A DNA stretch of 64,000 nucleotides from Klebsormidium nitens. Its lineage: Eukaryota > Plantae > Klebsormidiophyceae. Under the pieces are notes generated by a model. It did not search any database. It was not told the DNA's origin and saw only the letters and a program-made list of their open reading frames with translations. Position numbers and translations under genes: made by a program. The stretch lies in contig DF236967.1 of the NCBI GenBank assembly GCA_000708835.1, positions 186,001 to 250,000 of the forward strand. The letters run 5' to 3'. This document shows, one piece after another, positions 1-64,000 of this stretch; the first letter of the stretch is position 1; the number at the start of each line of letters is the position of its first letter.

Positions 1-3000
1 AGCGCGGGGGCGTTGGCCTGAGGAGAAAGGAGGGGACGGGTGAGGCAACCAGAAAGCGGTCGTTGGCCTCAGGTTACAACGAAGTTGGCGTCGATTCAGG
101 AGAGAAGCTCTTCACAATGGTGGAAAGTCCGTTGCGGCCAGAGTACTGAAAAGCCGTCCTAAGTTCTGCCCCATCATGTTTGGTTTGGATGAGTCACAAA
201 GAGAAGCCCGCAACACAATCCAGAAAGCCACTCTACAGCGTCGATGTCTCAGCCTGAAGCATCACAACTCGGGCTAGGAAACGAAAAAGCCCCAAAAGCC
301 CACCTGCTGGCTCTTCATGAGCGGCGCCAGGCAGTTGGAGACCGCCCGCTGTACGGCCTCAGACGGCGTGTTGAGCACCTCTAGCATCCGCTCCACGATG
401 TCCGAGATCTTAGGACTGTCCGGCGACAGATGCTTCGCGAGCGCGCCCATGAAGATGACCACTCCCTCGCGCACCAGGTCGTAGCGTTCTTCGTCGGCGG
501 ACTTTCGGTCGAGGTAGTTTTCGAAGATGGGAAGGAGAAGAGCCACGTTATCCGCGCCGTGTTCGTTGATGATGGCGCACCCGGCGTCGACCATGCGGTC
601 GCGGACGTCCGGGTTGGGGTCCGCCTGGGGAAGAGCAGCGTCCAAAAATGGTTCAGATAGTAAAGAAAGGTTACGGTCCGCTGTCTTGCGTATTGATCGA
701 GTGATTGCACGGGAGTCAAGCAGGTGGTGCCCAAACGATGTGGGTCTCTGGAGGCTCAACACGGAGTGAGCGCAAACTGTGGAGTAGCGGTACTCGTCTG
801 CCTTTGGCGACCCTTTCATATGCATACCCCGTTATTGATTGAGGCACACCGGAATTTGGATCATCATGGACCAACCGAGCCGCTACAAAATCGTTTCAAC
901 TTTCCGTCTAAACCAACTTACCAGCGCCCGAGAAATCAAGAAAGTCGCCACCACCGGCAGGTCCCGGTTCGTGAGCACGTCCGCCCCCTCCTTCAGCGTC
1001 AGCGCCACTCCCTCCCTCCCGTACCATCGCGTATCCCCCCCTGGTGCAACTCTCCCCACCGGACTCTCCCTTATGAACAGCGCAAACAGGCTCGAGAGCG
1101 TTTCCGGAACCGTCGCCTGGTACTCGTCCATCGCCCCCGCGACCGCGCTCGCCGCAGCTTGCCGCACGCTTCCGTGGGGGCTGGTTAAGTGGGCGGTTAG
1201 CTTGGGCGCGTACCCCCCCCCAAGGTCGTGATTGTACAAGTCCCATACGTCTTCTGCGGCTTTGGCGTTGGCTTCCACTGGGTCGTGCATGGCGAGCCAG
1301 AGCGTGCAGGCGATGTCGTCGGAGGGGGGAACGGAACTAGAGGCGAGGGACGGGATAGAGGCGAGGGAGTCCAGGCACGCGTGGCGCACGTGGGCGTGCT
1401 GACTGGTGATCCCAGTCAGTGCCTGGAGAAGGAAAATAGGGATAAATGAGAAGCGATAAAGGATCGAGGTGCGACGTAATCAACCGCCGGTGCCACCGTG
1501 AGGCTTGGTCATTCCATTCAACAGGATGGGTATGGACTTTCAATGAAAGCTTTTAACACCTTGCATGTCAGTCGTTTGTAAGAACCCATGCTCGAAGCTG
1601 GGGACACATCGGTCGAGATTGTCGAAAGTGGTCCGCTTCGTCTGTTGTTACTGTTCAAGGAAGCATCGCAAGGCAGCCTCCCAAATCAGATATCGCAAGA
1701 GTCAGAAACATGTCGTAGCCGTGTTCACGTCAATTAACGCCCGCCACCACAATGGTGAGAAGCTTCAGCTACGAAAGAAAAAGGAAGTGCTGCACCGTAC
1801 CCCGAACACTTCGTCTTCTTCGAGGCCTTGGCAGAGCTGCCGCAGGAGGGGCACCACCTTATCATGGTAGACTGGCACGCAGCCCAGGACCTGGTACAGG
1901 GCCTGCGCAAGAAACAAGATAAATCAGGCTCGCGCTCTTTGCACGCACAGCGCGCCTCGTTCAAAACCAAGTGCCCACCATCCTCCAGATGCTGCGGTGA
2001 AGTACAAACATACGGGTCTACCGCTGCCTGCCGTCAAAGACCTATGTCCGGTGAAATCAACGTGATCCTTGAAAGTTTTAAGCCGTGCTCGAAAAATTCT
2101 ATTATATCTTGGGAACGTGCACTCACGGCGATCATACGGTGGCGGGGCAGGTCCATGACGGGGGCAACGTGGAGCGCGAACACGGCCAGCAGGTCGTCGT
2201 GCAGCTTGGTCTTCTTGTCCGCGAGCAACACCTGCTCCAGCACCTGCACATGCGCAGCACAAAACCGGTAAAGAGCGGTCCTGACTGAAGAGGTTGCTTG
2301 CCTTCTTAGCATTCCTCTCCCCTGCACGCAGTGAGCGAACTCACCCCATACTCTTTGGCTGATCTTGCTGAAGCCGTATATGTGAAGGCCCAACGCGCTA
2401 CTTATAAGTCTTGATATGATTTACTGTCCGTCAGGATGCGCATTCATAATAAACCCACAGAAAGTAGTAGTTGTCACAAAGGCAGGAAGAGGCCCTCAAA
2501 TGGACGGCTCCTTCGTAGATGGACCAATTCGCGAGAATTCAAGGCAAGCGAATTCAATAAGACAAAGCTCTAGCGTTCCCTCACCGGCCAGACAAATCCG
2601 AACGTCGGCGTCGGCAGGGGCCCTTCTTGCGTCGCGGCCACCAGCCCCGCCGTGACTCGTTCCACCGTCGACTGCTCCTGCTTGCCCTTCTTCGCAGGTC
2701 CGCTTGCCAGCTGTCCGACCACGTGGGCTGGATCGGTGGTCACCAGGCGGAGCGCCGTGGCAATGTCGTAAGAGAGGTAGCGCAGCGGGGGGTAGACGCA
2801 CTGCGCCAGCTGGGAGGTGGTGTCGTATGCGTCGCCATCGACGAGGGGGTTGCGGAGCAAGGGGCGCACCTCTTCCACCTGAGAGATTCAGACGCATTGA
2901 TTTGAGAGCATATTCTGGTGAATAACAGAGGGGGACTGGGCTATGAACAAGGTGCGGGATGTGGAACCGCCTCTGCGAAAGATACACAAACAAGTTGCAG

Positions 3001-6000
3001 CAAGCGTCAAGCCGTTCCACCAAACATGGTTGATGAACACGCTGTATTCTAATATAACAAGGCGAAACGCGATGCTGCAAGAAAGCAGACTCTGACGGCT
3101 GCGAAGAGGTGGGTCTTCTCAGGCATCATCACCCCGCCTAGCTTTCCTCCTGCGCTTACCGCCGGCAGAGACTCCAGTTTGATCCTTCCCACAAGAAGCA
3201 GTACGACACTGATGGACCTACGTAAGAGAAACAGCCTTATACTCTTAGCGTCTCACCAGTTGAGGCAGATGGTCGTGGGCGAAGTCTCGGTTGGCGATGG
3301 CGGCCGTCCCCAGCGCCTCCAGTTCGAGGGAGAGCGTCTCCTGAATCTGCTGCAGCCGCGCCCGGATCTCCGCCTCTTCCTTGAGCTGCTGTTCCCGGAA
3401 CTCCTCCTTCGCCGTCTTCTTCTCTGGACAAGGCACCAGACGAGGAAAACATGAACGGACGGCGGTGGTCCTGCGGTGCTTAGCATTCAAAGCGATTGGA
3501 ACAAATGATGCAAGAATGCCGCCATGCGCGAAGCACAACAGGCATGCAAGCGAGCGTTGCTCGAGGAGAACCGGTACTTGATGTGCAGCTGACAACCGCG
3601 CTTCTTTTCATATTTAGACGAGGCTAGGGTTCTCAAGGAGCCACCGTTTTTCCCGGCTTGGCATCCCAGCACTTCAGAGAAGTGACCCTCAAAATCAAAG
3701 GCTTTGTCCCGGTACAAAAGAACGGAGTAAGATCGGAAGCAGTCCAGCTACGGAGGAGAAGTCTCAATACTGGTCCACTTCGGCAACCTTCAAAGGGCTC
3801 ATGAGATAGCTGCGCAGCTCACCTGCTTTTTGCCCCGGCCTTTCCTTCTTGCCTGTTGCCAAGCTTGGCCGGACTGCCGGCTTGCTTTCCGGCTTCTTCG
3901 AACTTGTATCCTGCAAAGTGAGAATTACATTCAACGGCTCAGTAATCTGGTCACCATCACAACGCGTACTCGAACAAGACTCACCACCTTTGGAGGCATC
4001 TTTATACCACAGCAGAATCCGATCGTTGCGCAGTCTCTGTCCGTCTCTTCCTCACTTCCTGACCAGATTGGTGTAAGACAGGCGGTCTCAACTGGTGCTC
4101 AGTTGTCAAGCGTAACCCAGATGCTCTCATGCTCGCAAGCCTTGACAACGCACCTCATCATCGTCGTCGTCATACATCTTGAAGCGCCCGCGCGCGCCTC
4201 GCCGGTTCTTGTCCTGCACCACCTCCGCTTTGTACAAGCCCTCCTCCGTCGACAGGATGCCGTCAGGCGTGTTGAAGATCTGCATACGCGAAGTGTAGCT
4301 CAATTCAAAAACCTCACCATTATACCGCACACTTTTACTGCACAAGAACCACTGAGCTGGTATTTGACTACCAGGAACGAAAATTTGCCGTCAAAGAAAC
4401 AACATTCTTCAGCGCAGGCGACGTTTGTCCTTACAGGCAATGCAAGCGCTGCGACATCAAACTCGGTCTAAGGGCCCTCACTTTGACGTCCCTCTCGGTC
4501 AAAGCATCGTGCAGGTTGCGATCTCCCAGCTTTTCGAGTGCCTGCAAGGAACGTCGTACTCGAATCGATTGAGAAGCTGCGGCCTGACAAACACGAAGTG
4601 CAATAAGATGCAACCGTGATAAGATATCATTCTCCCATAACACCGATCAAATTTCTTTCCGTCTTTTCATCGGAGACTCAATCATTGCTTGCTATCCCAA
4701 AAGAATAATGAAAGCGAACGAAGATTATGAAAAATAACCGACTTTAAAAGCCCATGTGGGCCAGTGGTAGTCAGAAAGTCGGAGAAGCCCTGGAACTTAC
4801 GGAGAAAAGGTGGGGAAAGAAGTCGCCGGGGAAGATCTGCATGGCTGTGGCGAGCCCTGCGACAGCGGCCCGGCTGTTGGAGTAGCGCCGGCTGGTCAGC
4901 CCGTGCGGTCCGAGCAGGACCTGGAGGGAAGCGAGAAGACGAGCAAATCGGCTTCACGTGAGCGAAGTAGTAATGGAAGGAAGCGCCGACCTTGAATCGA
5001 AGATCTTTTACGTCTTCTCGTCATCATTTTGCCGTTGACCCGTAGAGGGTCAAGCTGAAGCAAAGCAATCAAGCAAAACATTCACCATATCCGTGCATCA
5101 AGAAGAGTTCTCAATAACCTCCCCAACAGCATAACTCGCTCGGACCTTTATATCGGCCGTGATGCCATGCAAGGTTAGCATTCCAAGTGCCGAGAAACAT
5201 GTTTGCTGCTGCAGCCTGCGGGTGCGGAACGGTCCGCCCCCAGTTACGCTGCAGCGGCTTCGCTCTAGGTGTACTGACTGACCGGTTGCACGATGATTAC
5301 CCTGGACTCTGGAGGAACTCCAGGAGCGTCCAGAGCGGAGTGCCCTCGGCTAATTAGACACCGTGCTTCGGTGAAAATCCATAAATCAAGGGCCAAAATC
5401 AAACAGCAAGAGGGCTAAGGTAAAGTCAAGCGCCAGCTATGCCTGCTTACCTGGGTCAGCGTTTCGGCGTTGGAAGCCATTAGGGCGTTGACGTCCCCGC
5501 CTTGCTTCTTGAGGCCTCGACTCAGCGCCTGCGACAGGCCAGTTAGAGTGCATTAGCCACAAAACAAAGGGAGACTAACGAGCAACATCAATGAACTGGA
5601 AGACTTTCCAGCCAAGTGACGAGTCCATTTCAACCTCGCAGCTGATTGGAAGCTTTCTACGCCCGGAAAGCACAGTAGAAGGCACTTTAACATTTTTTCC
5701 ACAAGGGTCACCGCATAGTTTGGCAGGAGTCTCAGGTTTATGGCAGCCTTACCCGCCAAACGGAGCCCTTCCGCCTGCCTCGCGCCACGACCGGATGATG
5801 CGCCGCCACAAACAGCTCGCAGCTCTTCTCGGGGCTGGAAACTAGAGCTGGGCTGGAAATGGCGATCAAGGCCTTGGCCAGCAGGCCTGGGGGAGGAGCT
5901 GCGCTGTCAACCGTCTTGTCGGAGCTCTTGTCGGTGCTTTTGTCGGTACTCTCTGCGGGCTCGCTGCACAAAAGAGCCGTTTTCCAATTGCAAATGCATC

Positions 6001-9000
6001 AACATTGACAGAGCCGCTTCATCAACTTGTGAGTGTACTTGAACTCTCAATGTTTTATGTTTGTGCAGTGCGTGCTTAAAAGGATGTGAGAAAGGGTTAA
6101 CAAATCGCTGAAAGGAACCAGTCTCAACAAGAATTGTGTGAAGGCAACGCACGAAAGGAGACTTCTGAGCTCGAAGTGCAGGTACACCACCAACAATCAT
6201 CCAAGCACGTGAAGATGTCGGAACACTTTAGAAACGTACCAATACTGACAACCTCTACTTATGAGCCAGGACAATGCATATGCATGGGTCGGTGGAATGG
6301 CCACCTTACCTGGAGGCTTTCAGCCGGTGCTCAAACACGGGCAGCCACGCGACAAAGCCGTCCAGGAGAGGCTCCGCAATGCTCGTCGAGCTGGCATGAG
6401 TGCGCGCAATGGTAGCCGTGACTGTGCGGCGGACGTCCCAAGCAGGATGCACCAGCAGCAGGACGAGAGTCTGCAGAGGAATGGCTTTTTGAATGACACG
6501 TGTCGTACTCAAAACCGACGTAGTCGGCGCTGTGTCGAGAGTGTCATGCTGACTCTACGCTTGACATCTTCAGCGCTTTTCCTTTTCAGCGTCTTCAACG
6601 ATATCAGGGGGTCTCAAAAATGGGCAAGGGCTAGGAAAGGGAATGACACTCCGATCGCTTAAGGAACCGGGGTCTACACCGCACACAAAGATTGAGCAGT
6701 CCTTCGGTTCAAGACAGCAGCCGCTTACCTTGTACAGCTCCTGTGCACCGTCCGCAGACTGCGCTACCCTGTAAAGCAGAACGGCGCAGATCAGCTCTTG
6801 TATTTGGGGTTGGCGAGAAGGTCATCTGCTCAAACAGCGGCACAGAGAAGCAATTTTCTCTGTGCGCCCGGGAGTTCTGACATGGAGCAAAGGCGAAACG
6901 TAGTACAATGACGCACCTGCTTTGGTGGTGGAGCACGATGCTTCCGAGGAGGTCCGCCAGGGCAAGGGTGTCTTCTGTGGACAGCTTGGAAACCTGGCAG
7001 CACCGCAACGACGAAACGTTCGATCACATGAGAGTCGATCTTCCGTTTCGGACTTCGTCGGAACTAACACTCAAGGAGTTGGGCCTCAGACAGCACCAGT
7101 AAGGGGTTGCAAAATTCCCGAAAGTCCTCTGCCCCTTCCGGTCTGCAATTGTTGCTCGAAAAGCCTCTCGCGCACAAGCTACTGAAAGACGAGCAACACA
7201 ATTTTCTGAAAAGTCAAGCCCAGAAATCCAAGCCATACCACAGAAGCTGGGTCAGCTGCATGAGGGGAATTGGAAAGTGCGGTCGCGCTTACCAGTGTGG
7301 AAGAAATGAAGGGCGAGTCTTTCTGTAGGACGGAGGTCCAGGCTTTCTCCTTGACGATCTTGTCCTCTGTAATCGAAGAGGCAACCCAGCTCAATCCGAC
7401 CGTACCTCCTCTTAGGCACGATTCGACATGCGTCTGGAACGTCGAAGAGGAAATAAGCCTGTGGAACTGGCTGACATAGGCGAGGTTGGTATCCGCAGCA
7501 GAGGCAATGCGGCGGATTTCCGCTCCAGCAGCAAGAACGTTTTCTTCTCATCCAACCTCAGAGCAGAAGCATGAGGGAAACCGCACCCCGCCTGACCGAA
7601 GGAATTCAAAATAAGTGCAACAAGGACCCTGGCGAGACAGACAGTTGGTAGGTCAACGTACCGAGCGCTGCGTCCAGCGAACTAAACCGGCAGAGCAGCA
7701 GCATGGAGTAGATGCCTTCGAGCCGCTGCGCAGCCTTGGCCACCGCGCCTTTCACCAACGCAAGCAGGGGGTCCGCCAGCAAGAGCAACTGCAAAAACGA
7801 TACATTTGGTTTATTCTGGAGGAAGCTCATAAGGGAGTCGCTGAGAATGGGAATCATTAGGTGGCGCCGGATGGGGTAGTATGAAGTGCCGCTGCGAACC
7901 GCGCGCTCGCAATGTGGTCGTGCGAAGGGGACTGGCCAGAGGCTTCACAAGAGATGAAGAGGCACCCGGCTAGAACAGAAGCGGACGGTTTAAGAGCCAG
8001 AAAAGGTAGCGGACCCTCTAGATAGACAAAGCAAATCTTATTGCCCTTCCTCCACCTTTACGAGCAGGTCCGCACCTTCTCATTCACGTCGCTGCTGGTG
8101 GTCGCCTTGCGCAGTGCCCGGAGGTGCGCTCGTCGGAGCGTCTCCTTCTCCTTGAGCCCCGCGCTGAAAAACGCCCCAGCATCCGCAGGCATGCTGGCGC
8201 CCGACCGGGCCAGCCAACCGCCCAGGGTGCTCAGGACGATCAATCGGACATCTTCGTTACCTGTCACACCGAGAAACGTGGTCAATCATCACATGATTGT
8301 TTGTCCGGCCAGGTCGAGAGGAGGGCTTATTGATCACCTTTCTGCAATCTTGACGGTACGAAAAGTGCAGCCTCGCAAACATTTCGAACCAGACGAGACA
8401 AACAATATCGCAGGCCTGATTGTCGAAGGGAGCAGGCCAAAAGAAGCGGGGCTTGTCTAAGCGGGAAAGTGAGCAGCCACAAAGCCTGACTCTGCCCGCG
8501 AAACAGAGAGCACTTGACTTGAGAAAATCGGAGAGACATGCTCAGACTCCAGATTCTCGGAAGGATTCAAAACAATAATCCAGTGGCAGTAGAGCGAAAG
8601 ACGTGACGTTGAACTCGGATCCTCACCTTCCGACTTGTAAAACGTCATAAGGTAGTTAGAAACCTTTGCCGCCAGCGGCGCCACCGACTTTGTCGATCCC
8701 GGGGCCGCCACCAGAGCATTAACCGCTGTCACGACGCCTGCCCGCTGGTACCAGTTGGGCAACTTCCCCTCCGAACCTGCGAAAGCAAGCAGGACAGGAC
8801 AATGTTTGGGACTGCTTGAGTGGCTTGAAAAGCCGTCAAAGTATCTGAGTCCGCTCTGGCAATACCTAATGTAGGAGCGAGAACGGACAATGAGATACGA
8901 GTGACTTGTTGACATGCCCGCAACAAACGAAGGGGGCTTCGATCGTACCTGGAAAAGGCACAGCATGCGCTTTCGTCACAAATGACGAACGTTCTTTTAG

Positions 9001-11101
9001 TGCGTCCGTCGAGTTCGTGAACAGCTCGGCCGAGACGCCCCTAACAACCCGTTTTCCGGATTGCACAGTCTATGCACCACCACTGGATACCGCGGGGCTC
9101 ACCTCCCAAAAGCGCTTTGGCTGCCTCGAACATCTTTTCCACCACGTCTAAGTCACTGCTCTGCGCCGCCAAACCCCGCACCACGTCGGCCGCACTCGTC
9201 CGGAAGCTCTCGTCCGCATGCCGCACGTGCTGGAGCAGCGGAGGCAAAAGCTCGAGCGCGTGCTTGCTCAAATCTAAGCTGACCGATTCCACCAGATCGC
9301 GAATGGCCTCGATGACGACTTCGGGGCTGCGCCGCAGCATGCGCACGGCGGTCGGGAGAATGGACGACGTGAAGTCGTCGTGAGAGAGGCGCTTGAGGAG
9401 CGGCCGGAAGGCCTGGCTGAAGAAGGGGGCTGGCTTGTCCTTGCTGCTCAAAACCGTCTTGACGTACAAGTCGAGGAAGAGGGCCTAGAAAAGGGGGGGA
9501 ATGTGAGGGTTGAAAGTTTTACAGTTGAGTTAGGAGCCAACTACATCTGACGAAAGAAGCCCCGCAAATGTTCCTTTATTTGATACTGTGACAGGAGGAA
9601 TAAACTTAGACAGCGGTGGATCTTAACCTACGTTGAAATCCATTTTAGTTTACGTTGAAATCAACCACCAAGTTCTGTGTATTGTCGGATCTCACTGGAC
9701 ATAACAATTTTCAACATGCATCTGTCGATGACTAATTCAATTAAGGTGGTGGTAGGTACCTTCTTTTCTTCCAGAAGCGCCTCCTTGCTCTGCGCATAGT
9801 CCAGGAGGGCTAGGACAAGCCCCAAGACGCCCGTAGGCGCCTTGTCTCCACCCACAACCTCTAGAAAGACAGGGACAGATGCGGGAACCTGCAAAAGTGA
9901 AGGGGGCACACTTTTGCTGACGGGAAGCCACTGGCAAGGGCAGGTGTAGCCTTGATCAGTTGGACATCACGCCTGAGCCCTGATTGGATTGAACGTCACA
10001 AAACTCTAAGCGAGAGCTTGCCCCTCAAGCTTGCAGCAAAAGAGACGCCCAGAAGTGCCCGGTTGCGATGCACTTGATCGGAAGAAGAAATGAGCATAAC
10101 TCCATTCGAAGAGGCAACTGAGCCTCTAATGAATTGCAACCAAACTTCCACCACCCACGTAACAAGGTTCCATCCTTCAGAATTACCACTTACTTCCACC
10201 GGCAGCATCTTGAAGTGGCGCTCCGCTACTCTCCACAACCGCTCCCCTCCACGGAGCAGATCCGTCAGCAACACCGCCAGCGCGCCGGCCAGCCTCAGAA
10301 ATGCCCCTTTTGCTTTTGCTATGTCAGGACTTGTGCGGATCAAGAGCGAGATCCATTGCAGCAGCCTGAAGCGCCCCCTGTTCCCAATGCTGTTATGGTT
10401 CTTCTCAACAGTCTGCACAAGCGTTCCGGCAAATGCCTTGACGAATGCTGGCTCCCTGTTGATGGCGTCAAAGAGGACGCGGTCGACTGCAGCCTGAGAC
10501 TTGCGGTCGTCGTACAGCGGCAGGGTGCGGAAGATGAGCGCCACGAACTCGCCGGCCTTTTCGTCAAGCGGAAAGTCTGCAGCGCAGCAGCATCCAATGA
10601 GAGGTGCGCAATGAAGGCAATATTTGATCTCAAAAACCAATGATGGGGGTGCATTCTCCCAAGACCCTTTTAGCAGGCGCACAGAAGAAAAGCCCGTTGT
10701 AGAAAAGTCCTTAGAGGTGGTAATGATGCATATGAAAGAATGACACATGGAAGACACTCTGATGGGTTTTCCACCACTGATACACTGTTCATTCAGCTTT
10801 TGATCGGGTCTTGCACATCTGCATCAAGGATACATGGCAATCAGAGCAACTGGAATAAGCGAGGATAACCTGGACTTTTTGAATGCAGACCTTGTCCTCC
10901 GGATGGTAGATGCCGAACATGATTGCAAGACTAAGTCGTAGACCCACCTTCATTCGCGACAGCAGATGCAAGGCTAGCATCAAAGACACTGATGCGCTCT
11001 TTCACCGAAGAGCTTGCAAGATGAGTAGCCGCCCGTTCCAGTGCTGCAAACGGATCCGGCACCGTTGATTCAGCTGCTGGCTCAACTGCAGACTCTGCCA
11101 T
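1..11101 (-). CDS. GCN1: GCN1/ILITYHIA translational activator (HEAT-repeat ribosome collision sensor); multi-exon, 3' part lies outside the window
   Basis: ATG at 11101 (MAESAVEPAAES...). GT-AG exons include 11101-10948, 10576-10194, 9888-9760, 9484-9103, 8776-8627, 8260-8076, 7788-7662, 7366-7293 and 6993-6917, with further exons down to position 1. Peptides match plant GCN1 in the expected order: IFRTLPLYDDRKSQAAVD, LPTAVRMLRRSPEVVIE, GLKEKETLRRAHLR, IFNTPDGILSTEEGLY, KKTAKEEFREQQLKEEA, KKTKLHDDLL, WYGREGVALTL, ADEERYDLVREGVVIFMGALAKHL, VLNTPSEAVQRAVSNCLAPL. Confidence 0.96.
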
Positions 11102-11294
11102 CCTGCCAGCTGAGATTACTGTGAAGTTGATGTGAGCGCCCTTGACACCCTAGCCGTGCTTGTCATCACCAGCTTCAAAGGGCTTGGAAACGTTTCTGCC
11201 CAGAGCTGGCTGAGCTGAGGAGGCCTAGACGCAGACCTCACGCAGCCTAGAACCAATCAACCATGAAATGGTAACGGCTGGTAATGGTTAGGCC

Positions 11295-11303
11295 AAACCC
11301 TAA
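11295..11303 (+). promoter_or_regulatory. telo-box (AAACCCTAA) in the GCN1 / PET117-POP1 divergent promoter
   Basis: Exact AAACCCTAA between the two divergent ATGs (11101 and 11555). Telo-boxes are established cis-elements of plant translation and ribosome-biogenesis genes. Confidence 0.5.
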
Positions 11304-11554
11304 TTCAACCAAGCCTGATCTGTGACTTTGCGTGGTCCTGGACAGCTGTCATGTATGGCCCTGGGACACAGCAGCCTGAGCTAGGCACAGGCGTCCCCAG
11401 CAGGGCGCCCGTTGGCATTGGCATTGCCATTACTATTAGTATTAGCTTCTCAGGTTGGCTTCTACTCAATTGTACATATCAGCACAGACGTAATACTGAT
11501 TGATGTTTCTGATTGGGGAGTGGTGTATGCAATCTGCTTGCCAGGCGGTCCTCA

Positions 11555-12070
11555 ATGTCGCCTGGTGTGTCTCGGGCTGCCGTCCTGACGTTTGCCGTGG
11601 TAGTCCTCGGGACAGGCGGTGGCATTTTGTACATCCATGAGAGTCAGCAGACGGAGAGACGGGTGAGCACAGTCGTAATGCGGCGCCAATGTTGCCAACA
11701 TTTTACAGCTTGTGCTTCTGTCTGTGCATGGGCTTGGATTAAGCAGCTTCTCTAAGGTGCATTTGAAGTTTCAGAGTGTGCCTATTTCACAGCTGTCTCA
11801 TCAAGTGTTCGCCTGCTCTGTTGAGTGATACTGCAGCAACCAATGCTGAGGGCAATGCTGGATGCATTGTAGCGTGGGTTGCCTTATTGGAGTTCGACCT
11901 TTTTGACGTGATGATGGGTGCAATTGCAGAACCTGCATGCTGGAGTCCTTCGAGACCAGCAGCTTCTGGCGATGAAGGCAGAAGAGCAGAGGAAACAACT
12001 GGAGATGCAGCAAGGAAGTGATCCCAGGACCCTCGCGAAAGGATCCCCGCCAGAACCTCTTACCAAGTGA
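11555..12070 (+). CDS. PET117: PET117 cytochrome c oxidase assembly factor (83 aa, 2 exons: 11555-11662, 11930-12070)
   Basis: Spliced peptide MSPGVSRAAVLTFAVVVLGTGGGILYIHESQQTERR|NLHAGVLRDQQLLAMKAEEQRKQLEMQQGSDPRTLAKGSPPEPLTK*. It has one N-terminal TM helix followed by the PET117 pattern (vHxxQxxeRxxLhxGVxRD). Donor CGG|gtgagc, acceptor ttgcag|AAC. Confidence 0.88.
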
Positions 12071-12090
12071 AGGTCACCACCCACTCCAAC

Positions 12091-15000
12091 ATGGACAGGC
12101 CGTCTCGTGCTCGTGCCAAGGGGCCTGACAAACGGGCCTCAGTCGGCGCAGCACTCAACCGTCCTAGTTCACTTCTTCCTGTTTCCTCCGCGCCTAGTCT
12201 GGAGCAAGAGGGAGCCTTGGGGCGCGAGCGGCACATCGGGCCGCCTCGCACGCTGAACGTCTGGGACTTTGCGTCGGAGCGAGCGGCTGAGATCAGCAGC
12301 CTAAACGAGGTTCTCAAGAGTCAGGGGGGAAAGGGCCTGTTCACACTGGCTAGGCATCTACGGCGGAGGACTACCAGTCACAGCAGGCGGCAGTTCCTGT
12401 TCCGGCCCAAGAAACAGAAGGTGGAGTCGGAAAAGGAACTAGAGCAGGGAGATGGGGGGGAAAGAAAGCCTCAGTCCAGGAAGGTGCGGCGGAGGGCAAT
12501 GCTGCAAGCAATCAAGCGAGGGGAGGCCAATGTGGTAAGGCAGCCAAACTTCTTAAGTTAAAACGACTTCGAACCGCCCCAACTTGTTGTACGGTAAAGA
12601 AAGTATGTTGCTTTCAGGTTGCGGTGCTTTAACGATCCTGTGCTTCTCTTTTGCTTTGGATGATATTTATAAATCCTGGAAAGGAGGGCAGCGGAGGCAG
12701 CGCTTGTCAGGAGCTTGTCTTGCAAACACTCTTCCGATCTGCAATCGTAAGGATCCGAGGCATTCAAATGGAGATGCCATCCTCAGTCGCCCAAAATTGC
12801 AACCACAAACCTATAGATGCGGAAAAAATGGGGTACCGTCTGAGCATACCAGCCTCATCAGCTGGAGAACCGGGACTGCTATACGCGATCGGCAGCAACA
12901 CCTTGAAAAGGTCAAACGTGCTACACCCGCGAATTGAACCACGACCATTTGGTCCAAGTGTGACTTGTCACTGCCGGCCAAAGCAGCCGCTCTAACCACT
13001 TGAGCTGTTCCAAGGGATAGGTTTACAGATGCGACTGTGCTACTCAACAACCTTCATATGACTGCCAAAAGGCTCATATTTCTCAATAATATTTCTCCCG
13101 TTTTCAGGGCCCTGACGGAGACATCCGCCTGGAGACTCACGTGTGGCACGCCAAGCGCTTTGTCATGGAGCATCTCTGGGGCCACGTTTTGGCCGCCGGC
13201 CTCCCAGGACGAGGGCGTGGCTCGCGCTCTGTCCTCCGGGCAGCACGCTTTGCCGCTCTAGTTCACGACGCCACTTACGTGCAGCCGATTCAACTAGAAG
13301 GCCCCCGAACGGCTGTCTTTGAGGTCCTGGAGTCGGTGTCCTCTTTTCGGCGAGCAGATGCGGAAAACGGGTCAGCTAAACCGGGGAATGAACCAAGGAG
13401 AGCGGGAGAAGAGGGGGGGGTGTTGGGGAGTGTAGCGTTCGAGGTAATGTTACACAAGCAGGGGGATTTTCCACTGGGCGCAATTGCGCCTGCGACTTTG
13501 ATGTGGCGGCCCCAGAGGGGCCAGTGTTCCGGACCCGTAGCAAACGAGGCGGACATGGAGGAAGACGGGGCGGGAGATGGGGGGCTCCGTGATGGTGACG
13601 TCAGCATGGCTGCAGCGCCACATGAGGAAGCGCTGGGCGACTACATCCCTCTGGAGGGATCGACTCCGACGGCCGAGGCGGGGCAGGCGGTTCCGTCTCG
13701 GACTCAGGACATGTCTTCGGAACAGAGGATCGCAGGCCTAGACTCTGGGCTGGTTGTTGGTAGGGATCGAAGCGGGAAGAGAGAGAACGATCCGATGGAG
13801 GAAGATGAGCGGGAAGGCTTTGGGGGCGCCGCTCGTGCTGACGAGGGTGGGAACGGGGAAGCCGCGGCGCAGTGTCTGGTGTGGGTGCACGCGGCGGCCT
13901 TTGACGAAGCGCTGGGTGTCCTTCAAGGGGCGTGTGCAGGGATGGTGAGCCTTTCAGTATTGGTTCTTGTCCATCCTGCTGAGTTCCACACGTGCTGATT
14001 GTGCATGCGGGTGGCTTTTACTGAGGCATTGGAGCGACTCCGGTATGGCAATTGCTCCGTTCATGAAACAGTCTCTGGACTCACGGATGGCGGTCTGTAA
14101 TGTTCGGAGGCTGAATGAAACTCCAATTCTTCTTCCAGGGTGAGGGGAGCGCCCCCGGGTTTCCAAGGGTGAGGTGCCGGTCCAGGAAAGGCGAGTTCGT
14201 GCGATTGGACGTCATGGGTGCCGAGACCCGTACCGTCCTCTCGAAGGTCCTTCGGCCAATCCGGTGAGTAACGTCGAAAGTCGAAGAGCTTGGGTCTTCA
14301 CTCCGCATCGTGAGCGGATGACGTTCAGGCTTTCTGAGCATCCTTTGTATCTGGAGCCGATGTGACCTCACTAGACCCAAGCTCGCAAGGATTGGTCACA
14401 GATGTTGCGACTGCCGGGTCCTGTTTGTCGGAATGAGCGCATGCAGCCCGGAGCTTCCACTCGAATCTTCGCCGACGAATCTTCTCACGAATGATGCAGG
14501 AGCGGAACATCGTCCCCGGGCGCTGATGTGTTTGAATCAGACGGTGCCACGTGGCAGCGGCTGGTCAGTCCAGCCACTCTTGCTCGTTTTCCTCCTCGAG
14601 CAGTCCTCTCGCTGACGGTCGAGGACCCCAGGCACCAACACGAGGACGTCAGCACGTTCGCGCAACCGGAGCTTGTTCCCTCCCTTACGGAAATTGGGCC
14701 AGATGCAGATTTGCCCCCAGGCTTCGCTAGCCCGCTCTTTTCTCCTACGCAGCCCACACCGAATATGCGCAAGTCTCCTTCCGATCATCTGTTACAGTCC
14801 CCAAGACCCACACCACCCCTTTTCCAATCAACGGACGTTAGACCCCCCTCCATTGATCCTAGGGAGAAAGAATTGGCCCCCTATGCAGCGGCAATGGGGG
14901 CCGACTACCCCCTGCTCTGGGACCCCCCCAGAACACCGGACGGTAAGCCTTTGTGGCCCAAACCGGTGAGCAACACCCTTCTAGGTGACCAGCGGAGACA

Positions 15001-16951
15001 GGCAAGATTAGCTAGCTTTGGGCTGCCCCCGGAGTCCCCGGGGCCAGCCAGGGGGCGGGGTAGAGGTCGAGGGGGGGTGTCCGGAGACCGGGGAAAGGGC
15101 GGGGAAGCCGAAAGCAATGGGCGGACTTCTTCGTGCTGTCCAGTGTGGCTCGTCCAACGGCCAGCCGATGCGGAGTTTGCAGCAGGGTGAGCAGGCTATG
15201 ATTCTGACGTGGGTCTTCAGCTAAAGCCATACATCTCGTGTTCGATACTTTCATCAAAGTATAACCAATGATTGCTTTCAGCGTAAATTTTTCAAAGAAA
15301 GAAGAAAGATTCTACATTGTCTAGAAACTGATCCTGTGTGTTTTGAGCTGTTTTGTCATGTCCGCTCTTCGGTGAACAGCGCGACCTTGACCGGTTGCTC
15401 TCCCTTTCCGAGGCCGTTCTTTACGAGAAGCTTACGTCGGGCATTCGTCTTTGGGGCGAAACGGCAGATCCGTCCCATCAGTGGTGATTGACGTGCCGCG
15501 TTGCGTGTATACTTTGAACAAAGGAACGCTACGTAAGTTCGGACTGTTGCAATTAAAGCCTAACCTTTGCCGCGCACACTCTGACTTTTGATTGTCCAGC
15601 CCTAATCCTTCATCCGTCGAGTCACGAGCGGGACCCCGTCCTCTTTTGACCTCTCTATGGTCCGTCATGCATTGAGCGAGGACACTTTTCCGCGTTTTTC
15701 CGCAGGTGGACCCTCATCGTGCCGTCCGGCTGGGCCCTGCCTTTCTGGGTGCCGCTTATCTACGCTGGCGCACACGCGGTGGGACAGCGAGAGCGAAATT
15801 GGGTCGTGACTGAGGTGAGGCTGTTGCAAAGCGCCGATTAATTCTAACAAACCACATCCTTTTGGGCCCACGAACTGATTATTACATGTATCAAAACTTT
15901 CCACTGCATTGTTAGCTAGCAGCAGCATCGATGTCTGCAGAACGTGTCGGTAGCAGTACCTACTTATACTTTGCGGTCAGACACACCACAGGGTTATTCC
16001 AACGCCGTTTGCATTCTCATGAACTCTTGAGTTTTGGATCACTCCTGAATCTGTTGCTGAGCCCACCTCGCCGTGTCTCCTCCTTAAAGTCCGTGTTTAT
16101 CCTGCCAGGCTGGGACTCCCGTCTTTCCGGACGACTACCCGGACTGTCCTGCGTACGCCCGCACATGGCGATTGAGGCACCAAAAGCTCCTCGACGAGTA
16201 CGCCAAAAAGCCTCCCGCCAAGCGGCCCGCCGAGCCGCCTCCGCTGCCGAACTGGGACTCAGTCTGCAGCACCGGGGCAAGGGAACCGCCGTCTGATCAG
16301 TCGATGGGTGGACAAGCGCCCGAAGCGAGTGCGCGAACCTCATACTTCGTGGCACGGGACCGAGCGACACTTGCGACAGCTACAGGGGTGGCACGTGAGA
16401 ATGTCGCGTCCGATAGGGACCGGGGACGGAGAACCAAAGGCGTGAGGCAGGGTTTGAAAGCCGGAAAGCTGACGTGGAAAGCCGTGGGAAGTGTGCCTGA
16501 GATTGGGGCTCTGCCCAGGGAGCCTGCTGGGGGGGCTTGCTGCCTGGTCGAAGCGCTGCTTAAGATGCCCCGGAAGGGAGTCCCCGAGGAGGGAGCCGAG
16601 ATCCTGGTTCCGACACAGGACGACTTCGACGCGTGGTGCAAATCGCGGACGTGGCAGGGGGTAGAACTCCCGCGAGAACGGGGGAGGGGACGAGGAAACG
16701 AGCTTGCTCAAGCGGGGCCTAACCAAAGTAGGCCGGTAATGGGTTATGTAATTTCGCCGAGTCCCCCCTCAGGCAGCGCACAGAGCCGGGCGTTTGTAGT
16801 GTGTCAGGCGTCCACCTTTCAACGCTTAAGGGCGAGGCAATACTCTGAGAGAGCGGCTGGTGGGGACGCACATGTGTTTGTGCTGGTACATAATTGCGGC
16901 TCGAACATGGGGAGGCCGGGGCTGCTGAGCTTAAAGCTGGACCAGGAATGA
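12091..16951 (+). CDS. POP1: POP1 protein subunit of RNase P/MRP (6 exons: 12091-12534, 13108-13944, ~14140-14266, 14500-~15186, ~15706-15811, ~16108-16951)
   Basis: N-terminal LNVWDFASERAAEISSL...LRRRTTSH; POP1 motif RLETHVWHAKRFVMEHLWG...GRGRGSRS...LVHDATY; POPLD motif GWTLIVPSGWALPFWVPLIYAGAHAVGQRE...FPDDYPDCPAY; canonical splice sites. Confidence 0.92.
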
Positions 16952-17902
16952 ATGTACGACAGACTGACGACCTGCAACCGTCCATATGATTGTCGGCCTC
17001 GACTGTCTCTGTAGATTAAGCTCTAGCTCAGGCTGTGCCAGGCGAAGTTGCCTAGCCACCGAGGCGGCGCGCCAGCTGTTTGACCTCAACTTATTAATCG
17101 TAGTCCATCCTCGCAATCGTACATCCGAAGCGCTATATCTGGTTGCGCGCGCATTCCTGGAGGTACTGCACTGAGTGATCGTTGCGCAAGCATTGCCTGG
17201 AAGATCTAATAATTATACCAATCAAGCAGCTATAGCTCGTTATATGCAAAAGGCACAATGGAACTTAGGTTGCGCACCATGAGCATGTTGGCTACTGGCG
17301 CGTACATATATGCGCCCACTCATGCATGGCTGATTATCGCGATCGGACAATTTGTTGCAATGATATATACAGATGCACCATGACTGCGCGCCTCGCAACC
17401 ATATGGCTGCAACATATTGATATGCTGTTAGACTGCAAATCAGTCAAAGAATTGTTGCTAATCACGCAAGATTCGTTGCTAAGCATGCCATGCGCAAAGT
17501 TCTGCGCACATATGTGAGAATTACGGGGTCTGCGCGACAGTAGGTTTAATGTGCGGATCTGAAAAGTATTGATGATTATGTCACGTACTGGCCCATCGTA
17601 ACATATCCTTAGACAGACCATACGCGACACGTACTTCTGGACGGTATAGCGACCTAGAATTCTGTTTTGAAGGCCGGCAGCCTGGTACGCTTGCGATGTA
17701 AAGCTGGTACTAAAAGCCCACACAGTGGCACAACAGTCAACATCTGGCCGGCTTCTGAGCTGTATATCCCCACTGGCAAGAGATACCCATGGCAAAAGCG
17801 GATACAGTCAACAGAAGTTCCCGCGTTTCGGACCGTATCGTCCATATGTATGTACAGTACAATACTGCTTCAGCAGTGAGCCCTTTCTTAGGGGCTGAAC
17901 AA

Positions 17903-20688
17903 TCAGCTGCCACCTGTCAACTCAGGAACCGGTCCTGGCCGAGCCTTTTGCTTGATGGCTATTCGTGTTGAGATGCCCTTGGTCATCTTGCCTAATAGCA
18001 TGTTTTTGACTGGACTCTTCCCTGTAAGGAGCAATCGCAAAATTACATCAGCACTCGCTTCAATGCACCGTACGGGGCAGTCTTGCAATGATGCATCTCT
18101 TCGAATCAGCTCGCTACTATAAAACCAAGCCACAAACGATCGCATGATGCAAAAGCCAGGTGACCCTGTGAAAATCCTCTTTGCCGTTACCCCTAGCCCG
18201 AATACAGAAAGAACTTATGACCGGATTTGACATCAGAAGAGGCCTGCCTTGGCTTGCGACAAAAGCTGCTGGTGCATCACTCCCTATCCGGGACTTCTTG
18301 CGTGTGTGGGTAAACTTGCGTGTGTGGGTAAAAATGCTTGTCCGTTTCTGCTCAGCTCGTCTCACCTGCCACTTCCAGCAGGGCCGCCTTCTGTTCTCGG
18401 GACAGCTCCCCATCGAAGTGTACAACAACATCAAGGCCGTCGGGGAGCTGCCCTTCTGCAAAACAACCCGTGAGAGAGCGGTCAGCCTGATAAAGGCATA
18501 TTATCACATAAGGCGAGCCACATGGTGCGAGGTCCAAGAGATAATGATAACGCCCTACGATGATTGGAAAGTTGCTGCAAGCTCGACATTGATACACTGG
18601 TGATTTTAAAGAATTTCGAAGGCATCAGTTTCTTGGTGAGATGTGTAGTTTTTGTGGAACTTTCCGAGTGATTAACGTGCGCGTGATCATTGTAACGACG
18701 CGTTCGGCCAGCAAGTCATTCTGCGCTTCCTGTCTCAAACGTCCAAACACGGCTTTCCTTCCAAACAACTAGTAAAATCGCAAGAAGGGCTTCGCAGTTC
18801 TGTACTTCAAGACCCCAGCTACAAAGCAGTTGCTATTCAAGAAATGTTCGGACAGAGGCACAATAGTTCTTAAGAAACCCGTTTGAATAGGGGGTCGACA
18901 CTCACTTCCTCGCCCATGTTCTTTCACCACCACACGTATCCGTCGCAGCGGCCAATTCTTCCTGTCAGCATACTGCAGGCAGTCATAAAGAAGAGATCAA
19001 GTAAACATCCAAATCTTTCACATACCGTCCACTCCAAGAATCCCGAAAGAGAGTCGGTCATAAAGGATTGCCAGCAGGTCCAGCAGCTGATTGCCGGTCT
19101 TTCTCGCGAAAGAGTAGGAGCCAGGCAGATTGGGACTTGTGTTTGGACCCTGTTTCAGTAAGGGAAGCCCCGTGTCTGGCTCATCCCCTGCCAACCCAAG
19201 GCATCCGAGACAAGACAAGGTGCAATTCTTAGGACCCATGGAGGGGCCTCACGAATCCTCACACAGCCTCGCATCTTTTCACATTTTGGGCATCGCCCAT
19301 ATGACAGTCGTTGTTGCATAAGAGTAGCATTTGAATTCTACGTAAAAGAAATAGAAGCTTCCTTCAAAGTGTTTACAAAGTTCGAGAACGCTCACCATTC
19401 GCATTGTAAGGGATGTCTCCATTGCAAGACCTGACAGCACCATCTCCTTGGGTCTGCACAAGCAAGAACTCCGTGATTACAGCAGTATATTACTTTACTC
19501 CTGATTTCCAGAGCTTGTCACCACAACAGCACCATCTCGATGGGTCTGCTCAGGCGAAAATACCTCAATCGGAGCGGTATCTTCCATCTCTGCTCCTAAT
19601 GTTCGACTCCTTTTACACCACCTATTCCATGAAGCTGAAGGACTAATGATGAAATCCCTGAAGCTGCCTAACGTCGACTGCAATTCCCACTTGACCAGCA
19701 AAGAGGAGAGAACGCTTTTCAATCTTTGGAAAGCCCCAATTGCTTTCTTCAAGACTGTAAAGCCCGCATACTTACGAAGGGCCAAAATCTGTACCACCAT
19801 ATTCCAATCCGAGATCCCCCTGGATGATGTGGCTTTTGCTTCGGATCAGATGGCGGTATCGAACATTATCCTGAAAAGACATAGCAGAACAAGTTGAGGC
19901 AAGCCGGGTGGACAATGGAGTGGTGAAGCATCCTTGGACAGAACTTCAGCGTGGCTCTGATGAGGCCCGGAGATGCACTTTCAAATGATGCTTTCAAGAA
20001 AAAGAACGTCCTGTATGATGAATGACAACCAGCCGACTCAACAACGATTGAGCACCTAGGTTGAGAGATCATGCCAATGCACAAGGGCAATTTTCACCAA
20101 AGTCTGTGAGATGCTTTAACTTTGACGGCGCAACTCGCAGAGTGCCAACTTTAGGGAGGCTCATTCACCAACATCATCGTATTTCATAAGTCCGACAGCG
20201 TTTCATACACACGGCCAACAATATGTGACCCATCCGAAGATGCTATTACTCTTATTGATTCTGAAACCTGTATTCTTGTAAGGCACATTTCTTACCGTCG
20301 TCTCCTCTGCAACCACTTGCGCCAGATGCTGCTCTGGAACCGTTTTTGGAGTAGACGAAGCTCGGCATCGAACACCGGGCGGTCCAACTGGATTCACTGG
20401 GCTCACTGGGCTCCTTCTAAGGTCTTCAATTTTCCCTTGACTAAGAAAGATGTCATTATTTGGTCGGAATGTGCTTCCTCTTGAAGTGAGACTATTATCC
20501 CTACTGCATATTAGAGTGTTGCAGATGCTTCTGGACAACGAAGGTGGAGGCAATGGACGCTTCTGAAATGCTGGGAACCGCCTGTTCTGACCACTCAAGC
20601 ATTCCTGCTCCTTTGAACCGTGCCGCAGAGTTTGCGGCCTGAAAGACTCCGACGACGCCCGATGCAGAGATTGGGAAGAGCTCATCAT
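17903..20688 (-). CDS. OsmC/YhfA-like (PF02566-fold) protein with a probable plastid transit peptide and no catalytic cysteines; 273 aa, 6 exons: 20688-20296, 19870-19776, 19453-19396, 18972-18906, 18455-18366, 18021-17903
   Basis: All five introns are GT-AG and phase-compatible (393+95+58+67+90+119 = 822 nt). Mature part: QVVAEETTDNVRYRHLIRSKSHIIQGDLGLEYGGTDFGPSPKEMVLSGLAMETSLTMRMYADRKNWPLRRIRVVVKEHGRGKGQLPDGLDVVVHFDGELSREQKAALLEVAGKSPVKNMLLGKMTKGISTRI. It aligns with the bacterial OsmC-like consensus (GGxDxGPSPYxLLLAALGACTSMTLRMYAxRKGWPL ... GDLxxEQRxRLLEIAxKCPV). The start codon is less certain than the domain. Confidence 0.82.
18297..18332. repeat. perfect 18-bp tandem duplication (CTTGCGTGTGTGGGTAAA x2) in intron 5 of the OsmC-like gene
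   Basis: Read directly: 18297-18314 and 18315-18332. Confidence 0.9.
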
Positions 20689-21223
20689 CTTCCAGGTCAA
20701 GTGGAGCACAAGCAACCGCAAACCTTAAGCAGCCCCCTCCTCTGAACAGCGCTCAGCAACGGAGGACTTTCAATCCAAATACTGTGCTCTTTTGTCGTCG
20801 TAATCAGCTCCTGCCACTGCCAAAGCCACTTTGCCAGCCCCCTTCAGAAAGCAATGCGGACGCACATGCTTGGTCGCATTCCTATAGCACTGTAGCAGGT
20901 CGTTCACTTGCCCCCACCACAGTCCACTGCTTCCTTCTGAGACGCTCACTTCTGACGTCGACGACGAGACCTCAGAAGTCCGACTCAGGACTCGTGAGAG
21001 GCGGACTAGACTGCTCAGGCTCGAGTCTGACAAGGCCCAGGCCCACAGGGTCAGCGAAGTCCTGCGTGCTCTCTTCTCAAAATCGCCACCAACCATGCGC
21101 AAGTTCTTGCACAACGCTCCTGAAGGTAGTGGAGGGATCAGCGAGGCGTGGTTCTGATGTTTTTGAAGAGTCAGCGCCTAGGATCCTCTTCTGCAGTGGC
21201 AGTGCGCCGTGTGGAGCAACATC

Positions 21224-24200
21224 ATGTTCTACGACAATCGTGTGGTAAGTTTCTAGGATACTTGAGCTGCGAGTTGTGAAAATTTACGTCGTGTTGAGCC
21301 TTTCATTGTTCTTGCTCCCTGGCGTGTTGAAAGTTGAATCCAAACTCTGATTATGTTGCGAGCTCCAACAAGGCAGAACGCCTGCGTGTCCGCTCTCAGC
21401 ATTGAGCATCACTTCTCTATCCAAGGAGAAAATCGTGCCTCAGCAAGAGTTGGTATGAGAGTTCATAAGGTTTCTGGTCAATCGCTTCCAAGAGGTTCTA
21501 AACAGTGCCACCCGCTCAAGGTGCCAGGAAAGCTTGCTGACTTTTTCACTTGCCTCCTGCTCGCTAGAACCTCAAGGAGAGCCGAGACTACTCGTTTCTG
21601 ACTACATCCAAGGCGTCAAAAGCTGACAGGGAAGATGGGGCCTCAGAGGACAGGAATGGTGGTGCTGGTCGCAGCAGTCAGAGTAGGGGTGCAACCACAG
21701 GAGGGTGAGCGCTTGACGCCCGCTTGTGTTTATCCCAGACCTGATGCGCAAGACCATGCGCTTTATTCGCTTGGTTCGCGAATCCTTACAATAAAGGGCT
21801 CAAACAGCGGCCATGACTTGCGTGACATCAAATGCATCAGGATGTGAATGATCGTTATGAAACACCAAATTGCTTGCAGGTCTGACACAGACACATGCTA
21901 TTCTTTGCAGCTGGGGTGGGTTTTTTGGTTCGAAGCCAGAGAAGAGCGCTGCAGAAAGGCTGGCGGAGTTGCAGAAGATGCGGGAACAAGCTGAACAGGA
22001 GAAAGCTCGGAGAGAGTTGGAAAGGATAAGGGTATGTGGAAGGAGAAGCACCTGGAATCTCCTGGTTGCGTACGCGCCGTAGGTCCAGTTGCATATGTTT
22101 GCACGACTTATTTACAGAACTTGGTCTGATATGTTGCCTTTGGCTAAGGTGTTATGCTTCAACCGAGCTCAGGTTTCTACTACGCCGCAGATCGTTTTTG
22201 AGTCAGAATTACTGCGGGCTGGCTCCTCCTCAGCAGAAGTCAAATCCACTCTAGTCATGTTTGCGCAGAGGGTCAAGGGCCTTTTGGTCCCTCCTGACTA
22301 CTCTCTACCAACTGAGTACACATAAACCGTTGTATGTGTGGCAGGCCGACCGGATTGCAGCATCCAAGAAGGCCTCTGTTAGCGCCGCCTCCTCGGGGAC
22401 TTCCCAGCGGTCGGGTGGTTCTAGCGCAGGCTCCAAGAAAAGCGATGCGATGCAGAAGATCCAGGAGCTGGAGGTAAGCGAAAACTTACAACAAACAGCA
22501 GGTTCAGCTGGTCACAATCCATAGTGGTGCACAGCTACAGACTAGATGTTTACGCCAGGCCTTTCCACACGCATTCGTCGGGATATTTGGCTGTGCATGT
22601 GGAGATGCCGTCAGAAAAGCTGAAATCACTTGAAAACGAAACGAGCTTGATGCATCGATCTAGAGCTGTCAGGATCACGTTTGTTGATTACAAGCTTTTA
22701 CATGGATTGTTCAATTCTTGAAAGAATCTGGTCGACATCTCAGAGCGTGACTATCCTCCGGTTCTTATGGCAGAAACACACTCGAGCCCAAGCGCTCAAG
22801 CAGGCCCGTGACTTCTCCGACCTCCTTGGGAACGGGGAGCCTGCAAAGCCGCGTGCTTCTGATCCGGGAGGGGCGTTTGCTAGTGCAAAAAGGTCGTTGG
22901 AAACGTTGAAGCAAAAGGTCGACGACTATTCCGAGTCCATTCGGCGAAGAAATCCTGAGACCGTTTCAAAAGCCCCAAAGGTCGCTGTCCAGCCCCCCAA
23001 AGCTCCGGTCACTCCAAAACATAGCGTATACAAAGACGGGAGGCAGAAAGGGGACCAGAGAGCACCAAGAGAGGCTGACCGTAAGCCCGGTTACAAGGAG
23101 CCCCCGTCGAAGGGGGGCCTGGCCATATCCAGCCTCGCTACGATCACACCGGAAGGTGCGCTGGTTGCGAATTCGGGCATTTCGTTGGAGGATGCCAAGC
23201 GGCTGAAGCAAGGGGCGAAGCTGCTTGGTATGAAGCTGTACTTCGAGAAAGAGGACAAGCAGCGGTTGAAGGAGGAGAAAGCGGCACAGGAACGGAGGGC
23301 GGCGGGGAAAGGCGGGGCTGCTTCCGGGCGGCCAGCAAACGGGAGCGGTTTGGGTGCAAAGAGCGAGGGCAGTGCAAACGGGGGGATGCCGAGGAGCTTG
23401 GACGAGGAGCGGCGAAGGGGGGGGGGTTTGTCCGGACTCAGCACCGCAGCGCCACGGAAGTCAGAAGGGGGACTAGCGCAGAGTGGACGGCCTGGGGTTG
23501 GGGGACATGCGCGCGAGAAAGCTGGGGGCAACGCGCACAGGAACGGGAGCAGCGGGCACGATCGGGCCCCTGGGGGGGGCGGGAGGAGGGAGGCGTTTCC
23601 GCCGTTTAGAGGGCCGGTGAAGAGGAAGCGTCCGGAGGAGGAAATGGAGGATGCGGACAGTTTCTTGGACGAGGGCGAGGAGGAGGACGAGGAGGGGCCG
23701 TCTCAGGAGGCGGTCTCGTCCATGATCCGGAAGATGTTCAGGTAGGGCGGCCGGCTGCAGCAAAGCTCGCTGCGGATATTTTGAAGAACTGTATGCATTT
23801 GTCGACTTTGGCACATTCTGGGGAAAGAAGGCGGCCAGAGAAACTTTCCCAACGCTCGAGGATGTGTATTCAGTGAAATTTGGCACGACTTTATCTGCGG
23901 TACTCCCTGAAATCAGGTTGAAAGAGGAGCATGCTGTTGAGACCGTGGCTCGCGGTTGACTTTGGGCCTTGTGTTGGAACAGACTGTCTCGTAAGGACGA
24001 CTGTCCATGAGAGATCGAAGCACTGTCGACTGATTTGCAAGTTGAATTGTCACCTATGCTAGTGTTCTGCTGGTCCAAATTCCATCCCAACATCTTGGTT
24101 TCTGGTGGTGGCTGTCTTCCAATCACTGGTGTCAACTCCGCTGCACAGGTATAATCCTCACAAGTACGTCGCGGATGATCGCGACGATCCCATGATGGAG

Positions 24201-24652
24201 GTGGGCTTCAAGCGGATGCAGGCGGAGGAAGCGCGCAGGTAAGCCGCCTTTCAAAGGATGTACTAGATGTGAAAATGGACTGTATGGTCCCGTTGGTTAT
24301 CTGCCTGAGTACACCTTCCAAAGTCTCAAGCATAGGTTCCAACATTGTTCATGGGTTTGACAGGGGACTTTGTCGAATGCCCACGATGGATGAGTTGCTG
24401 AGTGGGTCATGTCGCATAAGGCCATGTAGGGCCTGAAAGGCCTACACCGTCCCTTTTCCTCTTACCAGATGACCAGACTAGTTTGGGCCCAATGAGCAAA
24501 CGAGGTGCTCATTCGTTGTCCTCTCTTGCAGTGCACGCATCGCTCGCGAGGAGGACGAGCGGGAGGCAGAGAGGCTTGAACTTGAAGAAAGACGAAGAGA
24601 GGAGAAGAGGAGAAAGAAAACAGCTTCAAAAGGGAAGTTTGTTGACGATTGA
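21224..24652 (+). CDS. SPT2: SPT2 chromatin protein / histone chaperone (exons 21224-21244, 21568-21704, 21911-22031, 22345-22473, 22774-23741, 24149-24238, 24532-24652)
   Basis: C-terminal SPT2 domain DSFLDEGEEEDEE...VSSMIRKMFR|YNPHKY...DDRDDPMMEVGFKRMQAEEARSARIAREEDERE; plant-type WGGFFGS and RD(Y/F)SxL motifs; phase-compatible introns. The first micro-exon (MFYDNRV|gtaagt) is inferred. Confidence 0.88.
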
Positions 24653-25516
24653 CGAGGCCAGTGTTCCACCCTGACCGTTTAACAACGTTATGTAGATATG
24701 CAAGTGAGAAGTAACGGTATGTGACCCTCTTGCGTGCTTCTCGGGATGAAGAAGCTGAGTGATCGAAGTTCTCCCTACGCTGTTCTGCCTTATCCGAAAC
24801 GCGAGCTCCAAGGAATGTCTTTGAAACATGGACGCGTTGCACGTCTTTTGATACTGCATGGCATTGATTGGACCCATGTCTTCCAAGGATCATTCCGCTT
24901 TATGCAACCCACCATAACATTTAGGCAAGCTTGGAGCCCCGCTTTGCTTGCAATCCTCATGCAGCCTGCATTTCTTGTTCGTTGCTCATGAAGGCAGCCC
25001 AAACTAAGGCCCACTACAGTTGCCCAAATCCTATGAAGCTCAATATAAGTATCAATTCCATTGATAAGGTAAGGCGTGGGCTTGCGTCGGACATTCGAAG
25101 CAACGTGAATGCCCAGGTGTAACGCCCAGGTAACCAAGTCACGTGCCGAAGTATGCATGCCGGGCGGCCGCCAGCGGCGTGGCTCATCTATCATCATCAT
25201 ATTTCCAGCCGCGCCGCCAAGCGCGGCCGGCCTAGTTGGCCCATGCGGCCGCGGGCCTCTCGCCGGAGCCTAGATTGCAAAAACTGGACCGTCATCGGAC
25301 GGTTTGAGGCACTGGTTGTTCGTTCATCGCACGTCATCGACGATCCAAAGTTCTTGTGCAACTCTCACGAATCTGGCGGGAGTCCCAGCTGGAGAACCAG
25401 AATCCCACCTCAGCAAAGATCTCTGCATGCCACATGGCACGCTTGCAGGCTTCAGAGGAAGAGAGGGGGATAGTAAGAGAGGGGGATAGGTAGTAGCAAT
25501 CCTGCTTTGGCGTTTG

Positions 25517-25558
25517 CTGCTTGAACTTGAAGTTGCAGTCTGCTTGAACTTGAAGTTG
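25517..25558. repeat. 19-bp direct repeat CTGCTTGAACTTGAAGTTG x2 within a TTGAA(C/G)-rich tract upstream of the DnaJ gene
   Basis: Copies at 25517-25535 and 25540-25558, followed by further TTGAAG hexamers. Confidence 0.85.
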
Positions 25559-25790
25559 AAGTTGGAAGCGCTCAAGCGCTGAGTTGTCAAACTTCGCTTG
25601 AAGTTGCAGGAGCCTGCATTTGTGCTCAAGAAAGTCTGCCCAGCTGAGTTGATGCGCAGGTTGTACAGGGCGTTTTGTGCAGAGCAAGTCAAGTTTGGTG
25701 AACATCGTGGATTGTCTAGACTACATTAGTTTTCTCCATCCCTGGGTTTCTCACGGTGAACATATCTCTCCGCCTTCTCAGAGCGCTGCG

Positions 25791-27684
25791 ATGCAAAGCA
25801 CTCTTCAGAGTTCCAGTGCTTATTTGCACAGCCTTCCGTCAAGGGGCCTGACTATCCGCCCTGCAATCAGTGAGGCGCAATGTGGACCTGCAATCATGCC
25901 CGGATGCACGAGCTCTTCCCTTCGCAATCCCCAAGCCCACTTCTCGACACCTAGATACTCCGATAGAACTTTGGCCAATGTTTTGGAGCCAGAGTTTATG
26001 AGTTGCAGGCATACTTGGGTGGGCAGGAAAGCGAGCAGTTTGCCTGTAAAGCGCGTTGGCCGGAGGGCCTTGCCGGGAGCTCGGGCGTCAGCGGCCGGGG
26101 CTGCGTTGCCTGCTGCGGATGAGAAGTGGGCCCTCTACGAGGCCCTGGGAATCGCAAGGGACGTGGGCCTGGGGGAGGTGAAGTCAGCCTACCGGCAGCT
26201 GGCCCGGAGGTACCATCCTGACGTCTGCCCGGCAGAGGAGAAGACGGCATGCGTTATCAAGTTTATCGAGGTGGGCTTGAGCTCCTCAATCTGCATTGCA
26301 GGGCCCGCATGAGTTGTACACTTCTTTCCTTTTATAAAGGCGAAGAGTGGAGAGTGCATTATATCCTCAAGTGATTTCGATAATTGAATGATTGGTCACT
26401 CTTCAATTGGTCCTAGTGGTGTCATTCATACGTGGTTTTCGTTAAGCAGGTTGATTGTGTACTCCTTGCTTTGCAATGAGGCCGTCAATCACCACTGCGA
26501 TTCGCAGTTGATGGAAAGAACTTTGTGGTTGATTGTTCTTGCGTTGTGGCCAAAACTGCCTGGCCTCAACAAGCATGCATGGGGCGATAAATCAGTCTGA
26601 TCAGCAATTTGGGTTTCTTAGGGCTTTTTGTTAGATTACTTGCCAGCCTCTGGTTTTGCAAGAAGTCTGCCTCTGACAGGATCATTCTGCAGTTGATTGA
26701 AGTTTTTGATCGAACTGGTTGCTTGATGGTCTATTTTGAAGGAAGTAAGCAAGCAAGTCTGTACGAGGCACTCTGGCAAAACTACTGGTGTTTTTGGCTG
26801 AGGCCTCATTCACAAAGTGGTCCATCATTGCCAGCTCCTTGGCTTTGTACGTTAAAGGCGTCTGCCTTCTAAATCTGCTAGCAATCCTAGGGTTCAAAGT
26901 CAAGTCTTCTCGCATCTTCTTTTCTTCATGTGCGACCATTTGGATTATCCACCCATAACCGATTGGTCCTAGCTGTTGTCTATAGCCCGAACTCACCTCC
27001 TTGCAGATCCAAAATGCGTACGAGGTATTGTTGGACCCTGCTCAGCGAGCGATGTACGACTACGAGCAGACGCACTACACCAAGGCCCGGAGAAATGCAA
27101 GCGGAATCGGCCGGCCCTGGGAGAAGAAGCGGCGGCCCTGGGAAAACTTTGGTGTGCACGACTGGCAGTCTGGAGCCGAGAAGGTGAGCGCTGGGCTTTT
27201 GTTTCTTGTGGTTATTGAACAGTGGGTCCCTCAGGCAATCATTGGTTGAGGAAAATATCCTCCTTCACTTGAAGATGCGATCCAGTGCCAGATTGGGTGA
27301 TTTTTGGAAATTTTGCAGCGGAATGTGGGGCAACTGGTTATTGTGGATCACGACAAAGGACGGGAAGAAAAAGTAGACGGCAGTAGAAACGAAGGCCACC
27401 TCCAATGCTTTCCCAACCAGATCATGGGACTTTTGGTCGGAGTCTTGGTCCACCACAGTACCTCATCTGAACGGCGGACTCAATTGTCGTTTCAGGAGGA
27501 GACACTACGGGATTGGCGCTCGGGGTGGAATGATCAACTTTCAGGTTTGAAGCAAAGAGCGGCCGCAAAGGCAGCCAAGGCGCAATGGGAGAGGCAGGAG
27601 CAGCATGTTTCGATGAGCGATCCCCCGAGGGAGCGCTCTTTCCATGACACCGAGCAACCTGCGTACTCGGAGTTCGCCTCCTGA
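25791..27684 (+). CDS. plastid small J-domain co-chaperone, J20/J11-like (exons 25791-26270, 27007-27183, 27496-27684)
   Basis: Ser-rich transit-like N-terminus; J domain LYEALG...EVKSAYRQLARRYHPDVCP...KFIE|IQNAYEVLLDPAQRAMYD with an intact HPD; C-terminal WRSGWNDQLSGLKQR as in plastid J20-type proteins. Confidence 0.9.
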
Positions 27685-29099
27685 CCAGAAACGCTTTCCT
27701 TCTTGTCCTATGCCACGTTAGGTGGCTGCTTGTGCAAACGCTAGTTGTATCTTTGTAGGGCCCGCAAAGTGTTGATTGTACAGTAAGTGTCGAGAAGCGT
27801 CTTCGCACTTACCAGTTTTAGAGCGTGTGACCGTTTGTAAAAAGTTGGTTTCAGTGTCAAAAACTAAAAAGACTTGTACAGACCTGACTAGCTTAGTATG
27901 CACAGAACTTCGACAGGACCTCAGCACAGAGGTCGAAAGAGTTGTAATTTCACGGTACTAACGCATGCAAAGCTGCCATCAAGCTCGTTGTTTAGTACGT
28001 CATCTCAATGAGGCGCCAGGTTTATGCGTCAGAACCATTTCAATGTCGTGGCAATCCCACCTGCGCAAAGAATCTAGACTCGCACTTAGGCTGATGGATG
28101 CTATGGTGAGCTCATGAACCCACTCCATGCGTCCCATGCAACCGTACCCACCACGTTGATGTTGATGTCGCAGAAACAAGTCGACATGCCAGCCCCGCAT
28201 GGAACAACATGTCGATTCGTCAGCATATGCTATGCATGCTGGTATATCGTACGGATGATATATGTAGTTGACCCGCGCTATATGAATAATCGGTTTACGC
28301 GCTCGAAATTCGTAGCTCTATGTATAGAAGTCATGCAAGCTCAGAGCTGCGTGCGGGTTGTTGCAAGTACGCGATGCAACTTACTGCAAAAGTATCCTCG
28401 TACGCTTATAATCTAGAATCTAGAAATGGGCGGTTCTTAATTGGACTTGCCGGCAACGCGGCAGCCTGCTATAAGCTTATAGTTCTCTGACATTTTGCCC
28501 AAAGCTATGCTCTTATGCTCTCATGCAACCGGCTGCATGCATCGATCGTTGCATGGCCAAACCGGCAGAACTGGATCCACCACTGCGCATGGGTAACATT
28601 GAAAGGCCGGCACTCTAATGTGTGAGTCAGCCGGGGCTCAGCTCGATCATGAGGTTGCATGGCCATGGCATGCGTCCAAAACATGTTCATGCTGCATATA
28701 TGGCTTACAAAAATTCATGTTATACGTTCAATTCTGTCACTTCACATGCACTGAGCATGCTTTGATGCTGCGCCCATGTGCAATACTTCATGAAAGCTTG
28801 ATTCGCAGCCAGAACTGGCCTATGCAGGTAAGCGAATTCACTGGTGAGGCCAACACGTGCTGGGCACTAGGCTCATGTGTCAATTGCCGTGTGGCCCCTT
28901 CCAACGAACTTAAGTAAGTTGGTTTCGTCAGAATGTAGTCAATAAAGAATGAGGAACATCTATCAATTTGACGTTCTGAGTCTTTTTTAAGAAGCTAGTT
29001 ACATCACCCATCCAGATCAATTAATCCTCAACGCGTGCTTAAGTGATACAATTTGGGCTTGCCAGGTCCGCTTTGATTCTTATGTTAAAACACCCTTTC

Positions 29100-32000
29100 C
29101 TAAAACTTGAAGACTTGTTCTTTCTTAAAACCGAGATCCTGGAGCAGTCCCTCAACCTGTGACAGAGAGCCGAATTGCTATTAAAGCAAGCAAGGTCTCG
29201 GATCGACTACACTCATGCCAGGTTCAAGCAACTCGGATAACAATCTGACCAGTGTCTGCAAGACTGAGAGCTCATCTCTCAGAACCAATCGTGCACAATC
29301 AGAAGGAAGAAGAACGAACTGAAAACGATCCTAAGGACGTATGATGGTTGCATTGGCTCTAGAATCGTCGCCCCCAGTGACCTAACAAAAATGTCCTGCA
29401 AAAGGGGAACAAGATTGCGAAGCCTGTTGCAAACTCTCACCTCCCCTTGATCTTTTGGGCTCTTCTTGTCGCCCGAAATGTGCTTCATAAATCCGGGGGG
29501 CCCGCACACCTGTAGAGGGGGGTCGGAATAAGAATAGGAACGATCAGCCCCAATCAGAGGTACAAATGTGCAAATGAAACTTCCGGCGACTTACTGTAAG
29601 AGCTGCACCGGGAAGACGGTAAAGCGAAAGATACAGAAAGCTGCAGGAGCACCTAATATTTGCGCTTTCTCACCATGATTAGACTGTCGTCCGACGGTCC
29701 CGGCAAGTACTTCTGAACCTGCTCTTTCGAGACGAAGCCGACGCCGCCCTCCCACGAGGCCTTGTGCTTCGGCTTTCCCACCACGTAAAAGACCTGTGGC
29801 GGAAAGCAGGCGCTGGCTGTTTGCCAAAAAGTTTCCGAATTGCACAAAGTTCATAACAATCTCGGGAGACACAACGTCTGCATTTTTCGGACCAGTGTTT
29901 CCCCTGGTGGCCCACTCCCTGCTAAAATGGCCATCAATGCTCCAAACGGGCCGCCAAAAGGGGGGTGGGGGTGGCCCAACGGGCCACCATATGGAGGGCC
30001 AAGGTGGCCCGGTGGACCATTAATCAATGCACAGAAGTGGCCTATCTGAGAAGTCAAAGGTCTTATAAGCTGGAAAAGCTTGGCGGTTTTGTGTTGATTG
30101 ACCGTTAAAAGCCCGTTTCAGGCACTCTATTGAAACGAAAAGCCTTCAACCGCACTGTTTCGCCCCCGCAGCCCACCAAACTCTAGCCCGGCGTCCAGAA
30201 CAAGCGGAGTACAGCGCTACGACGAAGGTAACAATATATGCGCTCTATCAATTTTGCATACTCTAGTCGTTGATCGTCTAAGCCAGCACTCAAAAATCTT
30301 GGGTATTAGGTGCAGTTGGGCCACCAATGGCCGTGGTCGGGTTGCCCGTTGGGCCACCGATTTTAGGACTCGGGTAATCCTCCGGCCGTCAATTTGAAAA
30401 GTTAGGGGAAGTCCGGATCGGTATTGTCTGATGAGCTTGCATTCAACCCTTTTTTGAGTGCTGTCGAGCTCAAGGCAGCAACGTAACAGGGGCCGCAGAC
30501 GCTCGGACACCCACCTTAAAGTTGGGGTGCTCCTTCGCATATTGGTCCAGTTGGTCTTTTAGCAGGATGTCCTCCTCTGTGTTGTTGGCGTATATCAAGG
30601 AGATCTGCAAGATAGCGCAACCTCGTCTGACCTGGTCGTCTTTCGAAGCTCAAAGCTGCAAAACGAAGACTTCTTCCGACAGGAGGGAGCGATCCTTCGT
30701 CAATCAGGGCACACAACGAATATAACAAAGACGTTTTAGACCAAAAAAGAAAATCCAGCGGTGTCAAACGTTCCTCATCGAAGCACGATGAAAGCTTTCG
30801 TCGTCGATGACTTGAGTCATCCCATAGGACCAGCAATCGCAAACATCTGTCTCTGGATTTGCCAATTAGAACCCTCTCTCTGCAACTTTTGGCCAGATTC
30901 TGATGTATCCCCTATCATAGAAATCAGCGGGCCGAGTTACCTGCGTTTTGTCATTCGGGTTCTTGAGGATCTGCTGGATGACCTGAAGCATGGGCGTGAT
31001 CCCCGTGCCGCCAGCTACCTGCACCGGTGAACATCCGGTTCTCAATCAGCGGGCTCAACATATACCACTCGTCTGCCAAGCAGGTAAGAATTGTCTACTG
31101 CTTCCGAAGGCCTGTGGACGATAGTCTGGATTGGCAGTGGCGTTGATCGCGCGCACGTCAAGGATCACCAGCTTCTTTTAGTTTGGCAAGTCACGTGACC
31201 TCTCATACTGGCATTCTTCGGCATTTTCGCAACAAGAACGGCACTAAGGGGCACTTCAACGAAGAAAATGCAAGCGGAACTCTCCAACAAGTCACTGGAC
31301 ACTGCACACGGAAAGGCCGTGACTTGAAAGACAGAATGCACTTGGCCCATTGATTCCACGGATCGGCTCTTCGATCTTCTCTAATTCCGACACAATAAGA
31401 AACGATGACGAGACGTAATGAGCTGGTTGTACGGTCAAAACAGAGACTGAGCCTCGGGCTCAAAAGGGCAAGCTGCGCAAAGAATGGCTCGAACATAGAG
31501 ATGATCGAGTCTGTCTGGACAAGGGCTTTAAAGGAGCAATCACGATTGGATTGAGGTGGCTCACCAAGCCAATCGACTTCTTCATGTTCTCCTTGATGGG
31601 GAGCTTAGGGATAGGCCCCTTGATTTCGAGAGAGTCCCCGGGCTTCAGACTGTCGATGTGGCGGCTCATGTTGCCCGTGGGATACACCTGCCAGAGGGTA
31701 CAGAGGAGACCGCGAAGGGATCGCAATCAGGTCGAAAAAACTCTGCCGCAACAGGAGAAGCTGAAATAGCCGTCCTTTGCTTCTTTCAGGAAGATGAAAG
31801 TTGTACAAACTGGTTCCCTTTTTGACGAAGACAAGCCCTTCGATTTTAAGAAAGAACAGCAAGACGACTGATTTAGTTTGGCATCTGGTCAAACCTGCAC
31901 AGACTGTCTGACTTGGGAATCGTAGAGTCTGCCAGTCTGCAAGAGTTGTCGGGTGCCAGCCGTGAGGACAAAGACGTGTAAACTCTCGGGGGATGTTTAC

Positions 32001-34075
32001 CTTGACGACCAGGTCGAAGTAGCCCTTGACGTCCGGATCTGACACTGGTGTGTACCTGGATGACAGTGGATATCCATCTTCATTCCAGGGAACAAGACTA
32101 CCAAGTATTATCAGAGACATGTGATACTTTAATGGCTCTCTCGTCAGCACTTGGTTTAGCGAGGAATTCAGAAGAAGAGAAGATGCAGACGCTGGAAACA
32201 CACCACTCGATACTTCTTTCAAGTCACACATCAGAGGATCTGGAGGGGATGACTTACGGTCGAATGACGGTCTTCTCCTTCCCATCTTCTCCCTTGAGCT
32301 GAGCCCTGCAGAAGGCCAGTACAGCTCAAGCTAAAGCAGCTCGAGAAGAGTACTACCCAGTCTCTTTTAACCAAACTTCATACAAGAAATCCCACAAAGT
32401 TGACGCCGATCTTCAAACCAGTCAACATGACCAGACATTTGCAAAGATTGCCGTGCAGACCAAGACAGCGTCCGGAACCACCTTGCATTACCTTGATATC
32501 AGGCATGAAGCGATGGATAGCCCAATTTTCGTGTCTTCGGGGAGCTCGAACCTGCAGGGACGGGTGCAAACTCCTCAAGAAAGTGACCACAACTCACAGA
32601 GGATCCAAGTGACAAGAAGTGCAGCGAAGTAGATACACGATTTGTCCCAAAGGGTATTTTGCGGAAGCAAGAAGTCTGTTGATGGCCGAGCTCTGACGCC
32701 TACCCCAATACGCCATCCTTGGACTAGCCAAGGGGTTGATTAGTCAACAACAACGTCACAACAAACTGAAAGAAAAGATCAATCAACAAGATCTGCTAAT
32801 ACTTCTGCACCAAGTGATAACCAGCGAATGGTAGCCTACATTGACCATCAAACAAGCAATCGTACAGACTGTACAAGAGCTCTTAGAAACCATCCGTATG
32901 ATCGAGATGGGTTTGATCTAGCATCCGAAGGGGCGAGTATGGTAATCTGTACCTACAGCCACGCTCACCTGTACAGCTTGGTGTCAGGACTGATCTGCCG
33001 CCGCTCCTTCAGCTTGAAAGATTGAAAGTCCTTGCCATTGAGGGCTGCAAATCACTGCCACACATCACTCCCAAAACCGACTCACAGACATTTTTGTCTT
33101 TACAACCACTGAGAGATTGTGAAAGCATGACAAACCTCTGACGGAAGCATATGCAATTCAGAGCTGGATAGGAAACTGAGTGTGGCTAAAGACTAGCAAC
33201 AAGCCTTCAGAGTATAAGGGAGGCAACTGACATCGTGGGCAGGAGAAAAAGTACGTACCAACTTTCTCTGCTGCATCCTCACCAACCGGTTTCTCACAGG
33301 CTGCGGTGCTTGTGAGCTGCACAGGGAGGGTCGCCAGTCACTTGCAAATCAATGAGAAGTCGCAAAGCAGGCTGGTGAAGGGCCATCTCTGTTTGTATTC
33401 AGTCACAGATCCTAGAAGGATTGCAGCAATGACAGTATTGCAATGTCCTGGTGACTCAGCCTTGAGATCTGCATTGTAAGTCTGGTGGTGTGAGACCACG
33501 TCTTCCTGTACACCAATATGCTCTTGGGCTAGGGGGTATCATTGCTACTCCTTTTCAAGTGTACAAAAGCTCGCCCTTTCTTGGGGCCCCAAAGAAAACT
33601 TTAGGCGGCATCCTTGTCCTGCTCTATTGAAGACTTGCTGGCTTATAACCACCATGAAAGCGCTGCCTTTGCTATAGTGCTTTCATGGTTGTTATTGGCA
33701 TGCATGCAAAGGGGTAAATTCTCAATCAAAGGGTCAGAATACAATCAGAATCTACTGAAGAATGTCCCCTGCCCCATTCAGGACTCTTCTAGCACACTTC
33801 ATCATGGATCATGAAGAGGCTTCCAAAGGCAAGGTACGAGCCAAACTCACTTGCACAGTGGATGAGATTGCGGCAGCCCCGGCAGCCAATGCTCCAATGG
33901 TGGCAAACCTTGTGCCCCAGGATCCTCCCTGATCAGCAGCTCCCGCCGCAGCATTGGATGCACGCTCGCTTGGATCCGGCCTGCCAAACTGAGTAGCTGC
34001 CGCGGTTGAAGCCAACCGCAGCTGCTGGACATGAAGCTGGCGGGCAGCACCGCGCAGGAGAGGAAGGCGAAGCAT
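29100..34075 (-). CDS. CBR2: NADH-cytochrome b5 reductase, mitochondrial CBR2/MCR1 type (about 12 exons)
   Basis: Presequence-like start MLRLPLLRGAARQLHVQQLRLAST; FAD-binding VIRP|YTPVSDPDVKGYFDLVVK|VYPTGNMSRHIDSLKPGD; NADH-binding VAGGTGITPMLQV, ISLIYANNTEEDILLK, VCGPPGFMKHISG; C-terminal LGFKKEQVFKF* (TAG at 29102-29100). Confidence 0.94.
29893..30360. mobile_element. putative non-autonomous hAT-like / foldback DNA transposon remnant inside a CBR2 intron
   Basis: Starts CAGTGTTTCCC, a hAT-type TIR start. GGTGGCCC occurs forward at 29906, 29970 and 30003 and inverted at 29981, 30318 and 30351. A 15-bp perfect inverted pair links 29970-29984 and 30344-30358. Flanks TTTCGGAC (29885-29892) and TTTAGGAC (30362-30369) match at 7 of 8. 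The outer right TIR is not found. Confidence 0.4.
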
Positions 34076-34307
34076 TTTGCCTGGCCTGGTCGATAACTAA
34101 GCAGCTCTGATCGACACCACTCTGAAGCAACGCCCTGAAAGAACAAGCTAGAGCAGCTGCATCAGCTAGCTACATTAATGTTATACATAGCTGGCCGGGT
34201 GCATTGCTGCCATTGCAATGCTGGCAGGGTGACGTCAAGTGTGCGCACTGCCGAACTTGCAGAGGCCGAGCTGTGGGGTGGAAGAACCTTTGAAGTGCAA
34301 GCTCTAG

Positions 34308-34316
34308 AAACCCTAA
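34308..34316 (+). promoter_or_regulatory. telo-box (AAACCCTAA) in the CBR2 / BRCC36 divergent promoter
   Basis: Exact motif between the ATGs at 34075 (-) and 34689 (+). Confidence 0.45.
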
Positions 34317-34688
34317 AAGCTGCCAAAGCCTGTTCAAAAGCTTCCTAAATTTCATGGGCGCCCACTGCTTGCTATCTACTAGTCTTCCATTTGTTCACCA
34401 TCATGGCGGAGCTTCAAGAGAGCTGATTCTTACAATGTCTACTGTCATTTGAGCACTGACGCTCTGAAAGGGAAGTTTGCTGAATGGGACGGCGTCTTCC
34501 CTATCAATGCTGGCGGGGGCATAATTTATCGGAGCAGCTATCAACAGTCTTGTTTCATTCTTCTCTCACTAATTGCGCACAGCAAACGGGCTGTACAACA
34601 GGCGGACGAGCCACCAGACAGTGCAGAGTCAGCGTTAAGGAGGGTGACAGTTTAGAGCCAAGCCCGATTTCACCCTTGATTTGAAACC

Positions 34689-37600
34689 ATGTCTTTGACA
34701 GATGTGGAGGTGACTGCCGAGGTTTGGATGACCTGTGTCACCCATGCCTTGTCGACAGAGAAGGAGGAGATCATGGGCCTTCTGCTCGGCGATGTTCTGG
34801 TGAGGCCTCAAGGCTCAACAAGCGGTTGTGCATGGACTGTGTTGGAACTTTCAGCAACAAAGTCCCTCTTACCACCTTCGGCACTGCCAGCTGTTTGCTT
34901 GTCCGCATTGGCGGCATTCTAAAGAAGCCAGAGCATTGCTTCTGGAGACTTTCCAGTGCATTCAACATGCGAGTGTCCCACTTTTGTCAACCACGGGCCA
35001 TTGCGCTGTATCAGGGCACTGACCGCACGACCACCACCTCAAATATATTCCCAGAGAAACTCCTTTACAAGGATGCTCATCTCTGTAGGTATACGGAGAT
35101 GGCCGGGCCACTGCACGCGTCTTCTCGGCAGCGCCGCAGACCCGCTCCGACCGGCGCAAGGACCGCGTGGAGACCAACCCAGAGCAGCTGGCGGCTGCAG
35201 CGGCAGAAGCAGAGAGACTCTCAGTTCTCTCCGGCAGGGAAACCAGGGTGATTGGGTGGTACCACTCGCACCCCCACATCACGGTGTTCCCATCACATGT
35301 TGGTGAGATGCGCTTTATTTTGCTGAGAGTTTGAGGCCTTTTTCTCTGGTAGATCCTAATGAGCTTCTTCTTTTCTTCTTCCTGAGCCTCTAGAATGATC
35401 GAGATGGAAGGCAGTCGTCTCAGGAGAGGGTTTATGCTGGGACTTTTGAGGAGGGAAGTTGATCAATGGTTCTCTTTGGCCTGCAGATGTGGCAACGCAG
35501 GGCATGTACCAGATGCTGGACCAGGGATTCATTGGGCTCATCTTCTCGTGCTTCAGCGAGGATGCCAGCAAGGTAGGCTTTCATATGTCGATCGGACGGC
35601 ACTGCTGAGGAGAAGACATGTTGCTTGAAAAGCCTTGACCATCATGACTGCATGGACAGATTGCCCCTCCTCCGTAGTTTTGGTGAGCCATCCATTCGGC
35701 CATCCACTTTGAGCTCTGCTCGAACCTCAGCTTAGACAGTCCCAATCAGCCCACTATGCCCCATTGTACTCGACGAACGGAAAGTGTGAGGTCTTTGCAT
35801 GGTGCCGCAGGTCGGGCGCATCCAGGTGACTGCGTTCCAGTCAGCTCCCGCCAACCGCCGCTCTCCCACCCCTGTCCCTGTCCGCCCAGCATACTCTCGC
35901 AGCCCTTCCCCCCTGCCCTATGCTCGGGGGCCCACTTCTGGGGCTTCAGACTTCCCCCCTCTCGCTGGAGATTCTCCAGCCCGCAAGGCATCCCCAGCGC
36001 CTGCGGCCCCTGCTGCTAGCGACTCGTCCATAGAAGAGATTCTTCCAAGTGATGCGAGGATGCCGTCGAGGATCAAGGGGGGAGGCCCTTCTGATGCAGA
36101 AGAGCAGGTATGGCTGCCATTCATCTTCAGGAGGCTCTACCTCCAAGGTTGCCCTTCGTATTCCCAGAAGCGAGCGTTTCAGTCGGCAATCGTAAAGTGG
36201 ACCCTTGAGATACATTCGAACATCTACCGTTTCCAATGTAAGCGTTAGATGTAACAGTCATATTCCCGGTTTAGAAAACGTATCCCGATCACGAACAGAA
36301 TTCCGATCTCTTGGCGTCCAGGACCCATCAAGTTCGCGCCGGCCGCCCCGTCCCCCATCTTTGGAGGTCGACCCCGGGCTGCCCCCCTCTGGTGGCCGCA
36401 GCACGCGCAACAGCCCGTCTCCTTACTACCCGGGGGAAAGCCAACAGAAGGGCTGGTCGTACGCACAGGCGGCGGGCCCGAGGAGGGAGTCGTCACAGGA
36501 CAGCATGGCGTCAGCGATGGAGGAAGCAGCGGCGCGGTCCATGGAGGATAGCAGGTGACCTCCGGACAGGTGTTTTCAATGATCGGAGCTTCTTATCGGT
36601 GGTTCGTTGGCCGGCGACAACCTCTCTGAGTCTCCTGTTTCGATTCTGATGTGGTTCGGGGTTGTGAAGATCCTGGTTGGTTGTTCCCTGTTGTTGAACA
36701 GCTTCGTAACCCGACAGGAACGGGCGATCCTCTCATCTACGATTGTGCGGGCGTGTAAATGTCGTTGCTCCTGTCTTCTCGGAGAGACTGCATATCCATC
36801 CTGGTCGCAAGGCTACTGTGTGTCCGTCCGCCCATCCCTCCATCGACGCACCTGATTTCATACAGATGCAGACCAACTCACAACGGGTCGTCTCCGCCGC
36901 CTCCCGTGCGAACATTTACTCTCGTCAACGGAACCAATCCGTAATCGTCCTTTCCCGCTTGCAGGGGTGCCAGCTTCGTGCACAAGGAGGTCCCTCTGCG
37001 TGTCATCTCGGGGCTTGACGTCGTGGGTGCGTCCCCCGAGCTGCTCCTAGACCCGCTGGTCAGCCTGCAGCGGATCCTGTTTGCCGAGGAGAAGGCGGCC
37101 TATCGCCAGGCCATCGCGCAGAGCTCCGAGGACGGGAAGATGCACCCCATTGCGGCGATTCACCACTCGGCGACGTATCAGGCGTCGCTGTGCAAGCTCA
37201 TGGAGTACTGGTGAGTCGCTGGGTGAGGGGTTGCGGGTTATGTGTACGCTTTGTGCTTTAGCTGCAAGATCTATGTCCGTATCAATCCCAATACTGGCTT
37301 CGCGACTGCTCGGATTACAGTGGATTGCTGCATTATTGTTCGATGCAGCAAGATAGAGTACAGGAAACGGCTTGATCGTTGTTTAGAAAGTTCAACCTCT
37401 GCCGGCATCCCCCATTTGTCCGCAGGTCGAGTGACGAGGTTGTTGAGTCGCATCATTTCACGTCTGCATCCAAGACTCTATGCGTTCAATAAACAGCTTT
37501 CTGTCGCAGGTCCGACTGAGTCCGTCTTTTTGTGTTGCAGCTTGAGCCCAGTCCTGACGGCCCTATGGGAGCGGCAGCACCAGTGCCAGTTGCAGCTGGC

Positions 37601-38003
37601 GTTCCTACAACAAGAGGAGCGGGATCTCCGAGAGGCGGCCGCCGCGGTTGCGGCAGCTGCAGATGCGTCGCCCCCAAAGCTGCAGCGCCCGTCTAGCGTG
37701 CGCACTCGGCCAGGGGAACCGGGCGTGACACCACGGGTATCGAATCCAAAGTCGGAAGCGCCGATAGAACCGCTGAGCGGAGCAGGCCTCAGTTGGACAG
37801 GGAAAACGTTGGAGGAACTGAGAGGCTTGGAAGTTGGCACGGAATCGAACTCAAAGCCACCGGAAGGGCGAAACGCGGCATCGACAAGGGTCGATCCTGC
37901 AGGCGAAGCGGTGATAGAGAGAACACGCGAAGCGCGAGCGAGGGGGGGTGGTGGAGTCGTCGAAGGGCAGGAGAAAGAAAAGCCGCTGATTCAGTGGGAC
38001 TGA
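34689..38003 (+). CDS. BRCC36: BRCC36 JAMM/MPN+ K63-specific deubiquitinase (about 7 exons)
   Basis: MSLTDVEVTAEVWMTCVTHALSTEKEEIMGLLLG; RSDRRKDRVETNPEQLAAA; intact JAMM motif VIGWYHSHPHITVFPSHV|D; QGFIGLIFSCFSEDASK|VGRIQVTAFQS; C-terminal HKEVPLRVI...LQRILFAEEKAAY...YQASLCKLMEYC|LSPVL. Confidence 0.95.
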
Positions 38004-38853
38004 TGATGTCTGGAGTATGCTGGGAGTCTCCTCGTTCATCAGTGTACATGTGCAGATGCACAGATCGAAGTGTTTAATTGAAGCCTGGCCGCCAATGTGC
38101 TCGCAATAGAATTTGCCTTCATTTCGTCATATCTGCCGCGACGTGATTTTCGAGGTTTGAAGCAGGTAAGGTTGCTGGCATGCGCATGCCGCCAACGGCG
38201 CCGCGGCTGCTGGTGCCTGCAGATTGCATGTTTGTCATTGAGTCTAATTAGCCAGCTTTTGCAGCATGTGCACTGATATGGACGTATGTGCCAATGGGCA
38301 TGGCAGCATGCGTATACAGAATTTAGCCGACTTAAGCATGAAAATATGCTTCGTGGCCATGCAATCGATCTTACATGCATTTACAATGGAGTAGGCGCGC
38401 GCACCTGCTGTAAGGCGTGGCATCTTAACATGTACCAGGGCGTCCAAAATGCCAGCTTAACGTACCCAGCCACCAGCCCATGCAACCCCCTCCCTCTGCA
38501 TTGTCTGTAAACTAGGGTGAATCTGCGCCTAGATGCTGCCCTCAGCCGGCCCCAATTTGGCCATCATTCCGGACGCACCATTGCACATAGCTGTTTTGAC
38601 ACAATAGGTCTTAAAAGCGCATCCTGACATGCATGTAGGATGCATATCGTATGCTGTCGCTTATTTTCAATCTCGACAACTTCTGCCTCATGAACACCAT
38701 AATTGTTTACCTGATTGTCCTGTTTATGTACTACTCTGTTGTACTTTACATTCTTGGGGTCATCAGTAACCACCACTGTATGATACAAGATTCTGCCTCT
38801 ACAGCCAATCACCATGCGAGGGTATGAAATAGCACTGACAAAGACCCCGGATT

Positions 38854-39990
38854 CTAAGCTTCTTGGGCCTGTCGTGCTGCCGACTGCAGATCAACAGAAA
38901 CAGACAAAAGGCGGTCAAAGATGCCGCTGCGCTTCTCTCCACCTTGTGCTCCATGATACGTTTCCTCCTCAGCAAGCGTCGAGCTACCAGCTGCCGCAGC
39001 CCCAGCCCCGTGGTATGCCAGACTCCTCTGTAGAGCAAATGCAATCGCTGACTGGTTATCAGCCGCATACAGTCGACGACTTGCACTCCCCGGCCGCTTG
39101 CGCTTGATACCCCGGTTTGCTTCTCCAACGTCAGACGGTGATCTGCACTCCTCAGCTGCGACTGTTCTGACCAGGATACCGTCCCTCAAGAAGCAGATGG
39201 TGTCATTCTCCCGACCAAACGCAGGTCCGCTGAGATGAAGACAGAAGGTGTATTGGCTAGGCAGATACAAGGGACATTGAAGATTGATGAGGCAGATGGA
39301 TCAACAACAGAAGAGCCTGAATCGTAGTGTGCTATGATTGTGCAGCAGGTTCAGCAAACAAATGAAGCCTCATGGCACTGGCTGCCCCTCAAAGCAGCAG
39401 CTTACCTGCCATGCTTCTCGATGCGGACTCTCCTGGTGAATACCTGTTTCCAGCATTCATCACTCTGTGGTAGGAATCCTTCTGGCTCAGTCCAAACGTG
39501 TCTTGTGTATAACGGCTGCCAAAGGTCATCATCATCAGCTTGCTGACGGAATGCCGTGGAAACTGCACAAGCGGAGGACCCTTCGATCAGCAGCTGTATG
39601 GCTGCCAAACACACTGTTGCGGCGTTACAAAAGCTTGCCTTTACAGCTTGTGTTGGCAAATGAAAATGGTGCTGAGCTGAAACAGAAAGGAGGTGCACTT
39701 AGGTGGATTATGCATACATGCTGACCTCTTGAAGAAGGCCCCATTCTAAACAGGTCCCAAGAGGCAGCTAGTGATCAGCTCAAGATGCAGGAACTGCAAA
39801 GCTTTGAAAGACCAATGGTTCTTTGGCATATTCCTTTGCACCAGATGGACTTGAGGGGTGGAAACTTACCTTGTGCCAGTGAAGCAAGGTCAGCATATTC
39901 AAGGTAGCCAAATATCTGCCTGCGAAGTTCCTCAGGAAGGATACTGAGCGCACTGTCAGGCCCCAGCTCCTTGATAAGTGCGGCTTCCAT
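38854..39990 (-). CDS. F-box protein of unknown function (exons ~39990-39870, ~39562-39409, ~39228-38854)
   Basis: F-box motif LSILPEELRRQIFGYLEYADLASLAQ|VSTAFRQQADDDDLWQPLY...W...W; phase-compatible splice sites. The C-terminal region is not recognised. Confidence 0.75.
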
Positions 39991-40486
39991 GTGGTTTCTT
40001 TGATCAGGAGCTTGGCTTGTCAGCCACGAAACCTATCTACCTACATAGCAGTGACCGTCACTTTTTAGATTGAAACAAGCTTTCGTCCCACTGTCTCAAC
40101 CGCATGCACATCACCAGTTGCTCTGTATGCCTGCTGAAAAATAGGTAAGAAATGGATCTCCGAGATGAACCTGCAGTCCTCTGCCAAGCTCGTCCTAGCG
40201 TGGCCTCAAGCTGCCCTTGTCCCTTTTGCTAAGATTTGTACGTTGGGATTCTGGTTGGCTAGGGTATCGCTAAACGGTACCTACCTAGCGACTTCTGCCA
40301 GGAGTCCAGCATGCATGGCGCTGTGCGCATGATTTGTGACTTGTCCGACAAGTTGTCGCGAAGTGTGCTGCTTCAGATCAGTTCTCGCTCCTGCCATGCT
40401 GCCATGCTGGCTCGTGCAGGCAGCAGCGAAACACTGAAATTCAAATTTTGAACTTTAAACTTTTGCATCCACCCGGCCCTTACCTT

Positions 40487-40500
40487 TTGCCACGTGGCAA
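40487..40500. promoter_or_regulatory. extended palindromic G-box TTGCCACGTGGCAA
   Basis: Perfect 14-bp palindrome with a CACGTG core, about 190 bp upstream of the ATG of the plastid DUF1499 gene and within the F-box/DUF1499 divergent region. Confidence 0.5.
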
Positions 40501-40688
40501 TGCTGTGAACCTCGAAGGCTTGAGAAAATGGAAACTCTTCCAGGAACGGTGTCCCATGGGCCCGCGGCCGCTAAGCGAACCACGCGGCCGCGCCCACAGT
40601 ACTTTGAACAGCAACTTGCATGAGAGCTGGCCAGAATCTTTGGAGATCGAACTTGGAGGTGGATAGCAGGTGCATTCAGGCTGTCACT

Positions 40689-42965
40689 ATGGCGCTTACC
40701 ATTGCTGCAGCACCGATCAGTCTCTCGGCAGCTGGGTTTCTGGGGAACGGACAAGCTCTGGAAAGGTGAGGCGTGTTCAAGCAGTCTACTAATATCCTTT
40801 GAATGTCACCATCAAAGGACGGCTGGCAGTTATTGCTTAGCAAGGAAGTTTATATGCGCACACGGGTGACTGGACTGCACCACACGTGCAATGTAAACGC
40901 TTTAGGGAGAGGGATCATCCGCCCAGGTTTGCTTCAATCATTGTCCACTTGACTAACGCTATCTCTTACCGTGATCATTGTGCAGTAGGCTTGGGCGGAA
41001 GAGTGCCGCAAGCGTTAGGCGCTGCACCGTGTGCGCTGCCGCTAATGATAAGAAGGTTGCCCCGGCATCGCGGAGGTTAGATTGATCTGATCTTTAACAA
41101 AAATCTAGCCGCACAGTTCCTGGCCCATGTGTGTTCTGCTTTCCTTGGTGGTTGGTGGGAGGGGTTGTTGCATCTACCAAAACTGCATTTTGAATGTGCA
41201 CTCCACTCTGAAACCGCGGCTTTCCGAGGCTCAGGACGATCAGAACATGGCTTATCAGAACATGGCTTATTTGCAGAGAATTCATCCTACAGAGCAGCTC
41301 GGCGGCTTTCCTGGCATCGGTCTTCCACTTTGGGTAAGAAACCCCTTGACAATGTGGAGTGTGGAATTTGGAATGTGGAGATTTGTGCGGTTTCCTGCTG
41401 GTGGTGGAAGATTGTGCCAGTGGCGGAGGTGCAGCTACTGGCGATGATCCAGCGCCAGGACAACAAAACGCACTTATTTCTTACGAGTCAGACACTTGCA
41501 CGCTTGCAGCTCTGCCCGGAAATATGACCCCAACAGTGCTTGCCTTGCGATGCGACACAGACTAATAGATGGTGGCGCAACTTGTCAGGGTTGTTCAGTA
41601 CTGTGACCCATAGCTTTTGACTTGACATGGTTCTGGCGCCTCCAATGCAGAGGCGATGTTCCATCTAACCTAGGTTTTCAGCGCGACCCCCCGGGTCTAA
41701 AGCTGTGCCCTCCATCCCCGAACTGCATTAGCACATCGGAGGAGGCAAATGACCCCAGCCATTTTGTGCCGGCATGGTGAGCCCCTCGATCTCTCCTGGA
41801 AAGCATGCTCGAGGAAATTACTGTGCATGAATCAAGCAAGATGGGGAGGAACGCTATGCGGGCGGAAGACTGAGTGTGGCTGTCTGTGATTTGCAGGACC
41901 TACAACCCCCAGGATGGAAGGGGCAGAACAAAGCCAGCTACCCAAGGGCAGGCATTCCAAGAGCTCAAGGAAGTGGTGAGGCGGACCGCTCATGGCCTCA
42001 TTGCGCCTCTTCAAACCTGCATTGTCGAGGGAGGCCTTATCTTATTTGTTTGCTTCCAAGTCTTCGATTCTTTACGTTGAGCAAGTGCGACTAGGGGGAG
42101 CCTGCCTCTCCACGAAGCTAAGATCCGCTTCCAGAGAAAATCTTCTAGGTTTCTCTCTGACACTGCTTCAGTCCGCTCACTATTAACCGCAATTCGGGAT
42201 AGGAAAAGCTTTACGAGGGACTCTCAGAATCTGTTGCTCGTCAAGTGGCTTCCATGTTTACACTTTGTGCATGTGATGATGCATAGCCTGCTGATTGCGC
42301 GTCTTTGCTCTGCCACCCGCAGGTGACGACCTTGAAACCTGACGGTTTTGAGCCGACAATCATCAAGGAGACCAACGACTATTTATATCTGGAGTACGAG
42401 TCTTCCTTCTTTGGGGTGAGCAGTTGCATCAACCATTCGATCAGTCCATCAGGCACTTCAGTCCGCTGGAGACTCGTCACCCCAATCACACGCAGTGCAC
42501 AATGGAGAACCCTTGAAGTTGACTTAAAATACTCTTCCAGTAGTTTGTAATGCAGCGATGTGTGCTGACCGCAAGTCCTTCATCGCATTGACAATGAAGT
42601 CCGTTGTTCTGTGCAGTTCAAGGACGATGTTGAGTTCTGGTTCCCCCCGGGTGACCGGAGTGTTGTTGAGTACCGCTCTGCATCCCGATTAGGGGAGAGT
42701 GACGGTGACATCAACAGGAAGCGCATTAGAGTGAGTCATGCTCCTTGTTCCTGCTCCTCGCAAGGTACAACTTGATCAAAGAAGGTGTTTCATTGGTTTC
42801 GTGCGCACTCCGTCTATCCTGATCTTTCGTGGCCTGAATTACAGAGGCAGATTGTTGAAATCCTGGTACGGAACTACAATAATACTCATTCCGGTGATTC
42901 TATTCGTTTTGCAGGCCATCCGCAAGGAACTAGAGAAGAAGGGTTGGGAGTCTCTTGGGTTCTAG
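40689..42965 (+). CDS. DUF1499 family plastid (thylakoid-associated type) protein, about 8 exons
   Basis: Transit-like N-terminus MALTIAAAPISLSAAG...RRCTVCAAA; RREFILQSSSAAFLASVFHFG; PSNLGFQRDPPGLKLCPPSPNCISTSE...HFVPAW|TYNP; YLYLEYESSFFG|FKDDVEFWFPPG...VEYRSASRLGESDGDINRKRIR|AIRKELEKKGWESLGF*. Confidence 0.9.
41239..41270. repeat. 15-bp tandem duplication (ATCAGAACATGGCTT x2) next to the 3' splice site of a DUF1499 intron
   Basis: Read directly at 41239-41253 and 41254-41268. Confidence 0.85.
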
Positions 42966-44010
42966 GGTCGCATCCAATTTTGCCATTGAGAAGCATCTCT
43001 GTTTAGATTTTAATTAGGCAGTTGAACGCCACCTGAGCTAGAGATTGACAGCAAGTTGCCAAGAACAACAACTTGTCAGCGATCGATCGGTATTGCATGG
43101 ATGCTCAGTGATTGTACGTACGAACAGTGTTTCATCAAATGTTCACCTTGAGAACACAGACTCAGGGATTGGTCGAAAGTAGCGACTGAACTCGATATGT
43201 GCAGCAAGCCTGCGATCGACTCAAGATCTAGCGCCCCTTATAGCACTGATACTTGCAACTTGATGGAGGTATATGCATGATCATTGTATGACTGCTCCCA
43301 GATTGTGTTTGCCACCGATTTTACTGAATCATGATTGCAGGCATATACATGTGCACGCGATACCTGCATATGTATAATTGTTGGATCGATCATGCGCCCA
43401 TGCAGAGGCGGCTGCAGCTCGTACGGAGCACCCGAGGGTGGTCGACCACATGCCACTTAATTATCCGCAGAGAACATCGAATGACTATAGATGTCTGGCG
43501 ATCCGAAGTGGCCCCATGGTACATGTCACGGTGTACCAGACAATCAAGCCTATCATATCGAGAGTGTAAATTCCGCCCGGCCGCCTCACTTAAGCACATA
43601 TGCCACCGGTGATTACGTCAGATGTCATCTACCGGTACGTTTGCATGCAGCGAAAAAATCTTCTCTATGCCTGCAGACCTTATAACTGTTATATCATACT
43701 GCGCTTTGATGTGTCTCTATCTTTCTCGGCTCGAGCTTCTTAGGTTCGCTTGATACACACAAGGGGTCTAATTCCAGAACGAAACTATTTACTTGCACGC
43801 AGGCAGTTGCAGAAGCGTCTAAGGAGATACTTATACGCCACATTCCATATCCATATTTACTGCTAACCTATCCTGTCGGTATCACACACAAATCGACTGA
43901 TAGAACGAATCTACTCGGGCTGATCTAGATACTAAGTGTTACCTGCTGACTGCGAGCCAAAAGCACGCAGCGCCGATCGTCTCTGAATGCTGAGGACGGC
44001 TGATCGCGTC

Positions 44011-47000
44011 CTACTTCGTACCATTCCTTTTCTCCTCAATGTAAGCAGCCAGATCTTCCAAAGCTGCCCCGAACTTCGAGACGAGCTGCAAACGAAAAGA
44101 CACTGTCACTGGGTAACCCACGGAGGTGATCTTGCAATCCTGACTTTATCATAGTAGTACGGTTCTGTCAACTCGCTAAAAATCTGCAGGGTAATCTATG
44201 CTGACACGAGCAGATGCATCTCCAGCCCGCTCACCTCTTTTACTTCACCCTCAGTGATGATGAGGTGGGGTGACATCATGATGATATCACCAGAAACCCG
44301 GACCAGCATGCCGTGAGCCATGGTGCGGGACCCGAAGTACGTGCCCACGCCTGCAGCAGAACCTTCGTCGTCAGAAAGAGGGCAGAGCCAGTAGAACGAG
44401 ATCGGAGATTCCAATCTCCAATGACGCTGAGCCCTTGTCAAAGTTGACCAACATAGAGAAGGAAAAAGCACCTTCTGCTTCGAGAGCATCCAAACAATAG
44501 ATATCTTGGCTCCTTCGAGTTTCCAAGCGCCTCAACTATTCCCACCCTATGCACGTGTCGGCTTGTTCTGCACCCTCCACCGTTCCTGCCGCGTTCAGAG
44601 GGAAGCAGGCGCACGCATCAAGTTTCGTTTAAAAGGGGGAAACAATGGTGGCTTACCCCAATCCGTGGGGAAGGCTGCCTTGGTGTCCCGGTCAGCTACA
44701 AACTCCACCGCCATTATCAGCCCCAGACCACGGATCTGACCAGTGGAAGAGCAGAGACATGAGAATATGCAGACCCAAGTGTGCGAAGCTCTTGGAACGG
44801 CTTCTCGATAGACCATTTTCTCAATGGAACGTTTTCTCGACGAGGTTCGCGACATTCAAGCAGTAGTATCTTCCGTATCCGTCAGCACTCCAGCGATGCT
44901 GAACTCAACCTGGACAGAAATCGAGCTATTTCTCACAAGGAGCGCGAGTCAGCCCTGTCAACGTACCTCTCCAATGAAGGGGTACTTGTAGAACTCTCGC
45001 ATGCCTTCTTGGAAGGCAGGCGCGACCTGGCTCACGTGTTGCGGAATGTTGCGCTCCCTGCACAGCATTAGGAGAGGAACAGTTGGCCCTTCCTTGAATG
45101 TCTCAGGAATGCGCCCAAGCGTCAACTGGAACGGGAAGGGTCTCCTAAGAACCCTAGTGGCCCTGAAGGCTTTCCTGAAGAGGATCTGTACGTATGCGGG
45201 TCTGACGTGACGGGTCGGGACTTGGTCACTTGCTTCGTTGCTTATTTCTTAAGCAGTGCAAAGCCTCAATGGCACGTGGCGATGGTCGGAACGCGACTTT
45301 CAGCCTCCAGGGAACAGTGCGTGTGCTGGCAAAGGACAGCGTGTAGATATTTGGCCGCTTACTGGTAAATTTTGAGGCATTCGCTTGCGACAGCGCATGC
45401 CACTGGATGCCCGGAGTACGTGAAGCCGTGGGAAAAGCCGCCTGCAAACAAAACGTCAGCCTTTAGCGGAAACCATCCGCTAGAACTCGTAATTCTTTGC
45501 CTGCTGAAACAGGAGTTGCTTAACGAACTGAGTCACTGGCAGCTCTTTTCTTGACTTGCGAGTCCTGGTGGGTACAAAGCCCTCCTCAGATACGCACTGT
45601 CAATGCGCAGAGCTCGAAACCACGGCTCCAGTAGTGCAGCTCACCAAGTTTGTTGCTGTGCGCCGCAATCTCGTCGAACAGGTGCTGCGACATCAAGATC
45701 GCTCCGATAGGCATGTAGGCGGAAGACAAGGCCTGCACCAAGTATCGCAAAGTGAGGCGCGCACCAGATCCATGGTCGCAAGAACTATTTATGCTCAATG
45801 TAGGGGCTGGAAGGGCTCTGCCAGGCTGACGGTGCCAGATTCGTCCGACCTATCGATTCGATCCAGACATTCCGTTTTGACTCATCGCAACTTGCTTGCC
45901 ACTTGAGAAAGGCATATGTCAAGACTTTCCGCAAATCCTCTCGATAAACTAGTCAAGGACCGACGTGATGAACAGGGAGGGGAGAATTAACGAGCTTGCC
46001 AACGGGGACGCGACGTGAGCCGTACCTTTGCGAGGCTGACCAGGTCGGGCTTGATCTCGTACAAGTCGGAACCAAACATTGTGCCGAGCCTTCCGAAGGC
46101 GGTGACCACCTGCGCATGGGCAGCAAGCCAATCAACCGCCAATCGAGTACGGGGCTCGCTTTGGAGGTAAACTGCCCCTCCTAGAAGAGACGACAGAGAT
46201 GGACAACATGGAAAGCGCGCGGAACATTCCATCCGACGATGCGCACATATGCTTTCATTCAAAGGTTAAAAGAACCAGAAGCGGAAAGTAGTACAAAGTA
46301 AGAGGCAACACGCACCTCGTCCGCGATGAGCAGGATATCGTACTTCTTCAAGACTTCTTGCACCTGGAAGATGGAAACAGATTGTCAAGAAACACACCGA
46401 CTTCGTGATGGAAGCAGCCCTGTATTACTGGAAGATAGCACAGACTGTCTCGAGACTTGATTTATCGTCAAAGCACTTGACCCCTTGCTAGAACTGTCAG
46501 CAACCTGCTAGATTTTCCCAAAACAGCCAGCAGAGAACGCTGACGCGAAAAGCGCACCGGCATATTAAACAGATAGCTCATCGCTTACCTTCGGCCAGTA
46601 CCCCTTTGGTGGCGGGATGACCCCTCCCGCCCCCATGACTGGCTCTCCAATGAAAGCGGCAATCTGGCAACGAAAAATCACGGAGAAGGTTCGCTTATTG
46701 TGTCTGGTACAGCACCTCGCCTCCAGCCACCAATCACGCGATTTTTTGGCTGCATTACGTGCGGAGCAAAAGCAATCTCTTTTACAACGTCCATACACGA
46801 CATGTCGTTCAGCAATTGCGAAGGACCAGATTTCGAATCTATTTCGTCTGTTCAGTCAAGTCCAAAATATATAGAATAATATGCACGGGTCTGCTGACGT
46901 ATCTAAACAGGTCGCGGATGGAAAGCACAAGCGCAGGCGCCAGCAACAAACAAGAGCGAACCAATGACTAACTTACAGTGTCGGGGCCTTCTTGGAGGAT

Positions 47001-49841
47001 CAGCTTCTCGAGACTCTCAGCCAGCCGTGTTGAGAAGTCCTCCTCGCTTTCCCCTGCAAAATCCAAGTTGGTGTCGTTCAAACCGACTCTCGAGGGATAG
47101 CGAAGAGCGAACAATAACTTATGATGCTCAAAATAACGAAAACGACTTCGAACGCAAAGTCACCGTTTCCTCAGCTGAAAATCATAATACGTCGCAGCTC
47201 AAACCCTTGCTCTTTCCCTGATCAGCGAGACAACGACTTCGCAAAAGAAGGACAGGAGGGTTTGTCGACCAGAGAAGGTACCTCTTGCCGACTACGCAAT
47301 GTAGCTGGCACTTAAACCCGACCTCATGCGCAGTCGCTGCTCAGATTGTCTACTTCGTGAAGTTTTCGATGTGAAAGATGAGCACTCGAACAGTACAGGG
47401 TGGAACCTCCCTAGAGCATCGCAAGTTAGAGGAGACAAGGGAAGAGTTCAGTTATCAGAGCAGGCAGCTGATGACAAATTGCGTCTCGAAAAATGTGAGG
47501 ATATAGGGGTTTTGGTAATCTGACCTGGGTTTGCATTCCTCCAGTAGTGCGGGGTGTCTGTGTGCAGCACCCACTGGACCGGCAAATCGAAGCTGCCATG
47601 GAGGGGCGTCAACCTGCGATGCCAGTTAAAAGTTGTAACTTTCAGTTCTTCATGTAGAAACTTCTCTCAAGCTAATCTAGAATAAGCTTCCTGCCTTTGC
47701 ACCACGGCCAGTTTTCCATCGCACAACACCTGCTAATTATAACCCGCGAATGATCCAGCTTTCGTGGATATTCAGAACCGGAAGGACCACAAAGTCATGT
47801 ACTCACCCAGTCAGACTGGCCGAGATAAGTGTAGAGCCATGGTAGGCCTTCTTGCGAGCAATAAACTTCTTCTTGTTGGGCCGGCCCATGGCGTTGTTAT
47901 AATACCAGACAAGCTTCACCTGTTACACGCACAAAATCCAATAAGCATCACTCCATCTCTTAAGACACGCAGTATTCAGGATTGCCTCAACATGCATATA
48001 ACAGGCTATGCAGAATCGGCGCCAAATGAGCCTGCCTGCCAACTGTATGCGATTCCAACCTGAGGCGCACTCTCTCACTGATTGACAAGCACTGTCATCA
48101 TTATGCCAGGTACTAACCTGCGTGTCGTTGCATTCAGAGCCGCTGTTTGTGAAGAAGACCTTGGCCATGGGGGACGCCGTGAACATGTTGATGAGCTGGC
48201 TGGAGAGCTCGAGCGCGGGCTCTGTGGTCCGGTTCCAGAAGGACTGGTAGTAGGGCAGTGTCTGGAGCTGCTTCATAGCTGCCTCAACCAGACGCGGCTC
48301 GTTGCCCCCTGTATCAGCAACAGAACACCTCAGTAAGCTCGTTCATCCTGTCATAGTTTGTCTTTTGAATAAACGACGCAGATCTCGTCATTGTTGTCTC
48401 CAGAGCCAACTGCGGTGTCCCTTGACTGAATAGATAGACATTTGTCCAGCCGTCTACTGCTTTTAGACACTAGAATGCCATGACTGCCATTTTGGATGTT
48501 CCACCCCTTGCACACCATGAAACTTAGATGGTCGGTGTACTGGCCAGCTTCGTCCATGCCTTGAAATAATGCATGCACATACCTCTCTGCTTTTGGAGCC
48601 ATTCAGAAGTTCAAGCTATTGTGAGATGAACCTACTAGCAAGTTGAAAGTTCTCACTTTCTGGTTCCACACAGAATTGAACGGTAAGTCTTGTACTCACC
48701 GAGGGCTGTGCACCACAACCCCGCCAGGGCGTCTAGGTACTTGTTCCCTTCTCTGTCATACACATAGATGCCCTGCCCAGAAACATCAAAGTATCATCAG
48801 TCTCCAATTGCAGGCACCTTGGATTGCTTGCCCACTGGTTGTAGCATGCTGTCAAAAGGTGCAGAAGTGGAGCAAACCCGGAAGTAAGATACCTACATGT
48901 GCGTTGCGCAACATCTTCATAGGAATCTTCAGGATGTTCATTCTGTAGCCCCACCAAGTTCGATGACCTGGTCAGACATCAACAAGGGACGGAGGAAGTC
49001 CAGGAGAACCTGAACTCTTCCTGCCTCAACTGTTGTTGGCCAAAGGCAGATGTTTGTGAGCTGAAACAAACTCAGGGCCTCAAAGAAGAGGCAGATCAGA
49101 TGAAGAACCTGGGGCAGAGGACTCACTTCCGACTTTGTGATGATAAGCGGCTGAGCATCGGTGTATTGCCACGCTGCTGTAAAGGGGGGCAGCATGTCAT
49201 GGGATTGACCCCTGCGAAAACGGAGGAAGCGTCCATTTTCACAAAACCGGCTGTGGCTTCATTTTCCTCAATGCGTTCAGAAAGTTACTTCCCCTTGATC
49301 ACTCCACCTTCTTCGTGTTCAGTTTTGGATAGGAGCAGGGCCTCGGTGATCCACAACCTCATGCACAATTCTCTTGGACAGAATTGAAAGATTCCCAAGC
49401 CCTCAGGCAAAAGCTCTGTATTTGACTGCGCAATCAACCTCAAACTATGTAACCCTGCTGAGCAACAAATGATAGGAGGCGAGAACTCGAGAAGAAAGGG
49501 GGACAACATTTTCAATTTCCAGTTCCTCAGTTTTTGCTTCAAAAGACGGATTGATGCCGGAACTTCAAACTGACCAACCAGCAATTGAGCTGAAACCATG
49601 TAGCCGACATCCAATTGGATTAGGGTTTCTGCAACCCTAAGAAGAAATCACAACGTTGTACGATTTCTGAACGGAGTGGTGTAACAAAACTTAGCAGCAT
49701 TTCAACTCACCCAGACAAAGACATCCTCTCGGCCGCCTTTGACACATTTGCCTGTTCTTTCAAACCTTTCTCTGCCTGCGTTGTGACTGGCGGCCCCGCA
49801 TCATCCGCGGCGCCAGCTCCATTTGCCCTTTCAACAGCCAT
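44011..49841 (-). CDS. POP2: gamma-aminobutyrate transaminase (class III PLP aminotransferase, GABA-T/POP2 type), about 16 exons; N-terminal exon structure uncertain
   Basis: [12 protein letters not shown]...[14 protein letters not shown]|GGNEPRLV...SFWNRTT...[13 protein letters not shown]|[30 protein letters not shown]; [19 protein letters not shown]; IADE|VVTAFGRLG; PLP lysine LVSLAK|[11 protein letters not shown]; [15 protein letters not shown]; last exon [12 protein letters not shown]...* (stop 44013-44011). Confidence 0.94.
49620..49640. repeat. inverted pair of telo-box-like motifs TTAGGGTT-tctgc-AACCCTAA in the first GABA-T intron
   Basis: Perfect 8-bp inverted repeat with a 5-nt spacer, read directly. 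Confidence 0.7.
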
Positions 49842-50752
49842 TTTCACAATTGCGTGCTTTCTGCTCCTTGACCAAGAAGACAATTGGGCTATGTTCCGTA
49901 TTAAATGAAGAGCCTAGACTCTAGTGCTAGAGGCTGCCAGAGAGCATGCAGATGTACAGGTCTGTGAGTCTGGCTGTGACAGGTCACATCAGGATGAGCC
50001 TCCAGCTAGGTTGGTCTCAGGTTAAGTACCTGGGTTATGAGACTCGGTTTAATATAGAGGGTTTACTAAGTGCCACACTGCCCTGAGCGTGATTCGCGAC
50101 CCAAATTACTCGGTATAAAATCGGGTTGCTGTAAAACCATGCCAGAGCCACGCTGGCATCTGAAGCTGAGCGCCTACAGCGTCCATGCAATCAGAGCATG
50201 CATGAAAAGGAATTTATCGCCTTTGCAAGATGTGCCAAAATGAACACTGCATGATTCTGATTATTACAGAGGTCTTCTTGCTTTGGGTCGCGGTCCACGT
50301 TGCATGACCAATGTTTGTACTGACGCGCAATAGTAGGTAGTCAACGCTGGCACTTATGATGGATCATCGAAGTCGAAGATGCAATAACGCATGTGTGCGA
50401 ACATACCGATAATCCGGAACGCACATTAGAAGAGCAACCGCAACTGCTGAGCATTCCAATGACCCCACCAACCATCACCAATCTTCACACAACGGACATG
50501 TTTAGTTCCATTTTCATTTCCTTGCAAAGATATTGGAGAATTCTGTATCAGGACAAATCTGCCAGTATCAGTGGGCCGAAAAAGTCGAACGCACCGGCTG
50601 TGCCAAAGCCTTCTGCCATCTCGGATGTTGTGGGATGAACATTTTACAACCGAGTTCGAAAATTCAAAAGTGTGTCACCTCTTCTGGTTGCAACTGATGA
50701 GCGAAGGGGATTGGCTGATCAAGACAAGCAACCCGGTGCTTAATCCGAGCAT

Positions 50753-53700
50753 CTAGGTCCTGAACTCGTAGTTTCCCGCTCGGGTGATGTACCGCACCCA
50801 CTCGACCGTGCTGTAGCCGCTTTTCTCCCACACCTGCATGGGACGAAGGCAACAGTCAATTGACCAATCAGACTCACCTTCATAAGACGAGGCCATACTT
50901 TTTCAACGGGAGAATGGAAGTATGCCTCAGCCAGCTTTGAAAGGAAGGATAGCAGACAGCAGCTTCAAGAAGGGTGCACCACCCAGTGTTCTCGAAAGAC
51001 ACTGGAATAGTTCGAAAACGGACCTTGAGGAACCGGACCCGCAGCCCCGAAGCCGTGAACATCGGAACCTGCAAGCAGAAAGCCCGATGTCAGTAACTCT
51101 CTGCGCGCTCTCAAGCCAACTTCGCATCCAAGACGCGCATCCTTCGCAAATCATCACCCCACCCAGCAAGTCGCGTTCTACCCCAGAATAATCGCTCCTA
51201 CCAACGACGACGATACGACACAGAAGACTCAAAAGGAAAGGCTTTGGTCGTCTGTTGCTTGGAGTGCGGCTGACGCACCTGGAATTCCATGGTGATGGGC
51301 GGCCGCGACCACGCCTTCTTGTCCGCCATCGTGGAGATGAGCTCCACCTCCGCACTCAGGCTCAGCTCCTGGTTCCCAGGGAATCGCCGAATCCTGCTCG
51401 AAGACAGAACGAGAATGAGCATCTTGCCCGCGACAAAGGCTCGTTGCATTGGTTTCCCATGAGAACAAGCTGCACACTGAACCTGGAAAGACAAAACATC
51501 CGTGAATGTATCCGGTCACGACAGTTCTTCTCACTCAGGCCGAGACCTTTGCTTCCAAGCATAGTAGACTGCGGTCAACGGGTATCCGTTTTATGTGCGC
51601 TGGACCACTCCTGACATTGCGTGCATACTGATCTGCCGCACCACCTCGACAGTGAGCCTCCGTTTTGCCGACCAGGAGGAAGGGAGGCGTGTTCCCTGGG
51701 ATCGATTGCCAGCTGAGTGACCATTTTTGGGCAGAAATCTCGACAGTGAGCATTGTTTTTGCCGACCAGGAGAGGGGGAAAGCGTGTAGGAGTGCGAGAG
51801 AGCGCTGCTTACTTCCAGACGAGGCAGTCCAGCTTGGAGTCGTACTTGGCCTTGCCGGAGGAGGGGATGATGGTCGCCTTGGCCGTGTGCTTGGGCACTG
51901 GGACCTTGACCACCACGCCCAGCGCAAACATGCGCGCGCCAAACAGGCTCTTCACCTGGTGTTACGAGGAGCAGAAGCTGTCAAACAGCACCTTCCAACG
52001 CCCTCTAAAAACAAGACGTCAGTCCCTTACAATAAAAGAAAGCGGTGAAAGAAAAACAAAGTTGTCCTCGCTGCTGGAAAGAGCAAGAGATTTGGAAACG
52101 CGAAATGGTGCTTTGCAATTCCTGAAGCGTCGAAGGTAGATGGACGAAAAGTTTCACGACGAACAGCTGGGCGCCTTGTGAACGCAATTCTATCGGTCTT
52201 CCAGGCCGTTCACGCACCTTGATGTTGACCTCCATCCGCGTTCGGCCCAGCTCCTTGATGGTCGGGAGGACCTTGAACGGGATGCTGATTCCCTCCGTGA
52301 TCCGATACCTGCAATGGAAAGATACAACTATTGAGCTACCTGGTAAATTAGAAGCTGACGTCAAGCAAAGCCGTCAGCAATCGAATCGACTAGATATATG
52401 CATGGAAAGAGCAAAAACTGGACCGCCGCATCCAGCAAAGCGGAAAAGAGTGACATTGCTGGCGGACTGCAAACAGGCAGTTTGATGATGAAACCAGCGC
52501 AGTGCTCAATCAACCTCCGATGTTTTGAACATGATCCTAACGAGCCACGCTCATTCACTTAGTATTGCACGAGCTGTGTATTTTACCAGTGCTTCTCCCT
52601 TCCTCTTCACTCGTCAGCCACAGTCTGATCACATGCTTGCAAACAGGAGCAGCCCTGAGGGACAGGCGGCCCGAAATGACCTCCAGAGTACTCACTTCAT
52701 GAGCTCAAACTCCCCGTCGGGTGGCACAAAGCTGACGGTCTTCTCCGAATTAAAGCGGCCCAGGTTGACGCACTGGTGGAACTGCACATCGTCCAGCTCG
52801 ATGGTGTTCTTGCTGCATGCAGAAACAGTCAACACACGGTCAGCCCTGCCTGAATCAAGAGGAGCGCCAAGAATCAGCGTCGATCACCGAGTATTGGGTC
52901 CTCTCCGTCTGTTTCCGTCTTGCGTCTCTTCAGCTAGCAAAGTCCGTCCCTGTTTGTGCGCTTGGTAAGCACATGACCATATCAACCTCTGAAAAACAGA
53001 TTTCTTCTTGTTGGAGAGCAAGGTGTAAGATGAAGCGGCAAGCCTTTGTGGTCGAAGTGAACTTCAGCTGTGCTTATGCGTCTTTTGCCTGGGTTTCCCT
53101 GTTGGACCTTCGCTGCAGCTCTTAAGACAACACTTTCCGCAACTGGCTGGCTCTACAATGGCAATGCTATTGCTGTGTATCAGGAACGAAAAGAGGCAGC
53201 TTACCCCTTGCCCGTCGGCTTCGCCTTAACGGCCGCCTCCTTGTCCAGGGTCAGCTTGTCATTGAGCCCCAGCTTGAGGTCGGGCATGCCCGACAAGAAG
53301 CACTTCATCAGGATCTTGCCTGTGACGTCGCACCGAAGCACCGTGCCTGGAAGGGACCACGATGGAGGTGAGGAAATTGAAGTTTCTCACACGTTACACG
53401 CTGACAGGATCGCTGCTGTGGCTTATTTCTGTCGCTTGGCAGTGTCCCTGGCTTTCTGGGGTTCTACTCCAGCTTGGACATGCATGCGCTGGACAAACTC
53501 ACGCCAACAAGATCCCAGAGAAGCCCTCTGAGACAAGCACAAGACTCTGAAGGGGGTGAATCATAGTTGAACCCAGGGAGAAGGGATAGACAAGGTCAAT
53601 TTGACCCACCTTTTTGTGACATTAGCAGGTTCACGCTCTCCACGATATCCAGGAAAACCTGAATGCAAACAGAGAGAAACTGAGTAACACTCCAGAGGGA

Positions 53701-55284
53701 GTTTGGTGAGTGCATGAACCTTCTCCTTGCAAGCTGCGATACAATCAGGCTACTGATGACTGCCGAAATGACACGGTCCTCACCTCATTCTTTTTGTAAG
53801 CAAGCCCTTCTCGCCGCCAGGACACTGCCCCAGTTACTTGCAACGTTGCATTTGCTGGTGGTCTCGTGTCTTGTTGCTGCAAAGCAAGTGCAATTGGTAT
53901 GCTTCATATATAAGATCACACTGTGTCACAAAGCGGGAAGTCAAACCGGCAATCAAAGTGAAGAATCGGATCATGGGGCTGTAAGAAGGCTGTACAATCA
54001 CACCCTGTACTGTGCAGCCAATGCTGCAAGGTTGAGTAAGACTAACTGCGTCTGACCAAGTGAATCAATAAGTGATCCGAAAAGGAGGGCCTGTAAAACG
54101 AGTGAGCATCTTACCTTCGAAAAAGGTGACCGGACACCCTCCTGGGTGATGTACAGCTTGAGAATCTCGGGCGAAAGGTTTTGTGGATATCCGAAGTCCA
54201 TAATCTCTGCAGGTTCACAAGCCCCACAGAGTTGGTGGTACAGTATAGATAAATCAAGGCTGCTTCCATTTGGCACAGGATATAGGGAAAGCTAGCAAGT
54301 ATGTTGTGAGGGGTGCCTGCAGATCAAGGCTCCCTATGAGTGCTCTGGATAACCTACCGAAATCATCAACAATGGAGAAGACCACACCCAAAAATTTCAA
54401 CTCACCATCCAGGAGTTCGTATATGAGCACAAAGTTGTTCCTGATGGCATCCTCGTCAAATTGGCCGCCAAAGTACGCTTTGAAGAGCCCAACCGTCTGT
54501 AGAAGTAGATGATGCAAAATGTCAGAGCTCTTCTGACGAGGAACGTGGCCTGCTATTAACGAGGCCCAAGCTGGTGCTACAAGCCCATTTAGGCTGAACT
54601 TGTTCATAGCAATCCAACATCAATGATCACACGGAGAGAGCAAACAACATGTCGCCACGACCCCTGCGCCTGCGCAGAGGCAATGAAGAGCCCTTCACCC
54701 CCCAATTAGCAACATCTGATTGATACTTTTTCAGCTTGGATTTGCCTGTATGGGAACATGCTTTGCCCCTGACTTACCTCCACCATGAACTTGAAGGCAC
54801 ACGCTGCGTTGGCATTGCTTGCGACCACAATCACGATGTACACGTTGCTCAAGCGCATGTACATGAACGTGGTGTCCCCCAGCTGCCGCACAGGGCAGGT
54901 GCCCAAGTCCTTGGTGGTCAGGATGTGCGTACGGAACGCATCCACCATGTTCTTCCTGTGGGAGTATGTCTCTGCTCAGCTATCTACTTGCAGAGGGGTT
55001 GCCGATCCAATTCTGCCAAAATGCAAGAGGACTGCCTCTCACTAAGCTCTCACATGGAAGCTATTTGCCACCTTGCTTAGTTTCTTCTCCAACATGTTTT
55101 CATTAGACCCTTCAAACTACTAAAGCTGGGCATCCTGACTTTGAGGCAATGCTCAAACAAAGTTGGGTCCACAGATGCATTCATCAGCTGGCGGCGCTTA
55201 CCCGACATCATCTCGGTAGAGACGATTGATCAGGACGTCCCCACGAAGGTTCAGAAAATAGATTGCTGATGCGGCGATCGGCAT
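50753..55284 (-). CDS. AP2M: AP-2 adaptor complex medium subunit mu2, about 12 exons
   Basis: MPIAASAIYFLNLRGDVLINRLYRDDVG; FDEDAIRNNFVLIYELLD|EIMDFGYPQNLSPEILKLYITQEG; QVTGAVSWRREGLAYKKNE|VFLDIVESVN; MKCFLSGMPDLKLGLNDK; FHQCVNLGRFNSEKTVSFVPPDGEFELMK; VPMFTASGLRVRFLK|VWEKSGYSTVEWVRYITRAGNYEFRT*. Confidence 0.97.
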
Positions 55285-56441
55285 CGTGCCCCCTTCTGCA
55301 AGATGGAGGACAACTTGAACTTGATCGTGTCTGAAAAGTACAACCGCCAATTGTGCTTCAGAAGCCTTCAGCTCTGACGCAATCAGGTAAAATCCAAACA
55401 GCTGGAGCAACACAATGGACAAGGATGAGAAGCACCAAGCCTCTGACCAGCAATCCCGCCAGCAACCAGGCGCACAATTCTGCTGGCAGCATGCTGGTTG
55501 GTTCCTGGATCCTGTTTCTTAGACCAACGATAAGCAGGCAGCTCGTGATACTCTTTGCAAATAAGACTCACCAATCAATTCGGCTTGACGACATCCAACA
55601 CCGGAAGTGTCTCCTCAGAGTGAAACGAGTTGCCCTTGATCTCCGCAATCTCCTTTAAAGATGCAGCTTTCACCCCTAATTTCAAAGTAGGGTGGTCCAC
55701 AACGTCGGCAGGACACTGTCCAATTCAAGCACCAATCAGGAGCCTTCTATCTTTCTCTTCGCGGTGAGAAGTCATGAGAGAGAAGCCTTGCTTCAGAAAC
55801 TAGCAGCTACTCGATCGACCACAAAGGCGCCCCTGGGCTACACTGACAGCAGCTCGAGCTGCAAAAATGGTGTCACATGGCCTCCTCTGAAGTGCTGGAA
55901 TACACAGCTTACGATTTGATCAACTTGCGCGTGTCCAAATACGGTCTCGCGCACCAATCTTAATTCGGGCAGTTGTGGTCTGAATCAAAATGCGCTTCCT
56001 CGCGCAAATTTGTTGGTTCCCTGACCAAGCTTGAAGCAGCAGTTGTTGAGTCTTCAAGTTCTTGTCGACTTCGAAGCAGGGCGTTCAAGGCAAGCAAGAT
56101 TGTGGCAGAATTGGGCCGGAATTAGGGGGCTGTTGTAAGATTCCTCTGGTCCAGGATAGGTGCACTGATTTTGTCTTGGAGACGGTGCAGCAGCCTCATA
56201 ATCTCAGTGTTGCGTTCTGCTCGATTGACTGCATTGGAAGTCAGACGAACCATCCAATCAGGGGGGCTGGTGGGTCTTTATGTATGATATCGGTCAGTGC
56301 ACTCCAATTGATATGGTGCTGCAATCCCAATGCAACAACTCAAATGTCCTACCTCATTTGCTGGCTGTAGTATTTGTGGCGCCCAGCGCCTCAATCTTTT
56401 AAAGGTGGGCGTCATACTCTGAGCCACAGCGCAGGAGCGAA

Positions 56442-59400
56442 ATGGCGATCTCCAACTCTGCGGAGTGGAACGAGCTGTACAACCGCTTCTACTGTAAGCT
56501 AGAAGTGTACACCATGTGCTGGCCCAGTGTGGACATCAGCAAGCATGTCATTGCGTGTGCAAAGTGAGTGTTCACTCCAGAAAAGCCCCATCTTTGCTTC
56601 AAAGAGCTCGATGTCAGCGTGTGTAAAACCCTTGAAGTTCTCAGCTTGTAGTTCATTGGTTCGAAATTGGTGAACCTGCCCTTCTCTTCCTCGACCTGGC
56701 AAGTCTCTTGGCTATGGAACTTGAAGGGTGGCAAGGCTGATTGGAGACGCAGATTGGGCAGCTTGAGTGTCTTCTTTTGTGTCCTCTTCTGTGCTATGTT
56801 TGGGACACTTTGAAAAGGGACACATACCGTAGAAGCTTTGGTATCACGGTGTAACACCAACAATGTCCAGGGCTGTCAGATTACCCAAACATTGCACCAC
56901 CGCCATCGTCTTAGTCAACCTTCCCATTGCTTTTCTCAAAGTGCCTCAACGGTCTGTCAGGCAACTTCCCGAGACTTCGTCCAATATGGAAACGAAATGT
57001 CTGACCTACAGCGCACAATGCTGATGAGTGCACGAACTCTTGCCCCCAGGTTTGGTGGCCCCATAGCCACCGTTCGCGACTCTGGCAAGCTGCTCCTCCT
57101 TGCCGCTGAGTCTACGAGACCCAAAGTAAACATTTACAGCGCGTCAGGCCTGGCGCTGGCATCCTTTCCGTGGGACAAGGGGAAGATTGTCAGGATGGGC
57201 TGGACTGACAGCGAGGTGCTGATGTGCATCCTGGAGGGGGGGGACATCTACCAGTACTCCATACACGGCACCGAGGCAGCCAAGCCTTTCTCCCTCTGGC
57301 ATCAGTAAGTGAGCGACTCTGACTATGATGCGCGGCAGAGAAGGGATGACTTTCCTTGTGCTTTCATTGCATCGTTCTTGCTGCCCATTGGTCTCTGATC
57401 ACAGGTTTCTGTGACTTTCAAACTTGATAGAGTACTTCGTGTCAAGCTCAATTGAAAGCTTTTTGGCCGCTCACCAGCTGGAGTTCCAACATACTTCCAA
57501 GACCGTTTGCCTCGCTAGTCGGACCGGGCAGCCTTGTTCTCTCTTGTAAAAGACAGCAAGATCACGGTCATGCTGAATACTCGTTCCAAAATAAGGTTCC
57601 AGCCGATGACATTCATGCTGACGTCCTCGTTTGTAGGGTGTCGGAGCAGGTGGTGGAGGACTGTTGCTTCTGGGGCCACAGCGTGGTCATCCGCAGCTCC
57701 ACGCACCAGCTGTACATGATTCCCGACCTTCGGGACCCCTCTACCGTCCAGCTAGCGAGCCCAGGCCTGGAGGACCCCCCCCACAGCATGGCGATCATTG
57801 AGCCCCAGTTCACTGTGTCTGGTAACCTGGAGGTATTGCTGGCGGTGGGGACGAGCGTGGTTGTGGTGGATGAGGAGACGGCGCAGGACCAGAAGCTAGA
57901 GGTCCGCCCCGCTCTCCCATCGCTTTTCTGCTCGATTGGCTTGGGACGGTGCGTCTTTGTTTTTCCTTTGAGCAGAGCTGGAACCATCTCGTGCAATTGT
58001 CGGGAGCAGGAAAGCAACTTGAACTGAGAGTCGAAGATTGGGGGATCTGACAAAGTGACACGAGGTCGGGGGCGTCATTCCGGAGTCCTCTTGTTCTTGA
58101 TTGACAAGATTTCTCGGATCGGTACTTCTGTAATAAGCCCTGCCGAGGGCCAGGCTTTGGAGTTCTCCTCGGAGCACATCATGACTCGATCGACAACCTT
58201 GGAGAAAGGGGTCTTGGGCAACCACAGTCGGCCTGTTCAAAGCGAGCACCGAGAATCAACAATCACAAAGTTCGACTTCTCACAGGACTCGCATAAACAC
58301 CGTCTCAATGCGCGACTGTTTTGAATCTTGCAGTTGGGCCCCCTAACCCGGATGGCCGTTTCTCCCAATGGCAACTTTCTGGCGTGCTTCACCTTTGACG
58401 GCAAGCTGCGCGTGCTGTCCACCGACTTCACCAAGAACCTGTCCGAGGTCGACCTCCACACGGACACGCCCCCTGCGCAGCTTGTCTGGTGCGGCACCGA
58501 CTCCGTGCTCCTGTACTGGGCGGAAGAAGGGGAGCTTGTTATGGTGAGAAGGGGGGATTCTTTTGCATTGCTTCATCTCGAGGAGATGCTGAGTTGCATC
58601 AACAATTTGCCGTGGTCGTATCGGTGTGATGTAGGAATTTTGTCGATTCATGATTTTGGCTTCGATCGACTTCGTACCTTTTCCAATAACTCTTTCTTTG
58701 TGGATAATTCAAACGTTTGCCTAAGCGTCTAAATTATCCGTGCAGTCTTTGTTAAACGGAAAAGGGCAGGCGTCGAGATCGTGACATCGTTTTCGTCAAC
58801 AACTTTGGGACCGTTGCAATTCCTTATCTCAGAGCGGCTGGAAGGACGTTGATTCGAGTGGCTGATCGTACAACCGCCACGCTTCTCTGCAACACGGAGT
58901 GTCTTCGAACGCTATGCCTTTGGGGATCCTGACCCAGGTGCCACGTGTCCTCCCAGGTTGGCCCATACGGCGACACGATTCGCTACTCGTACGACGAGCC
59001 CCTGGTTCTCGTCCCCGAGTGCGACGGCGTTCGCCTGCTGTCCAACTCGCTGATGGAGATCTTGCAGCGCGTCCCCGACTCAGTCGTCTCCATCTTCGGC
59101 GTCGGAAGCACCGACCCTGCAGCGCTTCTTTTCGAAGCCATGGAGCACTTCGAGAAGCGCAGGTAAGGCATGCCCACATCGCTCAGTTTTCAAATCGTCA
59201 CAAGAGGATTGTCGAACCCGAGCTGTTGCGATTGAAGGGTCCTCGTATACCAGCGGTTCGTCAACAAGAGCTGCGTCGAAGTTAGCCCCTTCTGTAAGAT
59301 ATCACCATTTGTGAGTTTACCTGTGCGCTGCACAAGTCCCCTGCAAACTGGGGTGAGGGCTTTTTCATGGTGCATCCCTTGGCGCCCGTAGCATATGCAC

Positions 59401-62400
59401 CCGCATACTCGTCCGTTGATCCACGTGAGTTCTAGTCGAGCTTGCGACAATTCTTAAAAGCCCGTATGGATTAACGCAGAATCGATGATGTACGTTTCCC
59501 ACTAGAAGTTTCCTCGTCACAATCCGCCTGTGCAGCGCTAAGGCCGACGAGAACATCCGCGCGATCGGGCCGGCCGACCTGCCGGCGGCTGTGGACGCGT
59601 GCATCGACGCGGCGGGGCACGAGTTCGACGTGCCGCAGCAAAAGGCCCTGCTGCGGGCTGCGGCGTACGGCCGCGCGTTCTGCGCAAAGTTCCCGAGGGA
59701 CCGCTTCCAGGAGGTTTGTAAGGTGGGCGGTTCGAGCCATGCAAGCGTTTGAGTTGGGGATGGTGCGCAGAGGGGAAACAGAGGATGCTGGTAGCGCTTG
59801 ACTTTTTAATCGCACGATATGATCCGCATTTGGGCGGTTCTCCTTGGTTGTATTTGTTAGAAAAAGTTCAAAACTCAAACGTGGGAACAGCAGGCAATCA
59901 TGCGAGTTGAGTTGGGCGAAAAATGGAAGAAAAGCGGACCCCCCGTACCTTTGTCAGAAGGTGTGATTGAAACAATGGCAAGGCTTTGACCAGTTTTCGA
60001 AAAGTAGCTGCTTCCTTATTCGTCATGGAGACGCCGTTCTTGCCGAATCCCTCGGGTCGCTGTTCATTTCCCGATTCTGGCGAGAAGAGATATCTTGTAC
60101 TAGCGTGCCACTGACTCTACTAGTTGCACGTACCTCTCGGATCAAAGTTCGGACTAAAAGGCCGTAACGTCAGACAGAAGCCTTTACAGAGTTGGGAGCG
60201 GGACAAAATGCACGGCCCCTTTCCCCCGCAGGTCCTGCGCGTGTTGAACGCGGTGCGGCACTACGAGACGGGCGTGCCCCTCACTCTGCAGCAGTTCCGT
60301 TTGCTGACCGCCCCCGTGCTCATAGCGCGGCTCGTGAACGCGAACCGACACCTGCTGGCGCTCGAGGTCTCCGACTGGCTGGGCCTAAGCAAGGTGGGGA
60401 AATGCTGAGAGTGTCGGGAATTCGTATGCAGTGCCTTCTGGTGGCGGTAAAACCAGCTTTGTCCACTTCGGGCTACAGGAGGATGTCGACGGATAGATTT
60501 ACGGCCTAGCTAGTGTGAAAGGTGCGACAGAATGTGTTTCTGATTTTAGAGCCCGCTTCGGTGTTGCTCGTCTCGGACGTGAATGCTCGACCGCCCTCAA
60601 ACACGACTCCTCAAGCAAGGGCGCCGGATTCCTGGGACACCTAGCTTCCATTTTTGCTGCACCGCTTATCAGAGTTTCCTCGTTCCGCTTCAACTGCGGC
60701 GTCAACTTCAAGGCAAACTGATCGCAGCGAAAGGCTTGTCCAAGTTGTTGCCTTGTGCTTGTCCCCTCTTACTACGAGTGGCTCCTCAAGCTCTACGTGC
60801 AAGATTGACGAAAAGCATGAGAAGTCGACAGGCTAAGGCTCATAAGGGGAGAGGGGGGAAACAGATTTCCAGCCCCCGGAATCTGACTGCTTGTTACCCG
60901 GCATGTCTTTCGCCAGGAGGCCGTACTGCGCCTCTGGGCGTGCGCCAAGATTTCGGGGGTTAGCTGAGGCTGATTATTTTCTTGGGTTCTCATTATCTCT
61001 CTTGAGGTCATCTGGAAGCCCCTCAAGCTCTACATTTCCTACGAACTACAACTTTGTATTCTGGCAGGAGGCCGTGCTGCGCCACTGGGCGTGCGCCAAG
61101 ATCGAGACAAGCGGTGACGTGGCAGAGGAGGCGATCCTGGAGACGATCGTGAGCAAGCTGCGGACGTCCGCGACCATGTCATACGCCCAGATCGCGGACA
61201 CCGCGCATAAGATGGGGCGGACGCAGCTCGCCGCCATGCTGCTGGACTACGAGCCCAAAGCGGCGGAGCAGGTGACACTAGCGTTCGCTTTGGACTTGCA
61301 TGCAGCCTCTTTCGGCGGTTGTTGGTGTCAACGGCATAAAGTGCGAAGACAACAGCGGCACCTGTCTGTTTCGCCCGTTGATTTTAGAACATCCGGCATG
61401 AGGAATTTTTTTGCCGTTATCTTCTCCTGCGCAATCCTCGTGTCAAACTTTTGGAAGCAGCCGCGGTTTTCCCTCCACTAAACGTCGGTCCAAAAGGCTA
61501 TGTGAGAGGTTTGCTCGAGCGCTCTCGCCACACCAGCGCGCGCCCCTGGACTGACACGTGCCCGTCACGATCATCGAATGTTGCAGGTACCGTTGTTGAT
61601 TCGCATGGGAGAGGACGAGCGCGCCCTCGCCAAGGCGGTCGACAGCGGCGATACCGACCTCGTGTACCTTGCCATCTTCCACCTCCAAAAGCACGTGCCC
61701 GAAAAGGTGAGGGGGCCGGCCCTAGGAGGATGGGGTTGTGGGGGATCGGGGGTTGTGGGGTTTAGGAGGGGGACTTGCGGGTTGTGTCTAGAATAGTTGT
61801 CAGGTACCTGAGCGGTGAGTGCGACTTTATAACCGTTTCTTTGAGGCAGAGAATGGCGCAACTGTCCAGTTGGTTACTTCTTTGTTCGGGCTTTCACCGA
61901 TTGTAGTTGGTCAGGCTGGTCGCTGCTTTTACAAAGGAACATCCGAGGCCGTCTCCGAAACCAGATGCAGGCGCGCTTCTTTGATTGTTTCGGCCGGCTT
62001 TCACAGTATCGTATGCATGGAAGTTCCCTACGTAATCCCTTAACACTACTTTTGGCCTCCTTGGGACTCATGTCCTCGCTCTGGCCGGCTCACTGTAATG
62101 GCACTCGCTGCTTCGTTTGCCTTTCTTGACCCTATCACGAACACTCCTATCACGAACACTCCTTCCTGCAGAAGTTTCCCACATTTCCCACCCGATGCTG
62201 ACCAATCTGTCTTTTCTTCAGGAGCTCTTCCGGATGATTCAGGCCAAGCCCCTGGCCCGCGACCTGTTTGTCTCTTGGACCCGCCAGAACGACCCAGACG
62301 CTCTAAAAAAGTACTTTTTCACCACCGGCAACCCGGCGGCTGCCGCCGAGGTGCTTGTCAAAGAAAGCTATCAGGTGAGTTAGATTTAGCATACGGGCTT

Positions 62401-64000
62401 CGCTTTCGCTTTTGCTGCGATGACAGAACAAGCGGGTGTGTAAGTCCGCAACGGACGTGGCCAGAGCGTAGGTAAAGAGACGGGTGTGTGCCACTCTTTA
62501 GCACGAGTCTCCGAGCCTGTCCAGGTTTTTGCCCCACCGCTCTGCGAGCGTACCCGGCGTTAAGCGCAAGCTGCCAGTGTCGACGCATCCGCCTCAATAA
62601 TTCTGAAACCTTTTCTTTCCAGTTGGACAGCTGCGCTTTTCCAGGGTATCTGAGTGTTCGGTGGGCATATGAGTTCCTCAATTCTCTAGAAAAGCGGACG
62701 GCACAAAGCGGGATCTGTTTAGATCACAAAAGCCTCTGCTAGTATCTCCACTCTGCTCAATTTTTACGACCCGTTTTGGCTTCGTTCTGGCACTTGTTAG
62801 GCTCTTTCTTGGACGAGAATCCACGTAGCGGGTATATTCAATGCTTTAGACACGTGCCTCAGGCTGCGCTGGAGCGGTCTGGCCGCGGGAGCGCCCTGAC
62901 GACCCCGCGCATCAAGATCCTGGAGCAGGCGATCGAGCTGTACTCGCAGAACAAAGAGTACGCCTTCCATGCCAAAATGGCCGACGAGGCCGCCAAGCTG
63001 CTCAAGTGAGGCTCCGCTCCCGCCTTATGTATCCGCAGATCATTATAGATTTAATTTGTCCTTTCGAATTTGCTGGCGCCCACTGTGCCGAATTAGCGAC
63101 AGGAAGTTGTGCGATAACCGTACTTCCCGTGCCGCTTCTCTTTCCCCTTTTCAGTACAATAAGCAAATGTGGAGTCTTGTAAAGCGCCCAGATCTGTTTC
63201 GGGCAGTGACGCACAGCGAGAGTCTGCCGCCCCTGATATATCTTGAGCGCATCTTTTTCCCTCTTGTTTTGTGCACCCACGACATGCTTTGTGAAGGGCG
63301 CTCTCTGTAAATTCGCGCTTTTAATCACCACCGCAAACCAGAGCCTCCCGCTGATTTCTACGACATTGTCCTTCTATACGCCCAGGGCGCAGCAGGAGCT
63401 GGAGATCAGCACGCGGCAGGACGTGTTCGTGGACAGCAGCGTCAGCGACTCCATCCGAACGTGCATTGCAATGGGCAACCACAAGGCCGCCCAGAAACTG
63501 AGGGTCGACTTCAAGGTACGTGAGCCAGCCGGCTAACTGCTCGACTTCGTGCGCAGTCTATCCTTATATCTCGATTTTTCATGATTCACAAGTAGCAGGA
63601 TGAAAAGGAGACACTGCTTGATCTGACGCGCCGACCAGCCCTGTATCTTCGTATCTTGTCACTCTGGAGCATTGAGATTCAAACGGGAAGCGGACGGATA
63701 GGGTAGCCACGTGCTGATAGTCTGGCACTGATACCTTTCGTGTTCAAAAGCCACGCAGATTAAACCTCCGGCAATAGGTCCGCATTCGATCAAATCATAC
63801 AAGCTAATGATGAAGCTCCTGCCCCTGAACTTCGGCTGAGCTTTCTTTAGGTGCCCGACAAGCGCTTCTACTGGCTGAAGATCAAGGCCCTGGCGCACGC
63901 CCGCGACTGGGACGCCCTCGACAAGTTTGCGCGCGAGCGGAAGCCCCCCGTCAGCTACGCGGCTTTTGCAGAGGCGTGCATCGAGCAGGGCGTGAACAGC
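56442..64000 (+). CDS. VPS16: VPS16/VACUOLELESS1, HOPS/CORVET tethering complex subunit; multi-exon, 3' end lies outside the window
   Basis: MAISNSAEWNELYNRFYCKLEVYTMCW...ACAK|FGGPIATVRD; MAVSPNGNFLACFT; LVWCGTDSVLLYW; VLVPECDGVRLLS; LLRAAAYGRAFC; LRVLNAVRHYETGVPLT; HWACAKI; SYAQIADTAH...LAAMLLDYEPKAAEQ|VPLLIRMGEDERALAKAVDSGDTDLVYL; DFK|VPDKRFYWLKIKALA. Confidence 0.96.
60914..60951 (+). repeat. duplicated copy of the VPS16 splice acceptor and exon start (38 nt, 36/38 identical to 61065-61102)
   Basis: CAGGAGGCCGTACTGCGCCTCTGGGCGTGCGCCAAGAT versus CAGGAGGCCGTGCTGCGCCACTGGGCGTGCGCCAAGAT. Confidence 0.92.
62131..62160. repeat. perfect 15-bp tandem duplication (CCTATCACGAACACT x2) in a VPS16 intron
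   Basis: Read directly: 62131-62145 and 62146-62160. Confidence 0.9.

Follow-up and report, generated by a model that had tools for sequence, protein, structure and literature searches.

A message carrying the open reading frames (ORFs) of both PET117 and POP1 probably exists in the streptophyte alga Klebsormidium nitens, as suggested by spliced RNA contigs that run unbroken from one gene into the other in four studies and by a gene order that is conserved in related taxa. PET117 is an assembly factor for cytochrome c oxidase that is anchored in a membrane, and POP1 is the large protein of RNase P/MRP. We infer that both ORFs are translated from shared single molecules. The locus lies in a stretch of 64,000 nucleotides of contig DF236967.1 (positions 186,001 to 250,000), which is referred to here as the window; its own numbering is used throughout.

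All parts of the locus are on the plus strand. The 5′UTR of the shared transcript (11377..11554) is delimited by the contig starts at 11377-11384 in four runs and was included in the AUG census described below. It is followed by PET117 coding exon 1 (11555..11662, 36 codons), which encodes an N-terminal membrane helix and a YIHESQ motif, by a GT..AG intron of 267 nt (11663..11929) whose joint is found in the RNA contigs of 4/4 runs, and by PET117 coding exon 2 (11930..12070, 46 codons plus TGA), defined by its translation and its profile match. A C-rich inter-ORF spacer of 20 nt without any AUG (12071..12090) is crossed by every PET117-covering contig. POP1 then begins with coding exon 1 (12091..12534, 148 codons), in which the POP1_N domain starts, and continues with coding exon 2 (13108..13944, 279 codons), which holds the end of POP1_N and a THVWHAKRF motif. 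Coding exons 3 (14139..14263), 4 (14500..15186) and 5 (15706..15814) are placed by RNA contig joints and the reading frame, and the last coding exon (16109..16951) carries POPLD and POP1_C. Contig ends at 17087-17113 mark the 3′UTR (16952..17113). The sequence-only reading of this locus had placed the PET117 stop at 12068-12070 and the POP1 ATG at 12091, 20 nt further on, on the same strand and in a different frame, and had ended the locus at 16951; all of these positions were reproduced, the last being the end of the POP1 stop codon (16949-16951). The fusion ORF that it had excluded is likewise rejected here, given the differing frames and a TGA at 12019, the closest stop ahead of the POP1 ATG in its own frame.

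The identity of both proteins was examined by Pfam scans carried out exon by exon. PET117, encoded in two exons, has 82 aa, of which residues 9-27 form a hydrophobic stretch. Its two exons match PF15786 collinearly, exon 1 with 19 bits (profile positions 1-28) and exon 2 with 21.9 bits (30-57), each exon alone lying under the cutoff of 27 bits when scanned separately. Comparison of exon 1 with that of the closest relative (L001) revealed six synonymous and no non-synonymous codon differences, and the ORF is therefore under purifying selection. PET117 thus combines small size with a membrane helix at the N-terminus and is kept as coding sequence. The spliced POP1 ORF encodes 1014 aa in six coding exons and shows the expected domain order POP1_N, POPLD, POP1_C. 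The two parts of POP1_N, in exon 1 (18.1 bits) and exon 2 (20.2 bits), both score under the 22.2-bit cutoff exon by exon. In the last exon, POPLD scores 33.8 bits and POP1_C 39.2 bits, each above its own cutoff.

Support for one message comes from RNA data. Assemblies of the runs X1, X2, X3 and X13, from four independent studies, each yielded one spliced contig that starts at 11377-11384 in the PET117 5′UTR and runs unbroken into POP1, passing the PET117 intron joint, the spacer and the joint of POP1 intron 1; the contig of X2, 2440 nt long, extends as far as 15093. A fraction of 0.69 of the sampled words was present in 17 runs from six studies, approximately the value expected for the stretch minus its intron. 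Short-read contigs merge overlapping transcripts, so that a two-gene contig does not prove one molecule and shows no ends. The suggestion of the earlier reading that one mRNA carries both ORFs is accordingly upheld by the unbroken contigs and the conserved adjacency, and the internal POP1 start site that the same reading had considered stays compatible with them.

Two overlapping but separate transcripts, with POP1 expressed from an internal promoter, PET117 polyadenylated inside POP1 and the two merged by assembly, are nevertheless quite unlikely. In such an arrangement, the POP1 promoter would lie within PET117 (intron or exon 2) and the PET117 poly(A) site within POP1 (exon 1 or intron 1). 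It would suit contigs that reveal neither starts, ends nor single molecules, yet no contig end or branch was found between 12070 and 12533 in the four runs. Moreover, in runs from different studies the PET117-carrying contig was about as deep as the POP1-only contigs (mean word depth 43 versus 42/48, 18 versus 19/29, and 51 versus 41/60), contig depth being a poor measure. The common poly(A) motifs AATAAA, ATTAAA and TGTAA are absent after the PET117 stop; since they are also absent at the real 3′ end, such motifs decide nothing here.

The adjacency of the two genes could be followed into relatives. In four related taxa (L001, L002/L003, L004 and L005), PET117 immediately precedes POP1 and shares its strand, with a spacer of 21 nt in L001, 168 nt in L002/L003, 159 nt in L004 and 158 nt in L005. 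The longer spacers of L002, L004 and L005 contain a small MLVA ORF. Two matches to POP1 exon 1 show 83% and 65% identity to the window, and the POP1 N-terminus is conserved starting at the Met encoded at 12091 in L001, L002, L004 and L005. These PET117 relatives were reached only via POP1 matches; PET117 exon 2, used as the query of a word search, gave no candidates. Five other POP1 loci were inspected, one from the chlorophyte Elliptochloris (L008) and four from land plants (Pyrus, L012; Malus, L013; contigs L010 and L011), and PET117 was not found upstream of POP1 at these. With the pairing missing at these five loci, the proposed link between mitochondrial and ribosome biogenesis gained no support. 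In Malus, an 83-aa gene call just upstream of POP1 was considered and rejected as a PET117 homolog, as it represents POP1's own N-terminus split off.

Conservation also bears on the possibility of separate transcripts. Alignment of the window with L001 revealed a conserved CCAAT-bearing block in the PET117 intron (approximately 11836-11862), about 70-95 nt before PET117 exon 2, which could belong to an internal POP1 promoter. Against this, L002 does not have the block at the corresponding position, and the spacers of 20-21 nt in the window and L001 are too small for a poly(A) site plus a promoter.

The start codons of the two ORFs differ in context, as graded on the letters at -3 and +4. The PET117 ATG at 11555 (tcctcaATGtc) carries T in both positions, and the POP1 ATG at 12091 (tccaacATGga) carries A at -3 with G at +4, which agrees with the weak and strong contexts reported earlier from the sequence. 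The same T/T combination is present in 4/4 taxa holding PET117 exon 1 (window, L001, L002 and L004), and A at -3 of the POP1 AUG in 5/5 taxa (window, L001, L002, L004 and L005). This conserved pairing of a weak ORF1 start with a strong ORF2 start argues further against separate transcripts and in favor of one message. An in-frame GTG at 12067 had also been pointed out as overlapping the PET117 stop; it does lie in the POP1 frame, and it is missing from L001 and probably irrelevant. It was rejected as a POP1 start on this ground and because conservation of the POP1 N-terminus begins at the ATG.

The census of upstream AUGs gave a less simple picture. The four further AUGs that had been counted between the PET117 and POP1 start codons are all present, and two more were overlooked, at 11503 and 11527 in the 5′UTR; these are in weak context, and the ORF that they begin has 45 codons and overlaps the start of PET117. 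In all, seven AUGs precede the POP1 AUG in the window, and two AUGs preceding POP1 have G at -3. The AUGs inside PET117 begin short ORFs of 12-32 codons, each ending before 12091, and in the four taxa examined the ORFs of upstream AUGs all terminate ahead of the POP1 start. L002 and L004 have an in-frame AUG whose context combines A at -3 with G at +4. Counted from the PET117 AUG on, observed versus expected numbers of AUGs were 5 versus 3.6 in the window, 4 versus 3.7 in L001, 5 versus 7.8 in L002 and 6 versus 7.4 in L004. Under-representation of AUGs before the ORF2 start was therefore not found at PET117-POP1, and the 5′UTR of the window adds its two AUGs to the count. This lack of depletion would also be in keeping with separate transcripts, in which POP1 has its own start site.

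The seven AUGs ahead of POP1 could also be read as a sign that the long two-ORF mRNA yields PET117 only, which would then act as a long repressive upstream ORF, while POP1 protein would stem from a minor isoform that is monocistronic. Rare variants are lost from contigs, and several bicistronic loci of plants and animals are bicistronic in only part of their transcripts, according to the introductions of PMC7896298 and PMC11892635, so such an isoform would have precedent and could escape assembly. This explanation appears improbable to much the same degree as that of separate transcripts. No alternative contig or splice joint was found at PET117-POP1 in the four runs, the POP1 AUG retains its strong context across taxa, and the termination of all upstream ORFs before that AUG in four taxa is what would be expected if downstream initiation matters.

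Preference is thus given to a shared message from which both proteins are made. Briefly, RNA polymerase II would make a transcript of seven exons and approximately 3.6 kb that starts near 11377 and ends near 17100. PET117 would be made by those scanning ribosomes that start at its weak-context AUG, and POP1 by ribosomes that get to its strong-context AUG. Two routes can be envisaged for the latter, namely leaky scanning, in which the weak upstream AUGs are skipped, and reinitiation, in which scanning resumes after PET117 or after the short ORFs inside it. Leaky scanning, beside which the earlier reading had held reinitiation or an internal POP1 start site to be as plausible, is backed by the conserved weak ORF1 and strong ORF2 contexts; it is weakened by the AUGs before ORF2, whose lack of depletion makes pure leaky scanning doubtful. 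The two AUGs with G at -3, together with the A(-3)/G(+4) AUG in L002 and L004, argue against efficient leaky scanning. Reinitiation may contribute to POP1 translation, and a 20-nt spacer, which is short for this process, speaks against it. As to the main source of POP1 protein, leaky scanning could well be the answer, reinitiation is a possible one, and a separate POP1 transcript is rather unlikely. It is similarly doubtful that the message is exclusively dicistronic with POP1 made mainly via termination-reinitiation across the 20 nt, be it after PET117 or after the inner 12-32-codon ORFs. No support was found for RNA structure or an IRES-like element where the two ORFs meet, as the fold around the spacer is no more stable than that of shuffled sequences (z = -0.24); an Rfam search gave no match within the window.

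Nuclear bicistronic mRNAs have been described in large numbers from chlorophyte algae. For streptophytes, isolated examples such as CDC26-TTM3 are, to our knowledge, essentially all that is known. The PET117-POP1 message, if confirmed, adds a new gene pair to the green-lineage loci that place two proteins on one mRNA, and one that is kept in relatives. It is also of use for annotation, PET117 being easily missed here or mislabelled as 5′UTR. Because AUGs before ORF2 are not depleted, unlike in the chlorophyte loci, the locus can serve as a test case for ORF2 translation. Should the reinitiation reading be true, it would represent a second mode of translation for bicistronic mRNAs of the green lineage, apart from the leaky-scanning model of chlorophytes.

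A full-text literature search found no published description of the PET117-POP1 locus, and neither gene nor their pair is mentioned in the text of PMC7896298 or in the text and searched supplements of PMC11892635. The bicistronic loci of chlorophytes are nonetheless close in design. There, ORF1 is short, often mitochondrial and in a weak start context (PMC7896298, PMC11892635), with examples such as TOM22-SDHAF3 and loci containing PET100, COA4 or COA6 (Gallaher et al. 2021, PMC7896298; Duenas et al. 2025, PMC11892635), and the median inter-ORF distance in Auxenochlorella is 40 nt (PMC7896298, PMC11892635). PET117-POP1 shares with them two same-strand ORFs that do not overlap and have separate start and stop codons, a very small gap between the two, a small mitochondrial assembly factor as ORF1 in weak start context ahead of a much longer ORF2, and an ORF order kept in related species. 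It differs in its host, a streptophyte alga, and in lacking AUG depletion before ORF2, the hallmark cited for leaky scanning in the chlorophyte loci (PMC7896298, PMC11892635). In addition, those loci are documented by full-length reads and translation evidence, whereas PET117-POP1 is known from short-read contigs and sequence.

Within the streptophyte lineage, the nearest parallel is the CDC26-TTM3 transcript, which, as cited in PMC11892635 (its ref. 11), is bicistronic and deeply conserved across land plants and green algae. As far as that account goes, both loci place a small conserved protein ahead of a larger unrelated one on one mRNA, an enzyme in the case of CDC26-TTM3, with a different pair of proteins in each. 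CDC26-TTM3 is cited as spanning the green lineage, whereas PET117-POP1 was found only in close relatives of the window, none of the five other POP1 loci examined showing it. Lastly, PET117 resembles regulatory or conserved-peptide uORFs in that it precedes the main ORF, stops shortly before it and starts in a weak context. Unlike these, it is spliced and represents a complete member of a conserved protein family that is under purifying selection, and not a regulatory peptide.

The gene for the small cytochrome c oxidase assembly factor PET117 (82 aa) starts on the forward strand at ATG 11555 (context tcctcaATGtc) and comprises a first coding exon of 36 codons, a 267-nt GT..AG intron placed by RNA joints at 11663-11929, and a second exon of 46 codons at 11930-12070 that closes with the TGA stop at 12068-12070. 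Beyond an AUG-free spacer of 20 nt, the large RNase P/MRP protein POP1 begins on the same strand at ATG 12091 (context tccaacATGga) and extends to a stop at 16949-16951, yielding 1014 aa when the six introns seen in RNA are used. A PET117-POP1 fusion protein is ruled out, since the two reading frames differ and a TGA at 12019 closes the POP1 frame nearest upstream of its start. Pfam profiles identify the two genes as PET117 and POP1. The PF15786 (PET117) matches are collinear, covering profile positions 1-28 on exon 1 (19 bits) and 30-57 on exon 2 (21.9 bits), and each single exon scores below the family cutoff of 27. POP1_N is recognised on POP1 exons 1 and 2, and the last exon carries POPLD and POP1_C. 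The layout described in the sequence-only reading is confirmed.

That reading had also proposed a single mRNA for both ORFs, which has good support from assembled contigs, but not from single molecules. Of the words sampled from 11450-12540, a share of 0.69 was found in 17 runs from six studies, approximately what is expected once the intron is subtracted. Logan contigs of four runs, each from a different study (X1, X2, X3 and X13), were aligned to 11300-17250, and all of their joints are GT..AG introns, so that the contigs represent RNA. In each of the four runs, one contig with a 5′ edge at 11377-11384 lacks the PET117 intron and continues through exon 2, the spacer and POP1 exon 1 into POP1 exon 2, with POP1 intron 1 (12535-13107) spliced out; in X2, a single contig of 2440 nt extends to 15093. 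No contig ends were seen within 12070-12533 in these runs, and 3′ edges lie at 17087-17113. Mean word depths of the PET117-bearing and POP1-only contigs are similar (43 versus 42/48, 18 versus 19/29 and 51 versus 41/60), which counts as weak support only, contig depth being a poor measure. Logan contigs merge transcripts overlapping by at least 31 nt, and starts, ends, strand and single molecules are unreadable from them. Low-depth contigs (about 3-5 versus 40-60) joined to no exon lie inside POP1 intron 5 (15200-15569, three runs) and inside the PET117 intron (11679-11899, one run), and likely derive from unspliced precursor.

Searches with the first POP1 exon and the conserved beginning of the second retrieved genomic contigs of relatives, and PET117 was sought at all retrieved POP1 loci with its exon peptides and exon profiles. 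The adjacency that the earlier reading had proposed to check is kept in four related taxa, where PET117 immediately precedes POP1 in the same orientation: the closest relative L001 (spacer 21 nt), L002/L003 (168 nt), L004 (159 nt) and L005 (158 nt). POP1 exon 1 is 83% identical to the window in L001 (P0001) and 65% in L002/L003 (P0002). Between the window and L001, PET117 exon 1 carries six synonymous and no non-synonymous codon changes, whereas the 5′UTR and intron retain only about 55-66% identity over ungapped columns, which marks the small PET117 ORF as coding sequence under selection. In the second clade, the spacer of about 160 nt (L002 1291-1458; L004 2440-2598; L005 207-364) holds a conserved four-codon ORF, MLVA. 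An intron removing this ORF could be delimited there by GT..AG boundaries (aag|gtacgg ... ttcag|a). The upstream neighbour is GCN1 (GNC1_N, 128 bits), a sensor of stalled ribosomes, on the opposite strand at 9041-9469 (-) in the window and 2916-3395 (-) in L001; GCN1 and PET117-POP1 are divergently transcribed, in an order common to both.

Searches of the 10 kb before POP1 in the chlorophyte Elliptochloris bilobata (L008), Pyrus (L012) and Malus (L013) found no PET117, nor did those of the land-plant contigs L010 and L011, with 113 and 297 nt of upstream sequence. An 83-aa gene annotated before POP1 in Malus domestica (GCA_052939275.1, L013 9649-9900) is the POP1 N-terminus itself (PPRKINVQKF...), split off by the annotation. 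As far as sampled, the pairing is confined to the window's own lineage, which makes an ancient functional tie between cytochrome oxidase assembly and RNase P/MRP less likely and leaves the functional link suggested earlier without support.

A separate transcript is unlikely to be the main source of POP1 protein. An internal promoter is hinted at only by a CCAAT-bearing block in the PET117 intron, which lies at about 11836-11862 and contains CAACCAATGCTGA..GCAATGCT. This block shares 26 of 30 columns with its counterpart in the L001 intron (5583-5853) and is far better conserved than the remaining intron; its position is not matched in L002. It may represent the CCAAT box of an internal promoter or a splicing signal, or have been conserved by chance.

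On the shared mRNA, POP1 would be reached by leaky scanning combined with reinitiation. Leaky scanning, considered earlier alongside reinitiation, is favoured by the start contexts, with T at both -3 and +4 of the PET117 AUG in all four taxa holding exon 1 and A at -3 of the POP1 AUG in five of five, a weak ORF1/strong ORF2 pattern tied to this mechanism by Duenas et al. 2025 (PMC11892635). Against it, the second hallmark, AUG depletion before ORF2 (PMC11892635), is lacking: from the PET117 AUG to POP1, observed and expected counts are 5 versus 3.6 in the window, 4 versus 3.7 in L001, 5 versus 7.8 in L002 and 6 versus 7.4 in L004. In-frame AUGs also speak against it: two internal ones in the window have G at -3, and L002 and L004 carry one with A at -3 plus G at +4. 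On top of the five counted, the window 5′UTR holds two AUGs overlooked earlier, at 11503 and 11527, in frame with each other and both in weak context; they open a 45-codon ORF (11503-11640, +) that overlaps the PET117 start, and the second is kept in L001, not in L002. The GTG at 12067, pointed out earlier as in frame with POP1, is unconserved in L001. Since ORFs opened by upstream AUGs all end before the POP1 AUG in four of four taxa and those from internal AUGs span only 12-32 codons, reinitiation is possible in every taxon, although a 20-nt spacer is short for it. A structured entry element at the junction finds no support, as the fold of the RNA there does not surpass that of shuffled sequence (z = -0.24) and no Rfam family matches anywhere in the window. 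With contexts in favour, AUG counts against and no support for a structured element, the mixed mechanism is favoured.

In the bicistronic loci of chlorophytes, a short ORF1, which often encodes a small mitochondrial assembly factor such as PET100, COA4, COA6 or TOM22, is separated by a short inter-ORF from a long ORF2, and gene order is kept in related species (PMC7896298, PMC11892635). PET117 and POP1 are unnamed in the text of either paper and in the searched supplements of PMC11892635, and no description of nuclear polycistrons in Klebsormidium was found in the literature searched. In the trebouxiophyte Auxenochlorella, the proteins reported from bicistronic loci include a PET100 ortholog (PMC11892635); in E. 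bilobata (GCA_040144335.1), a 70-aa Pet100 gene (L008 1224-1532) is followed after 92 nt by an NAD-dependent epimerase/dehydratase gene (1625-4412) on the same strand. PET117-POP1 would be a new gene pair in an already known class of green-lineage bicistronic loci, its value lying mainly in its streptophyte algal host and in the missing AUG depletion, which sets it apart from the chlorophyte leaky-scanning loci (PMC11892635). Its short mitochondrial ORF1, short inter-ORF, long ORF2 and kept order match the chlorophyte anatomy, and it is similar as well to CDC26-TTM3 of plants.

Follow-up and report, generated by a model that had tools for sequence, protein, structure and literature searches.

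Does the OsmC fold still serve a function when both cysteines of the family pair have been lost? The question is raised by a minus-strand gene in a 64,000-nucleotide stretch of the Klebsormidium nitens genome (contig DF236967.1; the whole analysed stretch is referred to as the window), for which the initial annotation had proposed a hidden gene of six exons and five GT-AG introns coding for 273 residues. Joining the exons gives an 822-nt coding sequence that is in frame for 273 residues and ends in TGA; all five introns run from GT to AG and have polypyrimidine-type acceptors. A database search with the exon-1 open reading frame retrieved the K. nitens GenBank protein KFL_000180350 (P0001), and a script comparison showed that the spliced model is identical to it residue for residue, which bears out the exon structure (Table 1). 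Since the public annotation already holds exactly this model, the gene is annotated and not hidden. A look-up of the exact protein in transcript collections returned the genome record alone and no K. nitens transcript contigs, and a literature search by gene identifier gave no record.

Table 1. Exons and key codons of the KFL_000180350 gene, in window positions.
Feature	Positions	Strand	Remarks
Exon 1, aa 1-131	20296..20688	-	ATG 20688-20686; extension rich in Ser, Arg and Pro, poor in acidic residues and predicted to be disordered; candidate organelle presequence
3' end of exon 1, conserved V-R-C-R-A-S-S...AEETT stretch	within 20296..20688	-	candidate organelle presequence
Exon 2, aa 132-163	19776..19870	-	N-terminal beta strands of the OsmC-like domain and GGTDFGP motif
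Exon 3, aa 163-182	19396..19453	-	start of long helix; P-K-E166, Glu175 at first-Cys position
Codon 175, GAG (Glu)	19417..19419	-	at first (peroxidatic-position) Cys; same GAG in L001
Exon 4, aa 183-205	18906..18972	-	YADRKNWPL motif and beta strand
Exon 5, aa 205-235	18366..18455	-	beta strand and helix GELSREQKAALLEVA; Ala229 where the family has a conserved Arg
Exon 6, aa 235-273 and stop	17903..18021	-	K-S237-P-V for K-C-P-V; last strand; tail; TGA 17905-17903
Codon 237, AGT (Ser)	18014..18016	-	at second (resolving-position) Cys; same AGT in L001

The protein matches the Pfam OsmC profile PF02566 with 33.3 bits, above the gathering score of 27.5, over residues 158-244 and profile positions 2-92 of 100. 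Exon-by-exon scans against Pfam and NCBIfam gave no match, since the pieces are only 19-38 residues each. In the AF2 model, 10-residue blocks over residues 121-260 average pLDDT values of 85-98, and a Foldseek search with this domain gave 62 PDB matches at E<=0.001, the top matches listed being of the OsmC/Ohr/YhfA type. The highest-ranking structures were 2pn2, 1vla, 1lql, 6mjn, 2onf and 1ml8 (E. coli YhfA), with target-normalised TM-scores of 0.70-0.85 (best for 2pn2, 0.85), whereas Ohr and OsmC proper (1n2f, 1zb9, 1nye and 1ukk) were found at a probability of 1.00 with target-normalised TM-scores of 0.57-0.65. Profile and structure searches agree on the OsmC fold that had been proposed. A profile of the family matched 9wo1 at 2.7e-46 and, with profile and Foldseek taken together, 9wo1, 2pn2, 3cje, 1vla, 2opl, 2onf and 1ml8 outrank the Ohr and OsmC proper entries. 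Within the Ohr/OsmC family, the Klebsormidium protein falls into the third, YhfA/'Ohr-like' subfamily. With its best sequence and structure matches (2pn2, 1ml8, 1vla, 1lql and the C-terminal domain of 9wo1) it shares the fold and the motifs GG-x-D-x-GP-x-P-x-E, T-x-R-M-Y-A-x-R-K-x-W-P-L, E-Q and P-V; unlike them, it has Glu175 and Ser237 for the Cys pair and Ala for Arg229, and it is extended at both termini, by a long eukaryotic segment at the N-terminus and a tail at the C-terminus. The tail past residue 257 is absent from most relatives, and about half of the family also stops before residue 259.

The Cys pair has been described as the hallmark of Ohr/OsmC proteins (PMC5384416), and YhfA/Ohr-like members are described with a conserved Cys pair (PMC8945050). 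In the phmmer alignment, Glu175 falls on the Cys of GLGACT and Ser237 on the Cys of KCPV in PDB 9wo1_A; Glu175 is also aligned to the first Cys of 1vla. The alignment and the codons agree with the initial reading that the peroxidatic Cys is replaced by Glu and the second Cys by Ser, and all three bases of GAG differ from TGY, so that multiple base changes are indeed needed. Since a word-based search with the domain yielded only bacterial fusions at 34-39% identity, an exhaustive search was run, and the closest relatives drawn from 1.8 billion representatives gave 156 domain rows. The first position is Cys in 153 of them. For the first/second pair, 128 rows are C/C, 17 C/T and 2 C/S, five have Cys and a gap, and single rows are C/Y and G/C; E/S is confined to the two Klebsormidium rows. 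Fifteen domain residues are invariant or nearly so across the family (D150, G156, G157, G161, P164, L172, C175, T179, Y183, A184, W189, G220, L222, Q226 and P238), and the Klebsormidium protein retains all of them except Cys175. The residue columns also show Ala at Arg229, which is conserved in the subfamily; the position of the catalytic Arg is reported to vary among Ohr/OsmC subfamilies, and this Arg to be absent in Ohr-like/YhfA proteins (PMC5384416, PMC8945050). Compared with Ohr/OsmC proper, the lipoyl-dependent organic hydroperoxide reductases, the protein has the same fold and a Glu (P-K-E166, at P-x-E) 9 residues ahead of the first-Cys position, but neither the first nor the second Cys, and the sequence similarity is remote. 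The only NCBIfam match was to an OsmC-related selenoprotein model, below threshold; selenocysteine is irrelevant here because codon 175 is GAG.

Since both family cysteines are lost, the sulfenic acid/disulfide peroxidase cycle is impossible. The description of the mature domain as Cys-free holds for residues 109-273, which contain no Cys, but it hinges on a predicted cleavage site: Cys108, part of the V/I-R-C motif that precedes the domain, adjoins this stretch and may remain in the mature protein. The term pseudo-peroxidase is likewise correct as to the loss of both cysteines, but it presumes an ancestral peroxidase activity; such activity is poorly established for the YhfA/Ohr-like subfamily (PMC5384416, PMC8945050), and therefore what the Klebsormidium protein has lost is uncertain. 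FTN_1133 might have served as a precedent for an OsmC-like protein that is not a peroxidase, but it was rejected because it is no Ohr/OsmC homologue at all (PMC4069020).

Two further Klebsormidium lineages carry the gene. A K. subtile Trinity transcript encodes a domain identical to that of K. nitens, with the same Glu and Ser residues, and the Cys-less gene is transcribed at least in this species. A contig from a third lineage and an independent assembly, L001, is collinear with window positions 14884-24622. In the domain, 42 of the base differences between L001 and K. nitens are synonymous and a single codon is replaced; the dN/dS is 0.0175 (~0.018) at a dS of 0.54, versus a dN/dS of 0.79 for the N-terminal extension. 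All 10 splice dinucleotides are kept in L001, while the introns are 42-66% identical. The Cys-less nuclear gene is under purifying selection, in keeping with the earlier view that its intact frame speaks against decay, and since related lineages keep the protein almost unchanged, it is a working protein and not a dead gene. A sequencing error, already thought unlikely, is excluded by the identical GAG and AGT codons in L001 and the same residues in the K. subtile transcript. RNA editing was also considered and rejected, given the same codons in L001, the kept splice sites and the low dN/dS of the domain.

The initial annotation had raised the question of whether orthologues in other algae and bryophytes share the Glu/Ser pair. 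This is not the case: the homologues from Marchantia polymorpha (an 'OsmC family protein'), Riccia fluitans, Physcomitrium patens, Closterium and Mesostigma viride all keep both cysteines, as does a K. nitens paralogue, KFL_001370240, which is 51% identical to the Cys-less protein in the matched domain stretch and scores 63 bits against PF02566, compared with 33 bits. These streptophyte proteins are nearest to the Cys-less protein in the tree (support 96/80) and share with it the P-S/E-P-K-E/D and C-P-V-K-x-M signatures and, in several members, the V/I-R-C motif. Unlike them, the Cys-less protein, found in Klebsormidium only, occupies a long stem of its own (0.79 changes per column); its clade (100/100) has an internal length of zero. 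The gene is a Klebsormidium-restricted paralogue alongside the canonical two-Cys copy, and a Klebsormidium-only duplication was neither shown nor rejected (AU test, p 0.48).

The first 108 residues contain 19 Ser, 13 Arg, 12 Pro and 7 acidic residues and end in V-R-C / R-A, and AF2 pLDDT values of 38-59 over blocks 1-110 predict disorder. Motifs of the V-R-C type are typical of transit-peptide cleavage sites. From its composition, the N-terminal extension of ~110-130 residues is probably an organelle presequence; plastid targeting is plausible, and a mitochondrial location may also be considered. The annotated KFL_001370240 model begins at the V-R-C motif, with no presequence.

We consider it reasonably likely that the protein is a Klebsormidium-restricted YhfA/Ohr-like paralogue that has left Cys-based peroxidase chemistry and serves a new non-thiol role, likely ligand or partner binding. 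The Cys-less paralogue would have arisen by duplication inside the streptophyte two-Cys clade, with the canonical KFL_001370240 retained in K. nitens; fast change on the stem would have replaced the two cysteines by Glu175 and Ser237 and the conserved Arg by Ala229, after which the protein appears almost frozen. With the fold and many other family-conserved residues kept, the role would most likely be binding by the ancestral pocket, of a hydrophobic hydroperoxide, a lipid or a lipoyl arm, and such a binder would act as a sensor, carrier or regulator. This history resembles that of pseudoenzymes generally, in which one paralogue lacks the catalytic nucleophile, the stem is accelerated, later change is strongly constrained and the canonical gene is kept; the charged Glu, however, may be a sign of new chemistry and not of plain inactivation. 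The carboxylate of Glu175, which is strictly kept, probably belongs to the new function and is no neutral filler. A more specific reading, which we regard as rather improbable, is that Glu175 mimics the charge of an oxidised (sulfinate-like) Cys, making the protein a permanently 'oxidised-looking' decoy or sensor in an organelle that engages family partners with no turnover. Such partners could include lipoylated proteins, or the ligand could be a lipid hydroperoxide.

Alternatively, Glu175 could supply the carboxylate for non-redox catalysis, as general base, nucleophile or metal ligand, which would make the protein a new enzyme and not a pseudoenzyme. That the change from Cys takes three base changes, that the codon is the same in two lineages despite a dS of 0.54, and that a charged residue on the long helix is held under such constraint all suggest a role for it, and the alpha/beta-hydrolase domains fused to many close bacterial relatives hint that the subfamily acts on lipids or esters. 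However, literature searches gave no precedent, and the conserved Arg229 has been lost, not gained. We think this explanation unlikely. The reaction envisaged might, for example, hydrolyse or isomerise a substrate derived from lipid.

It is quite improbable, in our estimation, that the protein is a regulatory or decoy subunit that pairs with KFL_001370240, or mimics its oxidised state and occupies its reductant or partner. Homodimers are the reported working form of OsmC-fold proteins (PMC8945050), a canonical paralogue at 51% identity is encoded in the same genome, and, apart from the Cys pair and Arg229, the protein keeps many family-conserved residues. Nevertheless, the paralogue model starts at V-R-C and carries no presequence, so a common compartment is uncertain, and the long stem allows for drift of the interface. 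The mimicry would consist in Glu acting as a sulfinate-like charge.

Continued thiol peroxidase activity, via Cys108 or an external thiol, is very improbable. The V/I-R-C motif that holds Cys108 is conserved in several streptophyte homologues, but it lies in a low-confidence, probably disordered segment that looks like a cleavage site, and it also occurs in homologues with both canonical cysteines, and therefore Cys108 is no replacement. Bacterial variants lacking only the second Cys do exist (the C/T, C/S and C/Y rows), but they retain the first Cys, the very one missing in Klebsormidium. A pseudogene, mis-splicing or a sequencing artefact, suggested by a Pfam score about half that of the paralogue and by the lack of a K. 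nitens transcript in the collections, is effectively refuted by the strong constraint on the domain, the splice sites kept while introns diverge, the identical domain in the K. subtile transcript and the same GAG and AGT codons in an independent assembly.

The scope is narrow, one genus, and catalytically altered paralogues are common across enzyme families, so the Cys-less gene is a modest, well-supported curiosity and no major surprise. Klebsormidium branched off early among land-plant relatives, and two paralogues in one culturable alga offer a clean natural contrast for probing binding or function in the YhfA/Ohr-like subfamily. If the charge-mimic reading were true, a thiol peroxidase-like scaffold would have given rise to a regulator that works independently of redox state. 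A natural Cys-less member held under very strong purifying selection beside a canonical paralogue shows that an OsmC fold devoid of thiol chemistry can still be functional.

Joining the exons from the window sequence by script gave the model listed in the table: six exons, five introns that all carry GT...AG boundaries, and a spliced CDS of 822 nt (273 codons plus TGA), in agreement with the initial annotation, as are the Glu and Ser codons read from the joined CDS. Single-exon translations (19–38 aa) had no match in Pfam or NCBIfam. When the exon-1 ORF served as the query, a word search retrieved P0001, 'hypothetical protein KFL_000180350 [Klebsormidium nitens]' (273 aa), which is identical to the spliced model and was the query in all later searches. 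Since this record already carries the identical product, the gene is real and annotated; it is not hidden, contrary to what had been proposed. The locus (GCA_000708835.1, scaffold DF236967.1) is flanked by an SPT2-domain gene and POP1. The SPT2 neighbour is also kept on the syntenic contig described below; the single ORF of this gene scores 18.6 bits, below the cut-off for PF08243, and the annotated 528-aa product has the domain.

Features of the KFL_000180350 locus in window coordinates
Feature	Position	Strand	Source or remark
Exon 1	20688-20296	minus	spliced model
Exon 2	19870-19776	minus	spliced model
Exon 3	19453-19396	minus	spliced model
Exon 4	18972-18906	minus	spliced model
Exon 5	18455-18366	minus	spliced model
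Exon 6	18021-17903	minus	spliced model
Codon 175, GAG (Glu)	19419-19417	minus	joined CDS
Codon 237, AGT (Ser)	18016-18014	minus	joined CDS
Tandem repeat in intron 5	18298-18333	minus	18-nt unit TTTACCCACACACGCAAG, two copies
SPT2-domain chromatin protein gene (PF08243)	22681-23745	plus	upstream, divergent; L002:1-965

The spliced protein matched PF02566 (OsmC-like) at 33.3 bits, above the gathering score of 27.5. In an AlphaFold2 model built from a 98-sequence alignment (A1), 10-residue blocks over residues 121–260 average pLDDT 85–98 and define a confident domain, while the N-terminal ∼115 residues are of low confidence and mostly devoid of secondary structure. Foldseek gave 62 PDB matches for the model at E<=0.001, headed by 2pn2, 1vla, 1lql, 6mjn, 2onf and 1ml8 (E. 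coli YhfA), which reach 0.70–0.85 in target-normalised TM-score; Ohr (1n2f, 1zb9) and OsmC proper (1nye, 1ukk) ranked lower (0.57–0.65). The alignment profile ranked 9wo1, 2pn2, 3cje, 1vla, 2opl, 2onf and 1ml8 first. From both rankings we conclude that P0001 belongs to the third, YhfA/'Ohr-like' group. This group is described as poorly characterised biochemically, as lacking two catalytic residues of Ohr/OsmC (Arg and Glu) and as keeping the Cys pair (PMC5384416, PMC8945050, PMC4069020), whereas KFL_000180350 has Glu175 and Ser237 instead. The nearest solved sequence is the C-terminal part of 9wo1, whose chain of 400 aa is entered as 'Osmotically inducible protein C'; in this domain Glu175 faces the Cys of G-L-G-A-C-T and Ser237 that of K-C-P-V.

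Since a word search with the domain brought up hardly anything outside Klebsormidium and the claim rests on the residues present in relatives, an exhaustive search of 1.84 billion representatives was run. It gave 1800 matches at E<=0.001, and the analysis covered the best 150 of them. The two Cys columns were read from the phmmer alignment (156 domain rows of all retrieved proteins). Both Cys are present in 128 rows; the remainder are C/T (17, as R-T-P-V-T), C/gap (5), C/S (2), C/Y (1), G/C (1) and E/S (2, K. nitens and K. subtile only). The closest tier among the matches listed (87–134 bits) is C/C throughout and includes the K. nitens paralogue KFL_001370240 (P0008; 156 aa, 51% identity), Marchantia polymorpha, Riccia fluitans, Physcomitrium patens, Closterium, Mesostigma viride and a few further assemblies. 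These homologues keep both Cys but KFL_000180350 keeps neither, and the substitutions are therefore not shared by orthologues in other algae and bryophytes. Meireles et al. [quoted passage not shown] A literature search returned no report of a Cys-less family member or of KFL_000180350.

The same matches show other departures. Natural one-Cys forms of the subfamily exist, as seen in the 17 C/T relatives and in P0044, a 135-aa bacterial relative from a metagenome with Gly at the first position and the second Cys kept. P0013 (313 aa) and P0023 (586 aa) each contain two separate OsmC-like matches, hence two rows each; the stretches in P0013 differ in sequence, indicating two tandem domains. Roughly one in four of the close bacterial relatives listed has a length of 340–440 aa, similar to 9wo1, and in all three of those with Pfam listed an alpha/beta-hydrolase domain lies N-terminal to the OsmC domain. 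The Mesostigma viride protein P0012 (217 aa) has a C-terminal WW domain (PF00397, 30.7 bits, cut-off 26.9), either a true OsmC–WW fusion or a merged gene model.

A K. subtile Trinity transcript (P0002, EukProt) is 100% identical to P0001 in the domain, about 68% identical in the N-terminal region and collinear over all five junctions, which supports the splicing at the RNA level in a sister species. In a third lineage, a 10.1-kb Logan contig (L001, SRR23617307, reached via P0003) is collinear with window positions 14884–24622, neighbouring genes included, at 70–88% nucleotide identity. It has kept the six exons and every splice dinucleotide, with introns that differ in length and are only 42–66% identical, and its codons 175 and 237 are likewise GAG and AGT. 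Exons 2–6 differ by 42 synonymous changes and one replaced codon (P263A), giving dS 0.54, dN 0.009 and dN/dS 0.0175 (Nei–Gojobori), compared with dN/dS 0.79 for exon 1. Together, the K. subtile junctions and the splice sites, codons and dN/dS from L001 rule out decay, sequencing error and mis-splicing for practical purposes; the initial annotation had argued against decay from the intact frame and conserved motifs.

Maximum-likelihood analysis of 60 domain sequences grouped the three Cys-less ones together (100/100*) within a streptophyte clade (96/80*), itself nested in 100/91*. The stem of the group measures 0.79 changes per column and its internal branches have zero length; the end branch of P0008 is 0.28. 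A duplication confined to Klebsormidium is neither established nor rejected (AU p 0.48), and branching within the streptophyte clade is unresolved. Relative to residues conserved in this clade or the family, the Klebsormidium protein carries G143K, C175E, M178L, L218F, R229A, C237S and L255I. All invariant or near-invariant domain residues (D150, G156, G157, G161, P164, L172, C175, T179, Y183, A184, W189, G220, L222, Q226, P238) are kept except Cys175, as is Glu166 of P-K-E, nine residues upstream of position 175. The C-terminal tail past residue 257, absent from most relatives, is the same in both lineages compared save P263A.

Residues 1–108, a Ser-, Arg- and Pro-rich stretch (19 Ser, 13 Arg, 12 Pro, 7 acidic) of low confidence in the model, evolve near-neutrally except for the last ∼25. 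Directly upstream of the domain lies a V/I-R-C motif common to the Klebsormidium copies, Riccia, Marchantia and further homologues, which we take to resemble stromal processing sites. The protein may plausibly be targeted to the plastid, a mitochondrial location being possible too. The predicted mature domain had been described as devoid of Cys; this holds for residues 109–273, while retention of Cys108 depends on the cleavage site. The annotated model of P0008, on another scaffold, begins M-S-S-V-R-C, right at the motif, so it may lack a 5' exon for a targeting peptide.

Lacking both Cys, KFL_000180350 can form neither the sulfenic acid nor the intramolecular disulfide on which the Ohr/OsmC cycle depends, yet very strong constraint acts on it. 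The most likely reading, which we hold with moderate confidence when its variants are counted together, is that the fold and the ancestral pocket or surface have been kept and would bind a ligand or partner without thiol chemistry. Three base changes were needed to reach Glu175 (the initial annotation had foreseen several), the residue has been frozen since, and it is likely to be functional in itself. A new carboxylate-based catalysis, for which Glu175 would be available, is unlikely. Rather less probable is that the protein serves as a regulatory or decoy subunit, either by pairing with the canonical paralogue P0008 or by mimicking it. Residual thiol activity through Cys108 is very improbable, and the chance of a pseudogene or artefact is negligible. 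The initial observation is confirmed, and its interpretation is supported in part. KFL_000180350 is a lineage-restricted, selectively maintained Cys-less paralogue in the YhfA/Ohr-like branch of the OsmC family; catalytically altered paralogues are a common general type, of which it provides a clean, testable case with a narrow distribution.
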